A DNA stretch of 63,916 bases, counting the filler, from Octopus bimaculoides (taxonomy: Eukaryota): NCBI RefSeq assembly GCF_001194135.2. It is 6 parts of 5 records of this genome, joined end to end, with 100 filler letters (N's around TTAATTAATTAA, not from the genome) between each part and the next. Parts side by side here need not be neighbours in the genome. Positions count along the whole stretch, not along the records: positions 24,215 to 31,000 come from NC_068981.1; 5 more parts are not named here. The stretch is one strand, 5' to 3'. Below are positions 1-63,916 of this stretch, in pieces. The notes beneath the pieces are model-generated. The model was not told the origin of the DNA, did not search any database, and worked only from the letters and a program-made list of their open reading frames with translations. Position 1 is the stretch's first letter, and every line of letters begins with the position of its first letter. Both the position numbers and the translations under genes were made by a program.

Positions 1-43
<43 letters not shown>

Positions 44-76
44 GTATGTATATGTATGTATATGTATGTATGTATG
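1..76. repeat. (TA)n/(TATG)n microsatellite
   Basis: Direct reading of the sequence. Confidence 0.95.
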
Positions 77-661
77 AATACATATTTGCGTAACTCTCGT
101 CTCTTTCATTGCAGATTAGAACAAACCTGCTAGCTACCTCCTGTTATATAAGTTTGGATAAGCAATCTATTCTTCCCGTAGAATCCCGGGCAATAAGAGG
201 ACTTGTGGAGACCATACATAATCCCAGAATTGATATGTCTTTTACTATACATGTTTTGTATGTGATAAACATTTTTTTTTCAAATGTGTTTCATTTATTT
301 CTCCTAGACGATTGCCATAACTCTGAAATCGTTAAATATTTCACATGCTAGAACAGAGTAGCTCATCATCCGTCGCTTTGCTGACAGCATGATTGTAAAA
401 TTTAAAATTTAAATTCTTTGTTCGTTCAAAATGTTAACTTAATAAAAAATATATTCAGTTTTTAAATACAAATAGTGTCTGAGAGGATTTTAAAACTATT
501 AACTCTACCCCGAGTTTCATTTTTAGAAAAATAGATGTTATGTTAGGTGTTTTTTTAAATTGCTATTTTAGTGAAATTTAGGTTGTCTTTTTCAGCTTAA
601 TAAATAAAAATTTTAATATTGTTTAACTAAAGACATTTATGGCTATATAGGTGCAAGCATG

Positions 662-960
662 ATTATGTGGTAGTAGTAAGAAGTTTGCTTCCAAATCCCA
701 TGGTTTCAGATTCAGTGACGTCTACTCTAGTCTCGAGCCGGGTAAAGCATTGTGAGGAGATCTGGGAGACGAAAACTGAAGCCTATGTATATATCATTGT
801 ATTTTTATTTGTTTCCCACCACCACTTGACAGTCAGTCTGTGTGGGTTTTTTTACGTCCCTATAACCTAGCGGTTCAGTATAAGAACATAAAATTATTAC
901 CAGGCTTACAAAATAAAATGAGTACTGGGGGTAAGGGGCAATGGCTTAAAGAAGTAGCCA
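662..960 (+). mobile_element. Diverged copy of SINE family A
   Basis: Degenerate match to the cleaner copies at 7131 and 25401 (…gagacgaaaactgaagcc…, tttacgtccctataacctagcggttc, ccaggcttacaaa). Boundaries approximate. Confidence 0.55.
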
Positions 961-2162
961 AAGTTTTATTTTGATCATTACGATGTGCTTTTCTTGTTGC
1001 TTTAAAAGATGCGTGGTTGCTATTTCTAGCAGGAGTGAGTAACACAAAATCTTCCATGCTTGGGAATATACACATTTGTAATATTTGTGGCAGATAATGA
1101 ATGCCGTAATTATTTTTAATGATAACTACCACGGGCTTCTTTCAGTTTCTGTCTAGCAATTCTACTCACAAGTTTTCAGTCTCAGTTTACCAAATTTACT
1201 CACAAGTGTTTTTTTATAATAGAATATACTTGNNNNNNNNNNNNNNNNNNNNNNNNNNNNNNNNNNNNNNNNNNNNNNNNNNNNNNNNNNNNNNNNNNNN
1301 NNNNNNNNNNNNNNNNNNNNNNNNNNNNNNNNNNNNNNNNNNNNNNNNNNNNNNNNNNNNNNNNNNNNNNNNNNNNNNNNNNNNNNNNNNNNNNNNNNNN
1401 NNNNNNNNNNNNNNNNNNNNNNNNNNNNNNNNNNNNNNNNNNNNNNNNNNNNNNNNNNNNNNNNNNNNNNNNNNNNNNNNNNNNNNNNNNNNNNNNNNNN
1501 NNNNNNNNNNNNNNNNNNNNNNNNNNNNNNNNNNNNNNNNNNNNNNNNNNNNNNNNNNNNNNNNNNNNNNNNNNNNNNNNNNNNNNNNNNNNNNNNNNNN
1601 NNNNNNNNNNNNNNNNNNNNNNNNNNNNNNNNNNNNNNNNNNNNNNNNNNNNNNNNNNNNNNNNNNNNNNNNNNNNNNNNNNNNNNNNNNNNNNNNNNNN
1701 NNNNNNNNNNNNNNNNNNNNNNNNNNNNNNNNNNNNNNNNNNNNNNNNNNNNNNNNNNNNNNNNNNNNNNNNNNNNNNNNNNNNNNNNNNNNNNNNNNNN
1801 NNNNNNNNNNNNNNNNNNNNNNNNNNNNNNNNNNNNNNNNNNNNNNNNNNNNNNNNNNNNNNNNNNNNNNNNNNNNNNNNNNNNNNNNNNNNNNNNNNNN
1901 NNNNNNNNNNNNNNNNNNNNNNNNNNNNNNNNNNNNNNNNNNNNNNNNNNNNNNNNNNNNNNNNNNNNNNNNNNNAAATGCAGTGGCATGTGTAAACTGA
2001 AAAAAGCAAACAAAACAAATTTTACATTATATTATATATTGAGTGAATGCGATGACCAGACATAATCCTTATAACTTCGGAAACATGGCTGGTGATATTT
2101 CTCCTGTTTTTTCTTTACCTTCTGAATTCAAATGCAGCTAAGATCAACTGTTCCCTTCATCC

Positions 2163-2164
<2 letters not shown>

Positions 2165-2208
<44 letters not shown>
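2165..2208. repeat. (GT)n microsatellite
   Basis: Direct reading. Confidence 0.95.
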
Positions 2209-2212
<4 letters not shown>

Positions 2213-4251
2213 ACGCGTGAGTTTCTGTACGTATACACACATACACACACACATACATACATGCATGCATACTTAATCTGTCTGTCTGTCTTTATAATGT
2301 TGAATGCATCTCTCCAAGGGCGTAAGATTTAATCAAATCTACGTAAATGCATATTTTCATACGGACAAAGATAAACAAATATATCATGTTTATTTTGATT
2401 CATTGCATTTGGGGCGACAGTGAAATATTTCGGTTGTATTCAGCAACATATATACATAAATCATGTACAAAGAAACACAGCTACATACATACAGATATAC
2501 ATACATGCGTATATGCACCCGCACATACATATAAATATATAAATACATACACAAGCATACGCAAAAACTTATAAAAACAGATTAACAGAAAGAGTGAGAA
2601 AGAGAGGAAGAGAGAGAGAGTGAGAGAAGGAGGGAGACCGAGGGTGGGTGAGAGAGAGAAGAAGAGAAGATAGTCAAGCGATAAATGACGGCCAATCCTC
2701 GTAGAATATGAATGATTACCAAATGAGACTAACACGGAAACTATCATCAGAGAATTAGCGTATAAGACAGTATGAATGCTTAGCTGCAGGTTAGACAATT
2801 TAGTCTGAAGTGACTGTGTCTAATAAAACCAATATAATTGTATGATGAGTAATTTGTCATGAAAGAGAGTCTTCTCGAGAAGACCACCTAGTGCTAGAAA
2901 GTATAAATAAAGTTGATTTTAAAAAATTTAATATATAATATTTTGTTTCGTTCATCAGTTGAAGAACGTTGTAAACGTACATTAAAGGACTTTTCTCTTA
3001 GCATGTAAACAACAACAAATGACATGATAACCTTAACAGCGTAGCTACAGACAGACGAGATTTTAACTATTATTAATTGAAGTTTATTGGAGCAACAGGG
3101 TATGAAATATTTTACGTTTGTCTCCATAACTTGAATTCTTTCTGAACCAGAATGTTTTCCCTTCTCATGGCAAACAAAATATCAAGTTATTGTCAATGTG
3201 ATTTGACAACTGATATACACTCAGTCTTTAAAAATTTTGATATTGCCATTTGGTACAATACGGTTGGTAACTTCAATAAATATCACAAAAAAAATCAACA
3301 CTTTCTTTGTTTCTGGTTTAATAGACACAAATAGGAAGTTCTAATTTAATAGATACACCTTGTGTTATACCGGCAGTCGCTGACAAATTGCTTGCTCCTT
3401 TCACATTAGCTACAGATGCTAATCTAAATTCTTCTGCACAACAACTGATTCGAGTCTATGGCGACAGATATGCCATTTATTTATGTATTTATTTATTTTA
3501 CTTTTCTTCAAACGCTTTTCTAAAATAGACTCGAACTTAAATTTCCATTTATAATTCATATCTCACAGCGTAATGTAAAATTCCGTTAGTTTATTTGAGG
3601 GCTATAGCTGTAAATTAAATGAATACAAACCATCCAGCCATCCTATTTCTTCGAATATTGAAAATTTTAGAAACTGTTATCTGAATGCGCTATAAATATG
3701 TATGGAGAGAAGAACAGATAGAAAAAGAGAACGACATAACTATACAAGAAGAAGTGACGTCAGAAACATTGCTACGCATTACTACACTTTTCTTCCGCCA
3801 ATCTTTCGCTTGCAGCCAAGTTTGCACATTTCCTCTCCAAACTTTCCTATCTCTATTTCTCTCTCTGACACATTTCCTTTAAAGAGCACTCTTACTGTGC
3901 CTTTCACGTCTTCAAATCTTCACTCTTTTCTTCATATCTTCACTCTCCATCCCTCAATCTCTCTGTCTCTGTCATTCTCTCTCTCTCTCTACCTTTCACT
4001 TTTCCAGTTCACACGTAACCTTTCTCCGTCTGTTTAACCCTCTTTCGCCTTTGTTCTCTAGCAATATCTTATACATTCTTCCTACTTCGACTCTCACACA
4101 AGCACAATCTCTCTGTCTCTCTTCATTCCCACCCTCTGGCATTATATTAAAACATTACTGACAGAAAATAATTAAATATACAAATAAACACATATCATAT
4201 TGGATATTACTCCTTTTGGCAGATTATTCTGTCGCTCACTCTCCCTCACTT

Positions 4252-4320
4252 TGTATGTATGTATGTATGTATGTATGTATGTATGTATGTATGTATGTAT
4301 GTATGTATGCATGTATGTAT
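4252..4320. repeat. (TATG)n microsatellite
   Basis: Direct reading. Confidence 0.95.
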
Positions 4321-4906
4321 ATAGAGAAATGAATAAAGGAAAATGAATTGAGCGACATTCTTTATTCAATATCACTACAATTCTTTCTGCACCCCGTCAC
4401 ACTTGTAGTACATTCGTAAGATGATATAACTAACATATTGCGCAATCACTACCATCCATAAAAAGTGTAAAATGTGCTTATGCGAGTATTTTCAATAGGT
4501 TCTTTGTTAGATGAGACAGTCATTTCACTCCATACAAGAATGAATACTCAAAATAGTGTGCGATTATTAGCATTTTTCAGAAAATAGCACACTAACATAC
4601 TATATTATGTTTGAGAATGCGTAGAAACAATTGTAGTGTATGGAATAAAGAATATCGGTCAATCAATTTCCTCTTATTCATTTCTTTGTATAAGCACCAC
4701 CGATACTATGGAATTCCAGACGTGTATCATGTGACAGGGGTATTCTCATTATATGATGACATTCGGTAGCCAGTGCCTGTGGATGAGTTTTGTATAGCAT
4801 ATTGCAAGGCTTTTCCTCAAATTTTATTCGACTATAGATATGTATAAATACATACATCATACATACAAGCACACAGACACACACACACAGGTCCACGCAC
4901 ACACAC

Positions 4907-4967
<61 letters not shown>
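4907..4967. repeat. (TCTA)n microsatellite
   Basis: Direct reading. Confidence 0.95.
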
Positions 4968-4968
<1 letters not shown>

Positions 4969-4989
4969 TTGTCTGTCTGTCTGTCTGTC

Positions 4990-5940
4990 TTTCTGTTTGT
5001 CTGTCTATCAACAATCGAAAATAAAATACTACCACCACCAACAACAAAACTAAAAGTACAGGAAAACCAAAGGAAGATACTAAAACTGATCCCGCCTCCC
5101 CTATATCACAGAATCACACAATCAACAACACCATCGAAAACAACAACGCAACCACTTACACAAACACACATAAAAACTTACAACATGCCCATACCCACTT
5201 CCGATTCCTTAGAAATTTCGTCGAAAGACGAAAGTAGTAAGGAATAGCAAATAGCCAGAAAAGGAAGGAGGAAGAGGAGCAAAAAAAGGAACCAAACTAA
5301 ACGCAAATGCGAAAAAGAGGGAGATGTACAACTTGCGAAACAATTTCGAACTCTAACACAAACAACACCAATATCATCACCAAAAAAACTCAAGCCGTAA
5401 CCATGCTCACATCCATAAACACTAAAAACACAGAGTTGATGGAATACATCAACTAAAAAACAGATTTAACAGAACATGACATAAAAACAAGCAATCAGCC
5501 GCACACAACACCACCAGAACACATCAAAATTTTGCACGTAACACCGACCTTGCACCACACACAAAAATCCCTCTACTCCAATGCGGTAGGTGGATGTCAA
5601 AAATACTCTTCTCAAAAACTGTATAGCAACCTCCTTGATGAAAAATCAAAGGAGGCGACAAAAATTTCGAACGGTAAGTAACTCTCTGTTCCTTTCGTTT
5701 GTGTTTTGAAACACAACTCATTAGGATCATGATCAAGATTGGTTGTGTGAATGTGCGTGGGTTGGGGTGCCCTTGGAAACAAGAGTACCTCTTAAATGAC
5801 ATAAAGTCACACGAGTTAGGAATTATAGCCATAAGTGAGACCAGACTCCATAATCTACGGGCCCTAAAGTCCATGTTTGGCGGACAGTTTAACATTTATG
5901 TTTCTCCCTCTCTGCCGAGAATGGGCGGTAGTGGCATGGC
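4990..5940 (+). mobile_element. Non-LTR retrotransposon fragment (Tx1/L1-like): low-complexity ORF1 tail plus start of ORF2 AP endonuclease
   Basis: From ATG 5729: MIKIGCVNVRGLGCPWKQEYLLNDIKSHELGIIAISETRL carries the APE N-terminal NVRGL and (Q/S)ET motifs. It is preceded by a Thr/Pro/Lys-rich C/A-biased stretch and truncated at a (TA)n tract near 5940. Confidence 0.65.
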
Positions 5941-6139
5941 ATATATATATATACTGACCGTTGACTGGACACTATTCAATTTTTTTTTCTCCGTGTTTTT
6001 CTCCTTGTCTCCGTATTCTTTCTGTTGAAGAGCGTAGCTAGAAACGTCAAAGACTTTCCGTATTCCCGAGCGTCATACTAATACATCCTTTTGTTATTTA
6101 CACCACCTGTCCGCGTCTGTTGTTTTTTCGTATATTCTC

Positions 6140-6174
<35 letters not shown>

Positions 6175-6562
6175 NNNNNNNNNNNNNNNNNNNNNNNNNN
6201 NNNNNNNNNNNNNNNNNNNNNNNNNNNNNNNNNNNNNNNNNNNNNNNNNNNNNNNNNNNNNNNNNNNNNNNNNNNNNNNNNNNNNNNNNNNNNNNNNNNN
6301 NNNNNNNNNNNNNNNNNNNNNNNNNNNNNNNNNNNNNNNNNNNNNNNNNNNNNNNNNNNNNNNNNNNNNNNNNNNNNNNNNNNNNNNNNNNNNNNNNNNN
6401 NNNNNNNNNNNNNNNNNNNNNNNNNNNNNNNNNNNNNNNNNNNNNNNNNNNNNNNNNNNNNNNNNNNNNNNNNNNNNNNNNNNNNNNNNNNNNNNNNNNN
6501 NNNNNNNNNNNNNNNNNNNNNNNNNNNNNNNNNNNNNNNNNNNNNNNNNNNNNNNNNNNNNN

Positions 6563-6607
<45 letters not shown>

Positions 6608-7130
6608 GCATGCTTTGTATGTGGTGCTCGAATAATAGACATAATTTGTTATTTGCTGTTGCTATTTGTCCAAATTTTAACCGTATTCTTACCGATCTTT
6701 GATTAAAACGATTTAAGCCAACATAATTTCTCCTTTTTCTCAGTCAAAGTGTATGGAAGACGGTAAAGCGTGACATGAGAGTGGTATTGCTGCTGTATCT
6801 AGTTGCTCGCGCAACCAGTTCAGTTTAGGATTGTCAATGCTTCTCGTCTACTTTGTTGCCTCTTACCGATCGATCAAATGGAAATAAGTAAGAAATAGAT
6901 ATCAGGTAAAGAAAACTCTTGCTGCTAAAAATACCTCTCACTGATCGTAAAATTTCAAGTTCTGAGAATCAACGTTATTTTAAGAACAGTACACTTTCAG
7001 TCGTTACATGAAGGTATTTTTTCTTTCACGTCACCAATATTTTTCCAAAGTGAAACGATAAAGGAAATTATAAAAAAAACATTCCTGCAGAACAGCCAAT
7101 GGTAAGAAGCAAGAGCAACAATGCATAGCC

Positions 7131-7530
7131 GCAGGAGTGGCTGTGTGGTAAGAAGCCTGCTTCCTAACCACATGGTTCCGGGTTCAGTCCTACTGTGTGG
7201 CACCTTCGGTAAGTGTCTTCTTCTATAGCCTCGAGCTGACCAAAGCCTTGTGAGTGGATTTGGTAGACGGAAACTGAAAGAAGTCCTTCGTATATATANN
7301 NNNNNNNNATGCATGCATGTATGTATGTATTTGTGTGTCTGTGTTTGTCTCCCTCACAATCACTTGACAACCGATGTTGGTGTGTTCACGTCCCCGTAAA
7401 TTAGCGGTTCGGCAAAAGAAACCGATTGAATAAGTACTAGGTTTACAAAGAATAAGTCCTGGGATCGATTTATTCGACCAAAGGGGGTGCTTCAGTATGG
7501 CCACAGTCAAATGACTGAAACAAGTAAAAG
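7131..7530 (+). mobile_element. tRNA-derived SINE family A, near full length, with internal microsatellite
   Basis: tRNA-like head (gtggctgtgtggtaag … ggttccgggttcagtcc), central (TA)/(TG) tract and conserved tail (…cagtcaaatgactgaaacaagtaaaag). The same sequence recurs many times in this window. Confidence 0.85.
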
Positions 7531-10500
7531 GGTAAAAAAGAGAAAAATAGAAAATAATTATTTAAACTATTTCAATTGGTTTCTTTCATTCTCGTTTCGT
7601 CCACTACAATGTATTTAGAAAGTAGTACTAACTCATTGACGGTGAACTTCTAAAACACATGTCAGTTGTGAATGTTTTTAGTGACACCCGATGGACTATA
7701 GAAAAATCTGCCTACAAAATTATATCATAAAAAAGGTCATCAGGAGAATTGCCTAAACTAAAATACATGTATAGACATGACTCTGTAGTGACAGGACGAT
7801 TGCTGAAGAGAGTATAACTTCGACACCCCAGGTTAAACATAATTTGACTCTCATTACCCATTTTGTATTAATAGTGTTGTATTTCAAACGTTTTCTTCAT
7901 ACTTCATTCTCTAAAATTCCCCAGTCTTTGTGCTTTGTACTTGTAATGTACTTTCATCTACTACCTTTTGGCAAGAATAAGAAAGAATTATCAGTACATT
8001 TTTCAGCTTCATTTCTTTACTTGTTCCTATTGTATACTTATCTTTAGTGCTGAATAAGACTTAAGCTATGATTACAACTATCTCATCCATTTCAAATATA
8101 AAGACTAATTGGAAATGTCAACTGTACAACTGCAAGAGACAGCTTATTATCAAAAATCCCCTGTAGTAAAAAGACAAGCAAAATTGTTATTTTTTTTTAT
8201 AAATAGAAAGTAGCTTGAAGTTATGATACGAAAAGAGACAATTTCCTCTTCAATGGATGAGAAAGAAACAGGAAACAAACAGTTTGATAAACGATATTTT
8301 CATATATTTACATTCTACGCCATGTGAATAATTAGATATTTCCTTGTATGTATGTGCTCAGCATTGGTCTTCCGCTTGACAAAAGGTTATTTCATGAGCA
8401 AGACTTTCAGTATAAAAAAATACAAAAACATATAACGTATTACTCGATCGCCCGAATAAGTAGCGGTAAGCATAGTCTGTTATAATTTCAATACTATAAC
8501 ATTGTGGAAATAATACAAACTGCAATAATACGAGAAAGTCTACAGTACATTTTGTGCTTTATATTAAAAAATGGTCTCTTATTGTTTAGTGAGGTATTGT
8601 TTAGTGAGGTATTTCTGAGGTTGGTTGAATAAACGAGGTATAAATGATGACTTTGGGTCGCTGTAGTAGGATGCTGCTCATAATGATTTAGTTATCTATT
8701 TTCAGACTGGTGTCCCGGTTCAAATACTTGCAAGAAAATAGCGAACTCTGCCAGAGTTACCCAAGGCTTAGCAACTAATGAAGTCTAGTGCCTAATTACA
8801 TTTATAATATAGTTAACAAAAGTTGAGGTTCTGGAGACCAAACTTGGCAATGCGATTCGTTTCTTGACTTTAGTTACGTTTTGAAGTCCTACAATTGTAT
8901 GTGTATCTTCATATATTGCTATTGTAATAGTACGTATATTTTTTGCCTCGACTCTTGTCAATTGGTATTATTAAGTAAAGTAAACTTTGAAACAGTTTCT
9001 GAAAAGTAATTAGATATTAATCTATCTAAAAAGGAGGCGCCAAAGTACGAATAACATTGTATACGCGAACAAGGTTGTTTTTGAATACGTCTTCTAATTT
9101 TCTTCCAATATCCTAAAATACCCCATACATGGTTCAAATCTTATTTCGTCCTATGGTCAGGAGTTGATTGTCGAGTTACCTATATATATTTGCATTGCTT
9201 TTACTAACTTCAAATATAATTTAATATTTGCTTTGATTCAAATATAAACTAATATTTGCTTTGATTCATACTGTCATGAACTTCATTCTGCAACCGGAAA
9301 TTGACTTAACTGCTTATAATTCTTTTAACTGTTCCTTGAAAACACGCTTTTTAGTGCGACTACATCCGCCATATTCTCTGGTTTATTTTGAATACCTTCG
9401 TAGTTTTCTCGATAGGAAGAGATTACCAGTCCCTAGCTCAATCTTTCACTATCTAATACTATTCACTATTTACTTATGCACTGTGAAGACGATTGTGTGT
9501 GTGTGTGTGTGTGTGTGTGTATGCGCGTGTGCGTGTGTGTGTGTGAGAGAGAGAAAGAGAGAGAAAGAGAAAGAGAAATTTATTATAGTATTTGACTGGC
9601 ACTCTATTCATTAAGCTTGGGAAAATGAAATATACAGTGTACCTCAAAACGCAAAAGAGTAGAAATATTTCCACAAGTCATTTGCCCTATGCTCAGAAGT
9701 TCTGTATTTAGACCGCCTTATCGTTCTACCATTTACAATGCTCACAGTTATCCTATATCCAAATGAGTGTGTATATATATATATATATATATACATCAAT
9801 GAATGCATGTATGTACGTGCGTAGGTTCATATATATATGTATACACACACACATAAAGAGAGAAAGAGAGAGAGAGTGGGAGAAAAAGGAGAAAAAGTGT
9901 GTGTGAGAGAGAGAAGGGAGAGTTAAACAATTGTACACTCTTTCTCTGAGTTGGAAAATAATTCGGGATGAATCAAGTTAATAGCCGTCGATTGAAAAAA
10001 AAAATCCAAAAGATTTTGTTAGAAATTTCAATACTATTTGCAAATGATCAGTTTTTACATTGAAGAATTTATTGTTTAGTAGCGGATGTGAAATTTGTTT
10101 AGCCATTAATTTTATCCTCTGTCTGAATAGAGACAATCCACTTCAATATAAAAGTTATTAAAATTTCTCTGGACAACTAATTAACTTAATGAATTTTATG
10201 CACTTTAAACAAATTAGCAGAGTCGTTAGAAGCTCAGGCAGAGTTACTCATAGTAATTCTCTGGCTTCCTAATTCACAAGTTCAAATACTGTTTAGGTCA
10301 TCTTTACATTTTACACTTTCGTGGTCGATAAAATAAGTAATCAATATTGTCTGGTGGAACTGTAAATTCACACAACAAGATGGTTCGTGGTATTTGTTCC
10401 GGTTCTTGGCGTTCTGATTTCAAATCCTACTTTGGCTTATTTGATTGACAGGCTTAATCTATCGTTCGTTATAGCATTTCCATCTGGCTGCTTAGTAACT

Positions 10501-12374
10501 TTGGCACAAGTATTAAATAATATAATTCGACATATAATTCGATACAAAAGAATATAAAATAATAAGTGTTCTTATTCCATGTGACATCCCTAATGCCCCT
10601 ACCCACCTACACTATATCTGTTTTCACCGACCATCTACAAAACATTTTACATAATATTTATTTTCCAAGAATTACATATATCTGAAATCTCGTTCCTAAT
10701 CATGCTTTCCTTTAACAAAGGCCAAATCTCCGACAAGCTATTCCTGTTTATTAGTTTTATCATCCTATGGTGGTGGATAAAGGTAAGTAGTCAATGATGA
10801 CTTTGGTTATTGAGGAGAATAATATCATGGTCATCATTTCTGTTTTCATAAAAATAACGCTCTTATTCAAAATAAATAACACCCATTTCGATTCCATACA
10901 GTAATGATCTTGAAATAAGCAAGTTTCGTTTATTTATGTAGTTATTTTCCTTGGAAAATGTAGTCTCATATCATACATTATTTACTCTGAAATATGGGAA
11001 TTTGTATATATTTAAAAGGAATATAACATTATTTGTTATTTAGTAAACATCATATTACTATATTTACTATGATGTGAACATCATAGTAAAATGAATTATG
11101 ATGCATTAAGAGCCAGTAGGTGTCGGAACAGAAACATGTCATTGACCGCCGTAAGTTGTTTATTTTACTTCTACTCTTCGTTGGGCATCAATGTATTTCA
11201 AAAGAGTTACAGAAAATCACGTCGTAAAAATCACCAGCTAGTAAAAGATGTATACAATCCACTAAATTAACCTCCACAGTTTTGCCATTAAAAAATGACA
11301 TACTTCGTTTCCTTGTACAACAAAGTTGGTATTCTGGTACCTTCTTTGATAGACTCATGCCTAATAATTTCCACAACCTGTTTAAACTTTATTCAGTACC
11401 AGTTAGCAGGTATTATGTTTAAAAAATTCATATAATTTTATAATTGAATATTATAAAGGCAGACTATAAATATACACAGACAATAGCAGGAGCTCGAAAT
11501 GAAATTAAAAATTTTCTCTTCTTTACTAATTCAGAATGTTATATTCTAAATCCAAACTAATACATCTTACACAAACTAACAAAACTTACTTCAACACTTC
11601 AGCCTTTAAGTGGCAAAATAACTCTAGCATTGTAAATTGTACCGTTGTAGCCGCACCATCTGTGTACCACTTTCACCCTATTCTAAAACTATTTCTAAAA
11701 CTTTCACGATATCCGCTGAGAAAGTAATATTTGATAGTATGTATTAATACAAAAAGGAAGTTAGATAGAATTCCCGAAGTAACATTTGTAAAGAAAATAG
11801 CCAATCGATAATACTAGTTGATATTTTAAAACCATTATCAAATTTAACTTTCATATAATTAACTCTCCCAAAATATTTCTCATAACATTCCTGTTAGATT
11901 TACATCAATGAGTCAAAACCAAGCGTGTAGGTGTGGAAGACCGTTTAAAAATGCCGTTTTGAATGTCTTCTACAATTATGCCGATTTCTCCAGCCTACGA
12001 CAGTAATTAGTTTACTTCTTTTGTCATAACTTAATCAGACATTTTACTTAATAACTTAATGTTATTCAGAACGGATTATTGAATATATCTTGTACCGAGT
12101 GGATTTTCGCTTTTACAATAATGGCTGATATTGATAACAACAATACCAATATCGATACCACGCGAGAAGTGTTTACATACATTGATGCATACACGCAGAC
12201 ATACATGCATACATACGTGCATACTCACTCACACACACACACACAAAAACACACACTTACATACGCATACGCACGCACACACACTCACACACACATACGG
12301 ATTGCGTTTTAGATCCACGAGTATGTATTGTAAATATTTCTGGGCATGAATGAAATATTAGCAAACTTCAACTA

Positions 12375-13301
12375 TTGGGCCATCCCGTAAGTGATGCGGT
12401 TTTTTCAATTGCATGAACTAAATGTCAGAGGGCAACGGGATAAACTACCTGCATCAACTTGCTATAAAAGTAGGTAGTAATTTTATCTTGTCTTTATTCT
12501 TAGTGCAACTTTTGAAGAGTGCAGTTCGATTTTAACAGCTATCTTTTCAAAACTATAATGGAAGTGACAAAGGAGCATATACAGCATATTTTACTTTATG
12601 TGTTCAATAAAGGTAACAGCGCAACGGAAAGTGCGAGGAATATTAATGCAGTATATGGGGATCGGACAACAAGCCTAAGCCAGTGTCAATGGTGGTTCCA
12701 GAAATTCCGAGCCAAAAACTACAACCTAGAAGATGAGCCTCATCCTGGAAGATCTGTAGAATTTGACGAAGACGTCCTGCAAACCCTGGTGGAACAAAAT
12801 CTCATTGTAACTGTTGAGGAACTAGCAGAGAAGCTTGGATTTGGTCATTCAACCAGTCATGCAAGTCAGCGCTAGAAGAAAAACGACCATTCTTGGTTTC
12901 AAGACGAAAGATGTTCTTCCATTTGGATAATGCTTGGCCGCATACAGTGAGGATGGCATTCCAAAGGCTAGAGCAGTTTGAAAATATTTTCAAAATAGAG
13001 CGCCATATTCGCCGGACATTGCCCCATCTGATTATAATTTATTCCGCAGTCTTCAAAATCATTTGAACGGAAAAAATATGAATTCTGTAGACGAGCTCAG
13101 AACAGTACTGTAGGAGTATTTTTCGTCATGGACAAGTAAAGTTTGGAAGAGGGGCCTTGCAAGTCTACCAGATAGATAAAAAAGCACTGTAGAAAATGAA
13201 ATAGAGTATATTTTAGATTAAAAAAGAACTTTTTTTTTTTATCTTCATATTGAAAAATAAAAGAAACGTAAATAACCCGCATTATTTATGGGATGACCCA
13301 A
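12375..13301 (+). mobile_element. Mariner DNA transposon, internally deleted (Hsmar1/cecropia-like transposase)
   Basis: TIRs ttgggccatcccgtaagtgatgcgg / ccgcattatttatgggatgacccaa flanked by TA. N-terminal HTH: MEVTKEHIQHILLYVFNKGNSATESARNINAVYG…LEDEPHPGRS. C-terminal remnants: HLDNAWPH and DIAPSDYNLFRSLQNHL. Confidence 0.92.
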
Positions 13302-13549
13302 TACAATACAAAGGGAATTACTTTCTTCTGTAATGAGAACTGTAGGTCAGATGTGAAGTTCCCGGTGAAGCTATGTTGCAATTTTTGTTCCATTCTTAAT
13401 AGTGGTTATTTCGCTTATGCTTCTAAAGCTATAGGAATAACTGGAACAGGCGTAAATATCACAACTTCCATTCCTTACAGCTGTCTATTGTTCTGATAAC
13501 AAATTTGTTGTTGTTTTGTCCTAGTAAGGAAAACGCATGACTTAGTCTT

Positions 13550-13790
13550 TACGGTGTTGCTTGCCTGATCACGGTTTCGATTACAAGACCAGGCGGTGCA
13601 TTGTGATGTTGAGCAAAACACTTCATTTCACGTTGTTCCTGTTCACTCAATTGTAAGTGGGAAACCCTGAGAGGAACCAACGTCCCATCCAGGGACTATA
13701 TTGTTGTCTCGATCACTTATACGCCATGGAAACCGGGTAACCAACCATATGAATCCTAAGACACAAGACAGTAATGTTATTCCTAGGTTG
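13550..13790 (+). mobile_element. SINE-like element (family C)
   Basis: B-box-like ggtttcgattac followed by ttgagcaaaacacttcattt. Related to the minus-strand copy near 60790-60924. Confidence 0.5.
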
Positions 13791-15034
13791 GCTTTAGTTA
13801 CAAATATTCCATACGCTACTACACCACCAATTTTCAAACAGTGTTACTTATAATCGCGTACATAATTTAATATAGAATAATTAAGACGGTAAATAAAATT
13901 TGAAAGAAATTTAGCTGGCATTTCTAGCAGACATTTTTGTTGGCTTATTTGCTTGCTGATAGATCAATTAATTCTATTTGTCGCACGAGTTAAGTGGAAT
14001 AAATAAATATTTTTGAATTGTATTTTACTCATAACTTATTCTGATAAAATATTCATTGAAGACTTGAAAAAAAAAAGAAGACAATTTAAAATTGACGTAA
14101 TTAAATTACTTTCCAGTGCTTTTTTTTTTCTTACAGTTTAAATTGATTATATTTTCGTTTCTTCCGTTATAAGTGGAAAATGTGTTGATGGTTTGAAGCT
14201 CTTTAGAATATTTAAGTTATTAAGCGATTTAGTGACATTAATCTCTCCAGTCCTTTACAAATTTTATTTCTGAGAATAATTGCGACAAGGTGAACCGATA
14301 TATGTATACTTTTGAAAAGCTCAACAATTAATTTGTACTTCGGTTGCATTCAAAGATACAATGGGCATGCATCGGATAATATATCCGCATTTTTTTGTAA
14401 TCACACAAAATACTAGATGAAATGACTTGAACTGTTTCGATTCCTGTTCTTCGTGTTCTAGGTTCAAATCTTACTCAAGTCTTCCTTCCACAGTTAATAA
14501 AGTACCAGTCTAAGGTGGCGTATTAGCGGACTTATCCGAATTACTATATGCTTCTCATCTCCATGGTAGTATGAGGCTCAATGAAAGAGATCAGAGTTAC
14601 GTGAGGGAGAGGGACCACTAAGTCACGCACCTTCATAGACACATGCGCGCGCAGACACACGCACAAACATATATGCATACATTCAAAGATATATATGAAT
14701 ATATGTATATATGTATATATGCGTATATATCTCCATATGTGTATATTTGAAGGAGGCTGTATTGTATTATTTATTTGTCCTTTTTTGCATATTAGAGGGT
14801 GTATAGGATTATGTTATAATTTTTTAGGGCAGTTTTGTTTTTGGTTTTTAGTAGGTGTATTTTTTATTTTAACTTGGATTGGAAGTTGTCCTGTGGAATA
14901 TCCGGGTTCAATCCCACTGCGTGGAACCTTGGGCAAAAGTCNNNNNNNNNNNNNNNNNNNNNNNNNNNNNNNNNNNNNNNNNNNNNNNNNNNNNNNNNNN
15001 NNNNNNNNNNNNNNNNNNNNNNNNNNNNNNNNNN

Positions 15035-15072
<38 letters not shown>

Positions 15073-16924
15073 GTGTGTGTGTGTGTATGTGTGTGCATGT
15101 GTGTGCATATGTTTGTGTGTATGTGTGTGTCTATGTGTATCTGTGCGTGTGTTTGTTATTCTCATAAACAGGAAATCAATGCACAGTTAAACGCTTGAAA
15201 ATTTCATGAATGTGTCCTACAAGGACTTACAAGACTTTTAATCAAATTATAAATAGAATAGTTACTATGCTAAGTCTGCGGAAAATTTGATCAAATGACC
15301 ATGTTATAGTGTATCAGTTAACCTGAACACGTTCAAGAGATACAATATATCAAAGAATAGAAAGGCTTTTATATAAGTTATGTTGAAATTGGTTAGCGTC
15401 TAAGTACATTTAGTTACTGTGATACATAACTACAGCTAATATGAAGAGACATTTGAAAATAAAACTAAGCCACTCATTCAAATATATATATATATAACGT
15501 GATAAATCATGTGTCTAAAAGAGAGAAATTGGTTTGTGACTTGATTTCCATACATACAAACGTCTATATTCATTTCGCACCACATTTTAAGTACCTCGTT
15601 TGAATGTCGTCGTCTTAGATTTTTATTATATTCAATTAATTTGTATTTATTTATTCATATTGATTTTCCTTGGCTATTCTGCAATCAGCAAGTCACGAAT
15701 CTCTAAAGAGTTCGTCTGGAAAGTGCCACAAAACTGGTTTTCACATTGGTTTGAAGTACATTTCAATATGTTCTCAAATACTTAACGCTATGTTATTGCA
15801 TTTAAGTACTGTGGAAAGCCCATTTATAAAGCTGTGAATGGAAGGAAAAGAAGTACTAAAGAACTTGATGCCGCATTGTAGACCGAAGACATTGGGAACT
15901 AGTCATCGTTTGCTGACACTCCAATTTCGTTTCGTATGAAATCAATTACAGCAAATCATTGGAATTTCTTGTAATTTGAACCATCAAACAAGAGCCATCG
16001 AAAGATATATTGCCATAGCTTTCCTCGAGGTTTTTTTACCATTTAAATTATCCCGACCAGTCCGATTGCTTAACTATTTTATTATAAATATATATGGGTG
16101 GTGACTGAACATAATCGTTTGAGAGACAGATAGAAAAGTCTATATTGTATCACGCTGATTTGACCCCACAAATAAATTAAGAAAAGCACGTGTCATTCAA
16201 CCTTTCGTAGATTATTTAGTAGATATTCTTTACCTACAAATAGATATTCCTTACTTACAAATTTCAGACCTTGTGCTAATGAGTGAAATCATAAAAGATA
16301 AAGACAATAAAGCAAAACAATCAGGCATATAGGATTTACATATAATTTACAACGTGAAGTTACTATGAGATTCGATTTATTTTATTGGTTTTCTCATAAT
16401 TGTTTTTTCAGTATAACTTCATTAATTTGCATTTAAACTATTTACGAAGAGCAGTAATAAAATTAAATAAAGTAGGTGACAAAATTGTCTCATGTCGTCG
16501 ATATTTATAACAGTGACTTGTACATAACTATTGTAATGAGATGTGTATTGAATAAGCATGCGAAAACAACCTACAGTAGTCGGACAACGTCATACTCTAT
16601 CACCAAGTAAAAAGACCACCGTCTCATGACCTGTAGAATAGAAAATGATACTCTCGTACCTTGCACAATGTACACGCTTTCTTTCGCAACAGCAAACATT
16701 TCGAATGTGTTTGAATTCATTTACCTCCAAGCTAAATTTCATACTTCTTATCTCCATGTATCTGTCATCCCTGATAAGTTCTTATGATGATATATATGTA
16801 ATATTGGCAATTGTTACGTATGTGACGTCCGAAAAACTAGAAGTTAAATAAGACTCATGCTGTAGTAGTGATGGTAGGTCTAAAATGGTAAAACACATAC
16901 AAGTATCCAAGGCCAAATCTCCCA

Positions 16925-17225
16925 AAAGGCCGTATGTATCTATGTAAGACTAAAGAAGGCTAATTCTTCTATACTTTAAAATCACGAAATTTTTATAGAT
17001 GCCAGTTTTCGGCCTTCATGCATCTCACGTCGCTTAGATCAAATCAACCTATAAAATAATTTTCATACTGATAGAACTTTTGAAAACACCTACGTTGTCA
17101 ACTTAGTTATATTCCTAGGTTCAGTTTTATTGGTTGAACACTCCCTTCTGTACATTGATCTACACTCTACAGCTTGTAACAGCGCGTACGTCTATGCAGA
17201 CGATAATAAACTGTACTCTACATGA
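16925..17225 (+). pseudogene. Decayed reverse-transcriptase fragment (CR1/L2/Jockey-like LINE)
   Basis: LLYIDLHSTACNSAYVYADDNKLYS with YADD at 17193-17204. Upstream AVCIYVRLKKA resembles the xxIYLDFxKAFD motif. Frameshifted. Confidence 0.6.
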
Positions 17226-18563
17226 ACCGTCTGCATATATGCACCACCCATGGACAAGCTAGATACACACATGAATCTTGACTCACGCTACTGCAAAGAA
17301 AAGGTGTCATAAAAACACCCTCTTGATCTCCACCAAGATCCTAAATATACACTACTATAGAAGTAAAAGTCTTATGTGTTTCTATACATTAGCAACACAC
17401 CATGATTTAAAGGTCTATACAAAATGATGGTAGTAGTAGTCGTTTATGATAGAAGTCAAGGTATATTAGATGATTGAAGAACTAGTAATGACATGAAAAC
17501 CAGAGCAGTACAGGTTGCAAAAAATAATGTGGTCGGTCATTAGGTTGAGACAAGTACAGAGAACACGAACAGAGATAGGCGCAGGCGTGGTTATGTGGTA
17601 ATGCACATATGTCTTGTTTTTCGTGCGGAGTTTCCTAATCATGAATAACACCGTTGATGGTAAAGCATGTAAAACCCTTAAGGTACGTGTTGCTTTCTTA
17701 TGTTAAGGATTCATTTATATTAGAATATTGATATTATAGTCGTGCCTTCGCTGCAGGTTTTCAGAGATTTTATGCATAATTATGGTTTATATGGCTATTT
17801 TTATCCATACTAAACTGTATGATGCCGTGCTGACAAATGCATCCATTGCAATAACCACCTAGACATGAAATTTCTGCATGTATCTCGATAACATGCAATG
17901 AACGCCTTAAAACTGCAGTCTGTTTAGTTTAAATATCTATAGGTTGACGTTTACATAGTAGAGAGTGAACGGAAACGGAATTTTAAATAATTGACGCTTT
18001 AACGTCCATGCTTGTTTCCAGAGTTTTAGTCAGCCCTTGTTTCACACGTTCCGAGTAATATAAAGTTTTCCTTTCATAAGTCATAAGTTACTCTGGTAAT
18101 TGAGAGAGAAATTGAGAATTTGCATCATATATGATGCATGGCCGCCAGGGAATTGTCCTGTGTATCACATGTGATTCACTGGACAGATAAGTGCTTAATC
18201 AATCAGTCAGATGACCTGCTGACTTTGCTTTGGTTGCAATGTAGGTTCTTGTGAGTGAAACATTATCATACTTCAATATATAGGAACGATAATTTATTAT
18301 GTGATTCTTTTTCAGTTTAGTAAAGCACAAGCGACTGATCGAAGCTTATGTATGTTCTAGCTTTGAAGAGAAAGACCATCCTTTGGATTACAACCTAGTT
18401 TGAGACAGTTTCTCCGACTGTAGATTGGGATGTGGTAAAGATACGAATAATAAACTTAATCAGATACAACATAGAATTGTTACATGTTTCATTAACTTGC
18501 AGCTTTCTTATTACAATTTTGCAATGAGCTGAAAAAGGAAGCAAAAAAAAAAGCTGCCTAATA

Positions 18564-19144
18564 CGAGCTTTGAGCAATAAGTATGCGGACTGTTGCCAAA
18601 GTAACGAAGCTAAAGTACGCAGAGTAAAGCCGCTTGACAGATTGAATTTGAACTCTGCTGTGCATGCGCACAAAGTTTTAACGTTCTAGCTCTCTTCCGC
18701 TGTTTACAGCAGTGCTTGGAAGGAAGGTGTGTAACGTGTGATCGTCACATTGACGATGACAGAGAAAGTTGTCATGGCGATACCTGCTCAGAGGCCTACC
18801 AATTTTGTGCCGAAGCTGCCTTCAGCTGACCAAAAAGACACTTGGGTTTCAGTTGCACAAGATCTCCTTGATTGTGTTGAGAACGATGGAAGATATTTGA
18901 AAACTTTGCGTAGACTTCTGAGCAAGTATCGCCAAGCTTTTGGCAAAATTTGATGCAGGTTTTTCTGCTCAATTTTCTCTTTCCTTCCAAGCACTGTTGT
19001 AAAAGGCGGGAGAGAGGTAGAACGTTAAAATTTTGTGCACATGCACAACAGAGATCAAGGTCAATCTGTACCAAGCGGCTTCACTCTGCGTACTTTAACT
19101 TCGTTACTATGGCAACAGTCCAGATACTTATTGATCAGACCACG
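18564..19144. mobile_element. Foldback non-autonomous mariner derivative, copy 1
   Basis: Long inverted arms starting cgagctttgagcaataagtatgcggactgttgcca and ending cagtccagatacttattgatcagaccacg. The right arm on the minus strand encodes EQKTCIKFCQKLGDTCSEVYAK (mariner N-terminus). Confidence 0.85.
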
Positions 19145-19914
19145 CATACTCTCTATTCATTTGTATAAAATCGTGCTTTTATACCTTGTGGCGTCCCAAT
19201 TACCTAACAAATTAATGGATATTAATCATTATCACTCAAATTCAAAAAGAGCTTTGACTTACATATGTCATGAATGGGAAGTGGAAGTGGCTGTGTTTTA
19301 ATTGATTGTCTTGTAGTATTTACTCTTCTTCTCGGCCGAGTTCAAAATCTTCCACTTGCTTTTGCCCATCTTTACTCCTAACATATAAACACAAGAATTG
19401 GATATTATCTGGAATAAATTCAGTTGACTACACAATATCTTTGCCTTGAGAGAATGAAGGAAATCAATTGTATTTATCTATTATAAAAATGTGTATGTTG
19501 AAACACATACATATGAAAAATAGATTTAATAGCATTAGAAACTTTGTCGATGAATGCATTAACTGTTACTTTTGTCACGTTTATAGAAACAACCAAATTT
19601 GTCATCTTTTCTTTCCTGGTGCATCAACTGTCTATAGTTTCTTCTGTGTTTTTTTTCTAAAGATCATAACCCACTGATGTTTAAGCTGTTCACAACCCAT
19701 ATTAATTGTATTATAGGATCACTCAAAATGCAATATTAGCAATTAAAATCTCACTTGGTGGGGTCCGGCCGTGGGGATAATTTCTATAATGTAGGGAGAA
19801 GAAATCACCGATGTTCCGAGATTAATTATTCGCCTTACCTACGTCTCTCACATACAGGACCAAAAAAAGACCAATTTCCACTGCTAACCATGTAATCTTG
19901 TACATAATGTTCAT

Positions 19915-19962
19915 GGTCGAGTCGGTTGTCAATTAAACCGGCTCGACCCTAAGCGTACCTAG
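19915..19962 (+). mobile_element. Helitron-like 3' terminus (GC-rich hairpin followed by CTAG|T)
   Basis: 13-bp stem ggtcgagtcggtt / aaccggctcgacc (one G-T pair), 8-nt loop, 10-nt spacer, CTAG at 19959-19962 followed by T. No 5' end identified. Confidence 0.45.
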
Positions 19963-22900
19963 TGAAGATGGTTTATGGGCACCCAGCAGAATTAGAAATT
20001 CTGAAGAAGGCAGATTAGCTCTTTGAGATATAATTACATTCATATTCTAGGGAGGAAAGGTGTGCCGTCAATATTTACAAGACAAATGAAACACTTGTTG
20101 TAAGTTACATTAATATTTAATTTTATACTAGTCTTGTTGGAGACCGAGAAAGTGCATGACGGAGGAGGTGAAAATATTCAAGTGTCCCAGTGGCAGAAAT
20201 GTTATAGCACTGACATGACTTAACTCTCACTAACTCGAGATCAATGGTAGCACATCTGCTTAAGTCCTTGAATCACATGCTACTGATTTAAAAATAACAT
20301 ATTAGATGATGTAATAGAAATATAAATCCCTTTGGTTGGAGGTATGTTGGATGAAGCCCTGTTTGGGAATAAACAACAAACACAACTACGATACGTACTC
20401 TCACTTCTTACATGTATGAGCAATATCTAGTTATTGTTATTTACAGATAAGAAGACCATGTTAATGCGAGGTAACTATATGTGTCTCATACATTATACCT
20501 TGCTGTTAATAGGATTTAAGCTACTGATATTTTGTCTTATAGTCTGAAGCATTGGCAATTTTATGTTTTGAGCTTCTCTCATACATATACAGGAAAGCTG
20601 CATAGCATTGATGCGTGGATGTTGATCAGGTCGAACGTTCAGTTCCTAGAATGCATTGTATTCCGTCTGTTTAAGCAAAACGATCTATTTCACGTTGTTT
20701 CAGCTTTGCTGTTTTAGTTTGTTGTATAGTGAAACTGTATACCCTTCCCGGTAAAAAGGAGTAGGGACCAGCCATTATAAATAGACCACTCGTCAAGAGA
20801 GGGTCGAGAGTCGAAGAGCTGAGAGTCGACAGTTCTAGTCGGTGTCTTGTGGAGCTATCAGCGATAGTAAGACAGAAGTTAGTGTATTATTATTCAGGTA
20901 CAGTTGTAGATATGTACTAACTGGATACCGGTGAAGCACTCTCTTCTTTCAAATGTCACATTGTGGATCTTCTGTTGAATCAAAAGGGTGAGAGTAGCAA
21001 GAAAATGTTCATATCTGCTCGTGACTGCAAAGGCACATAAAACAATTAGCAAAGGTATGCTGCATGTTACCAAGTTATACTCGCTTGCAAGTAATGGCTA
21101 TCTTTGCAGTACTTTTCATTCAGCTCCACTAACGTTATAGAAAAGAATGATAGTCATTTATACGTAGTTTCAAAAGAGAGATATATTACACATCGTTTCT
21201 TATAATTTTGGCAAGTTCCGTAATGCTTTGAGTACTGAGATTATCTTTGAAGACTTTGTCCTTATGCAGCTTATCAGGGGATAACAAAGTATCAAGGGAT
21301 TACCGTGCAAATTACCAGGTAATTATCAATGATAGCTTGTCACCTTGCCAGAATAGGTAATTTTTTAAAATACTTAATGTGAAGAGTTGAACTTAGTGTC
21401 ATAAATTGATGTCATATTCTCATCAAGTGCACAGTGTTGCAGAGTTCTAGTTTAGTTCTCAGATACAAAACAAAAATAATAATAAGCTGTGAATATTCTG
21501 TCATTTTAAAGATATATTGATGTACATTATCTAATGTGTCGTTTCTTCTTTTAAGGGGTGTGATTTGAGGGGTATTAACCTTTATTTCTAGCAGGTAGAG
21601 GGACAATGTAGAAACTTCCTTGTTGACTAGGTACTGTAGTATGTTGTTTTATATCAATTAGTTGTTCCTACTATTTGAGCCATTTTAGAGTTGTCTTCGC
21701 TTTAGATATAATACATTTCTGAGGACAATGCAGTCAAATATTATTAAGCGACCATTGTCTGCCTGATTCTATCATGATGGCCAATATCATACGATATAAC
21801 ATGTTCGTTTGATTTTAATATGCGCAATTCGGCAGAATATAAAAAATATATGCATAGAAACTGTGTTTTGTATTCTCTGATTCTTATTTCTTTATAAGAT
21901 CATTCGATGTAGACAGTTTTTTTTAAGATAATGGCGATCAAAACAAAGCTGGTTAGATGTTTAACATCTTATACATTTACTATTTCTCCAGTTATCAATA
22001 AAAGAGTGACAGGCGTGATCTTATCAAGACCATAGATATGCTTATAATTTGATATGCCTGCAATTGACTGAAATTTGCAGCTCCAGAATCTTAACAATTT
22101 AGATATATCTTTGAATATCTGATTATTCAGAGAAACTTCTTTTCCTTTCAGACGTCAGCGAGTGTTATTTCTTTTCTGACACATCATCACCTATCTTGTT
22201 AGTATTCGAAAAAATCCCAGTCTAGAAACAGATACTATACTCAATATACTAGATGCACACATAGTCATATTTATGCGTAAGCATAAACATATTCACACAT
22301 GATGAAAATATACACCGACGTATGCACATACGGAAATGCATGCAGATACAAACACACAAATTGAAGAAATACATACGTATACACAAATACGTGAGCGTAC
22401 GTACATACGTAGGTGAAGTATGCAAATGCAATGTAAAACACAGCCCACGCATACTACACGATCAGAAACACATACATATGAAAAATAGATTTAATAGCAT
22501 TAGAAACTTTGAAGTTTCTCAATTTTTTTTTATCAAAAGGATCATATGTGCAGATTTTTGGTGAGGAAATATATTCTATTAAGTTGTTATTACTTTTAAA
22601 ATTTATACCGAGATTTTCTGTTTTAAACTGTCAAGTAAACTCTATTAAAATGTATTTATGAGAAAAATATCAGATTGTTCTTCGAAGACAAAGGAGAAGA
22701 ATTAAAACAAGTATCTTTGAGGCGATTGCGAAGATGTGTTAAAGAAAGTACTGAACAATTTTAATAATTCACTCTCAATCTTTGTACCTCTGTCATTCTT
22801 TAATTCTCTTTTTCTCTCTCATATCTCTGTGTCTCCACCTCTCTACGTCTTTCCCTCAATCTAATCTATGTGTAATTTAACTTAATATCGTTTGATTGTG

Positions 22901-23807
22901 TTTTAATTAAAATTTATTATCATAAAGACCAAAATAGTATTGTCTAGGATGAAGGCCATAAATTTTGAAGCATATCTTTATCTCCTTTTGCAGTAAATGT
23001 TTTCGGAATCTTCAAATATTTCTCTCTGTCTCACTCATTCTAGTTTATAATTTTTATTTTTTTCACATAATAATTAGATGTCTTTTTTACCATTCTATTT
23101 GGTTAAATCTGAGAATAGAAGATATACTGATAAATTGAAAATTCTTTAATCAATTCCACGTTATTTAAGAAAAGATTTAATAAAAATAAAAAAATAACTG
23201 AAAACAATCTAGAAAAACAAAGAAACAATGCCGTAAAAAAGCAACAACATAATAATTTAAGATGAGAAGATTGGTGTGTCACTAATGTTATAGAATATGT
23301 TAGATAGTTGCTTGTGGTTGGTACTGAAAGATTGGAGCTTATAGAAAATACTATTTAACATTAAGCAGTAAGAAGATTTGGATGTGAAAATAATATGATT
23401 AATGCTGCTTCGCTTATTTGCTCTGTCAATCATATGTCAGCGCCGCTATCCATTATTTTCATATCATGTAAATACATGTAAACACTATCATTCTGCATCG
23501 TAGGGTTAGTGGAGCTGACTAAAATACTTTAGTGGGGACGAAGACAGTCAATGTTCTTTAATTCAAGTTTTTGTAGCCTATATGTTTGAAGCCAACAGTG
23601 GTTTGGTTTGACCTTTCATCATTCTAATATCAGTAAGCTACATACTGCATCTTAATTTACCCTGCTTGTATAATGTAGTATAGTACACTCAACAAGCAGA
23701 TGTTTATTTTGGCTAAGCAAGTTGCATGTTAATCTGTACCACATGCAACATGTCTATATCTACATCTATCTACATCTATATCTATCTATCTACATACATA
23801 TGTATAT

Positions 23808-23843
<36 letters not shown>

Positions 23844-24048
23844 GCACACACACACACACACACACATGCACGCGCGCGCACACACATATATGTATATACA
23901 TATGTATATTTGTGAATATGTGTGCATGTATATGCTTATATGTTTATCAGTAATTTTGATTGTATTTGAAGTGAATATGTATACATACATACACACACGT
24001 ATATATATGTTTATATATGTATGTATATGTATGTATATGTATATATGT

Positions 24049-24114
<66 letters not shown>

Positions 24115-24214
24115 NNNNNNNNNNNNNNNNNNNNNNNNNNNNNNNNNNNNNNNNNNNNTTAATTAATTAANNNNNNNNNNNNNNNNNNNNNNNNNNNNNN
24201 NNNNNNNNNNNNNN
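24115..24214. other. Artificial scaffold-join spacer (44 N + TTAATTAATTAA + 44 N)
   Basis: Identical 100-bp layout five times in the window. TTAATTAATTAA gives stops in all six frames. Confidence 0.95.
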
Positions 24215-24818
24215 ATCATTACAAATTTGGGATTTTACCAATAGGACCACAACTTCAATTTCTGGACAACCTTATTTACGGGAGTACACATAGAAAATTA
24301 TATCCAAAATACTAATCTAATAATATAATCATTTTTAAGCCTACTATAACATACTATAAGAATAAAGTACATTAGAATTAATTATAAATTATTTAAGCAT
24401 ATTTTTTAAAAATATATATACCTTACCTGTTATTTGTCCGTGGGGACAGAAGATAATATTAATCAACGCTACACGTGTTTCAGCGCTGGTGGTTTGTTTT
24501 ACCAGGCTATACCTAATACATAAATCCACCAGTGCATCCTCAGGCTATTTTCCTCTTTTTATTATTATTATTAACGGAACCAACTTAATCCTACAAATTC
24601 TAAGATATCTTCATTAAAAATAAGATTAAAAATAAATAAAACTTCGTAATATATTTTCACAAAATTTAAAAGATTTAAATAGTTAGAAAATTGTAAGGTT
24701 TGGAACGGATTAATTATATTTTAGTTAATTTCAATGGGGGAAAATGATTTGAAAAACGAGTAAACCATAAGATGACTCGTTCATGGAACGAATTAAACTC
24801 ACACTGCGAGGTATTCTA

Positions 24819-25075
24819 TTAGGTTGTCCAGAAAGTTCTGAGCGTTTTTAAGCTAAGTCTTTTAACGCTTCATTAAGCACACCTGAACCGTAACACAGTT
24901 GAAACTTTGTTGTTTCTTGAAGTGGTAATGGTGCATCTCTTCTTTGTTCCTGACTAAAAATAGATTTATCTTTCATTCCGGTTAACCTTTATTGACATTT
25001 GAAATGGATAACCCAAAATTTCATATTCGGGTTAAAAAAAGGAGAAAATGCTGCAAAGACTTGCAAAAATATTGC
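24819..25075 (+). mobile_element. Mariner 5' fragment
   Basis: TA + TIR ttaggttgtccagaaagttctgagcgttttt. ATG at 25004 gives MDNPKFHIR, then deleted/frameshifted KKGENAAKTCKNI. Confidence 0.75.
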
Positions 25076-25229
25076 CCCTTGATCGCCAGAAGCTTTAAGC
25101 TTATATAAAAATACCATTATTATTATTATTTACAGGATTGTAAAAACGGCGCCGAATAAAAAATCATTCGCAGGGAAAGCATATATATATATATGACCAT
25201 CCCCAAGTACAATATGACCATCCCCAAGT

Positions 25230-25269
<40 letters not shown>

Positions 25270-25400
25270 TTACGCGTGTATATGTACATATTTATGATGC
25301 TGGGTATGTGTAACTTTTTATCTATATTTCGCTCAAACTTTTGGCGTTTCTGTATATATATCAATGGACATCGGCTTTACTAAAATTTTACAATGTATTT

Positions 25401-25745
25401 AAAAATCCACATAATTCCGGGTTCAGTCCCACTGCGTCGCAAATTGGGCAAGTGTCTTCCACTATAGCCTCGGGTCGACCAAAGCCTTGTGAGTGGATTT
25501 GGTCGGCGGAAACTAAAAGAAACCTGTCGTATATGTATATGCATATATTTATGTATTTCTGTTTGTCCCCCACCATCGCTTGGTAACCTATGTTGGCGTG
25601 TTTACGCCCCCGTAACTTAGTGGTTCGGTAAAAGAGACAGACAGAATAAGTACCAGGCTTACAAAGAATAAGTCTCTGAGTCGATTTCTTCGTCTAAGAG
25701 GCGGTGCTACAGCACGGCCGCAATCAAATGACTGAAACAAATAAA
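25401..25745 (+). mobile_element. SINE family A copy immediately downstream of the 740-aa gene, in opposite orientation
   Basis: Colinear with the copy at 7131-7530 from ttccgggttcagtcccactgcg to caatcaaatgactgaaacaaataaaaaa. Confidence 0.85.
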
Positions 25746-25818
25746 AAATAGAAGAATAATAGTAAAATCATATTTATTTTTCCATTGATTAATTAAAAAA
25801 AGATCTTCGTTATTTATT

Positions 25819-28041
25819 TCATTCTTGAAACACATTAATTTTTTCGATAATTTTATCTAAAAGCGAACTGTCGAGATGAATGTTAGTATTGATTATTGAC
25901 AATAATTGAGGTATGGTAGACGTCATCAATATCAAGGTAATCCTTGTGAATGCTGATAAGGCCAAGTCATTTCGATTTATTACATTGTTGCAAGCAAAGA
26001 AAAAAGATACGATTAGAAACAGTTTTATAATGGATTTACCAATCTCGTATCTCAATGGAAAATGATGGTTAACAATTGTCTTGAACAAATTGGCATTTAT
26101 GAATTCCTCTCCATATTTTGACTGAACTAAATTCGGGCGAATAGTTTTGGTTAAATTTCTAGATTGAATAAGTATAGAGTCATATTGTTTCTGAATAGCT
26201 TTTATAACTGCAGTACCATAGACAAAAAACATGACAGCAAACCATACGCCACCAATAGTACCAGGCTTAGTAAGAACTGCAATACCTACTGAAAACACAT
26301 AGTTGCAAAGGGCTTGAAAACTTGTAAGAAATATATAGATTGAATAAAGTCCCCATAACAGATAAAACGGCAACGATAGAAAAGTTAGAATTACAGAAAT
26401 AATCTTGAAAATATAGTTAGAATTCAAATACAGAGGGAAAATATAAACTCTGAAATAACTTGCTGGTAAAGTTAATATCAAATAGACAGTTGGGATTCCG
26501 TAATAAAGGAGGCACAGAAATAATTCACAGACAGAAAACACAACAAAAAGAATTGTAATGGCAACGAAAAACCAAAGCAATATGAATTGGCAGAAAATAT
26601 TTTTCTTGTTGTAATAAAACCAATTTTGCTTTATACGATTAATCCAAGTATAAATTATTAAATGCCAGAAATTTGGGTTTAACGCAGTAGAAATATTAGC
26701 TTTCATTATTGCATAGAGTAAATCATAATCCCGTTGTGTAGAAACATTTAAATTGCCATACTTCTCTAATAATCTCTTATTTTGAATGAGAAATGTGCAA
26801 GTGGATCTTTGATGTAATGTATTATAAGCGATAGTCTCACTTAAACGACTGGGAAGAACGAGGAGGATAAAGTTGAAAGATACGTAACTGATTAAGCTCA
26901 CAAATGGACCCCCGAAGAAGCCATCTGAATTCTCATAACTTCGCGAGATTCCTAATATTAGGGCGCGATAGCCCAATGGTATACCATCTTGGAATAGTAT
27001 TTTTATTGTTTCATATAAAAAGAAGTAATGCATCAAAAGATCCATGAAAATTACTGAAAGAGAGAATAGAATACAAAAGAATCTTCTCAGCCTTGAGGCT
27101 AAGAGAGTGGAATGGTGAAAGCAAAACAACCAAGACAGAAAATGAGAGAATGTGTAAATATTATTGCTTTCATTGATCCACTCGGATTCGTGTGGCAATG
27201 TGTTTTTAGTTGTTAGTAAGAAGTCTTCTTGAGCAAACAGTCGCAGATTGAGTTGACGGGAATATGAAGGTAATTTAGCTTTTGATACAAAAATAATAAT
27301 TAATGGTAATATAGCCCACAAAACGGCTCCGACGATGTTCTCAAAATTGACAAACATAGCATTTTCAATGATGTTTCCCGAACAAATAGATTTGGGATGA
27401 TAAACATAACTTCCATTTTTATAGACCTCACAGCAATAGTTCTTCAGTATCTCTCGGTTTATACCAATTCTTCTGTAAGCTTCAAGTGCTCTAGGGTTGT
27501 TCTTCTTCATATCACTTGACAAATTTATATAAAAACACATGTATCCAGATTTTCCTGTATACAATTTGTCGATAAATAAGATTTTTTTCACTTCCTCGAA
27601 AATCAAATATATTAAATCATGTCTCTGAATATTTTGTTTTCTACAGTGTATATTTATATCAATTCTTGGATTAGCAATGTAGACGTCTAATAAATTAAAA
27701 GAGTGAATTGAAAAATCATAGAAAAACTTTTTATAAGCAATTAAACCATCTGGTTCATCCGGAATCCAAGTAAAATGTCTCGCATTTGCAAAATAATCCA
27801 ATGGTATAGGGTTTAGTAGGCTATCAATTTTTTTATCAGATAAATGAACTTCAAAATTAAAAACCTTTTTTTCTAATTTTACTAAACGAAATAAAATCTC
27901 ACTGACATTGGGAGAAATTTTAATTTCGCAATTATTTCCGAGTTCCTTCGCATTGATGTTTAGTGATGTCAGTATGATAATAAGAATGATTGAAATAATA
28001 AGAGAACTGGTTGCTGTTAGTGTCGTCTGTACGGCAGCCAT
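25819..28041 (-). CDS. Uncharacterised multi-pass membrane protein, 740 aa, single coding exon: signal peptide, Cys-containing ectodomain, ~9-11 TM segments
   Basis: Uninterrupted 2223-nt ORF in stop-rich AT DNA. Hydrophobic N-terminus (LIISIILIIILTSL) ending NINA|KE. Residues ~32-232 have six Cys (38, 133, 169, 203, 204, 220) and sequons N45, N173, N209. Hydrophobic stretches near 233-253, 321-343, 375-397, 482-540, 543-590, 596-613, 669-688 and 694-717 (judged by eye). In-frame TAA 9 nt upstream of the ATG; AATAAA directly after the TGA. Confidence 0.92.
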   Translation of the reverse strand: MAAVQTTLTATSSLIISIILIIILTSLNINAKELGNNCEIKISPNVSEILFRLVKLEKKVFNFEVHLSDKKIDSLLNPIPLDYFANARHFTWIPDEPDGLIAYKKFFYDFSIHSFNLLDVYIANPRIDINIHCRKQNIQRHDLIYLIFEEVKKILFIDKLYTGKSGYMCFYINLSSDMKKNNPRALEAYRRIGINREILKNYCCEVYKNGSYVYHPKSICSGNIIENAMFVNFENIVGAVLWAILPLIIIFVSKAKLPSYSRQLNLRLFAQEDFLLTTKNTLPHESEWINESNNIYTFSHFLSWLFCFHHSTLLASRLRRFFCILFSLSVIFMDLLMHYFFLYETIKILFQDGIPLGYRALILGISRSYENSDGFFGGPFVSLISYVSFNFILLVLPSRLSETIAYNTLHQRSTCTFLIQNKRLLEKYGNLNVSTQRDYDLLYAIMKANISTALNPNFWHLIIYTWINRIKQNWFYYNKKNIFCQFILLWFFVAITILFVVFSVCELFLCLLYYGIPTVYLILTLPASYFRVYIFPLYLNSNYIFKIISVILTFLSLPFYLLWGLYSIYIFLTSFQALCNYVFSVGIAVLTKPGTIGGVWFAVMFFVYGTAVIKAIQKQYDSILIQSRNLTKTIRPNLVQSKYGEEFINANLFKTIVNHHFPLRYEIGKSIIKLFLIVSFFFACNNVINRNDLALSAFTRITLILMTSTIPQLLSIINTNIHLDSSLLDKIIEKINVFQE

Positions 28042-28051
28042 ATTTCGTTAT

Positions 28052-28075
28052 CTGTAAATAGAAAAGATTGAACAC
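28052..28075 (-). other. 3' splice acceptor 10 nt upstream of the ATG, implying an upstream non-coding exon
   Basis: Minus strand reads gtgttcaatcttttctatttacag|ataacgaaatATG; AG at 28053-28052. Confidence 0.7.
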
Positions 28076-28249
28076 GTCAAATAATGAAGAATGATTTATT
28101 TTCTTTATTTTGTAAGTTTTTGAAATGGAGAATATTTATTTAAAGCAGAATGTAAATTAATTAATATACATAAATATTTTGCTCGATATATCCCAGGAAA
28201 TCTTGTTTTGCTGTTTCCATTTTTCTATTGATTTTTGTTGTTAAATAGG

Positions 28250-28460
28250 TTCTGGGAAATTTTTAATTGCAAGAAATTCCGGGAAATATTCATTATAAAC
28301 TGAATGTAAATCTATTTTATTGTTTATTTACTAATAAAAAGAAATATTGTGGCCAGCGAGGCCGAGGAAATTTTGCATTTTGCTGTTGCGAACTATTTTT
28401 GTTGTAACATTTTCTAATTTAAAGTTTAGTGAATTCTTGGGAATTTTGTGATTGCAAGAA
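28250..28460. promoter_or_regulatory. Cluster of STAT/GAS-type palindromes upstream of the 740-aa CDS
   Basis: TTCTGGGAA 28250-28258, TTCCGGGAA 28277-28285, TTCTTGGGAA (N4 spacing) 28434-28443, plus TTGCAAGAA at 28267 and 28452. Function not demonstrated. Confidence 0.4.
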
Positions 28461-29221
28461 ATTTGCGGATTTACACTCGCACATACAAGCACATGGACTA
28501 ACACACACACGCGCACACATACATGCACCAACACGCACGCACACACATGCACACACGAAAACACACTCACGCACACACACAAACATACAAGCACACACAC
28601 ACTCGTACACACACACACGCACATACATACAAACACTAACATACACACACCCACAAGCACTCACACCCACACACACTCATACACATACATACAAACACTC
28701 ACACATACACACACATGCACAAACACATAGATTGTCACTTGTAAACTTCATTATTTTAGAGTCAAGATTATTTGCCAACATGGCAGTCCTGGTTTCTTCA
28801 TTATTTCAGTGAGGCATTGAAAACTGGTCTTCTTTTACGCAAGAAAAAGTAAGGAATATGCTCCAAAATTTGAATTTTGAATTTTGTTTTACCAAATTAC
28901 GTTTCTCAACAGCTCAAAGTATTTTTTCAGCTTTAAAATTATTGCCTTTGTGTTCACGTGCTTTTCATTAAATCGAATATTATTCTTTCTTTCTTTCTTT
29001 CTTTCTTTCTTTATTCCTTTTTTTTTTTTTGCACATTACAAATGAAACTACACATTTGTCTTCGGCTACAGAATCTAATGAGACGTTCACGAGACTAAGC
29101 CTTTCGTGGATGCGAAACCATTGGTCACTCTATGACCGGACATAGATTTAACTACATATAAATACATTACTGCCCTACGCTTTAGAGTGTGTTTCTTTTT
29201 CGGATATATGATACATTGGCG

Positions 29222-29226
<5 letters not shown>

Positions 29227-29293
<67 letters not shown>
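29227..29293. repeat. (TAA)n microsatellite, 5' flank and target of the Dong insertion
   Basis: Direct reading; abuts the Dong 5' truncation point. Confidence 0.95.
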
Positions 29294-29295
<2 letters not shown>

Positions 29296-29329
29296 TATGG
29301 AATAACAATCGAAAAAAGATGGTATAGGC

Positions 29330-30487
29330 CAGAGATGGGAAACCTGCGGCCTTCTGCAGCTCTTGATGTAAATGTTAATATATATTTTTTAAGACCTTGA
29401 TTTTTTTTTGTCTATAGTTTTTATGCATAAATTTACAACACACACGCACACACACACACACACACACATAGATGAGAGGGAAAATAATTGTGTTCAGTGA
29501 TGTCACTCCCAGAAATTGGAACCATTTTTCTAATGAATATAAACTTAAAGCGACATGGCTATAAAGACAACATTTCCTTGTCAGTCACACCATCCTAGTG
29601 GAGTGAGTGATCTCACGCGTGATACAAGTAAAGTTCCTGTTTCGTATTCCTCCTCGCTGTGGTCTGTGCTAAGTACTACTCAATGTCTTCACGCGTGATA
29701 CAAGTAGAGTTTCTGTCTCGTATTCCTCCTCGCTGTGGTCTGTGCTAAGTACTACTCAGTTAACTGTAGTCGTGACTAAGTTCATAGTGACTTGGGAGGT
29801 TGTAAGTCTGAGTTAGTTACAGCCTCATTTGAAAGCGTACATTCATCAGTGCATGTGTTGTTTTGCAGACTTCGTTTTTTATCACTGAGACTTAATTAGT
29901 AACAATGATCGAATTCATCGCTACTCTGTTAGGCCTACTGCACACTGTTCCAGATAAAACGGTTTTAGATAAGACACAATCAATCAGCGTCCGAAACCAT
30001 GTTCTTGGAATCTTGGTCATGACTTTACCATTGTCATTGATTTGATTGAAAACCATCAATATTTTACATTATTTCTATATTAATTGGGTAATGATAAATA
30101 ATAGTACTAATTACAGAAAAGAATATTACGAATCTAGATGACAATTATTTTCAAATGGTAGTGGCAATTGCCGAATTCAAGACCAAGAATATGGTTTTGG
30201 ATGCAGGTTTATCGTATCTTGTCTGAGATCGTTTTTTCTGGGTCAGTGTGCAGCCGGCCTTACTAATTCATTTACTTAAAAAAAAGTTCCTACTTAAGTA
30301 AAATATTTGAAAATGTCATATTTACAATTTCTATTCACCTGTCTTTTTTTATGACATTGCTATTAAGTTATTTAGTGGCCTAAGCCTAAGGATGAAATGA
30401 CAAAAATAATATTTGTTCAATGCAGCCTCTATGAAGGGCGGTGAATTGTAAGGTGGCCTTCATGAACAAAAAGGCTCCCCACCCCTT
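29330..30487. mobile_element. Non-autonomous hAT (Charlie-like) DNA transposon with 8-bp TSD
   Basis: Imperfect TIRs cagagatgggaaacct / aggctccccacccctt. TSD gtataggc (29322-29329) / gtatagga (30488-30495). Removing the element restores the Dong reading frame. Confidence 0.7.
29613..29758. repeat. 76-bp tandem duplication, each unit starting with the palindrome TCACGCGTGA
   Basis: Units start at 29613 and 29689 and are nearly identical (…cgtattcctcctcgctgtggtctgtgctaagtactactca). Confidence 0.9.
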
Positions 30488-30967
30488 GTATAGGAACACA
30501 CCAGAAAAGGTCACAGAAAATGAAAAAGCATGCCAATACACACCGATAGAGAAATTAAGGCCAGATATAGTTGTCAGAGATCATGAAGAAAAAATGCTTT
30601 CTATTTGATGTATCAATACCAACAAACGGCAACGTTTCTCTAAAAGAAATGGAGAAACTTTCAAAATACAAAGACCTGGAAATAGAGGTAACTCGAATGT
30701 GGAATCTAAAAACAGAAACAATTCCTATCATAGTAGGTGCCTTAGGTATAATAAATAAATATTCAGACAAATACATAACAAAAACACCAGGACTTACAAA
30801 TATATATAACATACAGAAAATTGCACTACTGGGCACGGCACACATCCTACGCAAAACACTTTCAATACAGTAAACATAAGAGCATTACAGCAAACCACAG
30901 CACATACCCAAGGCACACAGAGCTGCGCTCGGTAGTGAAGTGAAAGCACGATATAAAAATAAGACTT

Positions 30968-31000
<33 letters not shown>

Positions 31001-31100
31001 NNNNNNNNNNNNNNNNNNNNNNNNNNNNNNNNNNNNNNNNNNNNTTAATTAATTAANNNNNNNNNNNNNNNNNNNNNNNNNNNNNNNNNNNNNNNNNNNN
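31001..31100. other. Artificial scaffold-join spacer
   Basis: 44 N + TTAATTAATTAA (31045-31056) + 44 N. Confidence 0.95.
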
Positions 31101-31725
31101 ATATATATATATATATATATATAGTTGCGCTTCAGATTTTTTGTGTCCATGGAAAAAATAGTGGATCAATCAGAATATTTTCAAGTTTCGTTTCACTTTC
31201 ATTAGAGAAAGATTATTGCTTCTATGTCCACAGAGACAATATCAAATTGTAGCATGTTATAATGTATATGAACTTAGATACAATTCAACTGGTCTGTCTA
31301 TTTTGCATAATAGTATATGCGTTAACACCATTAAACAGTGAGTTATTTTTCATTGGTGAATTGAAAGATAAAATAAATCCTTTCAAGGAACATAGAATTC
31401 AGCCTTGAGAGTAAGAACAAATATATTGGTTAAAACAAGTCTTCCTAAACATAAAACGGGTTCAATTTGCCTAGTTACTAGACAATTTAAACCATTTTTT
31501 CAGAGACAGATTAACCATTCTCTCTCTTGAAAATGAATGACTGTACAACTATTTATAGAGTACAGAAACTCGGACATGCACTGAGAACAGGGATTAATTC
31601 ATTTACAAATAATACTCTAATTTCCTCTAGATTTTGGGTGTGTTGTTATTTTGATTACACACATACAGACACACATACACGTATGTATGTATATATACAT
31701 ATATATATATGTATATATACATATA

Positions 31726-31759
<34 letters not shown>

Positions 31760-32364
31760 CTATATACACACATATACACATATATGTATGTTTGTATATA
31801 TGTATATATATATGTATATATACATGTGTGTGTGTGTATTATATGCATACATAAATATGTATGTATGTGTGTATGTCTTTTGATGCACATGCAAATACAT
31901 GTAGGTATACCCACAATATATGCCAAAATTTAACCTATACCCGACCAGACATGAGTGTCACTAACTTAAATGTAAGAACAATAGCATTTAAAAGAACCTT
32001 CAAATTTCACTATAAAGCATGATATTCAACACCACCCACTGAGCACCAAAAAAAAAAAGAGCATTAACTATTGTAGCTGAAACACAGATAATAGAGTAAA
32101 ATATATTCGAAATACAATACGAATGTATTAATATCTTCAATTATTAACGTTACTTTCACACAAAGAATCTGCTTAAGCGTAAATACCACGTGTACTTCAC
32201 TCACTGTTCCATCCTCCCCCGCACACAACCACACATTATTGGAATAGCATCTTTATTATTCGCCATGTACTTGCATGTTTATCAAAACTTCATATAAGTT
32301 TCTTCAAAGATTTTGACATAAAAGTAAATTTTGAAACACTTCATCAATAAAAGTTTTATGAATA

Positions 32365-32409
<45 letters not shown>

Positions 32410-33299
32410 AAACAAGTTAAGAATAATGGTTACCACATATAATACCTTTATTTGAGCAAATTTTGCTTACGGCTGTTTCCAGTCAACATTATAGCTACAT
32501 TTCTGATAGGTTAACTTAACTGATCTATTGATGATCAATTGAGGCAAATTGAATGACCTAAGAAAATTGATGCTACTTTCATCAGAGCCATTTCTGGATA
32601 TAAGAAGCAGAGCACTTGAGAAATGGCTATTGTATGGGGAAGGTGGGATAAGATGGGGATATTCAAGTAGAATAGAGAACAGGGGAAGACAGGTTACAAA
32701 GAGGTGGAAGCAAGTAAGGGAGTAGTGCAGAAGTCACTTACTAGAAGTAGGGGCATTGTATTGCTAAATTTAGAAGAGGGACAATCTCAAACATGGGTCA
32801 GCACCTATTATCATATTAGCATTGTATATAGGTTAAATCTTCTCCACCCAGTGTGTTGAAATTGTATATATATACATTGCGGAATCAACGATGGCAACGT
32901 TGTTACAAATCCAGTAAAATTATAAATCAGATTTACGCATCTCTGAACGTTTAACAGTGCAGTTGTATTATATAATTTACGTTATATATGATAATCATTC
33001 TTTGTTAATGAAATGTGCATAAGATGATGTAACCCAATATTTTATAAACAACTGTCTTGTTTTCTTTTGTTAAGCATATGTACTAGTTGACATATCCAAC
33101 AATGGATTCTAACCAAAGAATATATGGACTATAGCATGTCCTCCTCACGGTTCTCTTTCAGACATTCATGGCAATCGTGCCTGAAACGAATCCCGATCTC
33201 AGCTGGCACTGGCCCACAGTACTTGATATGGGCCTTTATCTGGAATCACAAATGCTAGACTATTGGTAAATGGGTTCATTGTCTTGCGAGAAAAACGCT

Positions 33300-34250
33300 A
33301 AGAAGTAATCAATATAATTTTTTCAGTAGTGGGATGTCTAAGACGGGCCATACCGTCACAACTCGGGTAACCAAACTGGGTCCTAAGTCTTTGTTATTTT
33401 GCACTCCTTGGGACCGTACCAACGAGAACAAAGGGGAGATTCTGGTGTTTGAGAAATCCAGGATCTCCGTATATATCCAGCTCAAGATTGTAGACTGGAA
33501 AGGTCCATACATAACAAATAATATGCATGTTATACAGTTAATATTGAATGTCTTCAAAAGTGGAAGGCAGCTACTGATAAAGGATCAAGGTAGTCTTAAG
33601 CTGCGATCATCTCCTGCCCCAAATGTATACTGTCTTTCAACTTTTGTTTCTCTTGTCTCAATGAGAAATGAAGAATGGATTTTCTCTTTCAAATCATGTT
33701 TTTCACAAACATATTCTATATTTCTGGAGGGTGACACTTACCTCTCAGCACTCACTTTCTCTTCCGCTATAAGTGATCTAGCAGATGTTGATGAGTATTT
33801 AGCTGTGGACGTAACTCCATGTCCTTAGGTTTTTCAATCGTTCCAGCCACAGTATCTTTTTCATAATAGCCACTAAGCGGAAGAATGTTACCCAACTTCC
33901 CAAGGAAGGTGGTGGGAGGATTTACAACCGTTTTCCGTCCTGTATGTATTAATAGCATTTCGATATAGTTCCACAAGTCAGCAATCAGTGAACGCTAAAC
34001 GAGTTCTTGGAGGACTATTCGATGTTCTCATCACATCTTAAACATTTCCTGCTGTCAGCACTGCAGTGACACTAGAGTTTACTTTGAACAGGTAATGTCC
34101 TTCAATATCACAAACTAGGACAAAGACGTCTGAAAAATCAATGAAATCCGACATAAGTGTTCCCTGCTAGTGTTATGCAGATCATCCGCATTAAAACCTA
34201 GAGTATCCCTAAAAGTATAGTCATAAATACTCACAATCAACTCTTCATAG
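33300..34250 (-). pseudogene. Decayed DNA-transposon ORF with XPG/FEN-like motifs (probable AcademX remnant)
   Basis: Minus strand gives SDVFVLV (34133) and, in the same frame, AFTDC*L (33995), resembling DTDVFVLL and AxTGCD. LPSTFEDIQY*LYNMHIICYVW (33570-33505) has the same spacing as the LPPTxxALxxHxxRAxYQxxIW motif. Many stops; motif match is from memory. Confidence 0.4.
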
Positions 34251-34460
34251 TATTTAAAAAATTATGAGTTGCTGCACTACTAATTGCAATTTGAGACTAG
34301 TAGAAGGCTGTCAGAGCTGGCAATATTCAAGCTGCTGCGCATCCACCTTCGCTTCCTTCTTCTCCAATAAACCGAAGCGGTAAACTCTCAACAAGTCAAT
34401 CAGGAAAACAGAGGTTCAATTACACTTGAGGCACTTTTAAATTTGGTGATCACTAAATAT

Positions 34461-34630
34461 AGGCAGCGAGCAAAGAGAATCGTTAGGACGCCGGGTGAAA
34501 GGCTTTGCAGTATTTCGTCGGTCACCACGTTCTGAGTTCGAAATTCCACCGAGGTCGACTTCACCTTTCATCCTTTCGGGGTCAATAAAATAAGTATCAG
34601 TAGAGCACGGGGGTCGATGTAATAGACTTA
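34461..34630 (+). mobile_element. tRNA-derived SINE family B
   Basis: aggcagcgag…gaatcgttag…ttctgagttcgaaattcc…cctttcatcctttcggggtcaataaaataagta. Related copies at 43003, 44610 and 62537. Confidence 0.8.
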
Positions 34631-35183
34631 ATTTGATCCTGGGCATGAGTATAAAAACTGCATCCCTCTACCAAACCACGACGAGCCAGCATGGCAGAGT
34701 GGCTCGCCAAACCAGTATAATCTAAAGCTCAAACTCACGGCCTCCACATCGGACTGTGGTTGGTGGAGAGAACATGTTAAGGCCTTCGTCCTGTAGTGGA
34801 CTGAACATGGGCAATCCAATCCAACCCCAGCACTAAATAAGTAGTGGATCGGCAGAGTCGTTCGAACGTCAGGCAAGATGCTTTGGAGTTTCTAATCAGG
34901 TTGTTTGTATTCTGATTTCACATCCTGCTTCGGTTAAGTTTGTTTGCATTTGGTTCTTCTGAGATCGATAAAACAAAAAACCATTGAAATTCTTGTATCA
35001 ATTTAATCGACTACAGACCAACAACAAAAGGTACGTAATGGGTGAGTATAACATAGCAGAGTTCAAATAGCAGCTCGACCTTGGGGTTCCAGCTACAGGT
35101 GAAATTATACACCGATTAGAGCATACCGTAACCACATAAATATTATTTATCTGTAACTCTATGCTCTTCTTAACACAGCACGT

Positions 35184-35221
<38 letters not shown>

Positions 35222-35621
35222 GCACTAACACACGCACTGACACACACGCATACGCACAGTCGCATGTGCAGTCACATACACATAAACTCTTTCGTAAACG
35301 GGCGCCATTAACAGCGATAACGCGAAAGAAAAAGATTATGTCCATGGAAAATGCATTAAACGACATAATTCTTCACTTTCATCTCTAATGTTTCATCGCA
35401 TTTACAAGAGTCTGTATCTTGTTTTGACATTCAAGCTGTCTAGTAAACTCAAACGTATCAGGCTAAATAATACGTGTTTGGTTGAAGTTTATCAATAATT
35501 AAGGGCATAAACACATTTCAAATGTGTAAACGGTTACGTAGTAACTCGAACACACACATGCACTTGTATCTATGTCTAAGTCTGTGTATGAACACATATA
35601 TAAAAATAAAATTATATATAC

Positions 35622-35623
<2 letters not shown>

Positions 35624-35683
<60 letters not shown>

Positions 35684-35714
35684 CATACATACATACAGAC
35701 ATACATACATGCAC

Positions 35715-35747
<33 letters not shown>

Positions 35748-35800
35748 CATACATACATACATACGTGTATATATGTATATACACATATGTATGTATGTAT

Positions 35801-35850
<50 letters not shown>
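35624..35850. repeat. Compound (TCTA)n/(CATA)n/(TA)n microsatellite
   Basis: Direct reading; source of several spurious ORFs. Confidence 0.95.
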
Positions 35851-35853
<3 letters not shown>

Positions 35854-35909
35854 AACACACACATATATATATTTACATATATAGGCATGTATATATGTAT
35901 GTGTGCGCT

Positions 35910-35950
<41 letters not shown>

Positions 35951-36266
35951 GGCAGATTTATAACGTAACTGCCTTAGAATTTTTACCAGTGATTCATACT
36001 GAAGAAGGTTGAGGCCCTCGGGCCATAAATCCAAAACCATGGTATAGGAGTATCTCAATGGCATATTCTTTAAAGGCATGCTTTTTTAATGTCTTAATTC
36101 TTTGTCTGTTTCCTCGCCTACTGTTGTGTTTCTGTAATTTGGTGCCTTCCGGCGGTTGAATTGGGAATTTAACTCCAATTTATAAACAGGCTGATGCATT
36201 TTCCGCATCCTCATGCCTTGTGCTAACTTTAGATTATATATATATATATATATATATACTTATCTA

Positions 36267-37128
36267 CGAGGTCTGATCAATAAGTATCCGGGTTGCTGGT
36301 ATAGTAGCGTTGCTAAAGTACCCAGAGTGAAGCCGCTTGGCAAAGATTGACCTTCAAATCTGTTGTACATGCGCACTAAGTTTTCACGTTCTAGCTCACT
36401 TTCGCTGTTTACAACAGTGCTTTGAATGAAGGTGTGTGGCGTGTGGTCGTCGCATTGACCATCACAGAGAAAGTAGTCAGTGCGATACCTGCTCAGAAGC
36501 CTACGCAAAGTTGCAGAAAGTGTATGGAGAGGAGTGTATAAGCCGCGCACAAGTGTACGGGCGGTTCAGATGTTTCCAAGATAGCCGAAAAATGTCGATA
36601 TTGACGAACGTTCTGTGAGAACCGCCGCTCGCAGAATTGAGAAATGCATCACTGATGTGCATGCAGCTGTGAGGGGAAATCATCAAATCACCATCCGTGA
36701 GTTATCAGAGGATGTGCAGTTTAGTTACAGTTCAGTTCAGTCCATTATCACAGAAGATTTGAGTATGAGACGCGTGTCTGCGAAATTTGTGTCAAAAACT
36801 ACTTTCAGCTGAACAAAAAGACATTCGGGTTTCAGCTACACAAGATCTCCTTGATCGTGTCGAGAACGATAAAAACTTTTTGAAAACCTTGCATAGGCCT
36901 CTGAGCAAGTATCGCCAAGCTTTTGGCAAAATTTGATGCAAATTCTCTGCTCAAATTTCTCCGTCATGGTCAATCCGACGATCACACGCTACACACGTTT
37001 CTTCTACACACAGTGGAAGAGAGTTAGAATGTTAAAACTTGCTACGCATACACAACAAGCGGCTTTACTCTGTGTGCTTTAGCTTCGTTACTATGGCAAC
37101 ATTCCGGATATTTATTGATCAGACCATG
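36267..37128. mobile_element. Foldback non-autonomous mariner derivative, copy 2 (irritans-like transposase remnants)
   Basis: TA-cgaggtctgatcaataagtatccgg … ccggatatttattgatcagaccatg-TA. Plus strand: DTCSEAYAKLQKVYGEECISRAQVY and ITIRELSEDV…SVQSIITEDLSMRRVSAKFVSK. Minus strand from ATG 36967: MTEKFEQRICIKFCQKLGDTCSEAYA. Confidence 0.9.
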
Positions 37129-37179
37129 TATATGTGCATAGATGTGTGTATTAACGAGTTTATAAAATGTATTTGTGTG

Positions 37180-37220
<41 letters not shown>

Positions 37221-37348
37221 CAGACATATATACGTATATATGCATAAGCACACACATACATATATACATGCCTGTATAATATAATGTAACATATATGTAT
37301 GTATGTATNNNNNNNNNNNNNNNNNNNNNNNNNNNNNNNNNNNNNNNN

Positions 37349-37385
<37 letters not shown>

Positions 37386-38228
37386 CATGTATATAGACAG
37401 GCACACATACACGTGAGGAATGATAACTGACAAATATACCAACATTCACATGGGGTTGATTACAGCTCTGCGAAAACTTCAGCTATGCATTTTAAATCCA
37501 GATGACCACAACGTCCTCTCATATATAAACACATAAACAAACAAATGCCCAACTTCCAAAACCCCCAAAAAACACAGACACAGACTAACAGACACACTCT
37601 ACAGTTCTCCCACAAACCGAGGCACACACAAACGCAAAATAGCACATACGCACAAACATAATATGTACAAAAACATATTCTAACTTGCACAAGGGTGCAA
37701 AGATATACAAGAGCATTGGCATCTACAACGAAGCCAGCGCCCACAGATATCCCGACAGATATATGTAAATTTACATTTTAATTGCTATTTCGACATTTTC
37801 AACATCAGTCATGTCAGGCTGTTCCTTGTGTATTTTAAACTAAAGAGACATATCACGTCTATTAATTGGAACATTACTTGCCATTCAGCCTTCGCTAATT
37901 GCCTATGATTTGTTTTAGCGTATGCAGGAGAGCAAAGTTTTAGCTTTATGAATATGTAGTTTTTCCTTATAATTTAATAAATCTCTTTCTGGTAATATGT
38001 ACATAGATATATATATATCTATATATTTCATGTACGTATATGTTTAAGAAGCTCGCTTTGAAACCATGTGGTTTTGGGTAGAATCCCACAGAGCGGCATC
38101 TTGGGCAAGTGTCTACCACTGCATCTCAGGCCTAACCAATTCTCAGAGATTGAATTAGGTAGTCCGAAACTGGCAGCCTATCAAGATTATCTTTCACCAT
38201 CACAGATCTCGTCGCTTCTTCACCCTTG

Positions 38229-38264
<36 letters not shown>

Positions 38265-38265
<1 letters not shown>

Positions 38266-38685
38266 TCTTTTACTCTTTTACTTGTTTCAGTCTTTTGACT
38301 GTGACTATGCTAGAGCACCGCCTTTAGCCGAGCAAATCGACCCCAGGACTTATTCTTTGGAAGCCGAGTACTTATTCTATGGGTCTCTTTTGCCGAACCG
38401 CTAAGTTACGGGGACTTAAACACACCAGCATCGGTTGTCAAGCGATGTTGAGAGGACAAACAGACACACAAACACATACACACAAACACATACACACATA
38501 CATATACATATATATATATACATATATACGACGGGCTTCTTTCAGTTTCCGTCTACCAAATCCACTCACAAGGCTTTGGTCGGCCCGAGGCTATAGTCGA
38601 AGACAGTTGCCCAAGGTACCACGCAGTGGGACTGAACCGGAACCATGTGGTTTGTAAGCAAGCTACTTACCACATAGCCAATCCT
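38265..38685 (-). mobile_element. SINE family A, near full length, with internal microsatellite
   Basis: Reverse complement of the 7131-7530 copy along its length. Confidence 0.88.
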
Positions 38686-40686
38686 AATAGTTATCTACTT
38701 TGGCTGGAGTTAGCTAGCCCATACTAACCTATATCTTTGCGAAACGGCCGTCAGACTTTGCATTTATTCAGGATTCCTCTTAAATCATTTATACTAACTT
38801 TCTCATCTACCCTCCTAATTGATTCTAATACGGACATTCAACCTCGCAAGTAGATCTATGTATTTATGTTTATATGTTTATAATTTTTTATAGATTTATA
38901 ATTTTTTATATATTTATGAATTTTTATATATTTGTAAATCTTCGCATATTCATATATCGTATATTTATATATTTATAAATGCTTATGGATTTATGGATGT
39001 TTACCATATCTTATATATGTGAATGTATCTATGTATATTGTGGAGAATTCCGACAATTTGGAACGGATTGAATGAATTTAAATATTGACCTTTGAAATTT
39101 GTTTCTCTCTTTCTTAATTATATATATATNNNNNNNNNNNNNNNNNNNNNNNNNNNNNNNNNNNNNNNNNNNNNNNNNNNNNNNNNNNNNNNNNNNNNNN
39201 NNNNNNNNNNNNNNNNNNNNNNNNNNNNNNNNNNNNNNNNNNNNNNNNNNNNNNNNNNNNNNNNNNNNNNNNNNNNNNNNNNNNNNNNNNNNNNNNNNNN
39301 NNNNNNNNNNNNNNNNNNNNNNNNNNNNNNNNNNNNNNNNNNNNNNNNNNNNNNNNNNNNNNNNNNNNNNNNNNNNNNNNNNNNNNNNNNNNNNNNNNNN
39401 NNNNNNNNNNNNNNNNNNNNNNNNNNNNNNNNNNNNNNNNNNNNNNNNNNNNNNNNNNNNNNNNNNNNNNNNNNNNNNNNNNNNNNNNNNNNNNNNNNNN
39501 NNNNNNNNNNNNNNNNNNNNNNNNNNNNNNNNNNNNNNNNNNNNNNNNNNNNNNNNNNNNNNNNNNNNNNNNNNNNNNNNNNNNNNNNNNNNNNNNNNNN
39601 NNNNNNNNNNNNNNNNNNNNNNNNNNNNNNNNNNNNNNNNNNNNNNNNNNNNNNNNNNNNNNNNNNNNNNNNNNNNNNNNNNNNNNNNNNNNNNNNNNNN
39701 NNNNNNNNNNNNNNNNNNNNNNNNNNNAGGATCGCGGTTTCGATTCCCAGACCGGGCATTGTGAGTGTTTATTGAGCGAAATCACCTAAAGCTCCACGAG
39801 GCTCTCTTACTTCCAGTTCTTTTTTAGGGCCTGATACTTATTTTATCGTCTCTCTTGACCGAACCGCTCTTGTCACTCTCTTGGCCAGCCTTGTCACACT
39901 CTGTGTCATGCTGTATCTCTCCGAGAACTACGTTAAAGATTCACGTGTCTGTGGAGTGATCAGCCACTTGCACGCTAATTTCACGAGCAGGCTATTCCGT
40001 TGATCGGATCAACTGGAATCCTCGACGTCGTAACCGACGGAGAGCCACCACGACGACATTTGTCTAAACTCCCAAACCTATGGCGAACATTTCTAGATTT
40101 GAATCTCTGTGAAATTCTCCCCTGCCACACATTTTTTTGCTAACCCCAACAACCTAATCATGTCGAAGTTGAACCTCCAACAACAACATCAATGTCCCCA
40201 GTTTTGAAAGAGCTGCGAAGGTCACGACATTGGCTCTCACCATTAGACTATCTTATAAACAAAATAAGATATTGAAGAAGATAAAAGATGCTTTACATCT
40301 ACAACGTATTCCTCATGGGATTTAAGAAGTAAATTGCCCCATTCAAATCTTATTTGAATACAATCACATCTGTGATATCGTTCAGACGTATTTCTGTTGA
40401 AGAATTTCCCTTACAAACATCTAAAACACGTAACAATGTGGTGATACGCATGCTTATATGCTGTTTACTTCTCACTTGCTTACTCCTAAATATATAGGAA
40501 TTATGCATCTATGCATCTATGCATAAAGCACGCATACGCATACACACACAAATGCACATACACATATATACATAACCGTATGCCTGTATGTCTATGTTTA
40601 CATATAAATATATATATAGATTCATTTCTATATATATATATGTATATATATGTATATATATATATATATGTGTGTGTGTATATATG

Positions 40687-40734
<48 letters not shown>

Positions 40735-41479
40735 NNNNNNNNNNNNNNNNNNNNNNNNNNNNNNNNNNNNNNNNNNNNNNNNNNNNNNNNNNNNNNNNNN
40801 NNNNNNNNNNNNNNNNNNNNNNNNNNNNNNNNNNNNNNNNNNNNNNNNNNNNNNNNNNNNNNNNNNNNNNNNNNNNNNNNNNNNNNNNNNNNNNNNNNNN
40901 NNNNNNNNNNNNNNNNNNNNNNNNNNNNNNNNNNNNNNNNNNNNNNNNNNNNNNNNNNNNNNNNNNNNNNNNNNNNNNNNNNNNNNNNNNNNNNNNNNNN
41001 NNNNNNNNNNNNNNNNNNNNNNNNNNNNNNNNNNNNNNNNNNNNNNNNNNNNNNNNNNNNNNNNNNNNNNNNNNNNNGAGAGAGGGGAGAGAGAGAGAGA
41101 AAGAAGGAGAGAGAGAAAGAGAGAAAGAGAGAGGAATAAACCAAGATGTGACTTTATTTTATCGACTCTAAATTGGTGTATGTCGAAGTTGACTTCAAAG
41201 GTATTTCAACTCAAAGCGTAGAGATCTGGGACGAATACTACAAGGCGCTCTACCTAACAAGCCTGCTAATTCGCTGCCTAACATATACATGTATGTATGT
41301 ATGTATGTATGTATGTATCACTGCTCTCTGTTTGTTTGTCTGTCTATATCTCTCTGTTTCAGTCTGCTTGTCTGTCTGTCTCTCACTCTCTCTCACTGAT
41401 GAGGATTAATCAAATCATCGATGATCTGGCTCTGTCACACTTGCTAAAATGGGCTTATCTCCCTTTGCCAGTCATTGTT

Positions 41480-41815
41480 GTGATCTATAAATATCGTTAC
41501 CTGCCTGTCCGTGAATTTTCCGAAGACGTAGGTATCTGTGAAGATTCGTTCCACAGAATTTTAAAACATAAAATAGAAGCAATGTATTGTCACAAACTTT
41601 GTGCTACGTCTGGCAACAAATGAACAAAAAGGGAACCGAATTTCAATCAATCGGGAGTTGTTTTAATCTTTCAGATGCTAGACTTTCTGAAATCTCATAA
41701 CATGTGATGAAACATAATTGTAAGACTACGATGTCCAAAAAGCAAACAAGGCAGTTGTCACAGTGGATTAGGTCACCTCGAACAAAAACCACGAAAGTCA
41801 ATCGAAAATTAGGGG
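41480..41815 (+). mobile_element. Decayed mariner (irritans-like) internal fragment
   Basis: LPVREFSEDVGICEDSFHRILK, then TNEQKGNRIS and ITCDET*L*DYDVQ, resembling HTH and first catalytic-Asp regions. Frameshifted. Confidence 0.6.
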
Positions 41816-42705
41816 CATAATATATTCCCATAATGAAACTACTTTTTCTAAGAACTCGATATTTGATGTGTAGTTAGGATAACCTTAAGGAAATAATAAT
41901 ACGTAGATTATCAATGTTTTTGGAGTGTGTAGAAAGATCCATTTTTATTTCTTTTAGCTAGGTGCCTTATTCAATAAAAAGATAAAATTTAGAAAATCAT
42001 AGAGCCTTAATAATAAGTGGAAATCTTTTCAGAAAATATTAGAAGTTTGGGGATTGAAGTTCCGAAGAAGGAGTTATCCGTCGTCTCTATAAAACCCACC
42101 TGAGTGGAAGGGACCGTATGTCTAAGGAATGAAAATAAACCACATAACCAAAAGACACTTCTAAGTAATCGTTAAAAGAATTATAAGCGTAAACACTACA
42201 ATTATATTGAGTCATTTATTTAGTATAATTTTAAACAAACAAGCATACATACATAGATACGTAGTTACATACATACATACACATGTATATGCCCGCGTGT
42301 GTGTATACATTTGCATGTATATATATATATATATATATGTTAGAGAGAGAATATTTGAACACATGCTTCTCTGTGCACTTATGCATGTACACGTTTGTGT
42401 ACGTATTCGGCAGTAATTGCAGAAAAATATATCATATGTTTTAACATTTAGTCACGGTTCTAAAAATAATTCGCAAGTTTACATACAAATGTCAAAAGAT
42501 AATTTAACTTTCAAACGGAAATCAGCACTGAGGCTTTGAAAATTTCATATTTTTGCTTCAGCACCATTTTATAATAATTGCAAAATGACTGTGTTAGACA
42601 ACAATTTGGCTCCTATACACCCTTCCTATCCCCCTCTCTCTTCCTTATTCTTTCTGATCGTTGCCATTGTGCCATTGTACATAACAAAATGACTGATGTT
42701 TATGC

Positions 42706-42786
<81 letters not shown>

Positions 42787-43002
42787 AATGTATTTATGGA
42801 TGCATGTCTCTGTGTTCATATATATATATTCTGTAAAACAACAAAACCAGCGGGAGTGAGAAAAACAAATTGACATAGGTACTCCTGGTTAAAAGTTCCA
42901 TTGTCTTATGTATTAATGTACCAATTCCTTCGGAAACGTGAAATGAGTGAGGAGGGTAAATACGCACATAACATAATAACATAGTTAAGTATCCTTTCTG
43001 CT

Positions 43003-43208
43003 ATAGGCACAAGGCCTGAAAGTTTTTTTTTGGTGGTGTGGGGGATACTCTATTACATCGGCCCAGTACTCAACTGGTACATATATCCTCGATTTCAAAA
43101 GGTTGGAAGCCAAGTCAAACTCGGTGGAAATTGTTCTCTGAACGTAAAGACGTACGTAATTCGATTAAGCATCCAGTGTGCTAACGGTTCTGCCAACTCG
43201 CTGCCTTA
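43003..43208 (-). mobile_element. SINE family B
   Basis: Reverse complement begins taaggcagcgagttggcagaaccgttagcacac and ends in the ttcaggccttgtgcctata tail. Confidence 0.7.
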
Positions 43209-43314
43209 AATAATTTACTATAATAATATTCTTGTGTTTTTCTTCGTCACAACTTATGAATGAGGAAAGAAGGGGTCATAGATGAATAAGGAAGGAAGAG
43301 ATGATAGCAAACTG

Positions 43315-44230
43315 GTAGTGGGAGCGTCCAGTTGAGTTCGATGAAGAGCGATTAAACCAACTTTTGCACGAAGATTCTCGTCAAACCACAAAGGAACTGG
43401 CAGAGAAAATTGAATGCTCCCACACTGTTATAGAGAAACATCTTCACTCGATGGGAAAGGTTCAGAAGTATGGAGCAATGGGTTCAGCATGCTTTAAGTG
43501 ACAAAAACAAAAATCAATGTGCTACAATCTCCGCTGGTTTGTTTGCTCGTCAACGCTCAGCCCATGGACACGAGCAACGATTTCTTTACCGAATCGTTAC
43601 CGGCGACGAAAAATTGTGCCTGTACATTAATATGAAGCAGTATAAGGAATGGCTTAGCCCCGCTAAACAAGCGACACCGCGTGTGAAACAAGATCTTCAT
43701 CCGCGTAAAACGATGTTGTGCGTATGGTGGGACTGGGAAAGGATTAGCCATTATGAATTGCTTGAACGGGAGCAAACGGTCAACGCGGAACTCTATGTTC
43801 AACAGATGGAACGACTCAACGCGGCTATTCAAGAGAAAAGACCTAATCGTCAGCATGGAGTTCTTCTGCTGCACGACAACGCCCGCCCTCATATCGCCAA
43901 TATGACCAAGGAAGCCATTCAGACACATGGCCGGGAAGTGCTGCCACATCCGCCGTACTCTCTTGATTTGGCATCAACGAATTTCCAACTCTTTCGATTT
44001 CTTTGAAATGTTATGCGCAGAGTTTCGTTCAATACTGATGCAGAATTGAGAGGTTGGTTGGATCAATTTTTCGAGTCGAAATCAGGTGATTTCTACCAAC
44101 AAGGTAGTGAAAATCTTGTTGAACGTTGGGAAGAAGTTGTAAACAACAAGGGTGAATACATTATTGATTAATTAGTTGTTATTTTTGTTAAACCTTTTAA
44201 AAAATTTTAATTTAAAAAACGGCTGGAACT
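43315..44230 (+). mobile_element. 5'-truncated mariner (D,D34D type) transposase pseudogene
   Basis: RPVEFDEERL…, WVQHALS, IVTGDEK, HPRKTMLCVWWD, LLHDNARPH, HPPYSLDLASTNFQLF (third catalytic Asp changed to Asn at 34-residue spacing), C-terminal RWEEVVNNKGEYIID*. Confidence 0.93.
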
Positions 44231-44300
<70 letters not shown>

Positions 44301-44609
44301 GTGCAATGGGAGTGGGATGGTGAACATTCAACTCTGAAAAGAAAAATCAAACAGTGTTTCAACTGTGTGTGGGTATATATGTGTATGTGTGTGCATGTAA
44401 AAGGGAAGTATGTGAATGTTTGTATGTGTGAACCAGTGTTCTTGTAGTGACAAACGACGATCCATGTCACATCTCAAAAGACAATCACTAGATAACATTG
44501 ATAAGTGTATTAATTTGATTTACCATCCATATTTATATATAATATACTACAATTAGCTGTCATTTTTGACGGCACGAAGGCCAGCTAGTATAGTTGATAT
44601 TGGTTCTAA

Positions 44610-44817
44610 ATTTTGGCACAACGGCAGCAAGTTCGAGGCAGGGTGTAAATTGATTGCATCAACCCCTGTGCTCAAATGGTATAAATTGTATCGACTCCCC
44701 CCAAAGGATGAACGGTTAAGTAGCCCTCAGTAGAATTCAAATTCAGAACATGAAGACGGATGAAATGCCGCTTAGCATATGTCCGGTGTGCTAACGATTC
44801 TGCCAGCTCTACGCTTT
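44610..44817 (-). mobile_element. SINE family B
   Basis: Reverse complement matches the 34461 copy (gagctggcagaatcgttagcacaccgg…ttctgaatttgaattc…ttcatcctttggggg). Confidence 0.7.
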
Positions 44818-45071
44818 AAATAATATATTTGATATCAGAAAGACTAAATTACCCACAATTAAAATTTTTTAGAGGGCAATGTAATCCCGGTTTAGCAAAC
44901 ACAGTCCATATTTTACTATCCTGTATAAAAAGAAAAAAAAAACAGAAAAAAACCCCCAAAAAATCGGAACGAATATTAATCTGCCGACAGACAGGAATGA
45001 AAAAAAAAATTGCTCATGGAATTTAAAAGCACTTCCTGATTTACCAAACTTTGTAACGCCAATTCCTGTGT

Positions 45072-45092
45072 AGGTCACAGGTCACTTGACCT
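45072..45092. promoter_or_regulatory. Three perfect nuclear-receptor half-sites (DR1 overlapping IR2)
   Basis: AGGTCA c AGGTCA ct TGACCT. Function untested. Confidence 0.35.
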
Positions 45093-45338
45093 TACGTCTA
45101 GCCATGGTGACTACCAATACTATTACCCGTCTGTCTGCAGAAAAGCTGAAACAGGCATGTAACAGGAGCGTATATATATATTATAAAAGTTAAATAATGA
45201 GGCTATAAGTTAATATTAATTAATATCAATTTAAACCAGTGGCCTAGCATACTTAAAAAAATTCGAACTTTAAGAAATCATATTATATATAAGAGGAATA
45301 ACCACCAAGGTGGATTCCTAATATGCTAGAAGTTGATT

Positions 45339-45388
45339 TGGCGTCTTCTTCTAGTATATTAGACGGAAACTGAAAGAAGCACATCGTA

Positions 45389-45422
<34 letters not shown>

Positions 45423-45582
45423 NNNNNNNNNNNNNNNNNNNNNNNNNNNNNNNNNNNNNNNNNNNNNNNNNNNNNNNNNNNNNNNNNNNNNNNNNNNNNN
45501 NNNNNNNNNNNNNNNNNNNNNNNNNNNNNNNNNNNNNNNNNNNNNNNNNNNNNNNNNNNNNNNNNNNNNNNNNNNNNNNNNN

Positions 45583-45618
<36 letters not shown>

Positions 45619-45848
45619 TTTGTGTATGTGTTTGTTCCCCACCAGCGCTTGACAACCGGTGTTGGTGTGTTTACGTCCCCGTAATTTACAGGTTCGTCCA
45701 AAGACACCGATAAAATAAGTGCCAGTCTCAAAAAACAAAGAAAGAATAAAAATCAAAAACGTAAATTAGTACTGAGGTCGATTCATTCGACTAAACATTC
45801 ACAAGGCGGTGCCCCAACATGGCCGCAGTCTGATAACTAAAACAGGCA
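45339..45848 (+). mobile_element. SINE family A, 5'-truncated, with expanded internal microsatellite and gap
   Basis: agacggaaactgaaagaagc-(TA)n-N-(TG)n-tgtttgttccccaccagcgcttgacaaccgg…ggcggtgccccaacatggccgcagtc. Confidence 0.8.
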
Positions 45849-47651
45849 GAAAAATTATCATGACCTGAGTGTTAGAGCCATTTTGCCGTCAGCAAATAGA
45901 GTTGTATGAAATGAATGAGTTGGAGCTATGTTGAACTTGTAAAGGGCTTTACTTGAACTATTCTAGTTGATAAGCTGTATATGATATATAGACCTTCATA
46001 TTCATTATGAAACATACTTGTAAATATCTGTGAAAACTGCGAATATATTGACGGGTTTCTTTCAGTTTCCGTCTACCAAATTTTCTCCCTAGGCCAAGAA
46101 CTATAGTATAAGACACTTGTCCATGGCACTGAACCCGGTATCATGTGATTGGGAAGCAAGCTTCTTACAACGCAACCTCTATATATAAAGTTTAGAATAA
46201 AATGTGAGAGAGCAAAACAATTGGCATCCTTCGAAAAAACATTCCATTTGAATATTCTCTATCTGAACTGTTTTGTTCTTTCATTTTTTTCTTTACTTTA
46301 ATCTATATCTACCCGCTCAAGGAGAAGCCACTTCTAGTCACTCCTGATAGGTAGTCTCAACACAACACTTTTCAATTGCAGTTGCAAGCTGGAGTTTTAG
46401 TGGTAAAGCAAAGGGAGCACTCATAGTGCATACCTATAACATTACGTCAGTTGACGAAAATTCCTTTTTCTTTTTTCTCCCTCTCTCCCGCACTCTTCCT
46501 CTCTCCCGCTCTCACCCTCTCTAACCCCTTTCTATCTCTCTGTATATGTAGACATATACACACAAATACACAGACACAGACATACATATGTTTGTATCAG
46601 TGCACGCGTTTGTGTTTGCGTGTGTTGTCAGTTTATTGTGAAACCAGGATGTTCGTTTCTCAACCTCTTCCCATGGCATTAGTTAACATTTTAGTCTGCA
46701 ATACGTGATGAAAAGCAGCATATGTTTGTGTGTGTGTGTGTGTATAATTCATCAACTGGTTTTATAATTAATTTTTCATCACATACAAGCATATATATAT
46801 ATATANNNNNNNNNNNNNNNNNNNNNNNNNNNNNNNNNNNNNNNNNNNNNNNNNNNNNNNNNNNNNNNNNNNNNNNNNNNNNNNNNNNNNNNNNNNNNNN
46901 NNNNNNNNNNNNNNNNNNNNNNNNNNNNNNNNNNNNNNNNNNNNNNNNNNNNNNNNNNNNNNNNNNNNNNNNNNNNNNNNNNNNNNNNNNNNNNNNNNNN
47001 NNNNNNNNNNNNNNNNNNNNNNNNNNNNNNNNNNNNNNNNNNNNNNNNNNNNTGTGTGTGTGTGTGTATATATATATATACACTGATATATATTTATTTA
47101 TATATATAAGCACACATATATCTGAGCAACGTATGGATTTATTGCTTTGTGTGTGTGTGTATATATATATATACGCATTAATAGATTATAGTCTGGTACG
47201 AAATAATTTTGAGGCAGTAGTTTTCCGTCTAATTTCCTGCAATTTGTTTATTTAGCATAACATAATGGAAACAGAAGCGTTTCAAATATATTCCAGTTCA
47301 AAACTGATATGTAAAACCAATTTAGTTCTTTAGGAATTGAAGAGATCGTCTGTATTAAATAGAAACTGTGGAAATACTGGGGATCTGTCTTCGAAAGGTA
47401 TAGATGACCTTGCAGGAAGTGAATTCCGAAATTTAAGAGCCGGAATAAATACCGCAACATTTTTTTTTACCCTACCTATATAAATGTTTGTAAATGTAAC
47501 TGTAATGATTTTAACTCTTCTATCTAATAAATATCGTATTTCTTCTATCCTTTATGGGGCGGTAAAATAAGTACCATTTGAGCAGTGAGTTCGTTGTAAT
47601 TGGCATACTTTCTTTTGTGAATTGACGTTCAAGCGTAGATAAAACATAAAG

Positions 47652-47820
47652 ATAAATAGGTGTAAACGTAGTTGTGTGGTAAGATTCTTGCTTACCAGCC
47701 ACATAGTTCCGTGTTTAATCTCACTGCGTGGCACCTTGGTACGAGTGTCTTCTACTATAGCCTCGGCCGACTAAAGCCTTGTGAGCGGATTTGGTAGACG
47801 GAAACTGAAAGAAGCTCGTC

Positions 47821-47822
<2 letters not shown>
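47652..47822 (+). mobile_element. SINE family A, 5' half
   Basis: gttgtgtggtaag…cactgcgtggcaccttgg…gtagacggaaactgaaagaagctcgtcg, then (TA)n. Confidence 0.8.
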
Positions 47823-47884
<62 letters not shown>

Positions 47885-48105
47885 GTATATATGTATGTAT
47901 GTATATATAAATAACAAAATAATGGATGTGTCAATACATTACAGCTGTTTCTAACGAACTTTTATTTGGTTAATGAGTATATCATATCGTTATAAAAACC
48001 GCTTTATTCAGATGAATACACGAATTATACTATAAAAAACATTAAAAAAAATTGAATCCACGGCAATGCATATTCTGTGATTCCACGATCGACGCTTGTC
48101 ACAAG

Positions 48106-48187
<82 letters not shown>

Positions 48188-48793
48188 CTGTTTCTGTATA
48201 TATGTATGTATAGGTGTGTGTGTATCGGCGTGAAATAAACTATTTGCGTACGGTGAGCTCACCCACGTTGCGATATTTAGTTTCATTTAGAGTAATGTCC
48301 ATTTATGCCTAAGTAAACATGATCTATCGGTTATAGAATCCAATGGCAATATATCAGGGTAAATATAACTGAGAAAAAACAATGATGAAAAAGAAAAAAA
48401 AAAAAAAAAAAAAAAAANNNNNNNNNNAAAAAAAAACACCGAAGGCGCCACTCGAGCATCACTTAACTCCAAAGAAGATAAACGGTTAAAATAAAGAAAA
48501 GGAAACCAGGAATGAAGGAACCATAATTATCATGAATCATTCGTCCGATGAACATCGTTCACCAATTGGAACTAAAACACCAAACAAAATGGCTATTCTT
48601 CACGAATGTTTGTCATAAAACGTTTCCGTTTTGAATATAAGTTGAAACCAGACTCAAAATGTTTTCTACTTTTGTATCAGAATATAAATACATACAGGCT
48701 TTTAAGTTGTCTTAAGGAGAAGAAATATAAATAATCTGTAACCAACATTTTCTTTTTCTCTGTGGAAAGAGGAACAAAAGCTGTAACCGACAA

Positions 48794-48824
<31 letters not shown>

Positions 48825-49499
48825 ACAAATATATATATACATATATATANNNNNNNNNNNNNNNNNNNNNNNNNNNNNNNNNNNNNNNNNNNNNNNNNNN
48901 NNNNNNNNNNNNNNNNNNNNNNNNNAAAAACTACAACAGCAAAACCGGAATCTATCTGTTATTTATTATTAAAATAGTGTTTAAATATTTAGTGTTAAAA
49001 CAAACTTCTGACGCATAGCTTGACGTTCTCCTTTCTATCTAATAAGGAAAAATGCATTTGAAACATGACACGTACATACAAACATAATTTCATATATAAG
49101 CAATATGCAGGCATGTGTGTGCATGAGTTTGCGAATTTATCTTGAAGTGTGTAAACACAAGGCGGGATAATATATTCAAAGCGTAACATAGATCATTCAG
49201 TTTATTTTTTTTGAAAAGCAGTAAAGAAACAACAGGATGAAACATCAGATTTCAGCAAATCTTTATATCTATGTTTATTCTTTCTGTTTTCAGACATTGA
49301 ATTGCGATCATGTCGATACACCAATTTCCATGGATTTATCCATTATACCGGATGCAGTGGGCTATCTAGTAGTACCTTATCGACTTCGCAAGAAGTATAG
49401 ACCCAGTCTACAACCAGGGCGTAAAGAAATGTAGCCAGCACTGAACAACAGCCGCGCAATACATTTGTTGGACACTCCAGTTATTGCAAATCCCGTTGA

Positions 49500-49635
<136 letters not shown>

Positions 49636-50756
49636 CAGGATGCGAACGGTATTTGATGACAGATTTATGGTTTTAAAAAAGCGCTGAAATAATAGCGGAA
49701 AAAAGCTGTATTTTTATAGAAATAGCATAAGCATAAAGCTTAATTATTAATTTAATAATTTCATGCAATAAACTACCACAAGCATCAACAACTGCCCCTA
49801 CGCGAGGTTGAAATTGTTTACAAGCTCTGATTCAGTGGTCCTTGTTCATATCGGACATGAGTCGAACTATAGCGGCTTTCAAAGAATTTTTGGAATTGAC
49901 ATTTTTCTCGACGATGCTCCATGCATAGTAGTCTACTGGATTGAGATCTGGAGAATTAAGAGACCAAATTTGGGGCGATGTGATCATGCAAATTGTCGGC
50001 CATCCATTCTTGTGTCGTTTGAACCTTGACTGATGGTACAGAAACTTGTTGAAAAATATAAGGCCTTCCATTGCATACACCGTTGATCAAAAAAGCTTAA
50101 CAACTTTACCCAGAACCTCAATGTACGCACAACATTCACCTTAAGCCCTTATGGAAAAAGTGTGAGGAGTCATCATCCTTCATTGCTAACAACACCCAAA
50201 ACCATGACACTTGCAGGAAATTTTGTGCGCATTACTCTTGGAACCTCAAAAGGGTCTGCACATAGCCATCTTTCATTTCCTCTGTTAGTTTTCTGGTCAT
50301 GGTCAAAGTTTTGTCATCTGCGAAAAACCAAATCACACCATCTTCTGATGGATTTTTAGGTTTGTTCAAAAGTCTTTTGGATCTGATTAAACGGTTTCCT
50401 TTTGTTTTTTTCTGACATGAATTGACCTCTCCTCATCACGTGTGACTTGTGTCTGATGTTTTCATGCACATCATTTCTGATATCTTTTTTTCTGACACGA
50501 AATTGTTTTGCAATTGACCACATTGATTTTCGTGGATTGTCTTCAATGTTTTGCTTAACTTCCTGAATAAATTCAGGTGTCCTAACTCACACCGAGTCTT
50601 GTTGACAAAAGATCTTGCAACTTTCATAAAGTATAGACATTTCTAAAACACCATGCTTAGTCTTCAAAACCACAATCACAGCATGCCTTTTCTTTTCATT
50701 AGTAAGCATAGGGCTTGTCATTGTTATTTTCTGAAATAGAAGTTCAATAAAAATTA
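49636..50756 (-). mobile_element. Tc1/mariner-superfamily DD37D (maT/mori-like) transposon, decayed
   Basis: Minus strand: VIWFFADDK, RWLCADPFEVPRVMRTKFPASVMVLGVVSNEG, GRPYIFQQV(D mutated)…WSLNSPDLNPVDYYAWSIVEK with 37-residue spacing across a frameshift. TA-caggatg terminus at 49636; the other end runs into the join. Confidence 0.85.
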
Positions 50757-50856
50757 NNNNNNNNNNNNNNNNNNNNNNNNNNNNNNNNNNNNNNNNNNNN
50801 TTAATTAATTAANNNNNNNNNNNNNNNNNNNNNNNNNNNNNNNNNNNNNNNNNNNN
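50757..50856. other. Artificial scaffold-join spacer
   Basis: 44 N + TTAATTAATTAA (50801-50812) + 44 N. Confidence 0.95.
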
Positions 50857-51162
50857 AAAATACAAAGACCTGGAAATAGAGATAACTCGAATGTGGAATC
50901 TAAAAACAGAAACAATTCCTATCATAGTAGGTGCCTTAGGTATAATAAAAAAAATATTCAGACAAATACATAACAAAAACACCAGGACTTACAAATATAT
51001 ATAACATACAGAAAATTGCACTACTGGGTACTGCACACATTCTACGCAAAACACTTTCAATACAGTAAACATAAGAGCACCACAGCAAACCACAGCACAT
51101 ACCCAAGGCGCACAGAGCTGCGCTCGGTAGTGAAGTGAAAGCACGTTATAAAAATAAAACTA

Positions 51163-51195
<33 letters not shown>
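50857..51195 (+). mobile_element. R4/Dong-clade retrotransposon 3' end with (TAA)n tail, second copy
   Basis: KYKDLEIEITRMWNLKTETIPIIVGALG…LLGTAHILRKTLSIQ* (stop 51068). Differs from the 30662-30970 copy at about a dozen positions by eye. Confidence 0.9.
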
Positions 51196-51965
51196 TTATT
51201 TGATAATAATAATATTAATGATAACTTATTTGATAATAATAACAACAACAGCAATAGAAATTAATAACAACAAACAGGCTCCCATCATTCTTTTCCGGTG
51301 ATAAGTTTATGCTGTGCTGTTATCGGTTGTTAGGTCTTCCAGCTGTACAGATAAAGAATTCAGCGAAAATATCAACAACAATTTGGGCAAATTGATCTAT
51401 ATAAAAACTGGGAACTTGAAAGATTAAAAGATAGAAACCAAAAATAATCGATGCCGAAATATATAAAAAATAAATAAACAGATAAACTGAAGTTATAGGA
51501 AAGAAAAACGACAAAAACACGATAAAAAAATTCTAAGAATAAGATTATTGTTTAACTTGGATCATTGGCAATTTGATCAAACGATTTAGAACTACAGTGA
51601 GAGGTGATAATACAAGAGATATACCTTTTCACTTTGTACAAATACTTGCATGCACGGAGCTAAAAGTACATTTGATTCTGCGTGTATATGTTTGAGTGTG
51701 TGTGTCTGTGTGTATGTGTGTGGTTGTACGTGTGTGTGCACATAGATGTGTGTTTGTGTGAAAGGTGTGCAAATTCCGATAAAAAATTATTTCAAGTTAA
51801 TAAAAAATATGATAGATGGAAACATCGCCACCACAATTCTAAAGATGCATGGTAAGCCATAAATATATTCATTTGGCCTTTCATTTGTTTCAGTCATTTG
51901 ACTGCGGCCATGCTGGAGCACCACCTTTAGTCGAACAAGTCGACCCTAGGACTTACTCTTTGTAC

Positions 51966-52000
<35 letters not shown>

Positions 52001-52899
52001 TTATGATGATGATGGTGATGATGATGATAATACTGATGCAGTACAAGACAGTGGCTCTCATGGCTTTTGATTTTAACTGATTGGAAGTGTTATCATTTAC
52101 ATTGTTTTGTCTTGGTATAAAAGATGGGCTGCAGCAAATATTCTGCTCAATATCATGGATTTGCTTGTCAGTTGCTTGACCAGTTGAGCATGTCTCTTAG
52201 TGGCTGACGATGTGTGCATCCCCGATGACGAGTAGAAGTAGTGGGGGAGCATCATAGCCATTGGTTGAGACGATTTCTTTGGGATTTGAAAAATTCACCT
52301 CTGAAAACATGGATGTTGTGTTCATCATCCTTAAACAAACCTTATTCAGGGACCTTTTGAGCAGGATGGGTTACTCAACCTGAAGAAAATTCATATGCAT
52401 ATATCTATATATGAATATATCTATATCTATCTATCTATATGCATTGCTACCTTTTAAGCACTCACTGTCTTAAACATCTATATATGTATAAAGAGTGAGA
52501 GGGAGGGAAAGGGTGGGAAAAACAGATAAACAGGTGGATAAATCAATAGAAAGATAAATAGATAGATAGATAAATACAATGCTAATATTTTAAAATAATA
52601 TTCCATGCTAAAGAGATAGAGTTTGTTTATGATAAGACTATTGACACACCTAGTTATTGGAACTTTACGTTACTGATAATCTGCCTGGATACGAAGTGCA
52701 GTATAGATGTTTCCTTGTTCAGAATCTAAAAAGCAACGTGCAGGTAAATCGTATTGGAGTAGATACCTGATAAAAAAGGAATGAGAAGAAAATGACAGTA
52801 AGAATAGAGCTAAGATCCCATATCTTCTAGTCGTTGACAGGAAGCGGTCAGGTTGGAAATTATTGAAGCTGTTATTGTGAATGACATTTAGAATGCAAC

Positions 52900-53795
52900 T
52901 GGGTTATACATCATAAATTGTAAGGCTGCAACTAAAGCAACCAATTGTTTATATCCAACCCGATCAGAAGCATTTCATCGTAAATAACTCTAATATGCAC
53001 AGAGGTTTAAAAGATTTTATTACGTTCTTGAATATGGGTCTTAAAAATAACTGTGAATAACAGCCTTTGTAAATAGACACTTTGGATGTCATTCTAAATC
53101 TAGAAAAGGGTTAATGTTTAGCCTTGCCATAAATATAACGAAAGACATTTTTACAGCTACAAGCATTCCATCCATCCTCTTGGCAGGCTCAGTGAAATCG
53201 TATCCGGCACCAACGAGAACATAACCTTACTATTCTTCAAAACAACCAATAATCTCAAGTTATTACTACGAAGCATTGCAAAGAAGTGGTTATTTAGAAT
53301 GTGTACAACATATCCATGTCTAAAGAGATTCAGGCGGGAGTGTAGCATACACAAAATGCTATGGTACAATCCCCTATTTAATGTGAATGTTAGCACAAAT
53401 GTAGCGAAAGCTTTCCTGGACCGAGAATCACTATACTTATACTCAAATCCATTTGGTATTACGGAAAACTTGAGTACAAACGTTATTAATGTTTCTTAGC
53501 GGTTCTGTCTGAACTTCACCGACATGATTAACATGCAGCATGTAAAGATACAAATCAACAATAGAACCAACGAACTCGTACAAAATTTTAACTCCTGGAT
53601 CTCATCTAACGGTATCCTCAATAGGCAGAGTCTTCAAAATTTCTATAGTATACCACAGTAAAAAAAGAAAGCATTGGAATTATGTTGTTCACACTAATAC
53701 GTCAAATTCAAGCCCTACTTCTGAAATATCCCTTGTCGTACTCAACGGATGCCCCAGCATTGCCACAACGCTAGGGCTGAAACACGTAAAGGAAG

Positions 53796-53834
<39 letters not shown>

Positions 53835-53866
53835 GGTGTGGGTGTGTGTATACATACATACATACA

Positions 53867-53900
<34 letters not shown>

Positions 53901-54250
53901 CATGTGTATTCACACACACTTATATTATATATATATATATATATATGGCTGCAGAAATCCGATGCGTACAGAGGAAGTGTAGCAAAGACGTTCGAGATAT
54001 ACAACCATGCCAGGGCTAATAGATGTGCCCGTACACGAACGTTTCTATAACAGAGATCCGGAACAGTGCACTAAAATATACTAGGCTATCTCAGCAGACT
54101 TTCTCCGACAAAATATAGTTTTAGACACTCAAGAACGGAATAAATATGCCGTACCTAGTTCCTGCTCCCGAATTTCAAGTCCTTCGAGAAGATCTCTGTT
54201 TACACGTCTCATAACAATTTCTTAACAAAACACACAACACGGAAACACAA
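52900..54250 (+). mobile_element. Decayed Penelope-like element (RT thumb/linker, probable GIY-YIG remnant), interrupted by microsatellites
   Basis: DTLDVILNLEKG, YSYKHSIHP, YYEALQRSGY and WYNPLFNVNVSTNVAKAFL match the PLE motifs FLDVTLNL, YxxxxSNHP, YxxALxxSGY and WFNPPFSxNVxTN. Boundaries approximate. Confidence 0.75.
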
Positions 54251-55995
54251 TGGAATTTGAGACCTACAGAATGAACACAAGACAACATAACTTAATATCG
54301 TTTTTCATGACAAAAATTACAATAGCTTATTAATTATGTGCACAGCAATACAAAATGATTAAATTGACAATAGTGTGTTAATTATCCACACTGCATGACT
54401 AAATGAATATAATGGTGTGTAGAACTTTAAAAAAAAAAGGAAAACGCCAAAAAACAAAGAAACTAGAGTAATCATGCTAACCTCTGAAAAAATAATAGAC
54501 TTCTTTTTTAAGCAACATTATATCTCTGACCATCCTCCGAAATTTTTTCTGGTATTGAGTGCCTTGGACTACATTATCAAGTATTTCGTTTCAATTTTAT
54601 TAGAACCGTATTATTTAACCAGCGTGATATTTAACTGCTATCTATAGCACTTCAAGCAACCGTGAAGACGTTTTGTATTTCTTTCATATCTTTGATAGAT
54701 ATTGCAAACCATAATTTCTAGGTTAGAAATAGCAGCCAAATGACACTCGTCCAAACATGGAAAAGGAAACAATAGGTAGTTTAATGATAGATAATACAGT
54801 TCTATATTTAAATGATGAGGAATTATGTACATTATTTACATTATTTATATTTGACGCATATTTGTCCTCATCTTGTTTGTTGTTAACACAACATTTCGGC
54901 TGATATACCCTCAGCCTTCATCAGATGTCTTGGGGAAATTTCGAATCTGGGTTCTCATTCCCAAGGTATCTTTTCGATGTTGTTATTATTACTATTATTA
55001 TACAGGTCACTGCCTGGAATCGAACTGGGAATCTTGGGGTTAGTAGCCCGCACCCTTAACCACTACGCCATATGCGAGTAATGTAAATAATATTAATGAT
55101 ATATATTCTTAAAACGGCAAAAGACTCGTAGTTTATCTTTTGATCAGAGTTCGGGTTGGTTAAGCTTGTCTAAGGCAAAACAGAATCAAAATCATGAAAG
55201 TTGGTCATGTTCTTGATATTGTTGTTCAAACACAGATCGCCCTTCACTGAAATGCTTTAAACGTAACTTTTTCATTTTGTTTTATTTTGGGAAAGTGTAT
55301 TTTAGTTGTGTCCCAGTGAGAGGTTTTGATTTGAAAGCGATTTAGCCCAAGATTTCAGGCCTCGTGAATACAGTAGAAAGGAAAAATAATGATGCAGTTT
55401 ATTCACCAAACCAAAGCCTCGGTGCCAACACATTTTCGAATTCGTTGAACTATGAACACTATGCGGTTGCGTCTTGCTGGTCTATCATTCGTCATATGTA
55501 TTGATATTTTAGAACGCGCAAGCCAAATACATTTTCATACAAGTTATACACATTGCACGACATGCTGCTTAAATACAAAATTTAATATTCAACAAATAGT
55601 TTCAGCAAATTTCTCGTATAAGAGAAAAAACAAAAAACAGGTGGTAATACTCGAGAAAAAAAAAAGAAACAGAAAAATGCAACAAACAAACATTAATTGT
55701 AGAAAGGTGAAAGAAAATTGGGCGAATCACATGATATGCTTTTAATAGTATGTAACAAATTGCAAGCGAAAACCTACTGAAGTATTATACGTCTGCTTCC
55801 ACGACAGCTAATATATCATATTTAAATATGCAATAAAAATCAGCATATTCACTTTCAAACCTTCCGACTACCAAACTTGCAAAGGTGACTGCGAAAGTTA
55901 TAAACACTTGAAATGGTTTTGTGCGTCTGTGTGTGTAGTGTGAGTATATTATACATGCATACATACATACATGCGTACATGCATACATACGCACA

Positions 55996-56029
<34 letters not shown>

Positions 56030-56365
56030 CAGAAATACATTTATGCATCTTATGCACACATGCATCTCTGTAGATATATCATTATTCTATAGCTGTTCTT
56101 GTATGAATACGTATATATGTTTATATGTGTNNNNNNNNNNNNNNNNNNNNNNNNNNNNNNNNNNNNNNNNNNNNNNNNNNNNNNNNNNNNNNNNNNNNNN
56201 NNNNNNNNNNNNNNNNNNNNNNNNNNNNNNNNNNNNNNNNNNNNNNNNNNNNNNNNNNNNNNNNNNNNNNNNNNNNNNNNNNNNNNNNNNNNNNNNNNNN
56301 NNNNNNNNNNNNNNNNNNNNNNNNNNNNNNNNNNNNNNNNNNNNNNNNNNNNNNNNNNNNNNNNN

Positions 56366-56414
<49 letters not shown>

Positions 56415-57256
56415 TGTATTCAATACATGACCATATGTACGGATATAGATATATGTATGTGTGTTTATATATGTATATATATACATATCTATATGTATAT
56501 TTGTATATATGAACACATTTATACATGTATATGAACACATGTGTGTATCTGAACGTGCGTGTGTATAAGTATATATACGTATGCATGTAACATATATAAC
56601 ATATTTATATATGTATGCATATATGTATATATATATGTATGTATATATATATATATATATTTATAGCAATGCTTATATATTCACACGCACACATACGCAC
56701 GTACTCAAACACATATATACATATGATACATGCGTAAACATATACTTATCTATGCTAATATAATGGACACATATATAACGATATGGTGTGTTTAAGATAA
56801 GTCAGACAGAGTAAATACGTTTAGTAATTGATCATATTTTGCACTAAAATAGCCGCCATCTAACAAGTATTGGTTATTTCGATATTTGATTAGATTTTCT
56901 CTCACCAAATGTTAAATAACTGCCTTCAATAAAGATATTACGGCTTTCCATAGACTATTGAGATCAGTCAATAATGTGTAATGAGCAAGAATATTAAATC
57001 GGACCTTAGGCCCTTAGAAGTACTGTGAGAAGAAGGAAATTAAAAGTCTGTATGTTATTGATGGTACGTTATACTATGGAGGGTAAAACATGAAAGTTTT
57101 TCCCTTTGAACAAAGTAAAATGTGTATAATTATATATGAAATTTAAGGTAGATTTATAGTGCATTTGGTGTTCCATAGGTCTCTTACTATTATCTGTCCA
57201 GCATTTGTTACTTGTAACTAACCACAAACACATGTCAGCATTTGCCAATCTATCTG

Positions 57257-57292
57257 CCTATCTATCTATCTATCTATCTATCTACCTATCTA

Positions 57293-57325
<33 letters not shown>

Positions 57326-57410
57326 CTATCTGTCTTTCTTTCTATCTTTCTTTCTTTCTTTTTTCTTTCTTTCTTTCTTTCTTTCTTTCTTTTTTTCTAT
57401 CTATCCATCC

Positions 57411-57468
<58 letters not shown>

Positions 57469-57487
57469 GTATCTATCCGTCTATCCG

Positions 57488-57536
<49 letters not shown>

Positions 57537-57540
57537 ATAT
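57257..57540. repeat. Compound (TCTA)n/(TTTC)n microsatellite
   Basis: Direct reading. Confidence 0.95.
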
Positions 57541-57666
57541 GCGTCCGGGTTCATTCCCATTGCACGGCATCTAGGGTTAGTGTCTTCTACTGAAACAATC
57601 CTGTCGTGTATATAGATATATCTATGTAAATATATGTGTGTGTGTGTGTGTGTGTGCGTGTGTATG

Positions 57667-57766
57667 NNNNNNNNNNNNNNNNNNNNNNNNNNNNNNNNNN
57701 NNNNNNNNNNTTAATTAATTAANNNNNNNNNNNNNNNNNNNNNNNNNNNNNNNNNNNNNNNNNNNN
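57667..57766. other. Artificial scaffold-join spacer
   Basis: 44 N + TTAATTAATTAA (57711-57722) + 44 N. Confidence 0.95.
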
Positions 57767-58231
57767 ATATACTACTATATCTCTCTCTTTCCCCCTTCGT
57801 ACTTCCTTCTGTTACTACTATATTCCTCTCTTCCTCTCTTTCTCTCGTTGGTCACCTATTCTTCTACTTCCTCCCTTTGTTTCTCTCTCTACCACTCTCT
57901 CTCTCTCTCTTACCCCTGCATGGTCACATGCTTCCGGTCACTAATCCTTTTCTTCCTTGGCTATCGCCGAGCATACACGCGAACTTACTCGTCCCCACTT
58001 TCAAGTTCGTGCCTCACAGCGTTCATATACACATAATTTTTCACGTTTGGCCGCATAGCCTTTTCCGTTTGTTTTCCTGTCTTGTTTTCTTTTCCGTTTG
58101 TTTTCCTGTCTTGTTTTTTGTCCGCCACTACATTCCTCCATGGTACAGGTTTAATTTGTGCATACANNNNNNNNNNNNNNNNNNNNNNNNNNNNNNNNNN
58201 NNNNNNNNNNNNNNNNNNNNNNNNNNNNNNN

Positions 58232-58273
<42 letters not shown>

Positions 58274-58807
58274 TCGTGTATATGTAAAAAGCACACATAC
58301 ACACAGTATCAGCTAAAATATAAACAGAGATAATTCTATGCACTGTGGAATAACTGTGTCAGTTGTTTTCTGGTAGACAGAAGTGATATCCAATGAAATT
58401 ATAGCCTAGGAGTTCTTTGTCTGGCATATAAAATACCTTTATATGTAAATAATCATCTTTATCGGACCTTATTAAAAAACCTTATATAAACGAGCCAACA
58501 GTGTACCTTCTACCCGACCTTTAGAAATAGCGACCAAATTCCGTAAAATCATATTTTACCATCTTAAAACAAGAATACATTAGATAACATAGCCGAAGAT
58601 ATACTACCTGAAATAAAGACGGGGTGGTCCCACTCTGCAGAGTTTACCAGAGGTAAAAGAGTAACCAGAACAAATAATCATCTTGTGGTGAATCAGTAAT
58701 TGGTTACAAGAAAATAGTAATAATTTGTCGTGGCTTACGAGTAAGGATATCATTTCTTGGCAGAAATACTGTTTGTTTTTATTCAATTTATATTTTATTT
58801 TGAACAG

Positions 58808-58943
58808 GCTTTTTCATATGATGGAAAATCTCAAACCATTTCCGCGCTAGACAAATCTCGAGAAGACGAAATTGGAAGAGTATATCAAAAGGAATTAGCG
58901 TATAGTGATGTGGAAATAGTGAACAAAATGTACAACTGTAGAG
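58808..58943 (+). CDS. Internal exon: C-terminal part of an astacin (M12A) metalloprotease domain
   Basis: ttttattttgaacag|…|gtaata, phase 0 to phase 1. AFSYDGKSQTISALDKSREDEIGRVYQKELAYSDVEIVNKMYNCR matches the astacin consensus AFSxNGxxTI…IGQxxxLSxxDxxxINKxYxC. Confidence 0.88.
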
Positions 58944-60789
58944 GTAATATATATGACAATTCTTTCAAATAACTGTTTTATTCAATATTTCCGTACTTCG
59001 AATTTTCAATGAAAGGTAAATAGAAAATTATAACCGACACGCTATTCTTAAGATCATGAAGATAATTAATTTAGTAAGCTAATTCATAAATTATTAATTT
59101 ATAATGTTGAAGCTGATATAAATTCTGACTAGTGTCTGAAACTAATATTTTTTATTCGGGATGCTGCAAAACTCGAAACTGGAGTTATAGAGGAGTACTT
59201 GAAAGCTATCATTAATCAAAAACTAATATTATTTTATCTAATCCGACAAGTATGGTAGATAAATCCATCATGTACTGCTTTGTTAGACATTCACAGCAAA
59301 GGAGAATGTTTTATGCTATATTTACTAAAGCATTGATAAGAGAGGATCATTAAGTAAATAATACACAACATTATGCACTTGCAGAGTAGTTTAAAGACAC
59401 TGGCAACCCGAGTAATTACCTAGGGTGTCACGTGGTAGGGGTGCCATGCCAAGTGTTGAATTTTTCAAATACTAGCTGTTTGGAAAGAAACATTACACAT
59501 ACACACATAGACACGCTTGTATCGAACGGTGAAGAGTGCTCAACACCATAGATAAATATTCATTATTTGTGGGTTAACAAGGCAACCACTGGTTTCATGT
59601 ATTCAATTGGGAGATAACTACCTACATTTTCAAATTGTTCGTTCGAGCAACTATGGAGATCTCCTCCACATGAAACCATTGGTTGTCTTCTCAATCCACA
59701 AATAAAGTGTGTACACATATACACACATTAGATATAGATATATATATATATAGAGAGAGAGAAAACAGAACACTGCGTAGTTTTAGGGACTGTGAACTGT
59801 TCTCTTTGACTTGTTATTTATGATAAACTGTTTATTTCTACATTAACACTTTCTCCTTCTTGTGAAAAAAATTATTAAAAATATACTTGATGGGCGCCAA
59901 AATTCAATTTACCCTGTTCACCTGAGAATGTGTTACAGAATTACTTACAGACATCATTCGCATGTAAAGCAATAAGTTAAGTTAGTGTTAACATTTAATG
60001 CAGTGAGCATAGAAAAAACTACAGTACAGCATCTTACTTTTGTAGTAACTCTCTCATTGCTAATTCTTAATAAAGTTCGATAAAGCCTGTTTCTCGGTGG
60101 ACATCTCAAAAGACAGAAGTAATCTCAGATTTGTCTCCCGTATTTATCGTAATGATTTAAATGTTATTATTACTCTATGACTGATATTGTAATTTCCTCA
60201 TCGAAAAATTGTTTCTAAATATTACTAATTAGAATTAACATATTTGATATTATGAGTATTAAAAATCTAAGAATTTACGTACTGCTTGTGATAGCGACAG
60301 TTTCCAAGTAATTTCTCTGAGTAACTTAGTTCCTTATAATACTGAAGAATGTTATCGCTGTACCTTGTTGACTAGGAATACAAACTGTATATGATGCTTC
60401 GGTAGTCATACTTATTCCCAGGACACTAGAGCCATTAGTGCGGGCTTAATTGAGGAGGCAACGGAAATGGCCGAAACTGACGTCAGTCTTAAGAATTCTC
60501 GGTTGGCATTTTTCGGAAAATTATGATCCCTGTTAGTGTATATGTTTTCATTCGTGTGCATTAACTACAACATTAGAGCATTTTAGCTCTTATTTCTAGC
60601 AATCTAAGCGTTTTTAACACCCTAGTGACAATTATAATTGATTAATTATATATATATATAGTGGACTCTCCCGTCTTTAGACGTATGAGGGTTCGGCAAT
60701 TTCTTGCCGAACAACCACACAGGGTCATAATGATTAAATGCTTGTGTACACGTAAACTCATTCCCGCCATCAAATCGGCATTACCTGAA

Positions 60790-60924
60790 CAGGTGCACCG
60801 TGTGCCACATATCAGATGACGAAATGATGGCAGAGCAAGTTGGAATGAAGTGCTTTGCTCAAGAACACAACGCAAAGCCCGGTCTGGGAATCGAATTCAC
60901 GCTCTCGCAATCGTGAGTGCAATA
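60790..60924 (-). mobile_element. SINE-like element (family C) head
   Basis: Reverse complement: gagcgtgaattcgattcccagaccgggc…gtgttcttgagcaaagcacttcatt. Confidence 0.55.
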
Positions 60925-60934
60925 NNNNNNNNNN

Positions 60935-60968
<34 letters not shown>

Positions 60969-61149
60969 GTGTGTGTGCGCACGTGTATATATATATATGG
61001 CAAACATTGACAGTCACTTTGAAGTTTTACACTGATTGATGACGGCTAATGAATCTTCAATTTAGTGTTTGACTAATTTTATATATAAATTTACATTAAA
61101 ACAAACACACACGTACACACATCACTTTGTTTTTCTTTCTATTCTCCAG

Positions 61150-61266
61150 CACGTTGTCCGGATAAGGATAGTATCAAATGTCTGGATGGTGGTGTTCTTG
61201 ACGAAAACTGCAAATGTATATGTCCAGATGGTTCCCAAGATTGTCGAGAGGGCGCTGTTGTCGATG
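61150..61266 (+). CDS. Internal exon: EGF-like module following the astacin domain
   Basis: ttctattctccag|…|gtatgt, 117 nt, phase 1-1, splicing in frame to the previous exon. (A)RCPDKDSIKCLDGGVLDENCKCICPDGSQDCREGAVVD has six Cys in an EGF-like CxxGG…CxCxCPxG…C pattern. Confidence 0.88.
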
Positions 61267-62129
61267 GTATGTTTAGTTCATTTTCATGATATATATTCTC
61301 TGTACTGGATGTGAGTGTTGTAACCGTTGATGTCTTTAGAATGGCAGATTCATAAGCGAAGAACTTGATGTGGGTAAATTCCTCGTTAATATTGCAAAGT
61401 GTTAGGGGTAAAACCATTTATGTTTGGCTGACTTATGTGACCTACATTTTGAGCGAATACATTGTACATGGTCACTAGATTTGCTAGATATAGCAGTAAA
61501 ACTCCATCAAATTACACCCTGTGAACTATTGTAGCTAAAAGAAAGATGGATGAAGGTACATCCTGAGAAGCAATGTTTTGGGGGCGGCATTTTATGCATG
61601 TATCACGTATTCTTTTGAATGCACGCGAGAGGAGGGTAAATTCAAGAAATGCCTCGAGCGGCAAATGCTCCAACTCTATCACCGACTCTGCCGTCTCTAC
61701 AAAAGAACATTTTGTTAGTGTAGTCTAGTTGTATTAAGACTGAAATATAGAGATGATCATGGATAGAACATCTTTAATGAAATGCGCGCTGGAACAATAC
61801 TGCCTTAGTTAAAGAGTGAAAAGTGTGGTTTCGTTTCATTTGTTTGCAGAGATGAATTGACTCCTGTCATGGAACGTGCGAAAACATCAGGAACCCACTA
61901 AATTAAATCCAGTTTGAATGAGTTTCAGATAGTTATTTACAAACATACTAGCCGAATGAGAAAGGAGAGAAAAGAGAAAGGACGAGAAAGGGACTCAGTA
62001 AAAAAAAAAAAAAGAGTGATTAAAAACAATAGGACGAATGTAAAGGAAGAAAGAAGGGGAAGTGAATGATTTTATGCAACAACAGTAATGTCCTTAAAGC
62101 TCCGGAAAGTGGCCGGTTTAATGAAGTAT

Positions 62130-62320
62130 GACCTCCAAATGCAATCAATCGCTTGGAAAAATGGAAGGTGAAATTAGAAGAAGCAACCAAAGAGAGGCTG
62201 GTTCGAGGATATTGAAACGTGGAATATGATGAGAACACCGGAATACATAAAGAAAGTCCAAGACCCAAAAGTATGAAAAGTAATGGAAAAAATATTCATA
62301 GTGCTCCACCAATGGTAATC
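62130..62320 (+). mobile_element. Decayed RTE-clade LINE ORF C-terminus
   Basis: GKMEGEIRR then, after a frameshift, RGWFEDIETW…KKVQDPKV*K, resembling the RTE motif GxxEGxRxRGRxxxxWxDDI…DRxxW. Confidence 0.45.
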
Positions 62321-62749
62321 TGATTGTATGACAGAGAACCATCTACAGTCAGCTGATGAATAAGTTGTTTATCGTCAGTAGCTCTACGAACTGTGATCAT
62401 TCCGACTTTTTGTTTTTCGCGAAGCAAACTAAATTATCCAATGTGTCATATCCTTTTTAAGACAGAGTGGTGTAATTTGAGGGAGGTTTGGTTGCTACTA
62501 CTAGCATGCCGAACGACTGCGTAAAAAACCCTTCATTGACTCAAATGCGGCAGAGGTTGACTTTGCCTTTCGTCCCCTCGGAGTCGATAAAATAAATACC
62601 ATTTGAGCCCTGGGATCAATGCAATCAACTAGTCCCTACGCCCGAAATTTCGGGCCTTGTCCCAATTATTGAAAAAGATTGAAATATACGGAATAAAAAA
62701 CTACTATATGCTTTCTGTTTTCTTTTTAAATATGTGGTGATAATAGAAT

Positions 62750-62849
62750 NNNNNNNNNNNNNNNNNNNNNNNNNNNNNNNNNNNNNNNNNNNNTTAATTA
62801 ATTAANNNNNNNNNNNNNNNNNNNNNNNNNNNNNNNNNNNNNNNNNNNN
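62750..62849. other. Artificial scaffold-join spacer
   Basis: 44 N + TTAATTAATTAA (62794-62805) + 44 N. Confidence 0.95.
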
Positions 62850-63169
62850 CATCAAAATTCATATATTTTTGATGTTGATGAAATTTTAACCATACATATG
62901 CACAAATAAAGTAATATTTCTAAAATTTCTTCTTCTTAGCAGTTACAAAGACCGCTTCATGGGGACTTCACACCCACAATTTAGACATTTTCCCTAAGCA
63001 AAGATGAATAAGAAGAAAGCAAAGGACCACTAATGAGGTCACAGAAGTGTGACGAAAGAACTCTGGCCACAATACGATTTAATGTAATATAAAGCTGAAG
63101 CAAATTAACACCAAATATATAGTGTGTGTGTTTTTATTGGCTAAACTGGGAACCTGACCATCCCCGTGC

Positions 63170-63916
63170 ATACCCGACAGAGTGTAAGTATCTTGAGAGA
63201 AAAGTTGAACATAAGAAGCATCAGTTGTGGTGAAAATGGATGAGGATAGCTGCGTGAAAAATTGCCACACCCTAGCGGTTGAGGGAACCCGTGGAAAAGG
63301 CAAGGCCTAGGAAGACCTGGGATGAGGTGGTGAAGCACGACCTCCGAACATTAGGCCTCACTGAGGCAATGACTTGTGATCGTGATGTTTGGAAATATGC
63401 TGTGCGTGAGAAGACCCGCCAAGTCAAGTGAGACCAAAATCAAAAGGCCTCTGCTAGAGATGTAGCCAGCCCACTTACGCGTAACATTCTTTCATTGGAC
63501 ACAAAACCGTGCTTGTGAAGACATGTTGAGGCAAGTGAAATCGGAATTGAAATCGAACTAAATTTGTAGGAACACTAAACTCGGCTTGTGAAGACCTGTT
63601 GGGGCAAGCAAAAGCGAAATCGTGATGGCACCTGTACCAGTGGAGCACTAAGAGCAGCGTCTGAGCGCGATCGTTGCCAGAGCAGCTGTCTCGCTTCTGT
63701 GCCAGTGGCACGTAAATAGCACCAGCGTGATCGTTACCAACTTTGTCTTCCTGGCACTTGTGCCAGTAGCACGTGGAAAGACATTCAAGTGAGATGATTG
63801 CCAGTGCCGATGGACTGGCTCCTGTGCAGGTGGTACGTAAAATATACGATTTCGAGCATGGGCGTCGCCAGTACCACGTGACTGGCCTTCGTGCCGGTGG
63901 CACGTAAAAGCACCCA
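63170..63916 (+). mobile_element. RTE-clade LINE 3' end (ORF C-terminus plus 3' UTR)
   Basis: LREKLNIRSI…, MDEDSCVKNCHTLAVEGTRG, RPRKTWDEVVKHDLRTLGLTEAMTCDRDVWKYAV…* (stop 63431). The GC-richer UTR has a recurring gtgccagtggcacgt motif. Confidence 0.8.

What the first reader, a model, noticed from the sequence alone, without database searches (positions are those of the whole stretch)
25819..28041. Orphan receptor/channel-like membrane protein: secretory signal, disulfide ectodomain, ~10 TM segments, one coding exon
Seen: an intact 740-codon ORF in otherwise decayed DNA. It has a cleavable-looking signal peptide and a ~200-aa ectodomain with an even number of Cys (6, including a CC pair) and three N-glycosylation sequons. 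A first TM helix is followed by long loops and a dense C-terminal hydrophobic bundle ending …IVNHHFPLRYEIGKSIIKLFLIVSFFF…ITLILMTSTIPQLL. It lacks GPCR (DRY, NPxxY, GPS), Cys-loop, DEG/ENaC, TRP and MFS hallmarks that I can recognise. Known: lineage-expanded sensory and immune receptor families, including octopus chemotactile receptors, often have intronless coding regions. Inference: a member of an unnamed ligand-binding receptor or ligand-gated channel family. I have an unverified recollection of similar unannotated proteins in corals and bivalves, which would make the family ancient and overlooked.
Basis: partly seen in the sequence, partly recalled or inferred. Interest (0 to 1): 0.85.

Follow-up and report, generated by a model that had tools for sequence, protein, structure and literature searches.

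The report
Orphan spiralian multi-pass membrane glycoprotein gene
This is an intact octopus gene, kept by selection, for a membrane protein with a disulfide-bonded outer domain and about nine membrane helices; its unnamed family also occurs in bivalves, a brachiopod and an annelid, and it matches no characterised protein family or solved structure.

Summary
Window 25819-28041 (-) is an uninterrupted 740-codon ORF (chance about 4e-26). It has an N-terminal signal-like segment and a ~200-aa ectodomain with six Cys (one CC pair) and three N-glycosylation sequons, followed by a hydrophobic helical region.

It is a real gene. dN/dS is 0.27 against a 91%-identical O. sinensis protein. The coding region is one exon in every octopod copy checked.

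Relatives are many: at least 9 loci in O. sinensis and at least 6 in O. bimaculoides. A profile search found 131 clusters, and every named one is 'uncharacterised': bivalves, Lingula and Owenia. No coral was seen.

With 44 diverse sequences AlphaFold2 gives a confident model (pLDDT 81, pTM 0.77). Foldseek finds nothing in the PDB or among viral models (best E about 1, TM about 0.1). Profile searches of PDB sequences also find nothing, and no Pfam hit is on record.

Two O. bimaculoides paralogues carry an automatic UniRef name, 'Receptor for retinol uptake STRA6'. I tested that and it fails: hhalign probability 0.4%, and real STRA6 scores below shuffled controls.

Charge bias and sequon density favour N-out, 9 TM, C-in rather than 10 TM. 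'Orphan family' is supported. 'Receptor or ligand-gated channel' remains untested inference.

The parts
25819..28041 (-). Complete coding sequence, 740 codons plus TGA, in a single exon
   Evidence: ORF. (chance about 4e-26). (91% identical to O. sinensis LOC115211026). (dN/dS 0.27).
27949..28041 (-). Residues 1-31: signal-peptide-like N-terminus. The hydrophobic core is about 11-24 and a possible cleavage site is INA|KE.
   Evidence: Hydropathy peak at 6-24. An N-terminal hydrophobic segment is conserved across the family. The model is low-confidence after it, at 25-36. Cleavage is inferred; no SignalP was run.
27349..27948 (-). Residues 32-231: extracellular or luminal alpha/beta domain. It has six family-conserved Cys (38, 133, 169, 203, 204, 220) and three sequons (N45, N173, N209).
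   Evidence: each Cys conserved in at least 82% of 38 non-octopod sequences. (strands and helices mostly at pLDDT 80-90). (sequon density 2.35 per 100 aa against 0.4-0.8 in the loops).
25888..27348 (-). Residues 232-718: membrane domain, probably 9 TM helices. Approximate positions are 232-253, 313-341, 379-396, 483-515, 517-539, 543-591, 597-634, 663-690 and 697-717. Two conserved cytosolic modules lie at about 397-482 and 617-664.
   Evidence: hydropathy, conserved family-wide. (AlphaFold2 helices, pLDDT mostly 80-95). (net positive charge of loops 397-482 and 617-664 and of the C-tail). Conserved polar residues are R317, R320, R469, E506, Y608, Y620 and R664.
25819..25887 (-). Residues 719-740 plus the stop codon: short cytosolic C-terminal helix
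   Evidence: helix 725-739. (family C-tail net charge +2.7).
28052..28075 (-). Pyrimidine-rich tract ending in TTACAG, 10 nt upstream of the ATG. It is a probable 3' splice acceptor of a 5'-UTR intron.
   Evidence: Read. TTACAGA is invariant in four octopod loci whose upstream flanks otherwise diverge. Similar acceptor-like sites occur in L005 and L004. No transcript evidence.
25813..25818 (-). AATAAA immediately after the stop codon, with a second copy at 25773-25778. These are candidate polyadenylation signals.
   Evidence: Read. Conserved in the O. sinensis locus. Function inferred.

Best explanation
What it is:
- This is a functional protein-coding gene with a single coding exon.
- The product is most likely a glycosylated multi-pass membrane protein. 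A signal peptide directs a ~200-residue alpha/beta domain, probably held by three disulfides, to the outside or the lumen.
- About nine helices then cross the membrane. Two conserved loops and the short C-terminus face the cytosol.
- It belongs to an unnamed multi-copy protein family of lophotrochozoans: cephalopods, bivalves, a brachiopod and an annelid. The family has no detectable sequence or fold relationship to any characterised family.

Shown versus inferred:
- Shown: the intact ORF, purifying selection, family extent, conserved cysteines and helices, a confident fold model, and no match to known families.
- Inferred: the topology, and the mechanism below.

How it most likely works (my estimate about 0.3):
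- The outer domain binds an extracellular or luminal ligand or partner.
- The helix bundle provides a path for a small solute or ion. It carries a near-invariant glutamate (E506) inside helix 482-515, and conserved arginines at the cytosolic ends of helices.
- That makes it a transporter- or channel-like protein with its own binding domain, not a G-protein-type receptor.
For: Gene and selection:
- ORF and its improbability.
- dN/dS 0.27 with dS 0.15 against the O. sinensis gene, and 0.16-0.63 in all pairs of six octopod genes.

Family extent:
- 19 octopod proteins.
- 131 clusters at 50% identity with E<=1e-3, of which 109 have E<=1e-10. Most are 750-860 aa and align nearly full-length.
- Named members come from Mytilus, Ostrea, Mercenaria, Mya, Ruditapes, Potamilus, Sinanodonta, Mizuhopecten, Lingula and Owenia. 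All are 'uncharacterised'.

Conserved features:
- Family-wide conservation of six ectodomain Cys, of the hydrophobic segments, and of P246, G378-P379, P397, F458-W459, R469, E506, P517, P593, Y608, Y620, P662, R664 and P711.

Fold:
- AlphaFold2 pLDDT rose from 36 with 11 octopod sequences to 80.9, pTM 0.77, with 44 diverse sequences. That is expected if the fold is real and conserved.

Topology:
- Sequons are enriched in the ectodomain. Loops 397-482 and 617-664 and the C-tail carry net positive charge.

No known relative:
- PDB sequence searches, Foldseek against the PDB and against BFVD, and NCBIfam and PHROGs all found nothing.
- No Pfam hit is on record for any member looked up.
Against: - No expression data were available for this gene or species.
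- No SignalP or DeepTMHMM was run. An uncleaved N-terminal anchor (10 TM, N-in) is not excluded.
- Model coordinates could not be inspected, so no cavity, pore or oligomer interface was seen.
- Foldseek with a whole 740-residue model can miss distant helical-bundle similarity, and no AlphaFold DB search was possible.
- The ectodomain is not faster-evolving than the rest, so a diversified ligand repertoire is not indicated.
- The protein could equally sit in an internal membrane.
- No internal repeat typical of many transporters was detected.
Confidence: 0.55

Rival explanations
1. It is a divergent STRA6-type receptor for retinol uptake, or a relative that serves another lipocalin. A carrier protein would dock outside and the lipid would pass into the membrane through a lateral opening.
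For: UniRef names two O. bimaculoides paralogues (P0004, P0008) 'Receptor for retinol uptake STRA6'. The inferred N-out, 9-TM, C-in topology matches the nine-helix topology reported for STRA6 (PMC12953553, read).
Against: - The family profile finds no STRA6 chain in the PDB even at E<=10.
- hhalign of the 44-sequence family profile against zebrafish 5SY1_A plus human STRA6 gives probability 0.4% over 19 columns.
- Real STRA6 sequences score below shuffled copies of themselves.
- Foldseek of a confident model does not list 5SY1 among 50 matches up to E=10.
- No Pfam hit of any kind is on record for any member looked up.
- The tail after the last helix is about 22 residues. STRA6 has a long C-terminal region that binds calmodulin.
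- STRA6 has no 200-residue N-terminal Cys-rich domain.
- Caveat: the STRA6 profile had only two sequences.
Confidence: 0.04
2. It is a cell-surface sensory or immune receptor, or a ligand-gated ion channel, of a lineage-expanded family. This is the reader's proposal: subunits assemble around a pore and the ectodomain gates it.
For: - Secretory signal, glycosylated disulfide ectodomain and a multi-helix membrane part.
- Many paralogues in loose clusters: P0001 and P0002 lie 300 kb apart on one O. sinensis chromosome, and P0003 and P0006 lie 90 kb apart in O. bimaculoides.
- Intron-poor genes.
- Large expansions in bivalves.
Against: - No similarity to any known channel or receptor fold. The TRP and Nav chains in the Foldseek list have E above 2 and TM about 0.1.
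- The ectodomain has the same or lower dN/dS than the membrane part, unlike typical chemoreceptor or immune-receptor binding domains.
- No oligomer model and no expression data.
Confidence: 0.2
3. It is a protein of internal membranes (ER, Golgi or lysosome). It would be an enzyme or transporter whose Cys-rich domain faces the lumen, for example in lipid or glycan handling.
For: The same architecture (signal peptide, luminal domain, nine or more helices) is common among internal-membrane proteins; this rests on my own knowledge. The membrane part and cytosolic loops are strongly conserved, with many invariant Pro, Gly, Tyr and Arg residues. The ectodomain shows no accelerated evolution.
Against: Housekeeping organelle proteins are usually single-copy and widespread. 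This family is multi-copy and was seen only in lophotrochozoans. No known catalytic motif or family match was found.
Confidence: 0.18
4. It is not a host gene in use. It would be a pseudogene, or an ORF carried by a transposon or an integrated virus.
For: It is embedded in repeat-rich DNA: a SINE-like element 60 nt downstream, microsatellites upstream, and what looks like a retroelement fragment at 30571-30873.
Against: - The 740-codon frame is intact, with dN/dS 0.27.
- No terminal inverted or long direct repeats flank it.
- No match in PHROGs or BFVD.
- The protein has no polymerase, integrase or transposase part.
- Relatives sit at ordinary chromosomal loci in four phylum-level lineages.
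Confidence: 0.02

Closest known systems
Uncharacterised protein LOC115211026 of Octopus sinensis and its octopod paralogues (LOC118765918, LOC106877664, LOC106875165 and others)
   Same: 91% identical over all 740 residues, with the same length and the same single-exon structure. The upstream flank and a downstream SINE-like insertion are shared. This is the orthologue or a very recent duplicate.
   Different: dS is 0.15, so it is not the same sequence. This window's exact protein is not in the searched collection. None of these proteins has a known function, and none of the six LOC identifiers searched (which include these) appears in the searchable literature.
Uncharacterised proteins of 750-860 aa in bivalves (Mytilus, Ostrea, Mercenaria, Mya, Mizuhopecten, unionids), Lingula anatina and Owenia fusiformis
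   Same: Alignment is nearly full-length (E 1e-20 to 1e-34). The six ectodomain Cys, the helix positions and the motifs GGP, NPxFW, E506, YYGxP and HxPxR are shared. The coding region is one exon in Mercenaria and Lingula.
   Different: Identity is only 15-23%. These proteins are somewhat longer. Owenia has one intron in the ectodomain part and two tandem copies.
STRA6, receptor for retinol uptake (PDB 5SY1; Pfam PF14752)
   Same: The inferred nine-helix, N-out, C-in topology. An automatic UniRef name on two paralogues.
   Different: No sequence, profile or fold similarity. This protein has no long calmodulin-binding tail, and STRA6 has no Cys-rich N-terminal domain.
Other proteins with 'signal or first helix, then a large Cys-rich glycosylated outer domain, then nine helices', such as the TM9SF nonaspanins and the SLC44 choline-transporter-like proteins (named from my own knowledge as look-alikes)
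   Same: The overall layout of an outer domain followed by about nine helices.
   Different: No Pfam hit of any kind is on record for any member looked up, so EMP70 and Choline_transpo are absent too. Nothing appeared in PDB sequence or fold searches. I did not compare with these families directly.

Membership tests
STRA6 / RBP receptor family (Pfam PF14752) | Match to the family's sequence model | tested here: not met
   No Pfam hit, not even a faint one, is on record for P0001, P0003, P0004, P0037 or P0033. All hits show '-' apart from the gelsolin domains of P0019.
STRA6 / RBP receptor family (Pfam PF14752) | Detectable sequence or profile similarity to STRA6 itself | tested here: not met
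   Family profile against PDB sequences found no STRA6 at E<=10. hhalign against 5SY1_A plus human STRA6 gave probability 0.4%. Real STRA6 scores below 400 shuffled controls. The human sequence was recalled from memory and then checked against 5SY1_A (E 2.6e-169).
STRA6 / RBP receptor family (Pfam PF14752) | Same fold as the solved structure 5SY1 | tested here: not met
   Foldseek of the pLDDT-81 model against the PDB gave best E=1.2 and TM about 0.1. 5SY1 is not among the 50 listed matches.
STRA6 / RBP receptor family (Pfam PF14752) | Long cytosolic C-terminal helices that hold calmodulin | tested here: not met
   Only about 22 residues follow the last membrane helix. The calmodulin feature of STRA6 is taken from PMC12953553.
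STRA6 / RBP receptor family (Pfam PF14752) | Nine transmembrane helices, N-terminus outside, C-terminus inside | tested here: inconclusive
   Charge bias and sequon density fit this topology. Hydropathy alone gives 9-10 segments. No topology predictor or experiment was available.
Unnamed lophotrochozoan family (octopod LOC115211026-like; bivalve, Lingula and Owenia 'uncharacterised' proteins) | Full-length alignment with the six conserved ectodomain Cys and the conserved membrane motifs (GGP, NPxFW, E506, YYGxP, HxPxR) | tested here: met
   The window protein carries every invariant residue of the 44-sequence alignment (C38, C169, C203, P397, P517, Y620, P711).
   No PDB sequence hit. TRPV, TRPM and Nav chains appear only at E above 2 with TM 0.06-0.11.
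Transposon- or virus-derived ORF | Flanking terminal repeats, or a match to mobile-element or viral proteins | tested here: not met
   Only microsatellite repeats flank the ORF. No convincing PHROGs match: none for the window protein, and only one weak hit (E 0.038) for a Mercenaria relative. BFVD best E is 3.1.

The most novel reading that the evidence does not exclude
The family is a previously unrecognised membrane-protein fold, with its own extracellular binding domain, that arose in or before the lophotrochozoan ancestor. It would act as a new class of ligand-coupled transporter or channel, expanded independently in octopods and bivalves.
Probability: 0.3. Interest if true: 0.7.

Novelty: categorically new. 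Interest (0 to 1): 0.5.

Why it matters
If the lack of any match holds up against AlphaFold DB and HHpred, this is a conserved, multi-copy membrane protein family of molluscs, brachiopods and annelids that nobody has named or studied. It is at least as old as the split of those phyla, and it has a confidently predicted fold unlike any solved structure. Families like this are where new transport or sensing mechanisms tend to be found. The intron-less coding region makes cloning and expression from genomic DNA easy. The work also corrects a misleading automatic 'STRA6' label in public databases. The gene itself is an ordinary member of the family, and nothing yet ties it to a physiological role.

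Tried and rejected
- STRA6 homology, suggested by the UniRef names: rejected by profile, profile-profile, shuffle-control and fold tests.
- AlphaFold2 with only 11 octopod sequences: useless (pLDDT 36). It was repeated with 44 diverse sequences.
- Second and third word-indexed homologue searches with alignments: they returned only close relatives of the dominant or first sequences and added no named distant taxa. Taxonomy came from cluster look-ups instead.
- Internal repeat or inverted-repeat symmetry in the membrane domain: hhalign of sub-alignments gave probability below 1%.
- Faster evolution of the ectodomain: not seen.
- Transposon structure: none. Viral or bacterial family matches: none convincing; the only hits above threshold were weak, E 0.038 in PHROGs and E 0.17 in NCBIfam, both in relatives rather than the window protein.
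- Rfam families in the piece: none.
- Literature search for the gene identifiers and for STRA6 in octopus or molluscs: nothing relevant.
- Coral relatives: none among the 30 clusters whose sources could be read. About 100 clusters remain unidentified.
Full report
**1. The observation**

The piece 24215-31000 contains one long reading frame, 25819..28041 on the minus strand. It runs ATG to TGA and encodes 740 residues. With the local base composition (about 32% G+C) a random frame stays open for 740 codons with probability about 4e-26.

- The N-terminus has a hydrophobic core at about residues 11-24, followed by SLNINA|KE.
- Before the first membrane helix there are six Cys (38, 133, 169, 203, 204, 220; one CC pair) and three sequons (N45, N173, N209).
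- Hydrophobic segments then lie at 235-253, 313-342, 378-396, 486-504, 507-525, 544-562, 570-590, 595-613, 667-688 and 697-718.

The DNA around the gene is repeats.
- A SINE-like element lies just downstream (25407-25762). It has three further copies in 22 kb of O. sinensis DNA.
- A degenerate (AC)n/(TG)n tract lies at 28465-28750.
- Other simple repeats are scattered through the piece.
- A short ORF at 30571-30873 looks like the tail of a retroelement protein. That rests on my own recognition and was not tested.

**2. It is a real gene**

The closest protein is 'uncharacterized protein LOC115211026 isoform X1' of Octopus sinensis. It is 91% identical over all 740 residues.
- That gene is one uninterrupted 2223-nt stretch.
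- Codon comparison gives dS 0.151, dN 0.040 and dN/dS 0.27. By region the ratio is 0.37, 0.29 and 0.16 for residues 1-232, 233-480 and 481-740.
- The two loci also share about 470 nt upstream, about 660 nt downstream and the SINE-like insertion. They are therefore orthologues or very recent duplicates.

Among six octopod genes all pairwise dN/dS values lie between 0.16 and 0.63. The ectodomain is not faster than the membrane part.

No inverted or long direct repeats flank the ORF.

A TTACAG site about 10 nt before the ATG is invariant in four octopod loci whose flanks otherwise differ. An AATAAA follows the stop codon directly. The likely gene structure is a non-coding 5' exon plus one coding exon. 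No transcript data were available to confirm this.

**3. The family**

The first search found 19 proteins, all octopod: O. sinensis, O. bimaculoides, O. vulgaris and Argonauta hians. That is at least 9 loci in O. sinensis and at least 6 in O. bimaculoides.

Several loci sit on one chromosome. P0001 and P0002 lie 300 kb apart. P0003 and P0006 lie 90 kb apart. A diverged partial copy lies 9 kb from the O. sinensis orthologue.

A profile of 11 octopod sequences, searched against 1.84 billion representative proteins, gave 131 clusters at E<=1e-3, of which 109 have E<=1e-10. Most are 750-860 residues and align almost end to end.

I could read the sources of 30 clusters. Every named one is 'uncharacterised' or 'hypothetical'.
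- Bivalves: Mytilus (four species), Ostrea, Mercenaria, Mya, Ruditapes, Potamilus, Sinanodonta and Mizuhopecten.
- Brachiopod: Lingula anatina.
- Annelid: Owenia fusiformis.

Most unnamed clusters are closest to bivalve members. Some are only 21-26% identical to any named member and may come from other groups. No cnidarian was seen.

The coding region is also a single exon in the closest non-octopod-like relative P0020, in Mercenaria and in Lingula. Owenia has two tandem copies, each with one intron at about residue 187-189.

**4. Conserved anatomy**

Across 38 non-octopod sequences each of the six ectodomain Cys is conserved in 82-100%. Also conserved are W92, S114, L118, P246, R317, R320, G378-P379, P397, F458-W459, R469, E506, P517, P593, Y608, Y620, P662, R664 and P711. 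The hydrophobic segments are conserved in position.

Topology evidence comes from two measures.
- Sequon density is 2.35 per 100 residues in the ectodomain, against 0.4-0.8 in the loops.
- Loops 397-482 (net +5.7) and 617-664 (net +3.1) and the C-tail (+2.7) are positively charged.

With the ectodomain outside, these charges require an even number of crossings between 528 and 617. AlphaFold2 draws 543-591 as one long helix. I therefore favour nine crossings, N-terminus out and C-terminus in, rather than ten. This is inference.

No internal sequence repeat was found in the membrane domain.

**5. Fold**

With 11 octopod sequences AlphaFold2 failed (pLDDT 36). With 44 diverse sequences it gave pLDDT 80.9 and pTM 0.77. 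Only the signal region, the linker at 25-36 and the loop at 258-285 are poor.

The ectodomain is a mixed alpha/beta domain. The remainder is helical, with a small beta hairpin at 639-649.

Foldseek against 350,542 PDB chains gave no match with E<=0.001. The best was E=1.2 with TM about 0.1. Foldseek against viral models gave a best E of 3.1.

Sequence and profile searches of all PDB chains found nothing meaningful. NCBIfam and PHROGs gave no match for the window protein and only weak hits (E 0.17, E 0.038) for two relatives. No Pfam family is on record for any member looked up.

**6. The STRA6 lead**

Two O. bimaculoides paralogues carry the UniRef name 'Receptor for retinol uptake STRA6'. This was the only link to a characterised family, so I tested it.

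I wrote human STRA6 from memory and checked it against the PDB. It matches zebrafish STRA6 (5SY1_A) at E 2.6e-169, and that alignment also gave me the deposited zebrafish sequence.
- hhalign of the family alignment against the two STRA6 sequences gave probability 0.4% over 19 columns.
- The family HMM scores real STRA6 below shuffled copies of it. A STRA6 HMM finds no family member better than E=0.011 among 120.
- Foldseek does not list 5SY1.

STRA6 also differs in anatomy. It has a long calmodulin-binding tail (PMC12953553) and lacks a Cys-rich N-terminal domain. The only resemblance is the nine-helix, N-out, C-in topology. I regard the name as an annotation artefact. The one caveat is that my STRA6 profile had only two sequences.

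**7. What it most likely does**

Shown: this is a selectively maintained gene for a protein with a conserved disulfide-rich outer domain, a conserved helical membrane domain and two conserved cytosolic modules. It has no enzymatic or signalling domain that any library recognises.

Inferred: the outer domain binds something outside the cell or in a lumen. The helix bundle forms a path for a small solute or ion. It carries a near-invariant glutamate (E506) within helix 482-515, and arginines at the cytosolic helix ends.

I put this transporter- or channel-like reading at about 0.3. An internal-membrane enzyme or transporter I put at about 0.18. STRA6-like I put at about 0.04, and a pseudogene or mobile-element ORF at about 0.02.

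The even constraint across domains argues against a fast-diversifying binding module. The many paralogues and the lineage restriction argue against a housekeeping organelle protein.

**8. Novelty and verdict**

The gene is an ordinary member of a family that public databases already hold as 'uncharacterised'. The family itself has no name, no literature, no Pfam model on record and no structural relative that I could find.

I rate the family as far from every known kind. This rests on negative searches that did not include AlphaFold DB or HHpred.

Interest is moderate at 0.5. It is a clean, testable orphan family with a confident model, but it has no evidence of function or expression yet.

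Noticed in passing
window 25407-25762: A SINE-like repeat begins about 60 nt after the stop codon. It matches three other places in 22 kb of O. sinensis DNA at 74-81% identity, and the orthologous O. sinensis locus has it at the same position.
   Followed up: partly
window 30571-30873 (+), overlapping ORF 30555-30854 (-): A 100-codon ORF ends ...IPIIVGALGIINKYSDKYITKTPGLTNIYNIQKIALLGTAHILRKTLSIQ. From memory this resembles the C-terminal tail of retroelement (LINE-type) proteins common in invertebrate genomes. It is probably a decayed fragment.
   Followed up: no
window 29963-30156: A block of about 190 nt, roughly 2 kb upstream of the ATG, is conserved at about 82% and lies in the same relative position in the O. 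sinensis locus. It could be the non-coding first exon or promoter, or just another shared repeat. Part of it matches a second place in L001.
   Followed up: partly
window 29613-29758: A 76-nt unit is present as two tandem copies that are 95% identical. Its meaning is unknown.
   Followed up: no
window 28465-28750, 29226-29297 and 28983-29028: Upstream of the gene lie a long degenerate (AC)n/(TG)n tract, an (ATA)24 run and a (TTCT)n run. They create the spurious Cys/Val-rich and His/Thr-rich ORFs listed.
   Followed up: yes
L001 21070-22002 (O. sinensis, 9 kb downstream of the orthologue): A second, diverged partial copy of the family (residues 342-670, 49% identity) lies in tandem. It may be a pseudogene or a poorly aligned paralogue.
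   Followed up: partly
L002 1-7460 and protein P0019: In O. bimaculoides the paralogue P0004 lies next to a gelsolin gene. The O. vulgaris protein P0019, named 'cytoplasmic-like' with gelsolin Pfam domains plus family similarity, looks like a gene model that fuses the two neighbours.
   Followed up: partly
L007 5001-18733 (Owenia fusiformis): The annotated Owenia protein P0045 appears to be stitched from two tandem copies: exon 1 of the first copy and exon 2 matching both. Each copy has two coding exons.
   Followed up: partly
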